Positions 1 to 64,000 of a stretch of DNA of 64,000 nt are shown here, piece after piece (positions within the stretch are counted from its first letter, which is position 1; each line of letters begins with the position of its first letter). The translations under genes were made by a program, and so were the position numbers. The notes below the pieces were generated by a model. It was given only the letters and a program-made list of their open reading frames with translations, did not search any database and had not been told where the DNA came from. The DNA lies in NCBI RefSeq assembly GCF_006345805.1, contig NC_043010.1:46996001-47060000 (forward strand), in the 5' to 3' direction. This DNA is from Octopus sinensis (lineage: Eukaryota).

Positions 1-656
1 TTATAATCTTTTAATGCAGACTTAATTGTTCGCCCAATTCTACTGCACCATTAAATTTTAGTTTGTAGGTAGGACTTTTAATTTTCTTGCTATAAATTTG
101 GTTGGACCACTCCTTTAACTGAATGAAGTTTGGTATATTGTCTAACATCACTGCCACTGGAATGCCAAATCTAGATAGGAAATAGGCATTTGCTTATGTT
201 TTTTTAGCTGGGGCATAAAATACCTTCAAGATCAACACATTCCCAGCATCTTCATTGTATCTCCTGTTCATATGCAACTTTTCTCAAAGCTGTGATTTGT
301 GCCACTTATCAAGTACAAGAAATAGTTTTAAATCTCATTTTAGCATAGTCATCTGACAAACTCCTTTTTCAAAAACACTGGTCTAATTCTAGCGATAAGA
401 TTCTTTAAGCTAACATAATGAGTACATATGTTAAAATGATTTTTGATGTCTTCAGCAATATAAGCTGGAATTAATTCGTCATTACCTATATCAGAATGTA
501 AAGAGAACTGTACCATTACAAGAGCATAAATATGACTGACGATTTCAGCAGGCAAGTGAATGATTTTGAAACAATATTAATATGAGGGCCTAAGTAATTC
601 ACAGAGAGGCTCACTTAAAAACATCAAGATCTTTAATATATGATACCACTGTAGAG

Positions 657-854
657 CAGTGGTTCCCAAAGTTTTTAGAGTCGCGACCCACTATTTATCA
701 CACCAGTTTATGACGACCCACTTAACTCTACTGAACTATCTCGATAGACAGCAGTTAATCAAAGCTAATGCGTAATTTTATAACTTTTTGCGACCCACTA
801 AGATTCCATTCGCGACCCATCTGTGGGTCGTGACTCATAGTTTGGGAACCACTG
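657..854. mobile_element. hAT (Charlie-like) MITE, 198 bp
   Basis: TIRs cagtggttcccaaa (657-670) and tttgggaaccactg (841-854); perfect 8-bp TSD ctgtagag at 649-656 and 855-862. Confidence 0.88.
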
Positions 855-869
855 CTGTAGAGGATTCAC

Positions 870-1910
870 ATTCAATATCAGAATATTTCTCTAGAGTCCT
901 GCCAAGTGTATAATTAAGATATGCTATAGGCCTTTCATTTTGAGACCTTATTTCTGCTACAGTAAATTTAGCAACTTACTTAACTAAGTGTGAATAGTAA
1001 GACGTTTTATCTTCTTAAGACGATGGCGATGTTTATCTCAATTTAGAGATAAAGAATTTGGTTTCATGTCCAACAGATCGATCGTGCTACAACTAAATGA
1101 TAAATGGACAGGAGGTTACTGAAGAAGCTGAAAAGTTGATCATATTCTTGGATAGATTGAAACATTCTTGACAAACCTGAAAACAAAGAGTTGTTGCTGA
1201 TAAGGAAGCATTAATGTAATCAGGGTGTAGTATGTGTGGGTGCTTGACTGTGTTATATGACCTGTCCAAAGTGATTAATAACAGAGAGATATTCTTCTAC
1301 ATAGATAAAACGAAAATATTCAAAAACTTTTGCGAAAGAAGAGACTGAAGTCAAATACCACGGGACTTGAATGAGGCTGGGAATACAGTCAGAAGTTTGG
1401 AGAGCCTTAGGCACAGAAAATAAAGACAAGCTATTGGGATTTTCAGCATTTGAGTGGGGTTTCACTTGGAGTACACATAAATCATATCTGGTACCTATAT
1501 AAAGAGGACCTACATCAAAATGATAGAAAATGTGCAACGAAGCGAAACAAAACTTGATTCGATATTAAGAGAATCTTTCATTTGCAGAACGACTGAGGAA
1601 ACTGGTTTTACATACACCGTTGCCTATAGAAAATCAAGCGTATACAGTATATATTTTTAAGAGTATGAAAGAACCTACGACAAAGAAGCTCAAGAAATGT
1701 AAATAAAATACAAAGAGGCAACAAGTGTAACTAAACAAAAGGAAACATTCATTTTGAGAGTTGTGAATACTGAGTACGGTCTCCAGTAAAATAAGATAAA
1801 CTCAAAATCAGTGACGGAGTTTGAAAGTGGGATACAACTTTCATGGTAAAAAGATATCAACCCTAAGACAAAAATCACATAACCACCGTGACCACCACCA
1901 TATAACATTA
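870..1910 (+). mobile_element. Highly degenerate CR1-like LINE reverse transcriptase relic
   Basis: Broken frames give EFGFMSNRSIVLQLNDKWT (resembles QxGF..GRS...QLL...D.WT) near 1050-1110 and MIENVQRSETKLDSILR/NLSFAERLRKL near 1520-1610 (resembles IExVQRRATKL...LSYEERL). Many stops and indels. Confidence 0.6.
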
Positions 1911-1933
1911 ATTTTTGTTATCTTTATGTTGGT

Positions 1934-2581
1934 GTCGCAGGCTTGAAGTCACTACATGTGGCAGTCATAACTGAGCATCGTAGGTCATTGACATTCCACA
2001 AGCAACATCGAAACGTCGCAGGCCTGAAGTCACTACATGTGGCAGTCATAACTGAGCATCGTAGGTCATTGACATTTCACAAGCAACATGGAAACGTCGC
2101 AGGCCTGAAGTCACTACATGTGGCAGTCATAACTGAGCATCGTAGGTCATTGACATTTCACAAGCAACATCGAAACGTCGCAGACCTGAAGTCACTACAT
2201 GTGGCAGCCATAACTGAGCATCGTAGGTCATTGACATTTCCCAAGCAACATCGAAACGTCGCAGGCCTGAAGTCACTACATGTGGCAGTCATAACTGAGC
2301 ATCGTAGGTCATTGACATTTCACAAGCAACATGGAAACGTCGCAGGCCTGAAGTCACTACATGTGGCAGTCATAACTGAGCATCGTAGGTCATTGACATT
2401 TCACAAGCAACATCGAAACGTCGCAGGCCTGAAGTCACTACATGTGGCAGCCATAACTGAGCATCGTAGGTCATTGACATTTCACAAGCAACATCGAAAC
2501 GTCGCAGGCCTGAAGTCACTACATGTGGCAGTCATAACTGAGCATCGTAGGTCATTGACATTTCACAAGCAACATCGAAAC
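1934..2581. repeat. 81-bp minisatellite, 8 copies
   Basis: Unit gtcgcaggcctgaagtcactacatgtggcagtcataactgagcatcgtaggtcattgacatttcacaagcaacatcgaaac starts at 1934, 2015 and so on; near-identical head-to-tail copies with no spacers. Confidence 0.95.
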
Positions 2582-4249
2582 GTTAATCATCTTAAATAGC
2601 CCTGACCACATGCAAGCAAGCAAAACGTATGGATCGTCACATCAGTATAATCACTATCATAGATGTAGATAAATAAGTAGAATGTATGCAGATGTTGACA
2701 AGATTCGTTTGTCAACACTCGCTAGCTACCGTATTTCATGCAGATGACGCCCCATAAGTATTTATCTTCGCCACCAATAACAGTTCGACTTAACAAGAGA
2801 TGTTGGTAGAACTAATTCGAAATACGTGTAAAACAAACTGGAGCATTCATGCTAAAACTTTGATACACTAATTAACAAAGAATGACATACTGAAAGAATA
2901 CTCGGCATTCTTTCGATATAACTCGACAAAATCAAAACATTTCACTTTGGGTGTTTCCGTGGAAGCATATGACAGTTCGATTCTGTTTTCTGCTTGGAAA
3001 TTTGCGGAATTTACATACACACATGAAACAGGTATGAACAAATATGCAAGGCTTTTTTTTCTTCTTCAAGAGACATTGCTGGCATAATTTCGTTATATCT
3101 ATACTCCACAACCCACGGAAAATACACGAAGTAAAATGTTTTTGATTTTGTCGCGTTATATCGAAAGAATGCCGAATACTCCAACTAATGAGTCCCAACA
3201 CATTGAGACAACGAAAAGCCATGTTGGAAGGAATATCGATAGGAAGAAGAGATAACAATGTCACGTGGGCTAACGAGTTTGAGCCGATTGTAGAGAGGAG
3301 ACGTCTGCGAGAAATTATGACTAATAACATCATATATATCATATATTATTTTTAATTATTTAGTTTTTCAGTCGCAATAAAGATTATTAAATCATCGATA
3401 TCATTGTCTTCCATCAGGATAATGATTTACATTTTTTCTATCTCATTTAACCCTTCGATAACGAAACAGCTGGACACCAACCACGCTTCCACATTAAACC
3501 GTTTTTTTTTTCTTTTCATATTTATTCATCACTCTGATCCACATAAAAATAAACACATTAATTTTAAACAGAATAGTTTTATATCCAAACTAAAATTTAC
3601 TGAAGTATAAATAACGCTAAATTTGCAGAGGATTGTTACATTTTCGCTTGTCTTATTAGCGCTACCACATGTGGCAAAAAGTTCCGACCACCTTACAGAA
3701 CCTAATCTAATAATTTTCCCTGATTTATCCAATGTGACATCTATTGTCTTTACTTGTAGAATAATTAAAATACAATGGTCGAGTAAAAATATTAATTGGT
3801 ACGTTGATACGAGCTTTTAGCGCACAAATTCCTAATTATGCTGCGAAACTTGCCGCCAAAAACAAAATCCCTTCGGATAATGCAACTGAATTGCACTGGA
3901 GGAAATGAATCAAGAAAACAAAGTGAATCGGACAGATACAAAAAAGAGAAATAAAATTGCTGACAGTGGGAATTGTTATTTTTTAACATAGTTATTCATG
4001 AATATTTAAATGTACGGACTGAAATCATGGAGATTTTCCATACTTGAATTTAAATTTTTTTTTAAATTTTGATAATTCGCGTTAGTGAAACGATTTTTTC
4101 AATCCACTGAATCATTTGTATCAATAAATAAATGTAGCATATGCTGGCAAGAGCTGACAAAGCAAAAAACCACATAAAATGCACCTAATTCTTTTTTCTT
4201 TTTTTAAAAAACCAGGTTATGATTATTGGTTAAGTGGTACCGTAAAGAT

Positions 4250-4850
4250 CGTTTAAAGTGGTCGACATAAGACAGAGGATGTAGAGATGTTTACGTTGAA
4301 AGACGGACAATAGCAAACACTTCTAATCAAATAGGAATTAAATACAAAATACCTACCTTATCAGAGTTGACAACCTTTACTTCGACACCTTGTACTTGGT
4401 CCGTTGCCATCTTGCCGAATGTGTCGTCATTGGAAAGTCAACAAGTCTAAAACAGTAATTATCTCCCTTGCTTTCCTATCTCGTTCACTATATTTTCCGA
4501 ATTAGGAAATCTAACTTACAGAATATTTTAGGAGAAAACCGTCTGTTCTTTTATGTTCTTTTTAATGGTTGTTGGTTTCCTACAAAAATACAATGCTTCT
4601 TAATTACTTTGGGGTGTTAAATTCTTTGACGTTTCAGTCTTTTTTCAAGAGCGAAGTGATGGCTTTGATTCAGAATTGAAACTGGGTCGTGGATTCTGCT
4701 CCCTGGAAGATTACCTCTCTGCAGGGAAAATATTGCTCTTTCAATTTTGTTGTTGAATATTAGAAGCATTGTTGCATTCTTCTGTTACGTCCCTTGTGTC
4801 ACATTCTGTCCCATTTTCTTTTTTTTCTTTCTTTCTTTTTTTTTTTGTAA
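4250..4850. promoter_or_regulatory. Candidate (possibly bidirectional) promoter region
   Basis: CpG is visibly more frequent over about 2.6-4.7 kb than in the flanks. A YY1-like motif (gccatctt, reverse aagatggc) overlaps the candidate minus-strand start codon at 4408-4410. Confidence 0.3.
4357..4410 (-). CDS. Candidate first coding exon of an unidentified minus-strand gene (MATDQVQGVEVKVVNSDK)
   Basis: caagATGG start context, 18 open codons, then a phase-0 donor AAG|GTAGGT (4351-4356). No later exon identified in the window. Confidence 0.4.
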
Positions 4851-6365
4851 GATTCTACCATGAGTTGAGTTTTAAATCTAAATTAATAAATCAACTGTGA
4901 AAAAGTTGCCAAAGCATGCTTACTTGATGGGCTACAAAAATAGCAGCCGGATTTCCTTGAACAAATGATCAAATTACTTACCTCTCTCTCCCCTTGGGTT
5001 TTTTTTTTATAAGACAGATAGAAACAAATTAGAGAAATAACAATCTGTTTCTAATCTCATCTTTTAACATCCATTCTCCATGCTGGCAAGGATTGGATGG
5101 TTTGACAGGAGTTGACCAGCTGGAGAGCTGCTCTGGCTCCATTTGTCTGTCTTTGCAAGGTTTCTACAGCTGGATGCCCTTGCCAACGCAAACCACTTTA
5201 CAGCATGTACCAGGTACTTTTACATAGCACTAGCATGGGTGCTTTTTACATGGCACTAGCACCCATGAGCCCACATGGCTAGGATCTCTTGACTGATATA
5301 AGGATATTGTGCAAGTACCTGTATGCATGAAAAGTCACAATTCTAATTAGCTTGGTGTTATGATTTGCAAATAAATGATGGGTTACTAGTATATAGATGA
5401 ATTTCAGATTAAACTACAGACCATGTATTTGTTGTATATATGAAAATTTGATAATTGTTTACAACAAATGTTTTGACAAACAACCGAATGAGGTGTGTGT
5501 TGTGTTGGGCAGCATATATAATGATGTGTACAAGTATAAACTGTAGATAATGTGTGAAAAGAAGAACACGTATAGTTGTGTGTGTATATGACAGGTAGTT
5601 AGCTGGTCAATCATTAGTAATGGCTATTTCACATGTTGATGATGATGACAAAGGGACAAAAGAAGGCCTTGTCTTTTGTGTTGGTAGTAGTGAAGAAAGG
5701 TCTTTTCCCTTTGGCTTGGAAAAGACAAATAGCACTCCTCCAGTTTGGCCTAGGATGAAAGGAAACAACATTGTTTTGTGTGGTTGTATCAATCACAAAA
5801 GTAATGCCAACTTCTAGGAATGATTTCTCTGTATCTGCTTATATTGTGAAGTTTAAACAAATTATTTTATGAGACAGGGGCTGTAAAGACTGAGTAGAAC
5901 TTTCAAAAGCAGGTGTCTTGTTTCCATTGCAGGTAACAAGGATGACGTTTATAAGAACAATGGGAAAACATAGTCATGATTTACTATAAGCAATGTTTAC
6001 AGTTGCATTTTCTATTCAGTTTCACAAATGAATGATATCAATAATAATAATAAGACTTTGAAACATATAAAGGGAATAAATTTATAACATGATATAATCT
6101 TTAAGAAATTAGGGAAATATTGTTCTTTTTTTTATTTTACACTTCATCTTTTTACTGGAACTAGCAAAGATGAATTTAAAATGTGTTCTTGATTGGGCTT
6201 TTCCAAGACCACCAACAAATTCTCTATTATCCTTGTTGATTAAGGGCTGTAAACAGGAAAACATGATTGAAGAAATATTCTGGTAGTGAAACTATGTGGA
6301 TGGTTTCCTATATCTTGTAACTCTTAACAATCACAACTGCTTATAAAAACAGTGTTAGCTGTAGC

Positions 6366-6386
6366 ATGCACCCTGGGGGATTACAG
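6366..6386 (+). other. Candidate short exon (MHPGGLQ)
   Basis: ATG at 6366 and a strong donor CAG|GTAAGA at 6387; product not recognised. Confidence 0.25.
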
Positions 6387-6711
6387 GTAAGAATGAATAC
6401 TAGAAATTTGTTAAGAAAGTGCTTTATGTGCATAGCCACATCATCATGTGTAACATGATTTTGCCCTTCAATAGCAACTGTTATTTCCTATTTGCTTACC
6501 CCTAGACAGTATGCAAAATGACTAATATTTCCTTTAAACTTTGCTTTTGTTCTGTTTATTCAACACATGGCTATGATACTCCTCCGCTACTTCTGCTCAT
6601 GATCAGAGATGCACATATTATCAGCCACTAAGGGACATGCTCAAGTGGTTAAGGTCAAGCAAATCTGTGGTATTGAGCAAAATATTTGCTATAATTATAT
6701 TTCTGTTTCAG

Positions 6712-6752
6712 CAACTCAGTGCTGAATCTGTCTGCAATGTAATGGAAAATAG
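6712..6752 (+). other. Candidate 41-bp internal exon (QLSAESVCNVMEN)
   Basis: Acceptor atttctgtttcag| and donor AG|GTGAGT; in frame with the 6366-6386 candidate. Confidence 0.35.
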
Positions 6753-7039
6753 GTGAGTTTCAAAACATTAATGTCCAGGTCGCAAAAGCAATGCTTGAAG
6801 GGAATAGTAGACATTCCTTTTGGTTTCTAGATAGAAGTAAACAGGAAATAATACTTATTGACCAAAAACAAAAAAAATTTAAATTTTGTTACACCGTGTA
6901 TTACAGTCAAGAGAAATTATTTTTACCTCTTCAAAAACTTTATCACAATAAATTCTCAACAGTAAAAGAAAAGTACTTTAGAACAATGCAATATTCTTTA
7001 GAGAAAGTGACTTGGTTGAGATCTTAGCACATGAAATAC

Positions 7040-7560
7040 TACCTTCCCTTTTAGAGTTGGGTGAACTTCAGTTGCTATATAAAGCCTAACCGTCTGAAAT
7101 GATCTGAGTTTTCCAGACAACCAAAGCCACTTTCTATGAAAATGCTGACACGGTATTTATACCTTACATGGATATCTGGCATGACCCAGTCATTAAGAAA
7201 GAGCCTTTTCCCATTTTGACTATCAAGATTCAAGAGTCCAATTTGCTTTCAGCCCATGTTGTGCTTGTTATGTCAGGATAAGCTGTAATATTGACAGTTC
7301 CAGCATCTCCATCCAAAACAACAATCATGAGTAGGTGAACACTAAGATTATAGTTCTTGTACTGCATGTACAGGAGCATAGGGAAAACACTATTCAATTA
7401 GGTAATATAGACACAGATATAATTATTTTTGGTAGACATATTCCATGATGTGACAACAGCTCTACCTTTGGTGGACAATAGTGGCTTTGGAATGAGCAAA
7501 AATTACAAGTTTTACCCCACCAAATAGCAAGAGTACCAGAACCATCACAAGAAGCCTAGA
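7040..7560 (-). mobile_element. Degenerate LINE endonuclease (APE-like) relic
   Basis: Minus-strand fragments such as SQNGKRL and YRVSIFIESGFGCLENSDHF loosely resemble APE motifs (NG.RL, SDH); many stops. Confidence 0.3.
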
Positions 7561-7859
7561 AGTGTTATGATCAAGGACATCATCCACAGTCCATGTATTT
7601 CTAGATTGTGAAACAATCTCTGCTTTCAACAGCAAGAGCAAGCAGTCAGTGTAGCAGGCCTGACAGATCTATAAAGGCACCACAAGTCAAGCAACTGAGA
7701 CCATTGGAAATATGCTGTGCTTGAGAAGACCCAACAAGCCAAGTGGAATCAAAGCCGTGACCTATGTCAGTGTCACATAAATGGCCCATTTAAGAGTACT
7801 CTTCAATCATAGGGCAATATGCTGCTCTTGAGAAGACCTGTTGAGTCAAGTGAAATCAT

Positions 7860-8225
7860 TGTTGTGGCTGATGCCAGTACCACCTGACTGGCATCTCTGC
7901 CTGTGGTATGTAAAAAGCACCATTCAAGCATGGTCAATGCCAGTCCCACCTGACTGGTTCCTATGCCAGTGGTACATAAAAAGCACCATTTGAGCATGGT
8001 CAATGTCAGTGCTGTCTGACTGGCCCCCATGCCAGTGGCACATAAAAAGCACCCACTACACTCTTGGAGTGGTTGGTATTAGGAAGGGTATCCAACTGTA
8101 GAAACCTTGCCAGATCAGATTGGAGCTTGGTGTAGCCTCCTGGCTTGCCAGTCTTCAGTCAAACTGTCCAACCCATGCCAGTATGGAAAGCAGACATTAA
8201 ACAATGATGATGAGGATGATGACAA
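7860..8225 (+). repeat. SINE-like interspersed repeat, (GAT)n/(CAT)n-tailed family
   Basis: Shares aaaagcacccactacactcttggagtggttgg...catggaaagcagacattaaa(tga)n with copies at about 5070-5285, 9040-9210, 10335-10740, 15140-15425, 45805-46050, 55345-55590 and 57070-57260. Confidence 0.75.
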
Positions 8226-10334
8226 CAGTCTTCTATCAGTTTTTGTCTACCAAATCCACCCACAAGGCTTTGGTCAGCCTGAAGCTACATTAGAAGACAT
8301 TTGCCCAAGATGCCATACAATGGGACTGAACCCAGAACCATGCAGTTGAGAAGGAAGCTTCTTACGACACAACTATGCCTGTGCCTATCTACATAACCAC
8401 ACCTGCACCTGTAGTTATTTTAATAAAGAATTCATGTCATAGATACCTGGCATCCATGACAAGAATTTATTTAATAATTTTATTTTGTTTGCTTTTGGTT
8501 TGTATATTTTTAATGCATATTTAAAAAAAAGAACTCCATTGGACTCCTTTGCTAATATTTTTAATAGCACTTAAGGGAATCTGATGCTGAATATGTTGTT
8601 TTTATCCACCCTAGTAACTAATAGTAATTTCCCTAAGCCACTTGACTATTTGGGTTGTGACAGCATACAGTTAGTAAATTTAAAGAAGTATAAACCTGGA
8701 GAAGAGACAGCATGATAGTGATGGTAGTGTTTGCTGACTGTTGATGATTAAAAGCTTACCTATAAGCTGGATGACTCTCTTTTAGATGGCAGTAGCTAAT
8801 GCTGCGTATGTAGCAATTTATGTCAAGTATTACACAATGCTAGCATGTCAAATTATCACATACTCATGTTTTGAGAGAAGGAGAAGGCTTAAACATCTGC
8901 AGATGTAATGGATGTACACGTGTATGTTTTAATATAATCCTCTGTGTATGTGTATGTAATGGATTTTCCATCTCAATTATGTATATATGCTGATGCAAAA
9001 CAACACTATTGTCATTGAATCCTCCTCCTCCTCCTCATCATCATCATCCTTTTATGCCTGCCTTCCATGCTAGCATGGGTGAGACAGTTTCACATGAGCC
9101 GGCCAGGCAGAAGCCTGCACCTAACTTCTGACTGTTTTGACATGATTTTTTACAACTGGATGCCCTTCCTAACCACAAAAAATCAGCAGAGTGGACTTAG
9201 TGCTTTTTACATGGCACAAACACAGTCGAGGTCAGTTTTGGACTGGGTACTTTTGAGTGGCATCTACACTGACAGGGTCACCAAGTACTTGCAAGACAAA
9301 AAAAAAAAAAACTTTCAAGAGGGAAGGGGGTCATTGGAGGAGGTAATCTTGTGTTGGATGATGAAAGGTTATAGTGAGGCAAAGAGAAGGACACAGATGT
9401 TTTGCTGCAGAGGAAGTACAAGGTTACCCAGCCAGAGGAAGAGAGAGAGAGAGATCAGGAATGAAGACAGAAACAGATGCACTACCGCAAAAGAAATACA
9501 TGGTTACCCAACCTGAGGGAAGTGCAGGAGAAGGAGAGAGTGAGAGACAGCAGGATAGAGATGGTGGCAAAATGCTAGGCATACTCACAAGGAAAGGGGA
9601 TCGGAATATAAATGGGATGGTTGAGTAAAGGAAGGGAGAGATATAGATGGTGAAAAGTGCCAGGGCATACCTTTGAGGTTCAAAGGTCATAATACAAGTG
9701 GCAGGATATTGCGAAGGAAGTGTGATTAAAGAGTGCAAGTAAGTGGCAAAAAACCTGGGTATATATAGAGTCAGGGATATATAGCACTGATAGAGAGGAA
9801 CAGGGCCATAAGGACAGGATTGGTGAGTGAGAGCTAGGCATAGTGTATGAAGGAGGAAATGTAAGAAAGAGAAGAGATGTGGAGATGTAGATTGGTTTGT
9901 TGGGGTAGGGTGAGTGAAAAGTTTTCTTGCTATGTGTGGGCGGGACACACAGGACAGGGGCTATCAGATAGCAGTAATACAGTAAGACAAGACATATGGG
10001 TAGAACACACAGGTTAGGGGCAAGCGGGGAGCAATGATACAGTGGCACAGGGCCAAGGGGACAGGATTGGGAAGTGGGAAGTAAGCATAGTGCATGAAAT
10101 GGAAATGTGAAGAAGAGGAGAGATGTAGAGACATAGTTTGGTTTGTTGTGGTAGAGTGTATGAGAAGTTTTCTTGCTAAGTGTGGGTGGGACACACAGTG
10201 CTTTTAGAACTCAGTTTTGCTGACATGGGCAGGCCTTCGCCAGATATCTCGGTCCATTGTCATTTCCTTTGTGAGGACAAACTACTTTTTTATTATGTAC
10301 ATATTAGCACACTGGTGTAGGATCAAATCAGATT

Positions 10335-10740
10335 CTTTCTAATACAACCATATGAGTGAGATCTTTGCCAGAGCAACAAGCTGGCCTTTGTGTCGATGGC
10401 ACGTTAAGCAAACCATTCGAGCGTGATCGTTACCGCGTCGCCTTACTAGCACTTGTGCTTGTGAAATATTCGAGTGAGGTCGTTGCTGGACTGGCTCCTG
10501 TGCAGGTGGCACGTAAAAAGCACCATTTGGGCATGGCCTTTGCCAGTACCACCAAACTGGCCCTTGTGCCTGTGGCACGTAAAAGCACCCACTACACTCT
10601 TGGAGTGGTTGGCATTAGGAAGGGCATCCAGCTGTAGAAACTCTGCCAGATTAGATTGGAGTCTGGTTTGCCAGACCTCAGTCAAATCGTCCAACCCATG
10701 CCAGCATGGAAAGCAGACGCTAAATGATGATGATGATGAC
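10335..10740 (+). repeat. SINE-like repeat, (GAT)n-tailed family, long copy
   Basis: Same core as 7860-8225, ending gcagacgctaaatgatgatgatgatgac. Confidence 0.75.
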
Positions 10741-11129
10741 AACTGTTAAATTTTGGGGTTTTGAGGAGGAAAGCCATTATAGTAGTGTCGGGGTTATCCA
10801 TTTTTGGTGCTAACGTTGGCTTAGTGATACACTATAATTTAGTCGGTATGAGAGAAAGAGGGGTCACCATCTTGTTAACAACAAGAAAATAGAAATTCAT
10901 GAGACACTTGTAATAAGTCATAACTTTTATTACTAGAGTGTGTGCACGAGCAGGTGTAAAGTGTAGCGGCTTGACTCAATTGATAAGTACCAATAATATA
11001 TTAAGTTCACTTCAGTTCAACTGATTGTACTCTTTGCCTCAAGAACTCACCACGAATAATTAAAAATAATGAACCCATGCTGTTATGGACAAATTGATGC
11101 AAAAGGATTTGATAGGCAGAAACTGAAAG

Positions 11130-11345
11130 AAGCAGAGACGTTAGCATGCCAGGTGAAATGCTTAGCGGTATTTCGTCTGCTGTTACATTCAGAGTTTAAA
11201 TTCCACTGAAGTCGATTTTGCCTTTCATCCTTTCGGGGTTGATAAATTAACTAGTTACGCACTGGGGTTGATGTAATCAACTTAATCCCTTTGTCTGTCC
11301 TTGTTTGTCCCCTCTATATTTGGCCCCTAGTGGGCAATAAAGAAA
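11130..11345 (+). repeat. tRNA-derived SINE with Nin-like central domain
   Basis: Core gtcgattttgcctttcatcctttcggggttgataaatt shared with copies near 27835, 40340, 41245, 42265, 46260(-), 48580, 52035(-), 54235(-) and 56330(-). The Nin-domain assignment is from memory of the consensus. Confidence 0.65.
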
Positions 11346-12069
11346 TAAGAAACTGAAAGAAGCCCATCTTATATATATATTCTCTCCTTGTTTTTTCTGT
11401 GTCCCTTTCTGTAGAAGGGCGTTGGCTCGAAACATAAAAGCCTTTTTCTATTCCTGAGCGTTATACTAATACATCTGTATATTTTGTACACCACCTGTCT
11501 TCGTCTTTTGTTTTTTTCGTAAACTCTCCCTACATATATATATATATATATCATCATCATCATTATCATTAACATTTAATGTCTGTTTTCCATACTGACA
11601 TGGATTGGATGGCTTGACAGAAACTGGCAAGGCCACGGATTGCACCAAGTTCCATAGTCTGTTTTGGATTGGTTTCTACAGCTGGAGGGGGAGGAGGGGA
11701 GGAGAGTTATGTGATGGCCAGAATTATGAAATTATGAAACTAAATAAGTGCATGGAAGATGAAAACGAAAAAAAAAAGAGACTAAAATGCAGTTTTTATC
11801 AATCTTAGAGATATATTGTTGTTGTTTTGTTATGTACACTTCAATGTGTCTGACTTCATTACTTCTTGTTATAAATAAATCAAAAGGTATAGGAATCAAG
11901 TTCTATCTCTTTCTCTAACTGTCAAATAAATACACGAATCTCTTATTTTTATCTCACATTTACATTTAATTTTGTTAATATCTTCTCCCCTGTGTTTGTT
12001 TTGCATTTTATTTTCCTTTTCGGTTAAGTGTACTTTCAGACATGAATGCAGAGTTTTGAAATTACTGTG

Positions 12070-12083
12070 TGTGTATGCATGTG

Positions 12084-12137
<54 letters not shown>

Positions 12138-12530
12138 TACATACATATATATATATATACATACACACACACACATACATATATATGAAAATATACATGT
12201 AAATACTTATATATATATGTTCAAATACACACATTCATGTGTGTGTGTATGTATAAACATATATGTATGTATGTATGTATATGTGTATGTATATATATAC
12301 ATACATAAACCTATATATATATATATATATACATGCATATATGTATATACATATACGTATATATATATATATGTATATATATATGTATACATATATATAC
12401 ATATATATGTGTATGTATGAATATATATATATTTATATATATATGTTCATGTGCACATATATACATACATACATACACGCGCATGCACACACACAAACAT
12501 TTATGTTTGTATGCATGCATGCATGCATAA
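12070..12530. repeat. Compound (TA)n/(CA)n/(TG)n microsatellite
   Basis: Direct inspection; similar tracts at 15720-15930, 20390-20960, 23260-23465, 31130-31590 and 43360-43540. Confidence 0.95.
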
Positions 12531-13086
12531 AAACAGGTAACATTATTTAACAGACTTATTGAGAAATATTTAGTAAACGTTTCATTTTATTATTTTGCTT
12601 TAGCTTTCTACTCGTTTTCGTAATATATAGAATTTGCTTGTTTATTTTAATCTTAATAGAATGTAAATCAATTCTATTCTATTTTATTTTGCTTTTATAC
12701 GGTTTTACTTTCCATTAAAAATTATTTCCCTCACTTACTCCCCAACCAATAGAAAATAAAAAAGGAAGAAAATAGAAGAAAGAGCAAAGCATTTGTCTCA
12801 CCTTTCTCCTAGTTCCCCACTTCCAACATTATGGTCTTATAATTTATCAGTTCTCAGTTTGACACAGACATTATCTTTTGGCAGTTCATGCCAGTTTGGT
12901 TGATGATTACAATGTTATATAATTTTATTTGAATATTTATTTCTCTATTCAGATGGGTTTCCTATGATTTGTTTCATATTTTTTTTCTTTTGTTTTATTA
13001 TTGTCTGTATTCCAAAGACATTTTGTTATTGTTGTTGTTTTTTTTTTAAGTATGGTGACAGCTTACAGAATCTTCAATTACTCTCT

Positions 13087-13448
13087 TTACTCGTTTCAGT
13101 CATTTGACTGTGGCCATGCTGGAGCACCGTCTTTAGTCAAGCACATCGATGCCAGGACTTATTCTTTGTAAGCCTAGTACCTATTCTATCGGTCCCTGTT
13201 GCCAAACCGCTAAGTTACGATGACGTAAACACACCAGCATTGGTTGTCAAGCGATGTTGGGGGGACAAACACACATACATATATACGACGGGCTTCTTTC
13301 AGTTTCTGTCTACCAAATTCACTCACAAGGCTTTGGTCGGCCCGAGGCTATAGTAGAAGACACTTGCCCAAGATACCACACAATGGGACTGAACCTGGAA
13401 CCATGTGGTTCATAAGTAAGCTACTTACCACACAGCCACTCCTGCGCC
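13087..13448 (-). repeat. tRNA-derived SINE, near full-length (abundant family)
   Basis: Minus-strand head ggcgcaggagtggctgtgtggtaag with a B-box-like ggttcagtccc, body cttgggcaagtgtcttctactatagcctcgggccgaccaaagcc and tail gactgaaacgagtaaagag. More than 12 related copies in the window. Confidence 0.8.
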
Positions 13449-13542
13449 TTTATTAAGATCTTCACAATAATGATCATCGCTGTTATGTATGGTACAGTGT
13501 TATATAGCATAGAAGAGTTGTGTAGTACTGTATGGTCTAGAC

Positions 13543-13729
13543 CAGTGCTCTGGAACCGGCATGCTGCGACACACTTGTGTGCCACGAGACGATGCTAGGT
13601 GTGCTGCTGTGTAACCTGAATATAATTTTATCTCCTATGTTTTCAGTAATATTTTTTGTTCAGGTGTGCTGCTAAAATTTTGAAAAGAATATAAGTGTAT
13701 TGCCAGTTGAAAAAGGTTGCAGAGCACTG
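13543..13729. mobile_element. hAT MITE, 187 bp
   Basis: TIRs cagtgctctggaacc / ggttgcagagcactg; perfect 8-bp TSD gtctagac at 13535-13542 and 13730-13737. Confidence 0.88.
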
Positions 13730-13914
13730 GTCTAGACATATGGTGGAAAGTTGTTAAGTGTGGAAGAATGGTTTGATATTGAACTGTCTAGAAGTGTATT
13801 GTGATGTGAAGTATAAAAGTGATGTGTAATTTTATGTGGAGAGCTGGACTGTTGAGAAATATGTACTGTAGTAGCATGGCGAGCAGGGCCAAGTTAACAG
13901 CATTACAGGCCCCT

Positions 13915-14545
13915 TAGCAAATCATTGCACTGCACCTAATAGTATTTATTCATTGACAAGCAAGCTATAGAATACATAGATCGGAATTGAGCCTCTAGAC
14001 CTGTGAGGCCTCTGTGCAAATCAATGCACTGTGTCCTATAGTATTTATTTATTGACAGCACGCCACAAAATACATAGATTAGAATAGGGCCCTTAGACTT
14101 GTGAAGTCCCCCCAAAAATCCGTTCACTGGACCCTATAGTATTTATTCATTGAGGGTAAGCTGCATTATTCATAGATTAGAATTGAGCTCCTGGAGGTGA
14201 AGCCCCCGAGAAAATCAGTACACTTGGCCCTGTAGTATTTATTTATTGAGAGTAAGCCACATTATTCATAGATTGGAATAGGGCCCCTAGACCTATGAAC
14301 TCCCTGAGAAAATCAGTACACTGGATCCAATAGTATTTAACTATTGTCAGCAAGCCACAGTATACATAGATTAGTATTGAGCCCCTGAAAAAATCAGTTC
14401 ACTGGGTTCTATAATATTTATTTATTGATAGCAATCCACAGAATACATAGATTAGAATTGAGCCCCTAAATTTGTGAGGCCCCTGAGAAAATCAGCCACT
14501 GTATGTATAGATTACAATTGGGCCCCTAGACCATTGAAGCCTGCA
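13915..14545. repeat. Degenerate ~97-100-bp tandem repeat, about 6-7 copies
   Basis: Anchor tagtattta at about 13940, 14039, 14136, 14233 and 14331 (variant at 14412); catagattagaat recurs in each unit. Confidence 0.8.
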
Positions 14546-14784
14546 GGCAATGGCTCAGACGTGTTGTGTAGTGTTAGAAACATAGTGTAGAAATGTGTTG
14601 TGTAAAAGTGTGATGTAGCATAGAAGCGTGGTATAAGGATGGAATGTGCAGTAATGTAGTGTAATATTCTTTCTGGTGTATTGTCTTGTAATGTCAATGA
14701 CATGTGGTTAAGTTGTTTGTTGTATAGAAGTGTGAAGCTTTACTGTATTGAATAGTGTTTTGTCAAGACCGGGTATAATGTTAT

Positions 14785-14900
14785 ATAATATATAATGAAC
14801 TTATTGTATACAGTGCTCAAGTGCTCTTCAACTAATCAGAAAGAGTAACCAAAACTGCATGAACAGTACACAGAATATTCACAGGAAGTGAACAGTGAAT
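14785..14900 (-). mobile_element. Short 3' end fragment of the CR1 family
   Basis: aatgaacttattgtatacagtgctcaagtgc matches the CR1 3' termini at about 58540 and 62560. Confidence 0.55.
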
Positions 14901-16014
14901 AAATCATTAAAAAAAAAAACCAGAGTGGGTGGCATCATGTGTACTGTTGGCAAATTTCAGGAAGTAAGTGTATAACTACTGTATAGTACAGATATGTGGT
15001 AGAGTTAAGAAGTATAGTGCAGTACTGTGTAATGTAGAAGTGTGGTTCACAACCAAAATGAAGTGCAGTGTTGGATGTAGTGTAAAAATATGGGGTAATG
15101 TTGTACAGAGTACAAGAGTTATACAGTGTTGACATACGTTAGCATGTAAAAAGCACCATCCGAACATGGCTGATGTCAGTGCCGCCTTGACTGACTTATG
15201 TGCCGGTGGCACATAAAAATTACCATCCGATTGTGGTCGATGGCAGCTCCCCTGGTCCCTTGTGCTAGTAGCCCATTAGGAAAGGCATCAAGCTGTAGAA
15301 ACACTGCCAGATCAGATTGGGGCCTGGTGCAGCCTCCTGGCTTCCCAGACCCCATTCAAACCTTCCAACTCATACCAGCATGGAAAACAGACATTAAACA
15401 ATGATGATGATGATGATGATGATGATATATATATAATGTAAAACTGAGAATGTGTGTGTGTCTGTCTGTGTGCACCATTAAAACTCAAGAACTACCCAAC
15501 TGATTTCATTCAAATTTTACACATGCCTTACTTAGGGCCCATGCAGTGTGATGGGCCAAAACAATTTTCAACTTCTTGCCTAATGCAAGCCCAGAACAAT
15601 CTCTTATCTCTTACACTATTTCAGTATTACATATCAAAAATCAAACAATAACATCTCTATTGTAATGAGAGATAACACTTTCAGTTTTAATAGTTTCACT
15701 GTTAATCCTGAAACTATTACCTTACATATATACATACAATACATATACATACACACATATATAAATATATATATACATATATATATATATAGATTTATAT
15801 GTATGCATGTATATATATATTTGTACATGTATAAATATATATGTATGGGTGTATATATATAGAATATATATATATATAGATAGATAGATTTATATGTATA
15901 TATATGTATATGTGTAAATATATATATGTACTAGGCTTACAAAGAATAAATCCTGGGGTCGATTTCTTCAACTAAAGGCAGTGCTCTAGCATGGTCACAG
16001 TCACATGACCAAAA

Positions 16015-16338
16015 CAAATAAAATAATAAAAAACTGTATAGCCTCGGGCCGACCAAAGCCTTGTGAGTAGATTTGGTAGACGGAAACTGAAAGAAGCCCG
16101 CCGTATATATATATATATATGTATGTATGTGTGTGTATATGTTTGTCTCCCCAGCATCGCTTGACAACCGATGCTGGTGTGTTTACGTCCCCGTAACTTA
16201 GCGGTTCGGCAAAAAGAGACCGATAGAATAAGTACTAGGCTTAAAAAGAATAGGTCCTGGTGTCGATTTGCTCGACTAAAGGCGGTGCTGCAGCATGGCC
16301 GCAGTCAAATGACTGAAACAAGTAAGAGAGTAAAAGAG
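16015..16338 (+). repeat. tRNA-derived SINE, 5'-truncated, little-diverged copy
   Basis: Same family as 13087-13448, with CpGs retained; preceded by a partial 3' duplicate at 15930-16010. Confidence 0.8.
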
Positions 16339-16949
16339 TAATATATATAAAATTTGGGGGGTGGGGTAGAGTAAATGAACAATTCTAAATTTCAGCCTAG
16401 CCTTCTGAAAAAAAATTTCATCAAAAATAAATCGGAATCATTTTTTTCTTCTTATTTTGTAATCAAATTATACTTCCGCAACAGATATTACTTTTAATAG
16501 GGAAGAAATAAAATACAATATTTGGAATTAGATAATGGATAGTGACACTAATATAAAAAACTCTTAAAACGTGACAAAAGCTTTGAACAATCGGTTTTCC
16601 CCACACAACCTTACGTATATTTTACCTAATGCTCTATGAATGTTATAAAATATAAGAAGAAAAAAAAGATATGGAAAGCGAATAGATGGATAATAGAACC
16701 AAAGAATTAATTGCTAAAATTCAAACAAAAAATATTTAATTTAAAAGGTTTAAGATACGTTGGAATTAGGTTTTCCTTCTGTAAAAAATGAAGTTTCAAT
16801 ACATCTTGTTAGTATCAGTATAGCAGTTTTCAAGCAAGGGATACATTATCGAGTTGAAATAAACTTTAAAAAGGGAAACTTCGAAGAACAATGTATGAAT
16901 GCACATATAATACAGCATAACATAACATAATATAATATAATATATAATA

Positions 16950-17677
16950 TATATATATTCTCGTTAATGTATATTGTCATAAGAAATAATGGTTTTCTGC
17001 AAGATGAAAATCAAGATTAAACAAAACAAAACAAAAATAAACAAGAGAATATTTTATTGACTATCAGCAAGCACGTGTTAAAAGGGCTTACGACGTCGCG
17101 TGTTGAACATTTTACGTTGAAATATACAAATATATACAGAGAGACGAATTACTTCAATTGAATCGTTAACATTATGGTAATTATACGGTGCAATTAAGCA
17201 GAAGTGTAATATATCTAATTAAATCAATATTCTGATCTGAAGATAAATATTCAAAGGAATATAGCGATTCAATCTAAAAATGAATGAGAGGAGACGGAAA
17301 AGTTAATCTATATTCAAAAATTAAGCTTGTCCCCCCTGCCCTCGCTTTGACAGTTATTAAATACATGTAGAGCTAACATCTTTTAATTACGAAACTAATA
17401 CCGCATAAAACCGTAACTTTCAGACTTGTCAAAAAACGAGGATATTCTCAAGTAATTGAGAGAATTTAATATTTATGTTTTGAATTTGAACTGTCGTTGA
17501 TTGACAATTCATCTGTCTATATGGTCACGTTGGTGAACGTATTGTCATTTGTGAACTTCGGAGGTGGTACAGAATACAAGTGTGAACTCTAATGGCGGTC
17601 GTCATAGAGTCGGCTGCCGTTCAATTATCTTCGACTCTCAATAGTTTGCCTAAAATCCTGCCTTTTGCCTGAAGAAT
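16950..17677 (+). promoter_or_regulatory. Putative promoter and 5' UTR of the FBXW7 gene
   Basis: Repeat-free, CpG-enriched stretch directly upstream of the ORF; in-frame stop at 17651-17653 makes ATG 17678 the first in-frame start. TSS not determined. Confidence 0.45.
17592..17672 (+). other. Upstream ORF, 26 codons (MAVVIESAAVQLSSTLNSLPKILPFA)
   Basis: ATG at 17592 (aATGG), TGA at 17670-17672; ends 5 nt before the main ATG and in a different frame. Confidence 0.4.
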
Positions 17678-20380
17678 ATGGTAGGAAGAAAGAAAAACAC
17701 CACTGGGGCAACTGAGAAGAAAATAGATGTTAATCTGGCATGCGTGGAGGAGTTAACTTCGCTTGATAGGATCGGTCCGAGAAGAGCAGAGAGTATTGTG
17801 GAGGCTCGGAAGCGTTTAGGAGGATTCAGTTGTGTCGATGATTTGTGTAAAGTTAACGGCATCACTACTGAATGGCTTGAATCGAACAAATCCAGTCTAG
17901 GTTGTGTACCTTACAGTGTGAAGTCTCCACGGCGACCCAGACAATCTACGGTGAACAACAGTAACGAAGTAAGTGATGCTAAAGAAGAACATCAGTGTAT
18001 AGAGACTTCCTCTTCTTCTTCTCTTTCTTCTTCTTCTACTGTTTGCACTACTTCATCTTTTACTTGTGCATCTGTACCTAATACAAGTTCTTCGAATAAT
18101 ACTTGTTTTAGTTCTCCATCTACATCGTCACTATCATCTACTTGTACTATTACTACTACCTCTCCACCGGCGACAACTACTATTCCAACATCATACGCCA
18201 TCAATTTTAAATGGGACCCTTCTACAAGCAAGAATAGGTCCTCCTCCACCTCAAGTGGCCTTCGTGTAAATCGTTCAAGTGAGAATCTGTGTAATTTGGA
18301 ATGTTCTGAAGGTGCTAGTAGTGTAACCAGTACTGCGACCAGTTCTACCTCTGACCAAGACCGGCAGATTTTGGTGGTCAATGAAGACGCTTCTGAAAAT
18401 CCTCCAGCTGCTGAAGATAAAATGACTGTCCAAGTATCCCAGAAGGTAACAACTAATGATATTATTCAAGCCGATTCGGATAATTGGACTAACAATAACC
18501 CCCCTGATAAATCCGAAGCCTGCTCTGCATCAGCTAATGAGGTGGGCAAAGGAGAAGGTGGGGAATGTGAAACTAATGATGGTCAGAGTAATGATCGGAA
18601 TGGCTCAGGAGGAAGTTTAGAGAACAGTTGCAGCGATGGTAATTCTGGACTAGGGTCATCATTGGTCTCCTCTATTAGTCCACATCAAAGTTTATTTTCT
18701 AGCCCTCCACTGAAATCTCGTATTCCAGTGCCTATTCATCAACACAAGGATAAATATATAATGAAAAGAAAGCAAGACATTGGTTGGCAAGAAGAGGAAG
18801 AAACAACACCAGGAAAAAAATTCTGTCGTTCTTCAGCAGAACTCTTTAATTCTGATACTTTGCGCTCTCATAACCTGTCAACTTTAAACATGGGTTTTAC
18901 TAGAAAAAAAATTCCATCAAAAAGCAACCCCCCTCCAGAACTTGCTCAATGGTTACAGACATTCCAGTCCTGGAGTAACCCTGAGCGATGCTTAGCTTTA
19001 GATGAGATGATAGAACTTTGTGAACCCACCCAGGTCAGACATATCATGCAGGTTATTGAGCCTCAGTTCCAAAGGGATTTCATTTCATTGCTTCCAAAGG
19101 AATTGGCATTGTATGTTCTATCCTATCTTGGACCAAAGGATCTTCTCCGTGCAGCGCAGACTTGTCGTTACTGGCGTGTTCTTACCGAGGATAATTTACT
19201 TTGGCGGGAAAAATGTAACGAAGAAGGAATTGATGAATCTTTAGTATTTGGATATAGTGTAAGACGACGATCTCAGGGTATGTTGAGAAGTCCCTGGAAA
19301 ACTCTTTACATGCGACAACATCAGATCGAACAGTATTGGAGATGTGGTAAAATTCGTCCACCAAAACTCCTCAAAGGTCATGAGGATCATGTGATAACCT
19401 GTTTAGAATTTTGTGGTAGCAGAATTGTGAGTGGGTCTGATGATAACACACTAAAAGTTTGGTCATCATTGACTGGGAAATGTTTACGAACACTTATTGG
19501 TCATACTGGTGGTGTGTGGGCATCACAGATGGCTGACAATATCATTATTAGTGGATCTACAGACCGAACACTCAAAGTTTGGAATGCAGAGACTGGCCAG
19601 TGTATTCATACTTTATATGGTCACACATCAACAGTGCGTTGTATGCACTTGCATGAGAATAAAGTTGTGAGTGGTTCGAGAGATGCTACACTTCGAGTAT
19701 GGGACATTGATACTGGTCAGTGCCTGCATGTTTTGATGGGGCATGTTGCAGCAGTTCGTTGTGTTCAATATGATGGGCGACGGGTGGTCAGTGGAGCCTA
19801 TGACTACACGGTTAAAGTGTGGGATCCAGAGACTGAAGCCTGTCTCCACTCTCTGCAAGGACACACTAACAGGGTGTACTCACTACAATTTGATGGTACA
19901 CACATAGTTAGTGGCTCTTTGGATACGTCAATCCGTGTCTGGGATGTTGAGACAGGCACCTGCCTACATACGCTCATTGGTCACCAGTCGCTGACTAGTG
20001 GTATGGAACTGAAAGAGAATATACTTGTTTCAGGCAATGCTGATTCCACTGTTAAAGTTTGGGACATTCGCACTGGTCGTTGCCTTCAGACACTTCAGGG
20101 TCCGAACAGACACCAGAGTGCTGTCACATGCTTGCAGTTTAACAAGAAATTTGTGATAACTTCATCAGATGATGGAACTGTAAAAATCTGGGACTTAAAG
20201 ACTGGTGAGTTTCTACGGAATTTAGTGACACTAGAGAGTGGTGGAAGTGGTGGAGTTGTATGGCGGGTACGCTGCACCAACACCAAACTTATATGTGCTG
20301 TTGGCAGTCGGAATGGTACAGAAGAAACAAAATTAATGGTATTAGATTTTGATGTTGATGATCGGAAGCAACCTGTCTAA
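17678..20380 (+). CDS. FBXW7: F-box/WD40 protein FBXW7 (Archipelago/SEL-10/Cdc4 family), single-exon ORF, with N-terminal ComEA-like double helix-hairpin-helix domain
   Basis: 900-aa uninterrupted ORF. MKRKQD at aa 362 matches the vertebrate common-region start MKRKLD. D-domain WLQTFQSWSNPERCLALDEMIELCEPTQVRH and F-box DFISLLPKELALYVLSYL...LLWREKC are present. WD40 repeats end in GSRNGTEETKLMVLDFD, nearly identical to the FBXW7 C-terminus. R654, R668 and R694 correspond to human R465, R479 and R505. Residues 15-74 are HhH-like. Confidence 0.96.
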   Translation: MVGRKKNTTGATEKKIDVNLACVEELTSLDRIGPRRAESIVEARKRLGGFSCVDDLCKVNGITTEWLESNKSSLGCVPYSVKSPRRPRQSTVNNSNEVSDAKEEHQCIETSSSSSLSSSSTVCTTSSFTCASVPNTSSSNNTCFSSPSTSSLSSTCTITTTSPPATTTIPTSYAINFKWDPSTSKNRSSSTSSGLRVNRSSENLCNLECSEGASSVTSTATSSTSDQDRQILVVNEDASENPPAAEDKMTVQVSQKVTTNDIIQADSDNWTNNNPPDKSEACSASANEVGKGEGGECETNDGQSNDRNGSGGSLENSCSDGNSGLGSSLVSSISPHQSLFSSPPLKSRIPVPIHQHKDKYIMKRKQDIGWQEEEETTPGKKFCRSSAELFNSDTLRSHNLSTLNMGFTRKKIPSKSNPPPELAQWLQTFQSWSNPERCLALDEMIELCEPTQVRHIMQVIEPQFQRDFISLLPKELALYVLSYLGPKDLLRAAQTCRYWRVLTEDNLLWREKCNEEGIDESLVFGYSVRRRSQGMLRSPWKTLYMRQHQIEQYWRCGKIRPPKLLKGHEDHVITCLEFCGSRIVSGSDDNTLKVWSSLTGKCLRTLIGHTGGVWASQMADNIIISGSTDRTLKVWNAETGQCIHTLYGHTSTVRCMHLHENKVVSGSRDATLRVWDIDTGQCLHVLMGHVAAVRCVQYDGRRVVSGAYDYTVKVWDPETEACLHSLQGHTNRVYSLQFDGTHIVSGSLDTSIRVWDVETGTCLHTLIGHQSLTSGMELKENILVSGNADSTVKVWDIRTGRCLQTLQGPNRHQSAVTCLQFNKKFVITSSDDGTVKIWDLKTGEFLRNLVTLESGGSGGVVWRVRCTNTKLICAVGSRNGTEETKLMVLDFDVDDRKQPV

Positions 20381-20622
20381 AAACATAATATATATGTATA
20401 TATAGCATTAAATTATATATATATATATGTATAAGTAACATTATATATATATATATATATATATACATACACATACCTGCTCTTATATATACATAGGTAT
20501 ACATGCATACATCTATATAAACAGGTGTATGATTATATATGTATACATATATACACATATATATACATATACATATATTTATACATACATATATATATAC
20601 ATATATATACATATATATACAC

Positions 20623-20661
<39 letters not shown>

Positions 20662-21381
20662 AAGTGTGTGTGTGTGCACATTGATGTTTACATAAATGTA
20701 ATGTATGCACATATATGTATACTTGCATATATATATAGAGATAGATATACACGTGTATATATATATATACATACACACATACGTGTATGTATATACACGT
20801 GTATGTATGTGTCTATATATATATGCATGAGTACATGTGTACAAGCTTATATATATGTGCATGTATGTATATACATGCTCACATTCTGTGTATATGTATA
20901 CATGTGCATATGTAAATAGATAAATGTACACTTATATATATGTGCATATATATATAATTATATACACACACACACACACATCCATGCACACATTCTTCAA
21001 GCAAAATACTAGAGTCAAATGCAACATCATCTCCTATTCTTTCTATCTTTCCTTAATTCCAGAACATTTTGCTTTTTTTTTTTCTGAAAACTTTCTTCTA
21101 CATATTTTCATGTCTTTTCTTTCTATTTATTTATTGATTGATTTTTTTTTTTTTTTCCTTTTGTTGAGGAAAATGTTCTTCTCCCTTCCCTGCCCCACCC
21201 ACCCCATTTTTGGCCGCACTGATTTAGGTTTCATTTATTGGGCTTTGTCCTTACATTTAAAGCATCTAATTAGAGCAGAACGTATCTCTTAGGGCAAGCA
21301 AACAACAAAAATATTAAGAGATCAAGAAATATATATATATATATCTTTTTCTTTACTAGCTTCAGCTCGAGATCTGTGACC

Positions 21382-21448
<67 letters not shown>

Positions 21449-22095
21449 GTGTGTGTGTACCGTCGTTCTGATAATTTCTGTATTCTTTACATGTAATTCT
21501 CACCCACCCGCTTTTTTCTTTTCTCAAGCCTCCACCCCAAAAAAGGGAGAGGGAGTTTTATTACATTTTGTCACTCCATCACCGCTCTTTATTCTTCTCC
21601 TTTATTTTCTTTATTAATTTTTCACATTTATTTATTGATGATGAAGAAAAGAGAAGGGAAAAATATTACTCTTTTTTTTGTTGTTGTTGTTTCTTTCTTT
21701 CTCTCTTGTTTCCTTGGTCTTTCTCCTTCTTTTTTACCTCATCGCTAATCTCTCTCTCTCTCTCTGACAACCCTCCTTCCGGATCTGTTAGCATAAAAAC
21801 AGAAAACATTCACACATCCACCTTGTCACTAAAATAACTCAATTCACCACACCTTTAAGGCTTATTACCTTAGGTTACCCACCCGTTAGTGAATGCTTCG
21901 TATCTTTTTCATATTTTTTTTCCCATTTTCATTTAGTGTTTTTTTTTTTCAAATTCTTTTTTCATACTAATTTCTAGTTCATTTTAGAATAATTTCCTGC
22001 CGTTTTTCTTTCTATCTATACACGTATGCATCAATCTATGTGTGTGTTTTGTGTTAACGTCGGATAGCTTCCTTATATGTATACCCGTGTGAGTA

Positions 22096-22127
<32 letters not shown>

Positions 22128-22130
22128 CAT

Positions 22131-22481
22131 ACACACAAAAATATATACATGTGTATGTATGTTTACACACACGTATATTCAACAGACTCACTGTGCAGAT
22201 ATATATATATATATTAGACACGAGTTTATATATGTAATAAATGTAACATGTACACATACACTATGTATGAATAATCTATCTATATATATGTGTGTGTGTG
22301 TGATGTGTTTAACACACAAAAATATATACATATGTATGTATGTTTATACACACGTATATTCAACAGACTCACTGTGCAGATATATATATTAGACACGAGT
22401 TTATATATGTAATAATGTAACATGTACACATACACTATGTATGAATAATCTATATATATATATGTGTGTGTGTGTGTGATG
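22131..22481. repeat. Tandem duplication, period about 181 bp
   Basis: acacacaaaaatatatacat...caacagactcactgtgcagat...agacacgagttt occurs at 22131 and 22312. Confidence 0.85.
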
Positions 22482-23256
22482 TATTTATATATGTGAATAC
22501 ATAGATATTGTACACGAGTGTGTGTATATATTTGTATTCACACATGCAAAATTCATAAGCTTACACAAAAATAAATGTATGTGTGTGTGTGTATATATAT
22601 AATTCTGTGTTGCACTGGGTAGTGATTTGATTTGATTTGATGGTGTTAAAACTAAACTAAATAGCATTTTGGTAGAGTCGTGTTAGCCATTTAAAATATA
22701 CACTGTTATTTTATTATTACTCTGTAATAATAATATCTATGCCTACAGCTGTATAAAAAAAACAGTCTTTCATGTACATGAGCGACCTTAGTCTCTGACA
22801 TGCAGTTAGCTCGGCCCTCAGTTACCAAGTTGTCGATGTTCTAATGAAAGCCTTGGTATTTCATGGTATAAGCTATTATAAGATTTAATATATACAGTGT
22901 ATGATTAACATGACTTCTATCACATTGCAATTGTTTTAGACAGATCAAATCAATGGACTAACAAATAAAAAAAAAACGTACAATACAGCAGTATATATAC
23001 ATATATATATATATAATTAATTAATTACACACACACACACTCAGAAATGTGTCTTTGTCAAACGCTTTTCTTAAGTATAGATTTTATAAGTCTGGTGTTG
23101 TTTATCTTCATGGCAAAATGTTCAATTTTCCCAATGTTGATTGATACAACAATTGTCAGGCCTTTTGAAATAGTTCTATACCTGAACCATCTACTAGCTA
23201 ATTGCAGTACTGTAGCTACATTTGTATATATGTACACATAATGATGCTGATACACA

Positions 23257-23322
<66 letters not shown>

Positions 23323-23430
23323 TCATGCCGTGTGTGTACATATCTATATATAGAGTGTGTGTATGTATGTATATATATATATATATATATATACACATAA
23401 TGTGCATTTACATATATAAGTATGCGTATT

Positions 23431-23466
<36 letters not shown>

Positions 23467-25773
23467 GTGTGTCATAAATGTATGTAATATGTGAAGCGTG
23501 CTTGCAAATTTATGTATATGTGATTATCTCTTGAGCTTTTTTTGGGGTTACTTATATTTCAGAAAACAACATCCCCCATTAGCAAATCTTCATAAGTTTG
23601 TTTAAACCCTCCTTTCTTTGAAATAAGTTTATGGTGCTTTTTAAAAGATAATCTAATAAAAGAAATCACTAGAACATCTGAATTCATCAGAAAGTACATT
23701 TTTTAAAAAATAGAAATTTTAATTCTATTTTAGATGTTTTGTGTTTGTCAGTTATATATTTAAGGAATCTAAAATTTAGTTCTGCTATTAGGTTCTGTAA
23801 TTTTTACAATTTATTGAGGACGTGTTTAAAGTTTTAAATCACAAATTTGTTGTCAATTTCTATATAATTTGGTAAATTTTTTTTGTGTATTCTTTCTTTT
23901 TTACTTATTACTTTTGTTAATCTTTTCTGCAGGTTGAAATTAAGAAATTTTGTTATTTTCCAATGGAATGTACCAATGTTGTACTGTGTGTTGAAATGTT
24001 CTTCTCAGTGTCATTGGAAACAATTTTCTTTTTTTTTTTTTTTTGTTTAATTTCAATTATTAATAAGTAATTATACTTATTGATGTTTGCAGTGCTTTCA
24101 TGGTTTAATTTCAACTTTCAGTTTTACTTGTGGCATTTCCAGAACTGTCACAGATTGGTTTTTGCTTGTTTCCATGCCAGGTCCCTTACATTCAGCAGAA
24201 GCTGCTGATCACCTCTCCAACTCTCTTGATGCATCTCCTCTTGTTTATATAAGCCCATATATATATTTTTAGATTGCTTTGTTCATCTTCAATGAAGCTT
24301 AGTTGAGTGGATTAGGTCTTGTCTTAAATTAAAATTGCATCCACAAGTGCTTGGCTTTTGGCACTATAGCTTGCGTTCCACCTGCACGTGAGACTCTTAC
24401 CTCCATTTATCTTACTTAATTAACAAATTTGGATTATTGGGTTAGTGGCTACATCTGGGGAAAGTAAAAAGTACAAGTAAACTAGTATTTTGTCCAGGAG
24501 AGTTTCATTTTCATAGCACTAATTTTGTGGGCTGCCATTGTTTGCAAAAAGACATAGCAAGTATCACTTTTTATTCTGGAAAATCATTGGACAAATAATA
24601 ATAATAATAATTGTTTGTTATTGTTAGTAGTTGTTGTTGTTGAGAGTGGGTGTGATAATACAATAGGTAGAGAGCCAAGCTGATTGTATTGTGGTATGCA
24701 GAGGTGGGTGCCTCACTGCTGGGAATTCAAATCCTATTCTGTGTATTTAGAAGAAATGCTTAAGGTATTAGATTACCGGTTCATGATTTGTTAGCTCTGC
24801 TGTCATTTTCTTGAGTCTCTGGGCAAGACACTTTATTCTGCATGTTTCACCTAGCTGTGGAAAAATAGCTTTCTGGGAGAAGAAAAGTTTTTTTTTTTTT
24901 TTTTAGGATAGCTTAGCATTTTCCTGCTCAGAGGAAAAAAAAAATCTGTAACATTCCTGTTAACGAAAGGATTAACTATTATAATGTCTTTATATTTTAT
25001 CTCCTCTGTTTGTTTGTATTTAAGCTTCATATGTTTACATTTTTTTGGCTTGTATTTTTTTTTTTATTCAGAATTAACCTAAAGTCAGTTGTAGACAACA
25101 TTAAATACTTACAGAAAAGGAGAGAGAAAATAATTCAATCTCTTCTCTTGAAGTGCCTTGCAATCCAGTCATTATATTAGATCATTAAAGTATTGTTACA
25201 GCTGTCAGTTTTTAAGAATTTTCTGTAGCTATCTAAGTTTCCCAAGTAAAGTAAATCTTTAATCAGTAGAAAGCTTTTTCTTTTAGATTACACACTTGTT
25301 TATTGAATTTACATTCAGTTTTGGCCCTTGTAAGAGTTGTTGTTTACCTCCGTGTCAGATCTCATTGGGTCTACATTTACTGAAGATAATATTTCATTGA
25401 TGACATCTTAACAAAATGACTAGTGATGGTGAGGCAATAATTTATGAGGCTCCTGTAGAAGTCTTCATTGCTGTCCGCTTTGTATTTCACACTAATTTAA
25501 TCAGCCAGTGGGGTTAATTTGCTGTGATATCTGTTGAAGAATTTAAAACAAGTGGGCAATTGTCATAGCGATATCAGTTGGTGCTTCCTTTGTTTTGTGC
25601 AGCATCAAATGATAGGTTCTATTGTATATCTTGTCACTTATTTCTGTTGTAATTCAAGCAAGACACTCTGCAGAAGTATCTTGCTTCAGTCCAACAGAAA
25701 TATTTTGAAAGCCAGCTCCATCACATTCCTTTTGTTCAAAGGTCTCCATTCTATATTCAGTAAATGTATAACC

Positions 25774-25822
<49 letters not shown>

Positions 25823-27275
25823 CTTCCCTTTAATGTATCATTACAGATGCATAATGCATGTGTATGTACCAGTTGTGGGCAACCTGCAGCCTGTGGCACT
25901 TTCTGAATGGCACATCTAATGAAAAATTACCTTAGATTTTTTTAGTTGTGCAACCTTCCTGGTCATGAACCATGTCTTATGTGGTCTGCTTCTTGAAAAA
26001 AGGTTGCCCATATCTAGTATATACTTAAAGACTGTTGCCACCATTTTGTTCTGAATTTGCCCTTATAGTTCCAAGAGCAGTAATGTCTTGTTCTATTGTT
26101 ATCTTTATGTTCCATGTCATGCTGATTTTGATATTTATAAGTTCTTGTACAAATTGTTTTACTCTGTGTGCCTATATATAAATAGTCTATTAGAAATGGC
26201 TTTAATATTGGCAATGTCAAGTATGTTGGACATTGATGGTGCTATCTGTATTTCTTTGACCCCTTATAAGATAGTGGGTCAGTTTCTTAAGGATCATATT
26301 TGTCATTGATAAGTGCTCTACTACAAATTTTGGGCCATTTTGTCATTCTATTGAATATATTTTTTTTTTGTTACTAAAGAAACCATTTGAAGTTTCTTTA
26401 AATTCTGCTTTTACCCTAACTTTCATTTAAGACTGATTTCCTTTTTCATTATGTTTTGGTGTTAAGTTTAGTGGCTACAACCTGATTTTCACTAGCTATC
26501 ATTATGCCTTCTGTTTCTACCTTTTAGCTCTGTATTCCTTCTTCGTTAATCATGCTGGAGTTTATAAATTCCTGGTTGATTAATAGATCATTAATATTGA
26601 CTGTACGTCTATATATCAAGCAGTATTTGTCTAATGGAATCTCAAATTCGATGTTTCACTTTGTTTCTTAATCATTTTACCTGCTGTGATGGATGTGATA
26701 TTTTTAGGCACATCTCTTATTAAGCTAAATTTCTCAGAGCTGTTAATACAAATTCATCTCAGCAGCAAACAGACACATATACTATGTATTTTAACCTTCC
26801 TTACTCCTGAAAAGCTTTTAAAAATCATTTTTCTGGGGCTTTGAAGGAGAATATTCCATATTCTGAAATGCCAAAATATACATCTAACTAAAGCTAGCTG
26901 GTCATTTCTGGATATTTTAGGCAGCTTGTTTAAGGAGTTGCATTGTTAATAGCTTTCTTGTCTTCCAGTTTCTTTACTGATGCTCAAGATCTTTTGTTAT
27001 AATAAAAGTTCATTCTTATCTCAGCATTCTGTAATTCTGTTTTTGCTTTGTTCTTCATCAGTGTACGTTAGGTTAGAGTACTTTTCACTTGTCCCAGTAT
27101 ACAGCTGAGTGTTCTCTTCCTTGTCCTTTTTGTTACAGCTACTGTTTCTTATTAACTGTTTGTCCTGCTTTTTTAAACTGGTGTCTTGGTAGACTTGCAA
27201 ACCACACAGTCATGTCTAGCCAAGAGTTATTCTAATGTCTAACTCAAGATCAAAATAGTATTTTAAGGCCTTTAA

Positions 27276-27496
27276 CCCTTTCATTACCATATTTATTTTG
27301 AGATGTTCTGTGTTTCTTTCAATTATTTTAGATATAACACAGAATTTTATAAAATAACTTAGTTATCATTAAGCTAGTATTAGGAACAGTATTTGTGACT
27401 AAGGTTTGGTGGAAGATTTTAATTAAAAACTTATGAAAACAAGACATTTGTACTACAGAGCCAGAGCCAGTTTCAGCCGGGTTGGTAACGAAAGGG
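27276..27496. mobile_element. piggyBac-type MITE, family 1
   Basis: TTAA at 27272-27275 and 27497-27500; TIRs ccctttcattacc / ggtaacgaaaggg. Confidence 0.85.
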
Positions 27497-28441
27497 TTAA
27501 ATACAACAGTTGATTAACTTTGCAGCTTTATATTTTGAAGTCGGTTATGGAAGCATTTCAACAAAATGCTAAGTGGGGGCAGCTAGGTAAAGCAAAATAG
27601 CTAGATAATATGAAGTACTCTAGGAATATATACATCTTGGTATTGGATATGATTAATTTATGTGATTATCTTTAGTAAGTCCACTGTAATTCATTTGACA
27701 TAGGTAACAGCCATTGATATGTTTTTTAGTAATCATGTTTTTGGTAGGGTCAGTTTCTTTAGTTCACAAGTGATTTTATTATTTATTTATTTTAGTAACA
27801 GGAGCTAAACTTTATTATTATTATTATTATTAAGGCAGTGAGCTGGCAGAACCATTACCGCACTGGACGAAATGCTTAACAGCACTTCATCCATCTTCAC
27901 TTTCTGAGTTCATATTCTGCTGAGATTAACTTTGCCTTTTATCCTTTTTGGGGTCAATGTAATTGACTTATCCCCCATCCCCGAAATTACTGGCCTTGTG
28001 CTAAAATTCGAAACTGCTATTATCATTCCCCATACAGTATCTGTTACTTACACAATAAGTTCTATTGATTCAAGTTCCTGCCTGGTTGTTGGCTATCCAA
28101 ATATAGGTGTATGTGTGTATATATATATCTATATTCTATGGTAATAGCAGATATATATATATATGATAGATGTATCCTTAGGCAATAGTATTTTAGCCCC
28201 ATCTTTACTTTTTAGTAAAAAAAAATCACTGTACGTAGAATATAAATCTTACATTCATCATGATATTAATATGGTGGTCAGCTCTTAAAATATGTTAATA
28301 TGGTCGATATGTGAGGCTTTTTAATTTGGAAAGAATAATGTTATTTGTGCAAACAATTGAGAACCAGCCTAAATGTTTTCTCTTTAGTTTGATACCACAT
28401 TGTTCTGGTTCAAATTATATTGGCATCTATTTAGTTTTTAA

Positions 28442-28657
28442 CCCTTTAGCATTCAGATTCTTCTGTGAAATGTAATACTTAATTCATTCACATTGCTTTA
28501 AATTCATCATGCATTATCTTGAAGCTTCGAAATATCGACGATGTGATTGCTTCTTTTCTAGAGTGACATTGTAGGGTAGTTATGAGAAGCTAGATCTGGC
28601 TGGTTTGAGCATAGAAGACTATTTGGGTTGGATATGTCTGGTTTAAATACTAAGGGG
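28442..28657. mobile_element. piggyBac-type MITE, family 2
   Basis: TTAA at both ends; termini ccctttagcatt / aatactaagggg; related copies at 29765, about 35951 and 40932. Confidence 0.8.
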
Positions 28658-29006
28658 TTAACTTTTCTAAGGTCAATAAAAATAGTGTAAAAATAAGATC
28701 TTATGTTCGAATTGACGGTTCATAATTTTTTTTTTTTTGTAAACCTTGTACATAGGCAAAAGATCTTGGTTATTTTGTATTAAGTCCTGCAATGTGCCAT
28801 GTTGCAGGTGCATGCACTAGAAAAATCTAAAGGCTAAACCTATTTCCCATTATGAATTAGACAATCCCTTTTCTTTGTCTCTATACATCTTATATCATTA
28901 TTACTATTGTATAAGAAATTTAGTTTCAGTGGAGAATGTTATATCCTTAAATCTGAATTGTATAGGAAAATTACAGACTTTTTGTTAGGTATGTGTGTGA
29001 GTTTAC

Positions 29007-29037
<31 letters not shown>

Positions 29038-29539
29038 CATACATACATACACATATATATGTATACATATATATACATACACACACATATATGCATGCGT
29101 ACACACATTTAAATGCATATATACACACTTAAATTATTCTGCTCCAGCAATACAGGGTTCAGAGTTTATTGCATTCTTGACATATAAAGTCTGACAAATG
29201 GTGACATTTAACCCCACAAGTCATAGCAAAAAGGGGGTCTATTAGAGCGGTAAGGATTTCTATTTATTTATGTGACATATGTAATCCAGGCTAGAATAAT
29301 ATTTTAGTTTGTGTGCACATATCTGCAATGGGAACAAGAAAAACCAATTTGCAACTGAAGTAATACGTATATGATAGTAAACTGTATAATGATGTTTAAT
29401 TAACTTTTCATTACTAAATTGACAAGAAAAGCATTTGTCAAGTAAGCAAGGTGGCTGAATTTAGATAGTTGTTACACTTCAGGATATTAAGTTAGTACAT
29501 CAGTTCCCTCCCAATTTTATAACATGAAACAGCTTTTAA

Positions 29540-29760
29540 CCCTTTCGTTACTGTATTTATTTTGAGATGCTCTGTGTTTCTTTCAATTACTTTAAATATA
29601 ACAAAGAATTTAGTAAAAGAACTTAGTTATCATTAAGCTAGTGTTAGGAACATAAATTGTGACTAAGGTTTGGTGGAAGATTTTAATTCAATACTTATGA
29701 AAGTAAGACATTTGTACTACAGAGCCAGAGGCGGTTTTGGCCGGGTTGGTATCAAAAGAG
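29540..29760. mobile_element. piggyBac-type MITE, family 1, second copy
   Basis: Closely similar to 27276-27496; TTAA at 29536-29539 and 29761-29764. Confidence 0.85.
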
Positions 29761-29764
29761 TTAA

Positions 29765-29988
29765 ACCTTTAGCATTCAGATTTCTCTGTCAAAAGTAATG
29801 TTTATTTATCCACATTGTTTTGAATTAATCATGCATTATCTTGTCGCTTTGAGATTTTGCTGATGTGATCATTTATCTTTTTTTTGAATGATATTGTAGG
29901 CTAGCTGTGAGAATCAGGATCTGATCAGTTTAAACATAAAACTAGTAGGATATTTGGGCTGGATATGACTGATTTAAATGTTGAAGGG
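29765..29988. mobile_element. piggyBac-type MITE, family 2
   Basis: Starts acctttagcattcag immediately after the TTAA shared with the preceding MITE; ends aaatgttgaaggg followed by TTGA. Confidence 0.75.
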
Positions 29989-32900
29989 TTGAAGTTTGCT
30001 AATTATAATTGATTCAGTGATGTAAAGTCCCGCTGCTTTTCTTATAATAATCTAGTGCCTGAATTGACCCAACCATCTATTCATACACTTTTTATTCTCA
30101 TGAATGGTCTTAACTAAGACATCAGTCTTTGTTGTTCTTTTCTTTTTCATGGTATCTCTCTCTCTCTTTGATAATTCCTATCTGTAAAATTCAAATCATT
30201 TCTGAAAACCTGTCGACTGAGATCTGCAATCTTAACTTTTTTTTTTCTTTTTCCAAATATTGATTGACTTGGTCTTGCTATTGAGAAACAAAGATTTTAA
30301 AATTGTTATAAATATGATCACAAATGATACATAGATTTAAAACAAGTTTCCAATTTCTCTTGGTGTTCATGGTGTGCTGTTTAGCCCCAGGTCAGTCCTA
30401 ATTGAGCAGTCCTATGATCAAAAATATTTTAGCCATAACGAACCCATCATTTTTATTTTGATTTTGATTTTTATCAAAGACAGAAAGACAGTAGTATGTG
30501 ATCTGATGGATATTTGACTGCTACTTTTGGTAGGTCAAGCAATTCCATAGCTTGTCTTGTTGGCTCAAACTTCTTTTGGTTGCTTCAGATGGTTGGTGCA
30601 TGTCACTTGTGAAGTGTTCTTCATGATTTGGCAAAATAATAATTTTAAAAAAGAAAACAAAAAAAAATTTTTTTTTTTCAAAAATGTCCTCATGCCTGGA
30701 AGGAATTAACTGGTTTTATTGCCAGGGATAGGAAAAATTCAAGACTTAACAGTGCTTTTAAGCACTGTTGTAAACTTCTGTAGCTATTCTGATTGTATAT
30801 AAAGACAGTGTATTTGATAATGCATTGCAACAAAATGTCACATTCTTTATTTACAAAGATGTTTTTTTTTTCCTTTTTTTATTTAAAAAGCCACTTCATT
30901 GAAAATTAAAGTCCAAATTTTCAATACCAAAAAAAAAAAAAGAAAACTGTCCCACCACTTTATCAATGTGATATATTACATTTGTTTGTTTTACATTTTA
31001 TTTAAACACAATCTCTCTCCCCCCCCCCCTCTCTAATATGAAATTACTGTTTTCCCTCCCAAAATCCTTTAACAGACTGTTTTAAATTGGCTGCATGTAA
31101 TGTGTGTATCTTTGTATGTATATAATAATAAATATATATATATATATATTATATATATATATATATGTAGATTTGCTTAACCAAAGAATTGTTGCCATCT
31201 CTAATTCAAATAGGTCTTTGGAAAGAATTTGAATTATTGAACAATGAGTTTCTTTGCTAAAACAATGAATATATATATTTATATATATATATATATAAAT
31301 GCATACATAATGTATATCTATATATATAAATGCATACATATATGTATATCTATATACATATATGTATGTATATGTGTGTGTGTGTGTGTATATATAGAGA
31401 TACACACACACACATATATATCTTCAAATGGAATTTGTGTGCATTATGTAACTTTATTGCTCCAAATATGTATGTGTGTGTATGTGAGAGTGTTTGTGTG
31501 TGTATCTATATATATATATATACATATATGTATATGCACGTGTGTGTCTGTGTATATATATATTGTGTGTGCGTGTGTATGTGTGCATTATGCATAAAAG
31601 ATAACTGGTACCTGTGCTATTTGCTCTGTTTCCTTCATTGAACAATATTTCCCCTATCTCACTCCTCTTTCCGTCTCTGAAACAACAGTTTACAATGATG
31701 ATGATAATGAACTTTGTGGAATGTTGCTCTTTTATTGAAGAAATGGTTTTAGTCATGTAAAATTTGTTAAACAAGGGGAAATTTTATTTTCCTCTCAACA
31801 TATAAATTTGTAGTAAAACAAATTTGAAGTTTGTATACTTTTTGTATATTCCCCCCCTCTTAAAAAAAAAAAAAGCTCCTTTATAAATAAAAGGAGGTTA
31901 TTTTGCTACACTTACAATTCAATGCTGTTTTATTTATTTCTTTTGTTGTGTCTTTCTTTTTCAGTCAAAAAACAAAAGAGCATATATATGTATATATATT
32001 TTTTATTTTTAATCTTTTACTTGTTTTAGTCACTAGAATGTGGCAATGCTGGGGCACTACCTTGAATTTTTAGTCAAACGAATCAACACCAGTCCTTTTT
32101 TTTCTTAAGCTTGGTATTTATTCTATTGACCTCTTTGCCAAACCACTAAGTTATGGAGACATGGTTGTCAAGTGGCAGTAGGGGACAAACACAGACACAA
32201 AGACACCTACACATAGATGTGTGTATATATATATATATATATATAGGGGGAGGCTTCTTTCAGTTTCTATCTAACAAATAAATCCACTCACAAGGTTTCG
32301 GTCAGCCTGAGGCTATAGTAAGAGACACTTTCCCTGGGTACCATGCATGTGGTTGGGAAGCAAAGTTCTCACTACATGTGTGTATGTATATATATATATT
32401 TGTGTGTGTGTGTGTATTTATGTTTGTACTTGTGTATGCATATAGGTGCAGTTATTAAAATGTTTGTTTCACATTCATTTCTCCATGATTAATTGGGCAA
32501 GTGGCGTATTTATTGGAGAACATCTTACAGTTTTACCTTTTCCTATAACAAATTAACCATCTTCGGAGTGGTACCTGTTTTCTCTCAGTGTGGCAGGGTT
32601 TAAGTTTTACTTGGGTGCACAGTACTCTAACTATATAAGAAGTAAAAACATTTGAACTCATTAACATTACAGTTAGTGATCCATTTCAGTATTCTCCCTC
32701 CCCACAACCAAAATTTGAGTTTGTGTTAAACATCAGCATTTAATGTCCATTTTTCTGTGCTTACTTGGGTCAGAAGGAAGTTATAGAGACAGGTTTTCTA
32801 CAACTGGATGCCCTGTCTGTTTCCAAGCAAGATGATGATGTCCATGACCAGATGCATTACAATGATATCACATAATGCCAAGGGAATAGTAGCATATGCA

Positions 32901-34109
32901 TGCACATACATATATCTGTATACGGTGAGCTTCTTTCAGTTTCCATCCATCACAACCACTGACAAGGTTTTGGTTGGCCCAGGGCTATAATGGAAGATAC
33001 TTACCTAAAGTGTCATACAGTAGGATCGAACTAGAGACCATGTTGTTTGAAAGCAAACTTCTGACCATGCAGCCAGCCATGCCTGTATCTATGATAATGA
33101 TAATTAATCCTTTGTGCTGTAGAAATTAGTCAGTTTCATCAATCAACCCTTTACCCATCCTGTGTGTCATATGTGATACTCAAGACATACTTGCCTGGTG
33201 TCCAAGTATCATATTCATATATGACCAATTATTTTTCCAATCCCAGAGTAACTTGGAACTTATGAAAGGAAAGCTTTATTTTGCTCAGAATATATGAAGC
33301 AAATGAGGCAAGAGCTAAATAAGTCTGAAAACAAATGTGGATGTTTAAGACAAACTTATGAAAATGTTTTGTATAGACACAAAAAATTTAAGGCTTTTTT
33401 ATTCACTTCCATTTATTATGATTAGACAATTTTATCTTATTCAAAATCTACATGAGTATTATATTGTCTCTGCTTTGCTTTCTTGAAGGAAATTCAAAGG
33501 TAGTAATATTTCTTTGGAAATTGCAACGTTTTGTAAAAAATAAATTAAAAAGCTTGAATGAATTATCTCCCTTTGTATCATGCTCTTTTTTAAAAACAAA
33601 ACAAATCAAACTACGATAATTATCTTAAACAATTAAATTATATAGTTTTATACAAAAGTCCCAAGAGGCTACGTATGGTGGATTACATCATTACTGGCCT
33701 TGCCACGGTTTATTAATATACCTAACATAATGACAATTCCAAGAATTTATTATATTTTGAAGAAATTGCTGAAAGATCCTGATGATCTTCAGTTGGTTTG
33801 CAAATGTTGATTCACTCAAAATTGTTGCAACTAAACTACTCAGAAAATGGTTTAAGTTGAGCTTCCTAAAAATAAGCAAACATGTGAATGGATTTGGGAG
33901 ATGGAAACTGAAAGAAGCCTGTCGTCCATATATGTGCATGTGTGTGTTTGTGACTTCTTGTCTTGGCATTGCTGTATAGTCGTAACATAGTTGTAACATA
34001 TTATTGCATAGCTTGGAAACAGATGAACATTGGCAACAGGAAGGGCACCTAGCTGTAAAAAATCTACTTCAATAAACTTCGTTTGACCCATGCAAACATG
34101 GAAAAGCAT

Positions 34110-34235
34110 ATATAGATGTTTTCGATCTAGTTTGGATTCTTTGCCATCAAATTTGAATTCTTTGCATGCAAATTTGATTGCAAAGAATTCAAATTTGATG
34201 GTAAAGAATCCAAACTAGATCGAAAACATCTATAT
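34110..34235. repeat. 126-bp near-perfect palindrome (fold-back, MITE-like)
   Basis: Arms atatagatgttttcgatctagtttggattctttgccatcaaatttgaattctttgca and its reverse complement. One mismatch in the arms (34143/34202), two next to the centre, and a central perfect caaatttg. Confidence 0.92.
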
Positions 34236-35082
34236 TAAAATGATGATGTTGATACATCTGCCACATATGATTCAGAGAGCTTTTGCATGCTGGTGTGGGT
34301 TAAATAAAACTTGTTGAGGTAGGTTTTCTACACCAAGAGGCCCTTCCTGTTACCAGCCCTTACCTGTTTTTCAAGTATGGTCATTTCACATTGAAGGCTC
34401 TATATGGAATTTTTATTAACTGAAGAATGTAGGCAAAGTTGCTGGCTTTTTTTTAAAATTTATTTTTTGTTATTTCACTTGATGTTTAACAAGGATACAT
34501 AGAACAACATTCATACACATATACATGCTCACACACAAGCACACCTTCACACGTTTTCATCACCATAATCATTTAACATTCACCTTCAATGCTAGCATGG
34601 ATTGGCCAGTTTGATAGGACCTGGCAGGTCAGAGGATTGTGTCAAGGTCCAATATCTACTTTGACTTGGTCCCTATGGTTTGCTGACCTTCCCGACATCG
34701 ACCACTTTACTACAGAGTGTACTGGGTGTCTTTTGTGTCATTGGCACCATTGAAGTCACCACATAACTTGTAAGACAAGGCCTCTTGACTGAGTTGTGGT
34801 GTAGTATTGAGGGAGGTGGCTTTACGCTAGGTATCGAGAAGCAAGAGTGTGATAGTGGGCTAGGAACAGATGCCTTACTGTAGAGGAGATACATGACAGC
34901 CCTAGCTGGAAGAAGAGAGAAAAGATGGTGGTAGGTGGGGGTGAGGTGTTAGGATGTAGTCTTGAGGTACAAGTGGGTGAATATGAGGGGGATAGGGACA
35001 GGGGAACAGGAGTGGTAGGTAGTTAAATACAAGAGTGTGAGACAAAAAGCTGATGATTAAAGATGGGGTATAGATGAATGTA

Positions 35083-35395
35083 GTGAATGTACATGGCTCA
35101 GTGGTTAGAGCATTGGGCTGACAATCATGAGATAGTGAGTTTGATTCCCGGACTGGGCTGTGTGTTGTGCTCTTGAGAAAGAACTTTATTTCATGTTGCT
35201 CCAGTTCACTCACCTGTAGAAATGAGTTGCGACATCACTGATGCCAAGCTGTATCAGCCTTTGCCTTTCCCTTGGGTAATATCAGTGGCGTGAAGAGGGG
35301 AGGCTGGTATGCATGGATGAATGCTGGTCTTCCATAAACAACCTTGCCTGGACTTGTGCCTCAGGGGGTAACTTTTCTGATGCAACCCCATGGTG
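35083..35395 (+). repeat. tRNA-derived SINE with CORE-like domain
   Basis: Head catggctcagtggttagagc...gagtttgattccc, then tgtgttgtgctcttgagaaagaactttatttcatgttgctccagttcactca; minus-strand copy at 49590-49907. Confidence 0.7.
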
Positions 35396-35469
35396 GCTAG
35401 GCAAGTGTTTCTTTTTTACTATGGGCCTAGACTGATCAAAGCTTTGTTGAGTGAAAGTAAAAGAAGTTG

Positions 35470-35680
35470 TGGTAGTCTTCTGGTGCTCATCCTGCAGGCA
35501 TGGCCAAATCACTGTAGCCTGTGCTGCCAGACTTGGTCTTCAATGATCAGCTGCTGCTGCTGCTGGAATTGTTCTTGATATTGTTGTTTGAGATTTGGTC
35601 ACGTAGAGAGACCAAAGATCTGAGTTTGTTCAGGTCTTGCTTGAGGATGGACAGGCTGTAGAGGAGGACAGGCAGAATTT
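35470..35680 (-). mobile_element. RTE-like LINE 3' fragment
   Basis: Minus strand gives SLRDQISNNNI then IEDQVWQHRLQ*FGHACRMSTRRLP, resembling the RTE motif RL.W.GHV.RM...R.P. Confidence 0.55.
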
Positions 35681-36595
35681 ACAAAATAAGCCATGATTAA
35701 TTCAAAATCAAACAAAGACAAGCAGACAGAGTAATTTGAATGCTAAAGGTATGGACTGTGATTTTAGGTACCATGTATACAATAAGCCACACAGATTTAT
35801 CTAAGGGTGTATTGAATGCTCTTATGTTATTGTTGTTAGTATAACTAATGCAAAATCTATATTTGTGTGCATATGTGCTGATGAGTCTCATAATCCATTG
35901 GTTAAATGGTACATTAAAGATTAGGATTTTATACAGTTTGTGCAGATTAACCCATTATCATTCAGATTATTCTGTCAAATTTAATATTTGCATCGTTTTG
36001 TATTAATCATGGGTTATTACATAGCTTTGAGATTTCAGTGATATTGTCCAGTTTTTGAGTGACATTGAAGGGGAAGTGTGAGAGGCTATATATGGCTGGT
36101 CTGAACATAAAACTGATAGAATATTTGGGCTTAATACAGTCAGTTTAAAAGCTTAACCTTTTAGCATTTAAACCAGCCATATCCCATTAAATAATATCTT
36201 TGATATACTGTGTCTGAAGAAAGTGGTGAGCTGCCAGAACCATCAGCACATTGAATGAAATTCTTAGTGGCATTTCTTCTGGCTTTACGTTCTGAGTTCA
36301 AATCCTTTTAGGGTTGATGAAATAATCACTGGGTTCAGTGTACTTGCTTAGCTCTCTCCCACAAAATTTCAAGCCCTTTGCCGATGGTAGAAAGGGTATA
36401 CTGTACATGAAATCAAGGCTGAGGTTCTCTTGTTCATAGACAAGTCTGTTCAGTCAATGTCGATGTATGGCTGTGTGATTAAGAAGCTTGCTTAGTTACC
36501 ATGTGGTTTCAGGTTCAATCCCACTATGTGGCTCCTTTAGCAAGTGTCTTCTGCCTTGTGAATTTGGTAGATGGAAACTGTGAAAGCATATCATG

Positions 36596-37130
36596 CAGAA
36601 TTCTGGTTTAAGCACTCCATATAACCCCTCATAACTTTTTTATTTTTTAGAATTTTGAGAAATTGTTTTCAAGTTTGTTTTCTTCACACAAGAATTCATA
36701 GGATTTTTAAGATAAAAAATTTTTTTTTAAATCTCCCCCATCCCTCACTAAATCCTAAAAGTTCTACTCTTTTTCAAATGTTTTTAAAAATTAGAGTCTA
36801 AAACACAGACAGTCCAAATTTTTTGCTTAAATCCCAGAAATAGACCACCCTTGGGTACATCATCATTACATTAAATGTGTTTATGGATAGAAAAATATGA
36901 AAAAACATCAGTACATGTCAAAGATACAAAGAAACAAAGAAGGTATCTGGTAGTCGTGAGATGTGCTAAAAACAATAGCTAAATCGCCCTTAAATCACAC
37001 AAAAAGATTTTTTGGCATATTCATATGAATTCCTGTGTGAGGAACACAAATTCACAAAAATTTTCTGAAAATTCCAAAAAAATAAAAAAGTTGCAAGGGG
37101 TCATATGGGGTGTTTTAAACCAGAATTCTG
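36596..37130. mobile_element. Non-autonomous DNA element with ~110-bp TIRs, superfamily unassigned
   Basis: cagaattctggtttaagcactccatataacccct... at 36596 is the imperfect reverse complement of ...ggggtcatatggggtgttttaaaccagaattctg ending at 37130. It splits a tRNA-SINE; TSD unclear. Confidence 0.7.
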
Positions 37131-38039
37131 AAAGTGCATAGTATGTATGTGTGTGTATTTTTGCCTGTGTTTGTTCCCCATCACTGCTTGACAACCAGTG
37201 TTTGTTTACATCCTAGTAACTTAGCAGTTCTTCAAAAAGGGCTGACAGAATAAATACTTTGGTTAATTTGTTTGACTAAAACCCCGTCATGGGAATGCCC
37301 CCCCCCCCACTTCCCCAGCAAGGTTGCAATCTAAAGACTGAAACAAGTAAAAGATAAAAGATAACCTGCAAATCGCAAAAGAATTGCTTTTCAAGTAAAT
37401 CTTTTAAAATTCTTGTTATTTTCAAAATGAAGCTGAAGCCTGCACCAGAAGTGTCGTTAATGAGTGAACTAAGTGCTGCAAATGATGTGATAACAATGGT
37501 TTCTTTGAAATCAAAGAACAAAGGTGAATTTTAGAGATGACGAAGAAGAGGAAATTGGTGATTGATACAATTTCAGGATTGTATTGATTTTATTGACCTT
37601 TCTGAATGATGCAAGTGAAGTTTACTTTGAACTTTTGTGACAATCATGTGTTTCTCAGAGGTGTCTGTGGCGTAAGTGAACTGGGGAATCAACAGTTTGG
37701 TTATTGTTGTGGTTTTGGTTTGTTACTTCATTCAGGAAGCTTGTTGTTGTTGTGGTGGTGATGGCAGCAATTCGGCGGTGACAATGGTGGCAGCAGTGGT
37801 GGTAGTTGGAAGGAGCCAAACAAGTAATGGTGAGATTCTGGTAAGCTGAGACCACAACAAGAATGACAAGATGGCAAAAAAATAGTAGAACGTTAAGCTA
37901 AATGTTTTGAAGGTCTTGGTTTCTTTTGCAATCTGAGTTCAAATTTTGTCCTTTGCTTTTTCATCTTTTCAGAATTGATAAAATATTAGGGATGCCAAAA
38001 AATAACGATGCATTTCGTTGGAATGAGCTCAAATCAACA

Positions 38040-38265
38040 TGAGGGAGGAGAGGCTGAAAAGTTCCTGGCTTTGGGTAAAAGAAAATGAAGCAAGATTAGC
38101 AGAGTTAATTATGATTTTATTCAACATATTCCCCTCTCAGATTCACACATTTATTGCAGCAGTCCTTCAGTTTTTCTAAGCCTTGTAAAAGAACTCAGAA
38201 GGTTGGGCCTCCAACCAGGCCTTTTGCAATACCCTTAAAGCCAGGACCTTTTCAGCATCCACTCA
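38040..38265. mobile_element. mariner-like MITE
   Basis: Degenerate TIRs gaggg...gctgaaaagttcctggc / gccaggaccttttcagcatccactca, followed by TA. Confidence 0.6.
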
Positions 38266-38825
38266 TAAAACATTTTGTAAATGTATTTATTTATTCAAAA
38301 TATGAACACCATCATTAACATTTTCCTGTCTCAAAACAAGTTTCCTGATTGCTTGTGGAAAAAAAAAAAATTCTGGTTCTTTACAAGAAAGAAATGTTTG
38401 GAGTGCTGTTTCAACATCATTCCTGTTTTTGAATGTTTTCTACCAATAAAGTGTTTGAGTGACCTGAATCTGATAGTGCTAAGCTGGTAAGTAGTAAGGA
38501 AGAGGTAGAGCTTCCTAGTCTAATAAGTTTATCTTTTCTTGTATTGCCTTCACTGAATATGGCCTTTATTCACAGGAGACAGCTCATGAGGTAACCACCT
38601 CCCTTTTTTATATACTTTCCCAATCTGTTTCAGATGATCTCGCACAGTGGACAAAGTTTTATCATGTCACTGGGATACGTCTCTCATACTTTGATGTGGA
38701 CCTTCTTGTGGCATGACATCAGACTATTTTACTTGGAAATATGGCATAACTTTTCAGAACCCCTAATACATATCATTCAAGTACTTGGGTTCAATAAATT
38801 AGAAATAGAATTTTAATATACTTCA

Positions 38826-39203
38826 TCTCTATATCTATAAACGGCAAAATGTCTGTGTGTCCTTTATACAAATCCACGTAAAAGGCTCGCATTTTCTATG
38901 GGCTTTCAAAACTGTCTGAGAGTGGTCGTGAAGATCTTTTCATTTCCCCAGTCACCCCAGAAAGCCATTAAAAAAATCGATAAACCAACCCCTTATGCAC
39001 ATAAGATATGGGCATTGCCAAAGTCCAATGAATATTAATTACTCTCATAAAAAGCTCCAACTAGTTCATAAACAACAAAACTATCCCAAGCTGAAATGTG
39101 ATAAGAAACTTAGCTTTTGATTTAGTGAGAAATTTTTACTGCGACCCGGCAATGAACAACAAGCACTAGCACTAGACCTGGCAACGCTGGGTCATAGTGC
39201 TAG
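38826..39203 (+). mobile_element. Non-autonomous Helitron-like element
   Basis: 5' A|TCTCTATATCTATAAA; 3' cctggcaacgctggg hairpin-like motif followed by CTAG|T. Confidence 0.65.
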
Positions 39204-39708
39204 TGTGATATAATTTTTTTTAAATTATGAAATAATTGTGGGAAATACAATCAATAGCAAAACCTAAATGCCTTTGTTGATCCCAAGTCCCCAGAAGGAT
39301 CCAAAGTAAAACTGACCTCAGGTTAATTTTACTTTGTGTTCCTCAAGGAGTCAATAAAAGTAGTACTAGTCAATATAACTGAATGTGCCCCTCTTACTAA
39401 ATTTTTTGCTTACTGTCAATGTTTGAAATAGTAATCATCATCATCATCACCATCATCATTCTTTTGAAGTCTGCATTTCCTTGTATGTATGGTGCCAGAG
39501 AGAATTTGTCGAAGATTTTCAGTGACCAGATACCACCCGCTTTTCACTTGTTTGCAAGCAAGGTAATATTTCCCCATGACCAGGCATACCTTCATGGAAG
39601 TTTGGAGAAAGACACTGCTTGTAAGATGGTCACATTTGTTTTACAGCTATCATGTGGAGACACAAACATATTTACATACCTATACATGCACAGATATGTG
39701 TGTATATA

Positions 39709-39753
<45 letters not shown>

Positions 39754-40339
39754 CACAGGCTTCTTTCATTTGCCATTTACCAAACCCTTTCACAAGGCTT
39801 TGGTTGTCTAGGGGTTTATAGTAGAAGCTACTTGCCCAAGGTGCCATGCAGTGGGACTGAACCTGAAACCATGTAATGCAAAGTGAACTTAACCACATAG
39901 CCATATCAATGCACCTAAAATTTAACTGTACATCTGAGGGTTTGAATATGTGGCTGTGTAGTTAAGGATCCAATCGTGATCTCAGGTTCAGTCCCACTGC
40001 ATGGCATGTTGGGCAAGTGCCTTCTACTATATATAGCTCTGGGTTGATCAAAATGGATATAGTAAACAGAAACTGAAAGGATCCCATCATATGTGTGTGT
40101 ATATGTATGTGTACATGTGAAAGTGAGTGGAGTAGTGGTTAGGGTATTCAGCTCAGTTGTAAGGTTGTGAGTTCAATACCTGACAACACATTGTGTCCTT
40201 GAGCAAGACTTATTTCTCATTGCCCCAGTCCACTCAGCTGGTAAAAATGAGTAGTACCTGTATTTCAAAGACCAGCCTTGTCACATTCTGTGTCACACTG
40301 GATCTCCATGAGAAATATGTTAAGGGTATGTGTGTCAAA

Positions 40340-40560
40340 GGCAGCGAGCTGGCAGATACGTTAGCACACCGGGTGAAATGCTTAGCGGTATTTCCTCTGC
40401 CGCTATGTTCTGAGTTCAAATTCCGCCGAGGTCGACTTTGGCTTTCATCCTTTCGAGGTCGATTAAATAAGTACCAGTTACGCACTGGGGTCGATATAAT
40501 TGACTTAATCCGTTTGTTTGTCCTCTCTGTGTTCAGCCCCTTGTGGGTAGCAAAGAAATA
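40340..40560 (+). repeat. Nin-like SINE, well-preserved copy
   Basis: gcgagctggcagatacgttagcacaccggg...ttctgagttcaaattccgccgaggtcgactttggctttcatcctttcgaggtcg. Confidence 0.75.
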
Positions 40561-40931
40561 GGTATGTGTGTCTGTGGAGTACTCAGTTACATGCACATTA
40601 ATTTCTCAAGCAGGCTGTTCTGTTGATCAGATCAATCGGAACCCTCATCATCATAACCGATGGACTGCCAGTTAAATGAGTTTATGTATATGTGTGTTTG
40701 TGTGAACTCTTTGTGTTGACATCAATGACGATTATAAATAATTATGCATCATCATCATACAAATGATGTTGTCTGTTTCCAGTCTTCTATGAAAAATATG
40801 ACCAGCTATAGGCAAATAATACCCTGCTTGAAAACAAGTGAGGGCTGGTGACAAGAAAGGCATGTGATCATAGAAAACCTGTTTCAACAAATTCTGTCCG
40901 ACCTATTCAGGCATGGAAAAGCAGACATTAA

Positions 40932-41152
40932 TCCTTTAGCATTCAGATTACTCTAATCAGTTGCAATGCTTATTTCTTCACATTGTTTTGAATTAATCAT
41001 ACATCATTTCATAGCTTCAAGATTTCTATGATGTGATTGTTTACTTTTAGAATGACATTGTAGGCTAAGTGTGAAAGGCTGGATCTGACTGGTTTGAACA
41101 GAAAACAGGTAGAACATTTTGGTCAAGTATGGCTGGTTTAAATGTTAAAGGG
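40932..41152. mobile_element. piggyBac-type MITE, family 2
   Basis: TTAA at 40928-40931 and 41153-41156; inserted in the tail of a SINE-like repeat. Confidence 0.8.
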
Positions 41153-41450
41153 TTAAGTGATGAGGACATATATACAATCAACTACTCTCCCACCACTAAA
41201 GTATGCCTTATGCCTATGTTAGGAATCGTCATTATTATTAAACAGTGAGCTCGCAAAATCTCTAGTAAGCCAGGCAAAATGCTTTGAGGCATTCCGTCCA
41301 TCTCTGTTTTGAGTTCATAATTCCACTGAGGTTGATATTACCTTTCATCCTTTCAGGATGGGTAAAATATGTTCCAGCTGAGGACTGAGACTAATGTAAT
41401 TTGACTCATCCTCTTCCCTGAACTTCCTGGCCTTGTGCCAAAATTTGAAG

Positions 41451-41911
41451 CTATATATATAAGTGAGGTTGTGTGTGTGTGTGTGTGTATAAACCCACAT
41501 AACTTCTGAAGTTCACAACTGATTTTCTCCAAAATGGGAACATAGATTACTTATGTTCCAGAGATGGTTTTAGACTCTTAAAACTTTTCATCTAATGAGT
41601 AACGGGTCCTCTGGGAGCAGAAAATTCCCGTTCCTGGGTCACATGGAGAAGGGCAGTAACTCTTTGCAAAATAAATTTCAGAAATTGATTGTCTTCCTTA
41701 CATCCATAGATCAAAAAATTATCACAATCTCCATTGGCTGTGTGAAAGAGCAATACTGGCTCCAAAAAACAGCACTGTTAGTAAAATTAATGTGCAGTTG
41801 CTGCAGTACCTTCCTGGAAGTCCTCACCTCTGTAAGTCAGTCGATAGAATCCCAGATTCAGAAGAGGTAAAATATCCAACAGAATTTCTCACTTCATTGG
41901 AGCCTCCCTAA
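41451..41911 (+). mobile_element. Helitron remnant carrying a PIF1-like RepHel helicase fragment
   Basis: Helitron-like 5' end ctatatatataag. 41717-41908 reads NYHNLHWLCERAILAPKNSTVSKINVQLLQYLPG...KSVDRIPDSEEVKYPTEFLTSLEPP, matching the Helitron helicase motifs WL.ERAILA.KN and YPTEFLNSL.P. Confidence 0.8.
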
Positions 41912-42466
41912 ATTTCAGGCTTTGTGCCTATAGTTGTTTGTTCCTTCTTGAGTCATGCCTGGCTCATAAGGGCTGGTTTCCTGGTTTCATTAGTGTATAG
42001 GTTCCCTGGATGGGACACTGGTCCATTGCAGGTGAGCTGCTAGGTGCAGGAAGAAAGGGGGAAAGTTGTGGCAAGAGAGTCAGCAGAGGTTTGCCATTAC
42101 CTTCTGTCAGAGCCACATGCAGCTTAGGTGTTTCGCTCATAAACACACACATTGCCCAGTCTGAAATTCAAACCCACAATCCCTCGACTGCGAGTCCACT
42201 GCTCTAACCACTTGGCCATGTGCCTCCACTTTGTGCCAGTAGCAGAAAGAAGAATTATTAGGTGGTGAGCTAGTAAAATTGTTAGTGTGCCAGGCATGTA
42301 GTGGAATTTTGTCTGTCTTTACATTCTGAGTTCAAAGAAGACTTTACTGGGTCAATAAAGTAAGTACCAGTTGATCCTTGGGGTTGATGTAATCAACTTG
42401 TTTCTCTCCACAAAAATTTCAGGCCTTGTACCTAGAATAGAAAGAACTATTTAGCAACAATTTATT

Positions 42467-42840
42467 GCAGGTGTGGCTGTGTGGTAAGAAGCTTGCTTCC
42501 GAACCTCATGATCCTGGGTTCAGTCCCATTGTATGGCACCTTAGGCAAGTGTTTTATACTACTATAGCTTCGGGCCTTATGAGTGGATTTGGTTGACGGA
42601 AACAAAAAAAAGCCTGTCATATATATATATAATATATGGGTGTGTGGGTCTGTGTTTGACAATTGGTGTTGGTGTATTCACATCCCTGTAACTTAACGGT
42701 TTGGCAAAAGAGACTGATAGAATAAGTACCAGGCTTAAAAATAAGTCGGCGGACCAGGGTCAATCCATTTGACTAAAAACTTCTTCAAGGCAGTGCCCCA
42801 GCATGGCCATAGTCTAATGACTGAAACAAACAAAAGCCAA
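42467..42840 (+). repeat. tRNA-derived SINE, full-length
   Basis: Same family as 13087-13448. Confidence 0.75.
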
Positions 42841-43487
42841 AAGATATCCATGCTTAAATATAATCGAAATATCAGATAAAAACTACTGCCTTAAATGCTT
42901 TATATACTTTTGATAAATCTACTATGAATGTCAATCTTCTTAAGTTATATTATAGCAATAACAAATATCTGTAAAGGATTTGTTGGGGAGAGCTTTGTAA
43001 AAGTTTTATTTAGTTATTATATCTTTTGCGGTTTATTAGTTTCTAATATTATTTTGTCGATTTATTTCTTTATTTCCATGTTTTTGCTGCTGATTACTAC
43101 AGCTGCAGCAATAAGATTGTTTGAATCTGAATTATTCTTCTTTGCTACATTGTTACTAAACATATCTTGTTCTGATGATATTAGGTGTGTATGTATGTGT
43201 GTGTGTAGGAGTATGTTGCACTCAGCACTGTCTGCATATTTTATTTTAGATATTTTATACATAGAGTTGCAGAACATTCAATATACAAAAAAAAATGTTT
43301 GCTAGTTTTTATATTAATCAGCAAATGGTTTTATAGTGTAGGTAATAATATTTATGCAATATACGCACACACACATACACACACACACACACATATATAC
43401 ATACATACATATATATATACACACTCATATAAATATATATATAAACATCTATAACACACACACACATACAAGCATATATATTTATGC

Positions 43488-43526
<39 letters not shown>

Positions 43527-44103
43527 TACATACATGCATTTGTATGTTAGCATGGTAGCGATGTGGAAAGAAGTTTGCTTCCCAATCATATGCTTTTAGG
43601 TTCAGTGGTTCAATCTCACTGTGTGGTACCTTGGGCCCCAGGATGACCAAAGCCTTGTGCATGAATTTCACACATGAAAACTGAAAGAAATTTATTGCAT
43701 ATATATATCTGTGCTTGTGTATGTGTGTGTGTTTGTGTCTCTTTGTTTTGATTGTGTGATAGTTGTAAATGATTGTCACTGTCATACAAGCAGTGTCATT
43801 CATTTCCAATGTTCTGGGAGAACATGTCTGGCTATGAGGAAATATTATCTTGCTTGGAAACAGGTGAGGGTTGGCAAACAGGGAGGTCATTCAGCCATAG
43901 AAAATCTGCCTCAATAAACTTTGTCCGACCCATACAAGCATAGAAAAGTGGACATTAAAAGTTATGGTAATGATGATGATGATGATTTGAGTACTGGATA
44001 GCAGGACAGGAGGTCTTGCAGGTATTTGTTTAGGTTCTCTACATTTGAAATTTAGGTCCCATCATAGTCAACTTTGTCTTTCATCCTTTTGAGAGTTAAA
44101 TAA

Positions 44104-44494
44104 TCTCTATATATATAAAGCTGAAGTTGTCTGTGTATGGCAGGTTTGGTAGCCTTCAACTAACACTATCTCCTCCGAGATCCTGCAGCGCAAGTTGACC
44201 AATATTGAGAGTATGATAGAAGGCTTGCTCTTCATTCCCTAGAAGATAAAATTCAAATTGGACCATGTTAAGATCAAAAATTATTTACATCAAAAAGGTG
44301 CTTTTTTTCTATGAAAATCCCTATTTTTTTAACGATTTTTTGACTGCTGTGTTGCCATTTTTTGGTGTATTTCAACCAGAAAAATGTTCACTTAAAGAGA
44401 ATAACAAGCTACATAATGCAAAATTTTTACTTTTCAAAAATTCCAATTCTAAAGTGTCAAAACAAACCCGAGCAACACTGGGCGATACTGCTAG
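44104..44494 (+). mobile_element. Non-autonomous Helitron-like element
   Basis: 5' A|TCTCTATATATATAAAG; 3' cccgagcaacactggg then CTAG|T. Confidence 0.7.
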
Positions 44495-44989
44495 TTAAGT
44501 ATGAATACAAAACAATGAATTAGCAGAATGTTAGAACATTAAAACAGTTGTTTGCAGTATTTTTTCCAACAGTGTGTGTCCTGAGTCAAATCCTGCCTCC
44601 TGTCACTGACAAAAATGATGACTGGCTTGGAAAATCCATAAGAAAAATGCAGGTGATTACTGTCAATGCTGCTACGACGACTGTTAAGAAAGAATGCAGA
44701 GGTGATGCTCAAGTCCTGAGCACCCAGCAAACAAATGATATATGTATATGTACATAATATATCTTCTCTCTTTTATCTTCTACTTGTTTCAGTCATTTGA
44801 CTGTGGCCATGCTGGGGCACTGCTTTGAAGATTTTTTTTTTAGTTGGATGAATCGATCCTAGTACTTTTTTTTTTCTTCTCTTAAGCCTGGTGCTTATTC
44901 TATCAGTTTCTTTTGACGAATTGCTAAGTTATGGGAATGTAAACACTTCAACACCAGTTGTCAAACTGTGGGGGACAAACACACACACA

Positions 44990-45020
<31 letters not shown>

Positions 45021-45023
<3 letters not shown>

Positions 45024-45397
45024 TTGCGTCAGAAATTAATTAGCACTTCTCAAATTTCTACATTAAATAGGTTAAATCAATTAACCTATGAGCTGTTCAA
45101 AACGTCTTACGCGATGAGAAAACTTAGTATGGTGTGATTTCGGTCCTTGCGAGGCGCTACCTATATCTATTAAACAAAGGAAGATTTGTCTGCATCCGCA
45201 CTCCAAGTTGTTGCACTGCTATGTCAACATCATAAGGCTGTAGACTCTCAAACTGCTCTGCAAACAAAGTTACGTCATCGTTCTGCGCAACAGTGAACTC
45301 GCAACAAAGCAATAGTTCGAGATATGGCCACTAGGTGACAGCACATACCTTGAGTGAAGAGCAAATCAAGGGTGCTAATTAATTTCTGACGGTAGTG
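45021..45397. mobile_element. Tc1/mariner MITE, 377 bp
   Basis: 26-bp TIRs cacttgcgtcagaaattaattagcac / gtgctaattaatttctgacggtagtg (2 mismatches) with TA at both ends; inserted in the TA tract of a minus-strand SINE (44775-45600). Confidence 0.85.
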
Positions 45398-47438
45398 TAT
45401 ATACATACACACACACACACACAAATATATACAACAGGCTTCTTTCAGTTTCCTTCTCCCAAATCCGCTCATAAGGCTTTGGTTGGCCTGAGGCTATAGT
45501 AGAAGACGATTGCCCAAGGTACCATGCAGTGGGACTGAACCCAGAACCACGTAGTTAGGAAGCAAGTTTCTTACCACACAACCATGCCTGTGCCTATGTA
45601 TATTCCTTGTTATTGTTGTCATTTTTGCATGTGTTTCTTTGCTTGAAGGGTCCTCTCTAGCACAGTATTTTGCCTGTTGTTGCAGGTTAGACCAATAATC
45701 AACTGTGCCTGAGTCAGTCAACCAGCCTCTTCTAACAAGCACATACATGCACACATGCATACACACATGTGCGCGCTCACACACACACACTTTCCTACAT
45801 CATCATCATCATCATCATCATTTAGCGTCCGCTTTCCATGCTAGCATGGGTTGGACGGGTCAACTGGGGTCTGTGAAGCTGGAAGGCTTCGTCAGGCCCA
45901 GTCAGATCTGGCAGTGTTTCTACAGTTGGATGCCCTTCCTAACGCCAACCACGCCGCGAGTGTAGTGGGTGTTTTTTACGTGCCACCTGCACAGGTGCCA
46001 GACAGAGCTGGCAAACGGCTACAACGGATGGTGCTTTTACGTGTCACAACTTAGAGTATTTTTTTTTTTGCTTTTGATGTCAAGAATTTAAATTTTGTTG
46101 AAGTTCTGAACAAGGGGATTAATAACAACATCAAGATATAATTCAATTAAAAGAAGTAATAAGATGAATTAATTTTTCTTTTTGTGTATTAATTCTTTAT
46201 AGAGTAATTATCATTTTTTTTTGTTTTTTCTTTGCGGAATTATTTGTCTTTTGAATTATCAGTTTCAAATTTTGGCACAAGGCCAGCAATTTCAGGAATG
46301 GGGTAAGTCGATTACATTGACCACACCCCTAGTGCTGAACAGTTACTTATTTTATTAATCCTGGAAGGATGAAAGGGAAAGTCGACCCCGGTGGCATTTG
46401 AACTCAGAATGTAGTAGATACAGACACACTGCCATTAAGCATTTTGCCCTGCATGTTAACAGTTCTGGCAGCTTGCCACCTTACAAGGGTTTAATGATAT
46501 TACCAAGATATTTAGTTAAAAGAAATAATAATAAGGTAGATTCTTCTTCTTGCGTTTTAATGCATTGTAGGCTGATTATTGCTTTTTAATGTGTGTGGAA
46601 AATTTGTTATCTTATTTGTCTTTTGAAATATCATTGATTCCTACTTTATTATTGATTTTAAGAGGCAAGTATCAATTTCAGTGGTTACAGGCTGGTATGT
46701 AGACAATATTATACATGGTGAGAGCTCCGTTGCTATTATTGTTATGTGTATCAATAATGGGCTATCAGGAAGGGTCATGTAGAATAAGGGTATTTGGATT
46801 ATTATAAATATATATTGTTCTTATATTAATAGGCGGAGGAGTAGCCGTGTGGTAAGTAGCTTGCTTACCAACTACATGGTTCCAGGCTCAGTCCCACTCT
46901 GTGGCACCTTGGGTAAGTGTCTTCTATAATAGCCTTGAGCCAACCATAGCCTTGTGAGTGAATTTGGTTGACAGAAACTTTAAAAAGCCTGTTGTGTGTG
47001 TGTGTGTGTGTCTGTGTTGTTTTGTTTGTGTCAGTGTTGTTTTGTTTGCGTCCCTTCCCCCCCCCCCAAGTGTTGAAAGGTGAAAGACCAAACTGACACC
47101 AACAAGATTTGAATTCATAACAATAGGCATGGCTGTGTGTTAAGAAGCTTGCTTCCCAACCACATGGTTTCAGGTTCAGTCCCACTGTGTGGCAACTTTG
47201 GTAGGTGTCTTCTACTATATCCCCAGGCTGACCAAAACCCTTGTCAGTAGATTTGTAGACAGAAACTGAAAGATACCTGTCATATATGTATATTTGTGTG
47301 TGTGTGAGAGAGAGAAAGAGAGCATACATGTTTGACAACCAGTGTTAGTTTGTTTACATCTCTGTAACTTCGCCTGATAGAATAAGTACCAAGCTTAGAA
47401 AAAAAGATTAGTACTGTGGTCAATTTGTTCAACGAAAC

Positions 47439-47692
47439 CAGAGGTTCTCAACAGGGGTCCATATGACCTTTCAGAGTCTGTATAAGATTTTTTTATTAAA
47501 ATTTATATGAAATAAATTGTTTATGCTTCTACAGTACACAAAATATTTTAACAATATTTTAATGCAATTCCTAATAATATTTAATTATAAAAATATAATA
47601 TGATTTTTTAAACATTGAAGGGTTATGAGGGTCCACCTGAGTAATATAGAAATCAAAAAGGTCCATTGGCAAAAAATGGTTGAGAAACACTG
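47439..47692. mobile_element. hAT MITE, 254 bp
   Basis: TIRs cagaggttctcaac / gttgagaaacactg; 8-bp TSD aacgaaac / aactaaac (1 mismatch); splits a SINE. Confidence 0.78.
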
Positions 47693-48804
47693 AACTAAAC
47701 CCTTCAAAGCAGTGCCCCAGCATGGCCACAGTCCAATGACTAAAAGAAATAAAAAATAAAAGATTAAAAAAAATAGAATTTGATACTATTAAGTCCTGCA
47801 CACTACTGTCTTGGCCAATCTCCACCAACCTTGTTTGTAATGCATTGTATACCAAACAAAGACTTGTTTGGTGTACTCAAATAATCTTTTTCTGTGTACA
47901 CCTTTAATCCCTTAGAAATCCATGGCTGTTGGCAGCAGTTGTCATTAATAACTATCACTATCACATAATAAATAACTGGAAATTATCGTGTGCAGAGACA
48001 CGATTTATTTAAAAGATAACAACAATGAAAATGGAATATATTTGTGTCATGTTATTTTGCAAAAGGCAAAATAGCAAAGTGGTTAAGATGTTGGGGTTTT
48101 TTGGGTCATGCGTTCATGTCCTGTTACAAGCATTTTTACAAGTATTTGTGGTTTATTGACTCCTTGAGAGACACAAAGTAAAATTGACCCAAGGTCAGTT
48201 TTACTTTGTATCTTTCTGAGGATGTGGGGTGGATCAACAAAGGCATTTAGATTTTACTGCCAGTTGTTTCCCACTGTCTGTGTAGTCATAGTTTCATAAT
48301 TTCTGAAAAAAATGTGTCAATATGATGTGCTTCTCTTTTTTGCAGCAAAAAAAAAAAAAAGATAAATAGGTAACCAGGCTAGCTAGGGAAATTATTTTTC
48401 ATTGATTTTTTTTCTTCTCCATGGGAAGAATCATCTTTATTTCTCATCCTTTTATGATGCAGGAAATAGAACTAACATCAGCTATGTGAAATTCAATGTT
48501 TTGGGAATGGTTTGTTTTTTAACTTTGTAATTTTTAAACATTATTATTAGTAGTAGTAGTTTTTGTAGTATTATAAGGAAAATTGTTAGCACAGTATACA
48601 AAATACTTAGTGGCACTTCTTTAACTTTACATTCTGAGTTAAGCTCTTGCCAAGGTTGACTTTGCCTTTCATCCTTTCAGGGTTAATAAAATAATGACTG
48701 GCTGAGTATTGGGATGGATGTAATCAACTAGCCCCTGCCCCCAAATTTCAGGCCTTGTACTTTATAATACAAAGGATTATTATTATTATTATTATTATTG
48801 AGTG

Positions 48805-49128
48805 AAAGAGCAGTGCATGCCATCAAAGTGACACTGGGTAAAATATACAAAACCCAGTATATCCATCATGACTACCAGTCTAATAAGGGTACACTAGGCA
48901 CATGCATCACAACCATATGTGTGCGGCATGGTTATCTCATATCAAGCTCAACAGTACATGACCTTGCAGGTGGAGCCCAGTTAGAATTTTCTTCTGGTTG
49001 AGTAACCCATCCCGCTCAAAAGGTCCCTGAATAAGGGTTGTTTAAGGATGTTGAACGAAACACACATGTTTCCAGAGGTGAATTATTCAAACTCCAAAGA
49101 ATCCTTTTCAACACATGGCTATGGTGCT
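48805..49128 (+). repeat. Interspersed repeat of about 530 bp, unclassified family (partial copy)
   Basis: Matches a longer minus-strand copy at about 54800-55330 and a fragment at 6563-6690. Confidence 0.7.
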
Positions 49129-49130
49129 CC

Positions 49131-49167
<37 letters not shown>

Positions 49168-49904
49168 CTTTTTGTGGAGAGGACATGCAGATGGTCCAGT
49201 TGCTGTCAGTATCTGCTGTGTGGAGGACTAGGCATCCCATAGCTAATGATGCATAGATATATGCTGAAGCTATGCCATCTGCAGCATTTCCTTAACAGAG
49301 AGCAGGTATGGTCATGTTAGACGTTTTTTCACAGCTTGTCTTTTTGATAGAGCTGCTGTCCTGTATCAAGCATAGATGAAAGCAGTGTGCCTTGCACCTT
49401 GAGTGACATCAAGCTGGTGCAATTACTATACTACTAACTGACTGTAATTTTAATACCCATTTTTTTACCCTAGAGGAAGCAACTTGATTCTATATCAACA
49501 TTTATTTTGATTCTTTGAAGATCCAGAAATATTTTAATTCTACTAGGATTTCCCACATTGTTTCTCACTGAGACCCCCTTTGATCATGACACAGACCATG
49601 GGATTGCACCTAGAAAATTACCCTCCTAGGCACAAGTCCGAGCAAGGTTGTTTATGGAAGACCAACAGTCGCCCATGCATACAAGCCTCCCCTCTCCATG
49701 CCACCAGTGTTATCCAAGGGAAAGGCAATGGCCAATACAGCTTGGTACCTGTGATGTTGCAACTCATTTCTACAGCTGAGTGAACTGGAGCAACGTGAAA
49801 TAAAGTGTCTTGCTCAAGAACACAACATGCAGCCCAGTCCAGGATTCAAGCTCACAACCTCACGATCGTAAGCTCAACTCTCTAACCATTGAGCCATGCG
49901 CCTT

Positions 49905-50021
49905 CACTACTCATTAAAAAAAGAAATATTTGGAAGTCTTGGAATAATTTATGCAATATTGTCTATTGGACTTCTTGGTTTTAGTGTAAGAGCTCACTAC
50001 ATATTCACAGTTGGTATAGAC
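49905..50021 (+). pseudogene. cox1: NUMT: mitochondrial cox1 fragment, 39 codons
   Basis: In the invertebrate mitochondrial code it reads [39 protein letters not shown], matching the conserved COX1 segment KKE.FG.LGMIYAM.SIG.LGFIVWAHHMFTVGMD. Conserved Met positions are ATA codons; the IVW and HH positions are mutated. Confidence 0.92.
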
Positions 50022-50334
50022 ATCAGGCACTCACAATCCTCTGACAGTCAGACAATGTTGTTGGTGGATCTCCCATTATGGTATTCTATAGATGATTAGT
50101 AGTATGCAAGAACAACTCCAGTTATCAATAAAAATCAACTGGCTAGTCTTTTCTGGAGGACTTTTGAGCCAAAATTCCAAGGCATGGCAATGCCACAAGG
50201 GATCATTGCTGGTTTGAGATAAGCCCTACAGACATGGCAGTACTATCAACCACATTGACTTTAGTTGCATGCAAAGTGATGAAACTGTCCTGCACTCATA
50301 CAGTAATTGGGCAGACAACTGCTATCATGTGTAG

Positions 50335-50572
50335 CAGTGGTTCTCAACTATGTTTTGTCTATGAACTCCTTTCATTCTTATTTAACTCTACTTCCCCACC
50401 CCCCATAGACAGTCAATGTTTAAAAATTTCCCATTATATTTTACAATTAAATGTTATTAGGAATTCTATAAAATATTGTTGAAATATTTTGTGGATTGTA
50501 GAAGTATAACTGATTTATTGTACATAGATTTTAACAGCAAAATCTTATGTGGGTCCCTGTTGAGAATCATTA
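50335..50572. mobile_element. hAT MITE, degenerate
   Basis: cagtggttctcaac / gttgagaatcatta; TSD atgtgtag / atgtatag (1 mismatch). Confidence 0.65.
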
Positions 50573-51097
50573 ATGTATAGGATGGATTCAGCTATCAGCC
50601 AACTCCAAGTAGTTTTCCTCTGTCTATTGGCTATGATGAAAGAGGTTGTATGATGGATGAAACTGAAAGGACTGAAAACAAGCACTTTCCTCTTTAGCCA
50701 AGATCTCGTTGACTTTTTATAAGTCAATTTGAAAAGGAAGGTGAAGGATGTGCTGCCTCCAGGTAAATTTGTTAAAAGACAGGTGAATATGGCAAGGATG
50801 GCTCAAGTGAGTGGACCTTTTCTAAGCCAGCATCTGTAGGTTGGGGAATACAGAGGAAAGAGGAGCACTTGTCATGGTACACTTGATGAGTAGAATGGGT
50901 TGGAATCTTTTGGGTTCCTTAGTTGCCTTTGGGTGGTGTTATCCCAATGGGGTTTTTTTGTCAAGATTTCTTTGCAAGCTGTTATTGTTTTCCTTATTTA
51001 CACATTTCTTTGTAATTCATCACTATCTTTTGCTTTCATGTTACCCTAAATTTTTTTTTGTCCTTGTGGCCAGTAAAGAAAAGATTATTGCTAATCT

Positions 51098-51493
51098 CTT
51101 TTACTTGTTTCCGTCATTTGACTGTGGCCATGCTGGAGCACCACCTTTAGTCAAGCAAATCGACCCCAGGACTTATTCTTTGTAAGCCTAGTACTTATTC
51201 TATTGGTCTCTTTGCTGTCTCTAAGTGACAGGGATGTAAACACACCAGCATCGGTTGTCAAGTGATGTTGGGGGGACAAACACAAACACACAAACATACA
51301 CACACACACACATACATATATATACATATATACGACAGGCTTCTTTCAGTTTCCATCTGCCAAATCTACTCACAAGGCTTTGGTCGGCCCGAGACTATAG
51401 TAAAAGACACTTGCCTAAGGTGCCATGCAGTGGGACTGAACCCGGAAGCATGTGGTTCGTTGGCAAGCTACTTACCATGCAACCACTCCTGCG
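51098..51493 (-). repeat. tRNA-derived SINE, full-length
   Basis: Same family as 13087-13448. Confidence 0.8.
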
Positions 51494-52243
51494 TTAATGT
51501 TAATGTTAATGAAATTGTGTTTGCTCTTGGATTTTGCTCCTAATCTAGCATGGTTAGAGCGATAATGCCAAGTTGTTCAAAAATAAATGGCAAAGTACTT
51601 CAAATTCTCCCTTTCAATTTCAACATGAGGTTTCTGAGTCTGCATATGTCATAGGGATTATAATTGCACAGTAAACAGTATCTATCAGTTATAAGCAGCA
51701 AAGCAGGTAAAAAAAAATATGTATGAACACATGTTAGTGTGTAAGAAACAGACTGAAGATAAATCAACAACACATGCCTCCAGCAGATTACATGTTTAAA
51801 AAAAGGTCTATATAATTTATAGTATGCTATTTCATGCATGTATATACTACTGCAAAACAGAAGGTGAGCAGCTACTGAACAGATAAGCAGATTTATTTAG
51901 ATAAAAATAACTGATAAGTCTCAAGGGGTATTTGCTTATCTTATGCTGAGGTTTTCTTTTTATAAGATTTTGTTTAAAATATATCTATGTAATCTATTTT
52001 AAGTATATGGTGATAATAATAATAATAATCCTTTCTGCTATAGGCACAAAGCCTGAAATTTTGAGGGAGAGGATGAGTCAATTACATTGACCCCAATACA
52101 TAACTGGTACTTATTTTATCGACCCTGAAAGGATGAAAGACAAAGTCAACCTTGGTGGCATTTGAATTCAGAACATAAGGATGGATGAAATGTCACTAAT
52201 TATCATCATCATCGTCATTGCCATGATGATGATGATGATGATG

Positions 52244-52271
<28 letters not shown>

Positions 52272-52274
<3 letters not shown>

Positions 52275-53623
52275 GAAAAGCACCCAGAGAGTGCAGACCT
52301 CTGCCAAGCAGCTCATTTCTACCTGTATACATGCATGCTGAAAATCACCCAATTTCCCAAACCAACGCTGGCAAATCCCATACTTATCTCGACCATCATC
52401 ATCATCAACACTGTCTCGTCTTTCACCACAATCACTGTCAAGACTACGATCACCACAATCAGTTTCTTTACATAGTTGAAAATCCATTATTTGATACTCA
52501 CGGGTCTGAAATTGTTGCAGACTTTTGATTTTTCTAATTTCGGAGTGCTTTATTAAAATAAATTTTTAAAATTTCATCTACAAAACAGAACAGTTTGAGG
52601 ATAGAAACCAGGTATAAACACAATAGCTTATAGACATACTCTGAATGTAGTTCTGTATAAATCTTTAATAATTTTTTTTATACTTAAGACCATCAGAAAT
52701 GTTAAGATATCAGCCTCTACCCATGTTGTCATGCTTTGATTAAAAGGTTACAGCATAGATTAGATTACTTAGATAAGTTTCAGCTGAAGTTGACTCAGGC
52801 CATGTCTAATTTAATAGTACCACTTGGAAGAGATACACAGTCAGCTCTGAGGAACTGTAGCCCATTCAAGTAGAGGGCTATTGTTTTCAGAGACATATCT
52901 GGGTGTGGGTGGTTTATCTGGTATTTGTTGGGGTTAATCATCTAGGGATCGTTTGAATGCTGTGAAGTCACTTTCCTCCTTTATGTGTGTCTGGCACACT
53001 GTTGAAGAGAGCAGGGCCAATTGAGGTGAAATAGTTCTGTCATGGTGTTGTGATATGACACAAACATTTCTGTTGTGGATGGATGGCACGGGGGCCAAGC
53101 CTCGGATGAATTTTAAAGATGGGCAATATTGATGGAATATTTTCCACATCATACAGATGATATAGAGCTCACAGCGGCGGTGGAGGGAGCAAAGCCTGAG
53201 CTTTTTGAATTGATCACAATAGTCAAGGCTTGTCATGTCATCCTCTGCAGACCTCTGCCAAGCAGCTCATTTTAAGATAGATACACGAGTAAAATTAATA
53301 ATAGAGAAACAAAAATAAACTTTGGAAACAGCAACGCCATCTTAGGTTATATGGAAACGATCAACGTGTTTTCAAGTGAGATAATAAAAGAACGTAACAT
53401 TGTAATACTTCATGTAAAGTAAATATAACAAATGAAAAATCCTTCAAGAATCCATAAAAATTCCTGGATCACTACCAAAATTTCATCATCTGTTCCTTGT
53501 GTCATTACCAACTTTTCCTGCAAGTTTCAATAAATACCGTTCACAACTTTTTGAGTTATTTTACACACAGACGGACAAACCAATGCCAATGAAAACATAA
53601 CCTCCTGCCTTAGCAGAGGTAAT
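52272..53623. mobile_element. Helentron/HINE-like non-autonomous element interrupted by an insertion
   Basis: Terminus tagaaaagcacccagagagtgcagacctctgccaag; opposite end aaaacataacctcc...cttagcagaggt gives the subterminal inverted repeat acctctgc(c/t)aag. Family assignment is from recalled resemblance only. Confidence 0.5.
52755..53245 (-). mobile_element. LINE 3' fragment
   Basis: ORF MTSLDYCDQFKKLRLCSLHRRCELYIICMMWKI resembles LINE C-termini (L.Y..RLKKL.LYSL.RRRERY.II..WKI); ends in a ctaatctaatcta tail. Confidence 0.65.
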
Positions 53624-54799
53624 TATAATAATAATAATAATAATAACAATAATATCCTTTCTACTAATAATAATAACAATGAAAACTGAAGTAAAGATGG
53701 TATGACATTGATGACAAAGTAATCATTTATTTAATCATTTATTTTTATAGACCAGTGATAACAAAGGTATGACACCTGCATCTGGTGACATGCCAAAGGT
53801 TTTTAGGTGATGCATGATGAACTTTGAAAGCGTTTTCCTTGTAATGTTATGTTAAGTATTAACCTAAAGAACTAAGATATATGTGACACTTTAATAACAG
53901 GATTACTACTCTTGTTTCAGTCATTGAACAGCAATCATGCTAGGGGCAGTTCTTTGAAGGGTTTAGCTCATTATATTATCAACTCCAGTATTTATTTTAA
54001 AATCGGGTACTTATTCTAGTGGTTGGTTTCTTTTAGCAAAACTTTTAAGTTTTGGAGACATAAACAAACCAACAGAAGTTGTCAAGTGATGGAAAACAGA
54101 TGTGCACAGATGCATATGAGTGTACACACTGTTTCTGTCTACCAATTTCATAAGTCCAGGGCTATGGTGCAAGATATTTGCCCATTAATGCTAGAAGTAG
54201 AAAGTAATAACAAAGTTGCATTTTTATAATAATTTCAAATTTTGACACAGGGCCAGCAATTTCAGAAATGGGGATAAGTTAGCTGGTATTTTTTTTATTG
54301 ACCCCCAAAAGGATGAAAGCCAAAGTCAACCCTGGTGGAATTTGAACTCAGAATGTAAAGACAGGCAAACTACTGCTAAGCGTTTCATCCAGCTTGCTAG
54401 CAATTCTGTCAGCTTACCATCTTATATAATAATAATGATAATAATAATAACCATGGGCAAGTGTCTTCTGCTATAGCTTCGGGCCGACCAAAGCCTTGTG
54501 AGTGGATTTGGTAGACGGAAACTGAAAGAAGCCCGTTGTATATATATATGTGTATGGTTGTGTGTTGTATTTGCCCCCTCCCCCAACATCGCTTGACAAC
54601 CAATGCTGGTGTGTTTACGTCCCCGTAACTTAGCAGTTCAGCAAAAGAGACTGATAGAATAAGTACTAGGCTTACAAAGAATAAGTCCTGGAGTCGATTT
54701 CCTCGACTAAAGGCGGTGCTCCAGCATGGCCACAGTCAAATGACTGAAACAAGTAAATGAATAAAAAATTAATAATAATAAGGATCATAATAATAATCC

Positions 54800-55330
54800 T
54801 GCATCATGCCATGATGCAGTACCAGGCAATGGCTTTCATGGTTTCTCATCTTAACTGGTTGGAAGTGTTATCATGTACATTGTTTTGTCTTGGTATAAAA
54901 GATGGGCTACAGTAAATATTCTGCTCAATACCACAGATTTGCTTGTCAGTTGTTTGACCATAACCAGTTGAGCATGTCCCTTACTGGCTGACAATATGTG
55001 CGTCTCTGATTACGAGCAGAAGTAGTGAGGGAATATCATAGCCAAGTTTGAGAGGAATTCTTTAGGATTTGGATAATTAATTTTTGGAATCATGGGTGTT
55101 TCGTTCAACATCCTTAACCCTTATTCAGGGATCTTTTGAGCAGGATGGGCTACTTGACCTGAAGAAAATTCTAACTGGGCCCCACCTGCAAGGTCATGCG
55201 CTGTTTATCTTGATATGAGATCATCATGTTGTGCACATATGGTTGTGATGTATGTACCTGGTGCACCCTTATCAGACAAGTAGTCATGATGGGTATACTG
55301 GGTTTCGTATATTTTACCCCAGTGTCACTT
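54800..55330 (-). repeat. Interspersed repeat of about 530 bp, unclassified family
   Basis: Reverse complement of the 48805-49128 and 6563-6690 sequences. Confidence 0.7.
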
Positions 55331-55846
55331 TGATGGCATGCACTGCTCTCATCATCATCATCATCATCGTTTAACGTCCGTTTTCCGCGCTAGCACGGGT
55401 TGGACGGTTTCGACCGGGGTCTGGGGAGCTAGGGACTGCCCCAGGCTCCAGTCTAGTCTGGCAGAGTTTCTACAGCTGGATGCCCTTCCTAACGCCAACC
55501 ACTCCGCGAGTGTAGTGGGTGTTTTTTACGTGCCACCTGCACAGGTGCCAGAGGGGTCTGGCATCGTCCACGTTCGGATGGTGCTTTTTATGTGGGGGGG
55601 TGGTGCAGAAATATAGGGGAGCACCAGTGGGGAGGGGTGGTTCAGAGAAATGATAACAGGTTCTAGGCAAGTAGAACGTAGGATATCAAGAGAGGGGTAA
55701 TGCATGGTGAAATAGCGTATTGAAGAGGGGGGTTCGAAGAGTAGACACCTATTATGGTGGTGGGAGAAGCGACATCCGGTATGGATGGAGCAAAAATATA
55801 GAGATATCCGGTATTGGTGGTGGGGGTGGGCAGGGCGGGTGCACCG

Positions 55847-56303
55847 CGAATACACGATGGTTGATGAATACACGAGAGGCGAGATGGATAATGGATAAAT
55901 TAGTTAAAATAATTAGATAGATATAGAAATTAGTTAAAAATAGTTAGATAGATAAGAAAGCATGTATGATTGATGGAGAAGTGAAAATAAATAAGCATTC
56001 AACTTATCTGCTAGATGAATGAATGAATGAAAGAGCAAAAGTTTGGGGCTGCGTTTTTTAAGTAAAGCTTGTCCGGAAGAAGAAGGCACGAATACACGAT
56101 GGTTGATGAATACATGAGAGGCGAGATGGATAATGGATAAATTAGTTAAAATAATTAGATAGATATAGAAATTAGTTAAAAATAGTTAGATAGATAAGAA
56201 AGCATGTATGATTGATGGAGAAGTGAAAATAAATAAGCATTCAACTTATCTGCTAGATGAATGAATGAATGAAAGAGCAAAAGTTTGGGGCTGCGTTTTT
56301 TAA
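55847..56303. repeat. 215-bp direct duplication with a 27-bp spacer
   Basis: 55847-56061 and 56089-56303 are identical apart from one visible C/T difference. Confidence 0.9.
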
Positions 56304-57249
56304 TAATAATAACAATTATAATAATAAGGGTTTCAAATTTTGACACAGGGCCAACAGTTATGAGGGAGGGGTAAATCAATTACATCAACCCCAGTGCTTC
56401 ACTGGTACTTATTTTATTGACCCTGAAAGGATAATTGTTCTTAAAGCAGTGGAATGACAGATATGGAAGAATGCCAGGCTAAATCCATATTGTAATTTTG
56501 TTTATAATCTACTTGAATGACTAACTCAACCAACTCTATATTTTACCTTCTGAGATGTGTTGAATAAATACCAGTGATATACTGGTGCTAATTCTATCAT
56601 CCCCTGTAAAAAGTGACCTTGTGATGATGCTCAATGAAGAAGGAAAGGAAAAAAAGATAAGAAAATTGCACATTCCGTGAATTTCTTCCAGATTGTAATT
56701 ATTTTCTGTCTGTAAGAAATGTTTTGCTTCATAAGATGTTTAATTAATATTTCTCGGGTTATGTCCTACTACTTATTTCTAAAAAGAATGAAATAATGCT
56801 ATACACGATTATCACTGACTAGAAATTTTAAGAATTTGTAATATAAGTAAGCAACAAAACAAAAAAGAAAAGAAATATTTCTTCTATGTATCTTCTTCAT
56901 TCCTTACTTTCAGATTTACCAGTTATTATGAGGAAATGATTATCTCTCTTGCACTAACTGTCTGCTTGGAGACACCATACGTTATCAAAAAAAGAAATTG
57001 TTAAAATATGGTGACAGTTAAGGTGTCCAATCTCAAATCTTTCTAACTCCATAATTTTTAGAAATAACTGGCCCTCGTGCCGGTGGCACGTAAAAGCACA
57101 CACTACACTCTCGGAGTGGTTGGCATTAGGAAGGGCATCCAGCTGTAGAAACTCTGCCAGATCAGATTGGAGCCTGGGGCAGCTATCTGGTTCGCCAGTC
57201 CTCAGTCAAATCGTCCAACCCATGCTAGCATGGAAAGCAGACGTTGAAG

Positions 57250-57263
57250 GAGGAGGAGGATGA

Positions 57264-57297
<34 letters not shown>

Positions 57298-57395
57298 GGT
57301 GGTGGTGGTGGTGGTGGTGGTGGTGGTTGTGGTGGTGGTGGTGGTGGTGGTGGTGGTGGTGTGGTGGTGGTGGTGGTGATGATGATGATGATGAT
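57250..57395. repeat. (GAT)n/(GGT)n trinucleotide microsatellite, tail of a SINE-like repeat
   Basis: Direct inspection. Confidence 0.9.
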
Positions 57396-58049
57396 GCTAC
57401 CATTATTATTTATGTTTTAATGTCACTGTCTGATTAATTTTCAGCTGATTTCAATTCCAGGTGAAGTCAATTTAAAAATAAGAACCACATACTTAATTTA
57501 TAGTATACTGGTTCAATTCAGTTCACCTTTAAAAAATTGATATTAACTGTTTAAGATCAAGTATAAATAGTCAGTCTTTTCATGCAGGACACACACACAA
57601 AAAAAAAAGAAAAATACAAGATGATGATAATCAATCAAATAGCTTATAATGCAAATATGGCTTATGTACAACACCTGTCTTCAGAATTTAGCAGTGTTTC
57701 AATAAACCACACCTGTCTTCTGCAGAAGAAAGTATGTTGTGTCAATAGACCACACCCAGCCTTAAAAGGTTAAAGCTAAATAAAACGAAAACTATATTAC
57801 AATGGAGATAACTGCAACAGAGAAGTGTATGATTAAAACCTTTTGCCATATTTAATATATTCCCTCTTGGCTCAAAGCATACAGTTGTTAAATTTGACTT
57901 CCTTTATTCCAGCATTGATACAATAAGTATCTGTTATATCCTGTGATCAAAGATTGGTCTTGTACATTTGCCAGAAATAATTTGCTCTTTTACATATTTT
58001 CATAATACAGTTTCTGTATATGTCACCTTAGTGTCATACACTAATACAT

Positions 58050-58299
58050 TGTGATATATAGTACCACGGTTGGGGTAGAGATCAATTGTCTCCACATGAT
58101 GTATTTCCAAATACTCTGCCAACAACTGTAACCAATCCAAAATATCTCTCAATGAACTATAACAACTTCTCAACAATTTCCTGTGACTCCACAAACTCAC
58201 AAACAACACCTTTCGACTTGCTGCGATTTCTCATCTCTTGCTCTTAGTCAAACACACTGCTACTTATATGAGTTCACCTAGTCCATTCTCACCATAACA
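58050..58299 (-). mobile_element. Probable 3' LTR (250 bp) of an LTR retrotransposon with adjacent polypurine tract
   Basis: Minus strand starts TGTTAT and ends ATCACA; immediately preceded by AAAAGGGGAGA (58300-58310); internal TATAA-like and AATACA motifs. No second LTR in the window. Confidence 0.5.
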
Positions 58300-58589
58300 T
58301 CTCCCCTTTTGAGATTTAACTTCTGTAGGAAGTGCAACTTGTTTATTTAATTTTATTGTTTTTTTTTTTTCATCATCACCTCTTCTCTTTCTGAGATTTT
58401 AATTTCCTCAGAAATTTTAATACTTCTTTCACTTAGGGACTATTTCTAGTCATTCTGTGTCCTTACACTGTGAACAATATTTACCGTCACTTAAATGTGG
58501 ATGTTCTGTTGGAACAAACTTTAATAATAATAATAATAATTGTATACAGTGCTCAGGTGCACTACAACTCATCTAAAGTGTATATATAA

Positions 58590-61416
58590 TCAGGTGTAGT
58601 TTCGGCGGATTTCGGAAAGCATGAGGGCCTTAAAGGATGCAGTGTCATGGCAGTCAACAACTGACGCAGGCAGTTTATTCTATGCTTCAGCAACTCTGAG
58701 CGTGAAAAAATGTTTCCGAAAGTCATGGGAGCTGTGTTATTTTCTGACTTTGTAGGCATGTCCATGTGTGTTAGACACATGGAGATCAAAAGGTGTTCAG
58801 TGTTGTTGTTGGTGAGGTGGTTGATAACCTTGTGGGTGTTTACCAAGTCCGTCGCCAGACGCCGGAGCTTCAGTGAATCCATGCCCAGGGAAAAAGGGCG
58901 CTCAGAATATGGTAGGTGTCTGATGGAGGGTATGCGTTTGGTTGCACGTCTCTGGACAGATTCCAGGAGGTCAATGTTCTGAGCAAGATAGGGATTCCAA
59001 ACTGATGATGCGAATTCCAAGTGTGGTTGTACCATAGCTGTATACAGTTTTAAATAGATGGCTGGAGAGCGGCTAACAAAAGTCTTGCTGAGTGATGCCA
59101 AGACACCCTCGGCTTTCTTGACAATTTTAGAGATATGCTTTGTCCAACGCAAATCTCTGCTGACAGTGATGCCTAGGTCACGCTCGCAAGAGGATTTCTT
59201 GATATCAGTGTTGTGGAGGGAGTATGTGGACGCAGGGTTTTTTCTCCCAAAATGCATGGTGGTACACTTGTCCACAGCCAGTTTCAGTTGCCAGTCTGTG
59301 ATCCATTGCTGCATTGTGTCTAGGTCTGATTGCAGGAAAGAGTTGTAGACATCAGGATCAGTCCTCTTGATTTCAAGGTACAGCTTGATGTCGTCTGCAT
59401 ATTTCAATACTGTGGCATTCTTTAAATTGGCATCTATGTCATTAATGTATGCCACAACAGGAGGGGACCAAGGACAGATCCCTGTGGTACACCCGATGAC
59501 ATCTCATATGGTGTAGAGTGCTGTCCTAGAACTGTGACTACCTCCTTTCGGCTGAGGATGAAGGATTTCAACCAGTTTAAAAGGTCATCCCCCACACCCA
59601 TTGCAGAGAGTTTCACCATAAGCCTTTTGTGTGGCACAGAGTTGAAAGCCTTAGCAAAGTCAAGGTAGACAACATCCACCCATGAGCCACTGTCAGTGAT
59701 CTGAGTAATGTCCTCAAGGAACTCGACAAGCTGGTCACTGCAGCTGGAGTTAGGGACAAATCCATATTGTGAGGGTCGGATGAGACTGTGAGAGCTCCAG
59801 AAGTTCCAGGGTTTCTCTGACACACGATTCCATCAGTTTTGCAATACAGCTAGTGAGACTGACTGGGCGATAGTTGACAGGTGATATGCGGTCACCCTTT
59901 TTGAATAGAGGAATGACACTGGCAGTTTTCCACTGCTCCGGAGTAGCACCATTGTTGAGACAGTACTGGAAGAAAATAGAAAGCTGGTGTAAAAGGAAGT
60001 GCCTGCCACGTTTGAGAAGCAGGTATGTAACTCCATCGAGACCAGGGGAGGCATAGTTGCGCTTATTTTGAAGGTGACGTCGCAGCATTGCAGGTGTAAA
60101 TTCCATAGTTGTTATGGAGTTTGCTGTTAGTGATGGTGAAGATGGTACATTTTGACTTTCAACAGTGAATATGTTTGCATAGCACTCGGCAATGAGTTCT
60201 GCGCATTCCTTGGGGTCGTCAGTGATCTGGTTTGTGTGAGGGTTGCGAAGAGGGCCCACTGGAGAGTGAGGTCTCTGCTTTGAATGCATATATTTCCAGA
60301 AAACCTTGCTGTCAGGATTGGCTGCTATGCACTGTTCAAATTCAAGCACTGCTTTTTTGTCACTTGCTTGAGATGGTTGGAGGATTTATTCCGCTTCTTC
60401 CTGTTGGTGTCTGATTTATGCAACTTGTATTCCTGTTCAGCAGTCCGACGTTCCTTCCTGGCAAGTCGGACCGCTGAAGTTTCCCAAATTGCCCTTTTGG
60501 GGCGGTTCTTCTTTTTTTGTTTACGTGGCACTGATGCTGCACATGCTGCCCATATTGAGTCCAGGATACTCTGGAGTATAGTATTCACATCTCCAGAGTT
60601 GTAGAATTCACGCCAGTTTGGGTGCTGTAGTTCAGTGTGGTACAGGTTCCAATCTGCTCTCTTCCAATCGAAGGAAGCAGATTGGAGATGGTTCAGGTGT
60701 TTGTTGCCCGCAAGAGCCAGATTGGCGATGATCATAGCATGATCAGAGTCACCTAGAGGTTCCTCCGTAGTGCAATTGATAACCGCTTCAGGAGTTGTGG
60801 TGAAGAGCAGGTCCAAGGTGTTGTCGCCTCTTGTTGGAGAGGTGACTACTTGTGACCAGTTTGAGTCCAGCACAAGCTCAACAAAATCGTTTGCACTCTG
60901 TGGCCAATGGAAGGTTTCCCAATCGATCTCAGGATGATTGAAATCGCCTGCAATAAACACATAAGTGGCTGTTTTCCTGGCAGCAGCTCGGAGGATGTTG
61001 CAAAGCTGTGTGTCCTGATGGTAATTTGGAGGACGATAAACAACGCCAAGCAGGAGTGTTGACATGGTCATATGTACGTCACAGAAAAAAACTTCTTCTT
61101 GTGATTCGTTCAAATCGGCACAAGGAATTACCAAAAAATTTGAACGAACGTAGACCATCACACCACCACCACGGCGGTTAGTGCGGTCCTTACGGAAGAG
61201 GTTGTACCCCGTGATGTTGAAAACCCCATCACAGAGTAAGGAATGCGCCCATGTTTCCGTGACAGTGATGAAGTCAGGGTCAATACTTCTGACATAGGCG
61301 TTGAACAAATGTATTTTGTTGCATAAACTGCGAGCATTTAAGGACAACAATTTGTACCCTGCTTGCAGTTTATGATGGTGTGTAGAGGATGGCAGGTTGT
61401 CCTGGCTTAGTTTCCC
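58590..61416 (-). pseudogene. CR1 ORF2: APE endonuclease plus reverse transcriptase, frameshifted
   Basis: APE motifs NARSL, ITETW, GDFNHP, LDL and SDH; RT motifs YRPVSLTS, YLDFAKAF, GVPQGSVLGP and YADD. Frameshifts at about 60355, 59810, 59456 and 58790; TAG at 58680-58682; natural stop at 58590-58592. Confidence 0.92.
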
Positions 61417-62102
61417 TGAGTTGCTGTAGTCTTTTTAGTTATTGTGGGTAGAGAGCACTCAGACCAGCTGGTATCTCTCTTCCACGTTTCATCAGTCTTG
61501 ACAAATCTCCAGATTTGTCCATCTTCCCGAAGACTGAAGCTTTCCTGTAGAGCTGAGTTCCTATTCAGGGAAGCCGCTACACGTAGCTTCGGACGTACAT
61601 CGGACGGTAAGCCTGGGCGTGTTCGGAAGGTGATCCGATTTTCACGCCCAGCTTTAACTGAGGCCAGATGGTAAGAGGTTGCCTCAGTGTGGTCCGAAAA
61701 AGACAGCTTGATGAGCCTAGGTTTTGGGCCAGGTCGTCCAAGGTGGATAGCACCCGTTGGGGGAACGCAGCCTAGGTCTTTGGCTGAGTTGGCAGCAAAT
61801 GCCTGAAGATCAGCCATGTCTTCTGGCACCCCAATGGCAATGACTTCATGGGTAGCAGAATCCGCGGTCTTAGATGCGACAAGAGGTACAGGTACAGGGA
61901 GGTCCTTTAGCAGAGCATTCCGATAAGACCCCTCATTGTGGAGTCCAACCTGAATGGTTGCTTTTATTCCTGCTACTTCCCCTCTTAAAGCACAGATCGA
62001 TTGTTGCAGTTCTGCAAGAACCGCACTGGTCAATTGGTGTTGTTGTTGTTGCTGCTGTTGTTGTTGATGTTGTTGTTGCTGCTGCTCTGGTTGTGGTTGA
62101 TT

Positions 62103-62134
<32 letters not shown>

Positions 62135-62337
62135 CTGGTTGTGGTTGATTTTGTTGTTGCTGCTGTTGTTGTTGTTGCTGCTGCTGCTGCTCTAGTTGTG
62201 GTTGATTTTGTTGATGCTGCTGTTGCTGTTCCGCCTCCTCCACGGGAGTGGCAGGGGGAGACACAATCGTCGGTTGTGGAGGCACGCAGGCCTGACACTG
62301 AAAAGTCCAAGATTTAAGCTGAACCATCTTCCAGAGT
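61407..62337 (-). CDS. CR1 ORF1 (truncated): PHD C-terminal remnant, polyQ tract, coiled coil, RRM-like region
   Basis: WTFQCQAC; Q-rich repeats; LAELQQSICALRGEVAGIK; SYRNALL; VIAIGVPED...LGRPGPKPRLIKLSF. The track's MRVSLISTA start derives from flanking host sequence. Confidence 0.75.
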
Positions 62338-62545
62338 CTTGCAGTAGATATGAGAGAAACTCTCATACTGGCTTTTTATCTTCCTGCTAGCGATATAAAC
62401 AAGAGTGCATTTTGCACAAAATGCTAATATGAGAGTCTCTCTCATGGTATCTACTTCAGTATAGTCTGTTCTAATAGAACATCCACGTTTAAGTGGGGAT
62501 ACATATTACCTCTTGGTATTAATATTGCCTCTGTTGCTAATATAT

Positions 62546-62965
62546 ATAATAATAATGAAATTATTGTATACAGTGCTCAGGTGCACCACAACTTGTCAAA
62601 AGTGCGTATAAAGCATATGCAGTAATGTACAAATGTCTGGAAAGTGAACAGTGTATGAGTCAGATACATGCTTACATGTGTATGGAGGGGAGACAATCAG
62701 GTTAGTGTTGGCGAATCTCAGGAAGCATGGAAGTTTTGAAGGATGCAGTGCTCCAACAACTAACAACTGATGCTGGCAGTTTGTTCCATGCTTCAGCAAC
62801 ACTTAGCATGAAAAAATGTTTCCGAAAGTCATGGGAGCTGTGCTGTTTTCTGATTTTGTAAGCATGTCCATGGGTGTTAGACAGGTGGAGTTTGAAAAGG
62901 TGCTCAGAGTTATTGTTAGTAAGATGGTTAATGATTTTATGGGTGTCTGCCAAGTCAGCTGCCCA
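62546..62965 (-). mobile_element. 3' fragment of a related CR1 subfamily
   Basis: DTHKIINHLTNNNSEHLFKLHLSNTHGHAYKIRKQHSSHDFRKHFF...AWNKLPASVV parallels the ORF2 C-terminus at 58590-58860; same 3' stem-loop and AAT tail. Confidence 0.85.
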
Positions 62966-63000
62966 AATACAATAAATGAAAGCAATGGAATCATTATCAT

Positions 63001-63360
63001 AGGTGCAAGTGTGGTTGCTTTTGAATCACATGGGTTTGGGTTCAGTCCCACTGCATGGCACCTTGGGCAAGTGTCTTCAACCAACCCCAAATCAACCTAA
63101 GCCTTGTGAGTGGATTTGGTTGATGGAAACTGCAACAAGCCTGTCATATGTGTGTGTGTGTGTGTGCATGTTTTTGTGTTTGTCTCTCCACTGTTGCTTG
63201 ACAACCAGTGTTGGATTATTTGCATCATGGCTTAGCGATTTGGCAAAATCAGGCTTAAAAATAAAATAAGGCCTTGGATTCGATTTGTTCAACTTAACCC
63301 TTCGAGGTGTTGCTTCAACATGGCTATAGTCTAAAGTCTGAAATAAATAAAAGATAAAGG
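63001..63360 (+). repeat. tRNA-derived SINE, diverged
   Basis: Same family as 13087-13448. Confidence 0.7.
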
Positions 63361-63604
63361 CTAAGGATAATACACACACACACATATGTAACATCACAAG
63401 CAGAGTCCTTCATTATAAATTAAGAAAGAGAGCAACTCTTATAGCAACGTTTAGCCATTTCTTTTGCACAATAGCTTTTATTCAGCTCTCACAACAGTAG
63501 CACATTGTTATGACTTGGTTAACAACTAAAACACTAAAAGTTCTTGGTGATCAAATCCTTTGTGGTATTTTGTATACTACTTAAGCTGAGCGGCAAAGTT
63601 TCAC

Positions 63605-63677
63605 AGCCACTGCTGCTGCTACTGCCACTACTACTACTACTACTACCACCACCACCACCACCACCACCACCACCACC

Positions 63678-63742
<65 letters not shown>

Positions 63743-63770
63743 CACTACTGCTGCTGCTACTGCTGTTACA
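63605..63770. repeat. (CTA)n/(CCA)n/(CTG)n compound trinucleotide repeat
   Basis: Direct inspection. Confidence 0.9.
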
Positions 63771-64000
63771 AGAGGTAAAGTATTTGTTGTTGGTTATTTA
63801 AAAAAATTTTGTTTATTGTGTTTCAGGAGAGTGATGAGTGACCCCAATAATACCTACCAGCAGTTCCAGTGCAAGAGTGCTTCTTCTTCTTCTTTGCATT
63901 GTATGTACCACAGTGTTCTGTTCCCTTCTCAGACAGGAGGGTAGGCGGTGGTGGTGGTGGTGGTGGTGCTGAAATCTTGTAGCTAGAAAATAATGGCAAT

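Follow-up and report, generated by a model that had tools for sequence, protein, structure and literature searches.

FBXW7 of Octopus sinensis carries an N-terminal ComEA-type double helix-hairpin-helix domain, an apparently ancient animal fusion with a putative chromatin-localising role

FBXW7, the substrate receptor of the SCF (SKP1-CUL1-F-box) ubiquitin ligase, governs the turnover of regulators that include Myc, Notch, cyclin E and Jun, and its variable N-terminus sets the site of the ligase. Human FBXW7 (alpha, beta and gamma), Cdc4, Archipelago and SEL-10 have a D region, an F-box and a WD40 part orthologous to those of the octopus protein described here, which resembles mammalian FBXW7 additionally in placing a variable N-terminus upstream of a common region with an MKRK motif. 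The difference from canonical vertebrate FBXW7 lies in the octopus N-terminus, which is an HHH_3 domain, folded in the predicted model; we know of no helix-hairpin-helix (HhH) domain in the human, fly, worm or yeast homologues. Ligase receptors placed on DNA or chromatin are established in other families: KDM2A and KDM2B combine CXXC with an F-box, FBH1/FBXO18 combines an F-box with a UvrD helicase, and DDB2 acts with CRL4 on damaged DNA. F-box proteins with UvrD-helicase and YccV DNA-binding domains have also been listed (PMC4556705). All of the named receptors differ from the octopus protein in using other DNA-binding folds and in belonging to other receptor families; none of them is FBXW7 and none has an HhH.

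The bacterial protein ComEA has an atypical double HhH that lacks a connector helix, and its K164A substitution, at a residue that touches DNA in the model, reduces transformation by more than two logs (PMC9747964). The octopus domain shares with ComEA (8dss, 8dfk, 2duy) the atypical double HhH, the four helices and a basic residue equivalent to K164, but ComEA is a competence protein of the periplasm, small and either secreted or anchored in the membrane, which oligomerises and draws DNA inwards, whereas the octopus domain sits on a nuclear-type ligase adaptor. The octopus protein as ComEA proper was considered and rejected, since it is a 900-aa eukaryotic F-box/WD40 protein encoded on an octopus chromosome and the domain type alone is common. 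The best functional analogy is KIF22/Kid (2edu), in which an animal ComEA-like HhH tethers a catalytic machine to DNA; the HhH tail is needed for the transport of dsDNA, and its deletion abolishes transport (PMC13581288). KIF22 bears its HhH at the C-terminal end of a kinesin motor; in octopus it lies at the N-terminal end of an F-box protein. EEPD1 (9yi2), the best-scoring relative of solved structure, likewise has non-canonical hairpins, but it combines two HhH domains with an endonuclease/exonuclease/phosphatase fold and has no ubiquitin-ligase part.

The window analysed here, a 64-kb stretch of O. sinensis DNA, contains one open reading frame (ORF) that is the longest in the ORF list by a wide margin. 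It extends from 17678 to 20380 on the plus strand, begins with ATG, encodes 900 amino acids plus a stop, and constitutes the complete single-exon CDS of octopus FBXW7. Gene calls for O. sinensis (GCA_006345805.1) and O. vulgaris (GCA_951406725.2) give an identical gene whose range is as long as its CDS, and the sequence cluster of its product includes XP_014786183.1, named FBXW7 in RefSeq (O. bimaculoides). The 900-aa frame is intact in all three octopuses, as is an equivalent frame of 869-872 aa in decapodiform-like species, and the start Met is conserved. Residues 451-894 align nearly without gaps with residues 263-706 of human FBXW7 (7t1y_B/2ovp_B; E about 1e-268), and among the best PDB sequences FBXW7 scores 896 bits, compared with 266 bits for beta-TrCP/FBXW1A and 230 bits for Cdc4. 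The top database matches are all named FBXW7 or FBXW7-like. These alignments identify the ORF as an orthologue of FBXW7, and the gene is an ordinary, already annotated one. A LINE remnant with endonuclease and reverse transcriptase (RT) domains is also located in the window.

The first-pass annotation had described a single stop-free ORF with a complete FBXW7 core that keeps R654, R668 and R694, and this description holds. An F-box predicted to be of the SKP1-binding type occupies aa 469-514 (19082..19219, plus strand, like all features below); it matches PF12937 (F-box-like) with E=1.9e-16 and 60 bits (cut-off 24.3) and aligns with the F-box of 7t1y_B. The WD40 beta-propeller, with seven Pfam WD40 matches and aligned to 7t1y_B/2ovp_B, covers aa 555-894 (19340..20359) and contains the phosphodegron arginine triad R654 (19637-19639), R668 (19679-19681) and R694 (19757-19759), aligned with human R465, R479 and R505. 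Directly upstream of the F-box, a counterpart of the dimerisation (D) domain is predicted at aa 409-468 (18902..19081): aa 418-468 hold many columns invariant across 13 proteins, including W425, L426, F429, W432, D442 and C448, the region matches the gibbon FBXW7 sequence LQEWLKMFQSWSGPEKLLALDELI, and aa 420-470 are helical in the AlphaFold2 model. Further upstream, a Ser/Thr-rich linker (aa 77-400, 17906..18877; 31% Ser+Thr) is predicted to be disordered, with pLDDT below 50 and zero secondary structure at aa 81-415, so that about 335 residues of predicted disorder join the HhH to the ligase core. Within the linker lies MKRK (aa 362-365, 18761..18772), a candidate nuclear localisation signal in the region common to FBXW7 proteins; it is invariant in the 13-sequence full-length alignment, and gibbon FBXW7 has KMKRKLD. 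This motif is a more likely nuclear signal than GRKK and PRRPR near the N-terminus, which had initially been described as fitting nuclear targeting.

The N-terminal segment, aa 13-76 (17714..17905), ends in an invariant Cys76, and both profile and model identify it as a genuine ComEA/HHH_3-type double HhH in frame with the complete FBXW7. Residues 15-74, where the match had first been placed, map to 17720-17899 exactly as given. The match is not due to chance. Pfam PF12836 (HHH_3; gathering threshold 27 bits) is found on aa 13-73, spanning positions 3-63 of the 65-position profile with E=2e-14 and 53.8 bits, and HHH_5, HHH and HHH_6 match the N-terminus more weakly. In the AlphaFold2 model pLDDT is about 90 across aa 21-70, and four helices are formed (23-27, 33-47, 53-58 and 64-70). 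The top Foldseek match of this model in the PDB is ComEA 8dss_B (rmsd 1.0 A over 63 columns, 38% identity), and the predicted arrangement of two HhH motifs and a loop, without a connector helix, is that of the atypical ComEA fold. Further Foldseek matches are the KIF22 HhH tail 2edu (46% identity over 52 columns), ComEA-related 2duy, Tex, TEFM and PsbU, and profile matches to PDB sequences reach 3e-25 for EEPD1, 1e-17 for ComEA and 1e-10 for KIF22.

As the first-pass annotation pointed out, neither hairpin has the G-h-G signature. Motif 1 (LDRIGPRRAESIV, 17762..17800, aligned to ComEA 8dfk) has R-I-G at aa 31-33 and motif 2 (LCKVNGITTEWLE, 17843..17881) has G-I-T at aa 61-63, each keeping one glycine (G33, G61). 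Other HHH_3-containing FBXW7 proteins mostly differ in this respect from those of cephalopods, in which R-I-G and G-I-T are found: hairpin 1 is G-I/V-G in 10 of the 13 orthologues, and most invertebrates have the same signature in hairpin 2. G-I-T in hairpin 2 recurs in vertebrate FBXW7-like proteins, and the hairpins of human EEPD1 are comparable (G-V-T, G-L-S, G-I-N). Residues D17, N19, A21, L29, G33, A37, I40, R44, F50, G61 and C76 of the HhH are invariant in this group of proteins; Cys76 and an extra beta-bridge are not part of the Pfam model. The octopus HhH core is slightly acidic (pI 5.3) and the N-terminal 90-100 residues as a whole are basic (pI 9.0). Slightly acidic cores are also found in DNA-binding ComEA proteins.

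The distribution of the domain points to an ancient fusion. N-terminal HHH_3 was detected by hmmscan in FBXW7 or FBXW7-like proteins of all 13 sampled taxa, which span Mollusca, Annelida, Nemertea, Brachiopoda, Hemichordata, Cephalochordata and Vertebrata, and PF12836 is flagged in precomputed form in database matches of these proteins. HHH_3, F-box and WD40 are combined in FBXW7 of bivalves, gastropods, a chiton, an annelid, a nemertean, a brachiopod, a hemichordate and amphioxus, and in a vertebrate paralogue, "FBXW7-like", from sharks to birds, including rays, chicken, reptiles and amphibians (53 bits for the chondrichthyan HHH_3). These proteins, including vertebrate FBXW7-like, have the HhH at the extreme N-terminus, the same domain order and the same invariant residues, and the octopus protein is the cephalopod member of this group. 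A neighbour-joining tree pairs vertebrate FBXW7 (bootstrap 94) with FBXW7-like (100) as sister groups in a vertebrate clade (94) that excludes amphioxus; in turtle the FBXW7-like gene is flanked by RRP8 and a dynein gene. Canonical vertebrate FBXW7 (gibbon, turtle, guppy) gave zero HHH_3 matches at its N-terminus, in agreement with the first-pass statement that human FBXW7 is not known to have such a domain, and among the matches no HhH-containing FBXW7-like protein was seen in mammals. The best 120 matches contained no HhH-FBXW7 from Cnidaria, Porifera, Ecdysozoa, Echinodermata or teleosts, and therefore the term "ancestral to Bilateria" rests on lophotrochozoans and deuterostomes.

Gene structure leads in the same direction. 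An intron lies inside the HhH at the equivalent of octopus codon 45 in both oyster and turtle, which argues for a single ancient origin of the fusion, older than the protostome-deuterostome split; other introns common to the two species lie at or near octopus-equivalent codons 475, 601, about 663 and about 807. Spliced oyster Logan contigs of 2-5 kb encode the full HhH, F-box and WD40 ORF, for which the gene with its introns spans 6.4 kb. By these comparisons the HhH-FBXW7 fusion is old and widely distributed among animals, with a loss in mammals, and is not an octopus novelty.

Cephalopods are peculiar in having lost every coding intron. The coding regions of orthologues comprise at least 7-12 exons, one intron falling within the HhH, and some species have HhH-less or half-HhH isoforms (Babylonia P0083 and Tubulanus P0034), whereas the octopus and decapodiform-like CDSs are single uninterrupted ranges. 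All introns common to the orthologues are gone, as is expected of a processed retrogene. The 3' flank is a TA/CA microsatellite in which a poly(A) tract is unrecognisable, and marks such as a poly(A) remnant or target-site duplications would have been erased because the event predates the octopus-decapodiform split. The intron-less CDS is consistent with either an old retrogene or cDNA-mediated intron loss, and the lack of coding introns in cephalopod FBXW7, which looks retrogene-like, is new here. As a result of this loss the HhH and the ligase core share one exon, and the N-terminus of the cephalopod protein is therefore not swappable by alternative first exons. A second octopus FBXW7 is absent from the top database matches, from which the HhH form is probably the only one in cephalopods. 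Upstream of the ATG, by 60-90 nt, the non-coding block CTAATGGCGGTCGTCATAGAGTCGGCTGC (17589..17617) hardly differs between octopus and two loci of decapodiform-like species (L003 and L007) despite saturated synonymous sites, which makes it a candidate element of the core promoter or 5'UTR. The same comparison shows no conservation of the splice-acceptor-like ctgaag immediately in front of the ATG.

The coding sequence is constrained along its whole length. Synonymous sites are saturated between octopus and decapodiforms (pS 0.82 in the HhH), while pN is 0.07 in the HhH, 0.07 in the D region and 0.02 in the WD40 part; between L003 and L007 omega of the HhH is 0.043. The linker evolves fast (pN 0.34-0.37; omega 0.49 between L003 and L007). 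O. sinensis and O. vulgaris differ at zero amino acids. These substitution patterns indicate purifying selection on every segment of the protein, strong on the HhH, and with the spliced oyster contigs they support the view that the HhH module is expressed and translated.

Several accounts of the origin of this gene can be weighed against these data. The first-pass annotation saw in it a ligase special to its lineage, that is, a cephalopod or mollusc innovation that had produced a new DNA-tethered SCF receptor. The HhH-free N-termini of canonical vertebrate FBXW7 and the human, fly, worm and yeast homologues, which are not known to carry the domain, would fit such an innovation, but N-terminal HHH_3 occurs in FBXW7 or FBXW7-like proteins of seven phyla, vertebrates, sharks and rays among them, and the intron within the HhH has the same position in oyster and turtle; we reject this account, which can hardly be credited any more. 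The claim of novelty falls with it, as proteins with the fusion already stand in RefSeq and UniProt as FBXW7 (XP_014786183.1 is an example), while the existence of the fusion is unaffected. Nearly as improbable is that the HhH is an artefact of the gene model (5'UTR or an in-frame neighbour) or that the locus is a dead processed pseudogene. The missing introns and the LINE remnant in the same window could be read in that way, but they are countered by the frames intact in octopuses and decapodiform-like species, by the conserved start Met, by the selection seen everywhere including the HhH, and by the lack of another octopus FBXW7 among the top matches. The HhH may instead have reached an early animal FBXW7 when a comEA-like gene was transferred horizontally from bacteria, an origin compatible with any function. 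A profile of the animal module scores bacterial and archaeal ComEA at 70-80 bits (40-50% identity to octopus), at least as high as animal KIF22 (44 bits) and EEPD1 domain 1 (53 bits). We still regard such a transfer as improbable: HHH_3 is very large (75,538 representative proteins at E<=1e-3), it has other old eukaryotic members (EEPD1, KIF22, TEFM, Spt6/Tex), and a domain of 64 residues holds little phylogenetic signal.

As to function, binding of the HhH to the dsDNA backbone without sequence specificity, tethering the protein to DNA or chromatin, is the best inference, to which we give a little better than an even chance. R36 (17783-17785) is aligned with K164 of B. subtilis ComEA and K63 of the V. 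cholerae protein, which is the DNA-contact residue with the best conservation, and all 13 HhH-FBXW7 sequences have K or R there; octopus K71 is aligned with K199 of ComEA-Bs. Alternatively, the domain may be real and conserved and yet serve as a protein-protein or RNA-binding module that docks a partner, substrate or regulator or regulates the ligase, which we consider unlikely, though it deserves more weight than any account of origin rejected or doubted above. Among the fold matches PsbU of photosystem II uses the HhH fold without DNA and Tex and TEFM work in RNA and transcription contexts, the Pasteurella ComE1 HhH is reported to bind fibronectin as well as DNA, and the invariant Cys76 with the extra beta-bridge suggests a family-specific surface. 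The octopus hairpins stray from G-h-G as well, a departure that weakens the expectation of backbone-amide contacts with DNA but would not abolish it. Against a non-tethering module, the nearest solved relatives (EEPD1, ComEA, KIF22) are all DNA binders or presumed so, the position of the ComEA DNA-contact lysine is basic throughout, most orthologues have canonical G-I/V-G hairpins, and basic tails flank the domain.

In the DNA-tethering reading, the HhH would grip the dsDNA backbone irrespective of sequence and act as a localisation module, in the manner of the N-terminal exons that distinguish the isoforms of mammalian FBXW7. It would concentrate the dimeric ligase on chromatin, the site of phosphorylated transcription-factor substrates, and the long flexible linker would let the propeller reach substrates located there. 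The finding of substrates by octopus FBXW7 through direct DNA binding, as proposed at the outset, is plausible; our literature search found no paper describing an FBXW7 with an HhH. Taken as a whole, an FBXW7 orthologue with an ancient HhH fusion and a chromatin-localising role of the HhH is the best explanation of the locus, and we hold it to be reasonably probable.

A broader proposal, which we put forward tentatively and at somewhat less than even weight, concerns FBXW7 as one of the most intensively studied tumour-suppressor ligase adaptors. It holds that FBXW7 ancestrally possessed a chromatin-tethering, DNA-binding HhH that went unnoticed as mammals, flies, worms and yeast, the source of all functional work, lack it; that this HhH survives in most lophotrochozoans, in amphioxus and, as FBXW7-like, in vertebrates from sharks to birds; and that it became the sole form in cephalopods through a retrogene. 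If the HhH binds DNA, many animals would possess a chromatin-tethered ligase, chicken, reptiles, amphibians and sharks among them by way of FBXW7-like. Such a form of the ligase would, if this is true, be invisible to mammalian, fly, worm and yeast models.

By far the longest ORF of the 64-kb window (17678–20380, forward strand) runs from an ATG start for 900 aa, and its C-terminal part is an FBXW7 core, with a Pfam F-box-like domain at aa 469–514 (E 1.9e-16) and seven WD40 repeats. Of all PDB sequences, the human FBXW7 chains 7t1y_B, 2ovp_B and 5v4b_B match the ORF best (E about 1e-268); octopus aa 451–894 align with human residues 263–706, and R654, R668 and R694 correspond in this alignment to human R465, R479 and R505. 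Every defining feature that can be tested in sequence was found, which places the protein in the FBXW7 orthologue group. The window is identical, base for base, to the O. sinensis locus retrieved for comparison (L001), and the same protein is encoded in O. sinensis GCA_006345805.1 and O. vulgaris GCA_951406725.2. The gene is already annotated as FBXW7, as the 90% cluster of the octopus protein includes RefSeq XP_014786183.1 ('F-box/WD repeat-containing protein 7 [Octopus bimaculoides]'), together with a partial Argonauta protein. When the first 100 residues were scanned on their own, HHH_3 (PF12836) was detected at aa 13–73 (E 2e-14; 53.8 bits, gathering cut-off 27), accompanied by weaker matches to HHH_5, HHH and HHH_6. 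The first-pass annotation had described a double helix-hairpin-helix (HhH) module at aa 15–74, fused to a complete FBXW7 core that keeps the three arginines, and had anticipated the PF12836 profile; its coordinates (17720–17899) are exact, and the presence of both domain and fusion is borne out. The module is Pfam HHH_3 with a ComEA fold, while the octopus protein itself is not a ComEA.

The same annotation suggested that this lineage may have a ligase that finds its substrates by binding DNA directly; as a novelty specific to the lineage this does not stand, as HHH_3 occurs on FBXW7 or FBXW7-like proteins from molluscs to vertebrates. Among the matches listed in full-length and profile searches, PF12836 was present in the precomputed Pfam lists of such proteins from bivalves (Sinanodonta, Magallana, Mercenaria, Mya, Mactra, Dreissena), gastropods (Haliotis, Aplysia, Biomphalaria, Physella, Elysia, Patella, Gigantopelta), the chiton Liolophura, the annelid Owenia, the nemertean Lineus, the brachiopod Lingula, the hemichordate Glandiceps and amphioxus, as well as on the 'FBXW7-like' proteins of sharks and rays, lungfish, amphibians, turtles, squamates and birds. 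Since the precomputed lists include faint matches, the N-termini were scanned anew: HHH_3 was found in 13/13 sequences sampled across the phyla (best 2e-18) and, at 53 bits, in the FBXW7-like N-termini of sawshark and electric ray. The same scan did not find it in the canonical FBXW7 N-termini of gibbon, turtle and guppy. D17, N19, A21, L29, G33, A37, I40, R44, F50, G61 and C76, eleven residues in all, do not vary among the 13 modules. The best 120 matches contained no HhH-FBXW7 from arthropods, nematodes, echinoderms, cnidarians or teleosts, which at that depth of listing does not amount to evidence of absence, and no mammalian FBXW7-like protein was among the matches listed.

Searches with the HhH module alone recovered a far wider family. 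When 1.84 billion representatives were searched exhaustively in HMMER with this profile, 75,538 matches at E<=1e-3 resulted, swamped by proteins with 3–18 tandem HhH repeats; FBXW7 was not discernible among them and its taxonomic spread could not be mapped that way. The word-indexed search with the HhH-only profile returned only short proteins (38–114 aa), chiefly bacterial ComEA, and a bird HhH exon annotated 'HI_1008-like', and retrieved no long FBXW7 protein containing the query. Bacterial and archaeal ComEA (P0122–P0240) share 40–50% identity with the octopus module, and against the animal HhH profile ComEA scores as high as EEPD1 and KIF22, which are HHH_3 proteins of animals. The animal module may be of vertical or of transferred origin.

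Gene structure argues for a single ancient origin of the fusion. The oyster gene spans 6.4 kb (L004 3001–9377) and that of the painted turtle 36 kb (L006 10001–45996), and in both an intron cuts the HhH at the codon after the invariant Arg, which corresponds to codon 45 of octopus. Oyster and turtle share further intron positions, exactly or nearly, at octopus-equivalent codons 475, 601, about 663 and about 807, so that at least five positions are common to the two genes, one of them within the HhH. In a neighbour-joining tree of 561 ungapped columns, vertebrate FBXW7 (bootstrap 94) and FBXW7-like (bootstrap 100) appear as sister clades within the vertebrates (bootstrap 94), with amphioxus and hemichordate outside, which supports a duplication in vertebrates. 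In the simplest history, HhH-coding 5' exons would have been present in a bilaterian FBXW7 gene, which would then have been duplicated in vertebrates, the HhH exons being lost from one copy (FBXW7) and kept in the other (FBXW7-like). The turtle FBXW7-like gene is flanked by RRP8 and a dynein heavy-chain gene (L006 3261–55996). Among the bird proteins (P0039, P0045, P0054, P0391–P0406; P0121), many RefSeq models join FBXW7-like to RRP8 and therefore carry the wrong name, 'ribosomal RNA-processing protein 8 isoform X', and in swift the HhH exon is annotated apart as 'uncharacterized protein HI_1008-like, partial'.

The cephalopod gene differs in having no introns. In both octopus assemblies the FBXW7 CDS runs without a break, as it does, at 5690–8308 (872 aa), in a decapodiform-like genomic contig of 43.8 kb (L003), and all introns common to oyster and turtle are absent from it. 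Such complete loss points to retroposition of a HhH-containing mRNA or to cDNA-mediated gene conversion, and to an event that predates the octopus–decapodiform split. No poly(A) remnant was recognisable in the 3' flank of the octopus gene, because this flank consists of TA/CA microsatellite, and full-length and profile protein searches gave no second octopus FBXW7 among the top matches. The dense TA/CA/TATG repeats directly after the stop codon (20390–21000 and 21380–21450) give rise, on either strand, to long Tyr/Ile/His-rich ORFs that are spurious. In other lophotrochozoans some FBXW7 models start at the HhH intron or bear an unrelated N-terminus (Babylonia P0083); the Tubulanus isoform X2 (P0034), which begins at the shared HhH intron, contains only the second half of the domain (15.5 bits). 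This suggests that alternative first exons yield HhH-less or half-HhH isoforms in non-cephalopod lophotrochozoans. In contrast to these species, cephalopods, with their intron-less CDS, probably make only the HhH form.

Selection and transcripts indicate that the module is expressed, translated and under constraint, and neither 5'UTR nor decaying sequence. When octopus is compared with the two decapodiform-like loci (L003, L007), saturation is seen at synonymous sites (pS 0.68–0.83), and pN by segment is 0.07 (HhH), 0.34–0.37 (linker) and 0.02 (F-box/WD40 core). The comparison of L003 with L007 gave omega values of 0.043, 0.49 and 0.009, respectively, so the cephalopod HhH is under purifying selection, and on this basis the reading of the ORF as a dead retrocopy was rejected. 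The CDSs of O. sinensis and O. vulgaris differ at two of 2,703 nt, both synonymous, while 5 of 1,000 upstream positions differ (window 16678–20380 versus the O. vulgaris locus L002), and the flanks and surrounding 20 kb by about 1–4%. Even synonymous sites appear unusually conserved at such a short distance. For oyster, 91 Logan contigs of 2–5 kb were found, and the one that was read (L005, 2,982 nt) encodes a complete spliced HhH, F-box and WD40 protein of 752 aa; as the genomic copy has introns and this contig is spliced, the oyster contigs represent transcripts. The decapodiform-like Logan contig L007 was dropped as transcript evidence, since over 5.3 kb it runs colinear with genomic contig L003 and, the gene being intron-less, cannot tell RNA from DNA.

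Octopus and decapodiform-like loci hardly differ in a 29-nt non-coding block (17589–17617, CTAATGGCGGTCGTCATAGAGTCGGCTGC) about 70 nt upstream of the FBXW7 ATG, despite the saturation of synonymous sites. The block may be a core-promoter or 5'UTR element, and we take its ATGGCGG core to resemble a YY1 site. A 5'UTR intron ending at the polypyrimidine-AG before the ATG (…cctgccttttgcctgaag/aatATG) was rejected, as the motif is not conserved in the decapodiform-like loci. A scan of the upstream region for sigma-70 promoters and terminators gave nothing above shuffles, these being bacterial signals inapplicable to a eukaryote. Elsewhere in the window, broken ORFs with endonuclease/exonuclease/phosphatase and reverse-transcriptase domains (58562–62366, reverse strand) represent a degraded non-LTR (LINE-type) retrotransposon.

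Structure prediction also recovers the ComEA fold. The AlphaFold2 model built on the 13-sequence alignment has four helices at aa 21–70 (pLDDT about 90) and a small beta-bridge between the IDVN and L-G-C strands. Its top Foldseek match in the PDB is Geobacillus stearothermophilus ComEA (8dss_B; rmsd 1.0 A over 63 columns, 38% identity); human KIF22 C-terminal domain (2edu, 46% identity) and a Thermus ComEA-related protein (2duy, target-normalised TM-score 0.86) also match, with PsbU, Tex and TEFM ranking after the latter. Sequence-profile comparison ranks EEPD1 (3e-25), ComEA (1e-17 and 2e-16) and KIF22 (1e-10) as the best relatives with solved structures. Cys76 (17903–17905; 'L-x-C'), just past the end of Pfam HHH_3 and invariant in 13/13 HhH-FBXW7 sequences, lies in the model on a short strand pairing with the IDVN strand. 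In the full-length model the folded HhH (aa 13–80) is followed by aa 81–415 without structure (pLDDT below 50) and then by the helical D-domain/F-box region and the propeller; overall, the prediction is of a small folded domain held at the end of about 335 flexible residues.

F-box/cullin receptors that sit on DNA via other folds include KDM2A/B, FBH1 and DDB2. In ComEA the double HhH is atypical in lacking the connector helix, and contacts DNA phosphates mainly via backbone amides; conservation is highest at K164 of ComEA-Bs (V. cholerae K63), and transformation falls more than 100-fold with either K164A or K199A (PMC9747964). Profile alignment (chain numbering offset 56) maps K164 to octopus R36, a position occupied by K or R in 13/13 HhH-FBXW7 proteins, and K199 to octopus K71, basic in 8 of 10 invertebrate sequences. 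The nearest functional analogy is KIF22, in which a like module tethers a machine to DNA, its tail with HhH motifs being needed for kinesin-driven transport of dsDNA but not ssDNA (PMC13581288). Net charge of the core does not discriminate, as proven ComEA cores (pI about 5.0–5.3) are as acidic as that of octopus (5.3); the octopus N-terminal 100 residues, basic flanks included, have a pI of 9.0. The hairpin deviations noted in the first-pass annotation were confirmed: one glycine is gone from each (R-I-G and G-I-T). These losses, and the non-DNA functions that the same fold serves in PsbU, would suit a role in some other interaction; however, similar changes occur in vertebrate FBXW7-like proteins (G-I-T) and human EEPD1 (G-V-T, G-L-S, G-I-N), and we regard a non-DNA role as rather unlikely. 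That the octopus HhH serves as a DNA or chromatin tether is plausible and somewhat favoured.

No description of a HhH-bearing FBXW7 was found in the literature on FBXW7 with helix-hairpin-helix or ComEA, or on FBXW7-like. The Xenopus 'Fbxw7-like' genes, reported in a paper that lists some F-box domain combinations, are described there as only moderately similar and Xenopus-specific, and have no HhH among the domains listed (PMC4556705). HhH-FBXW7 thus seems to be undescribed in print, though visible in every sequence database. The sole feature specific to the octopus lineage is the intron loss and not the fusion itself. The octopus gene is an ordinary annotated orthologue, and it points to an ancient variant of an important ligase, so far unstudied and open to testing.
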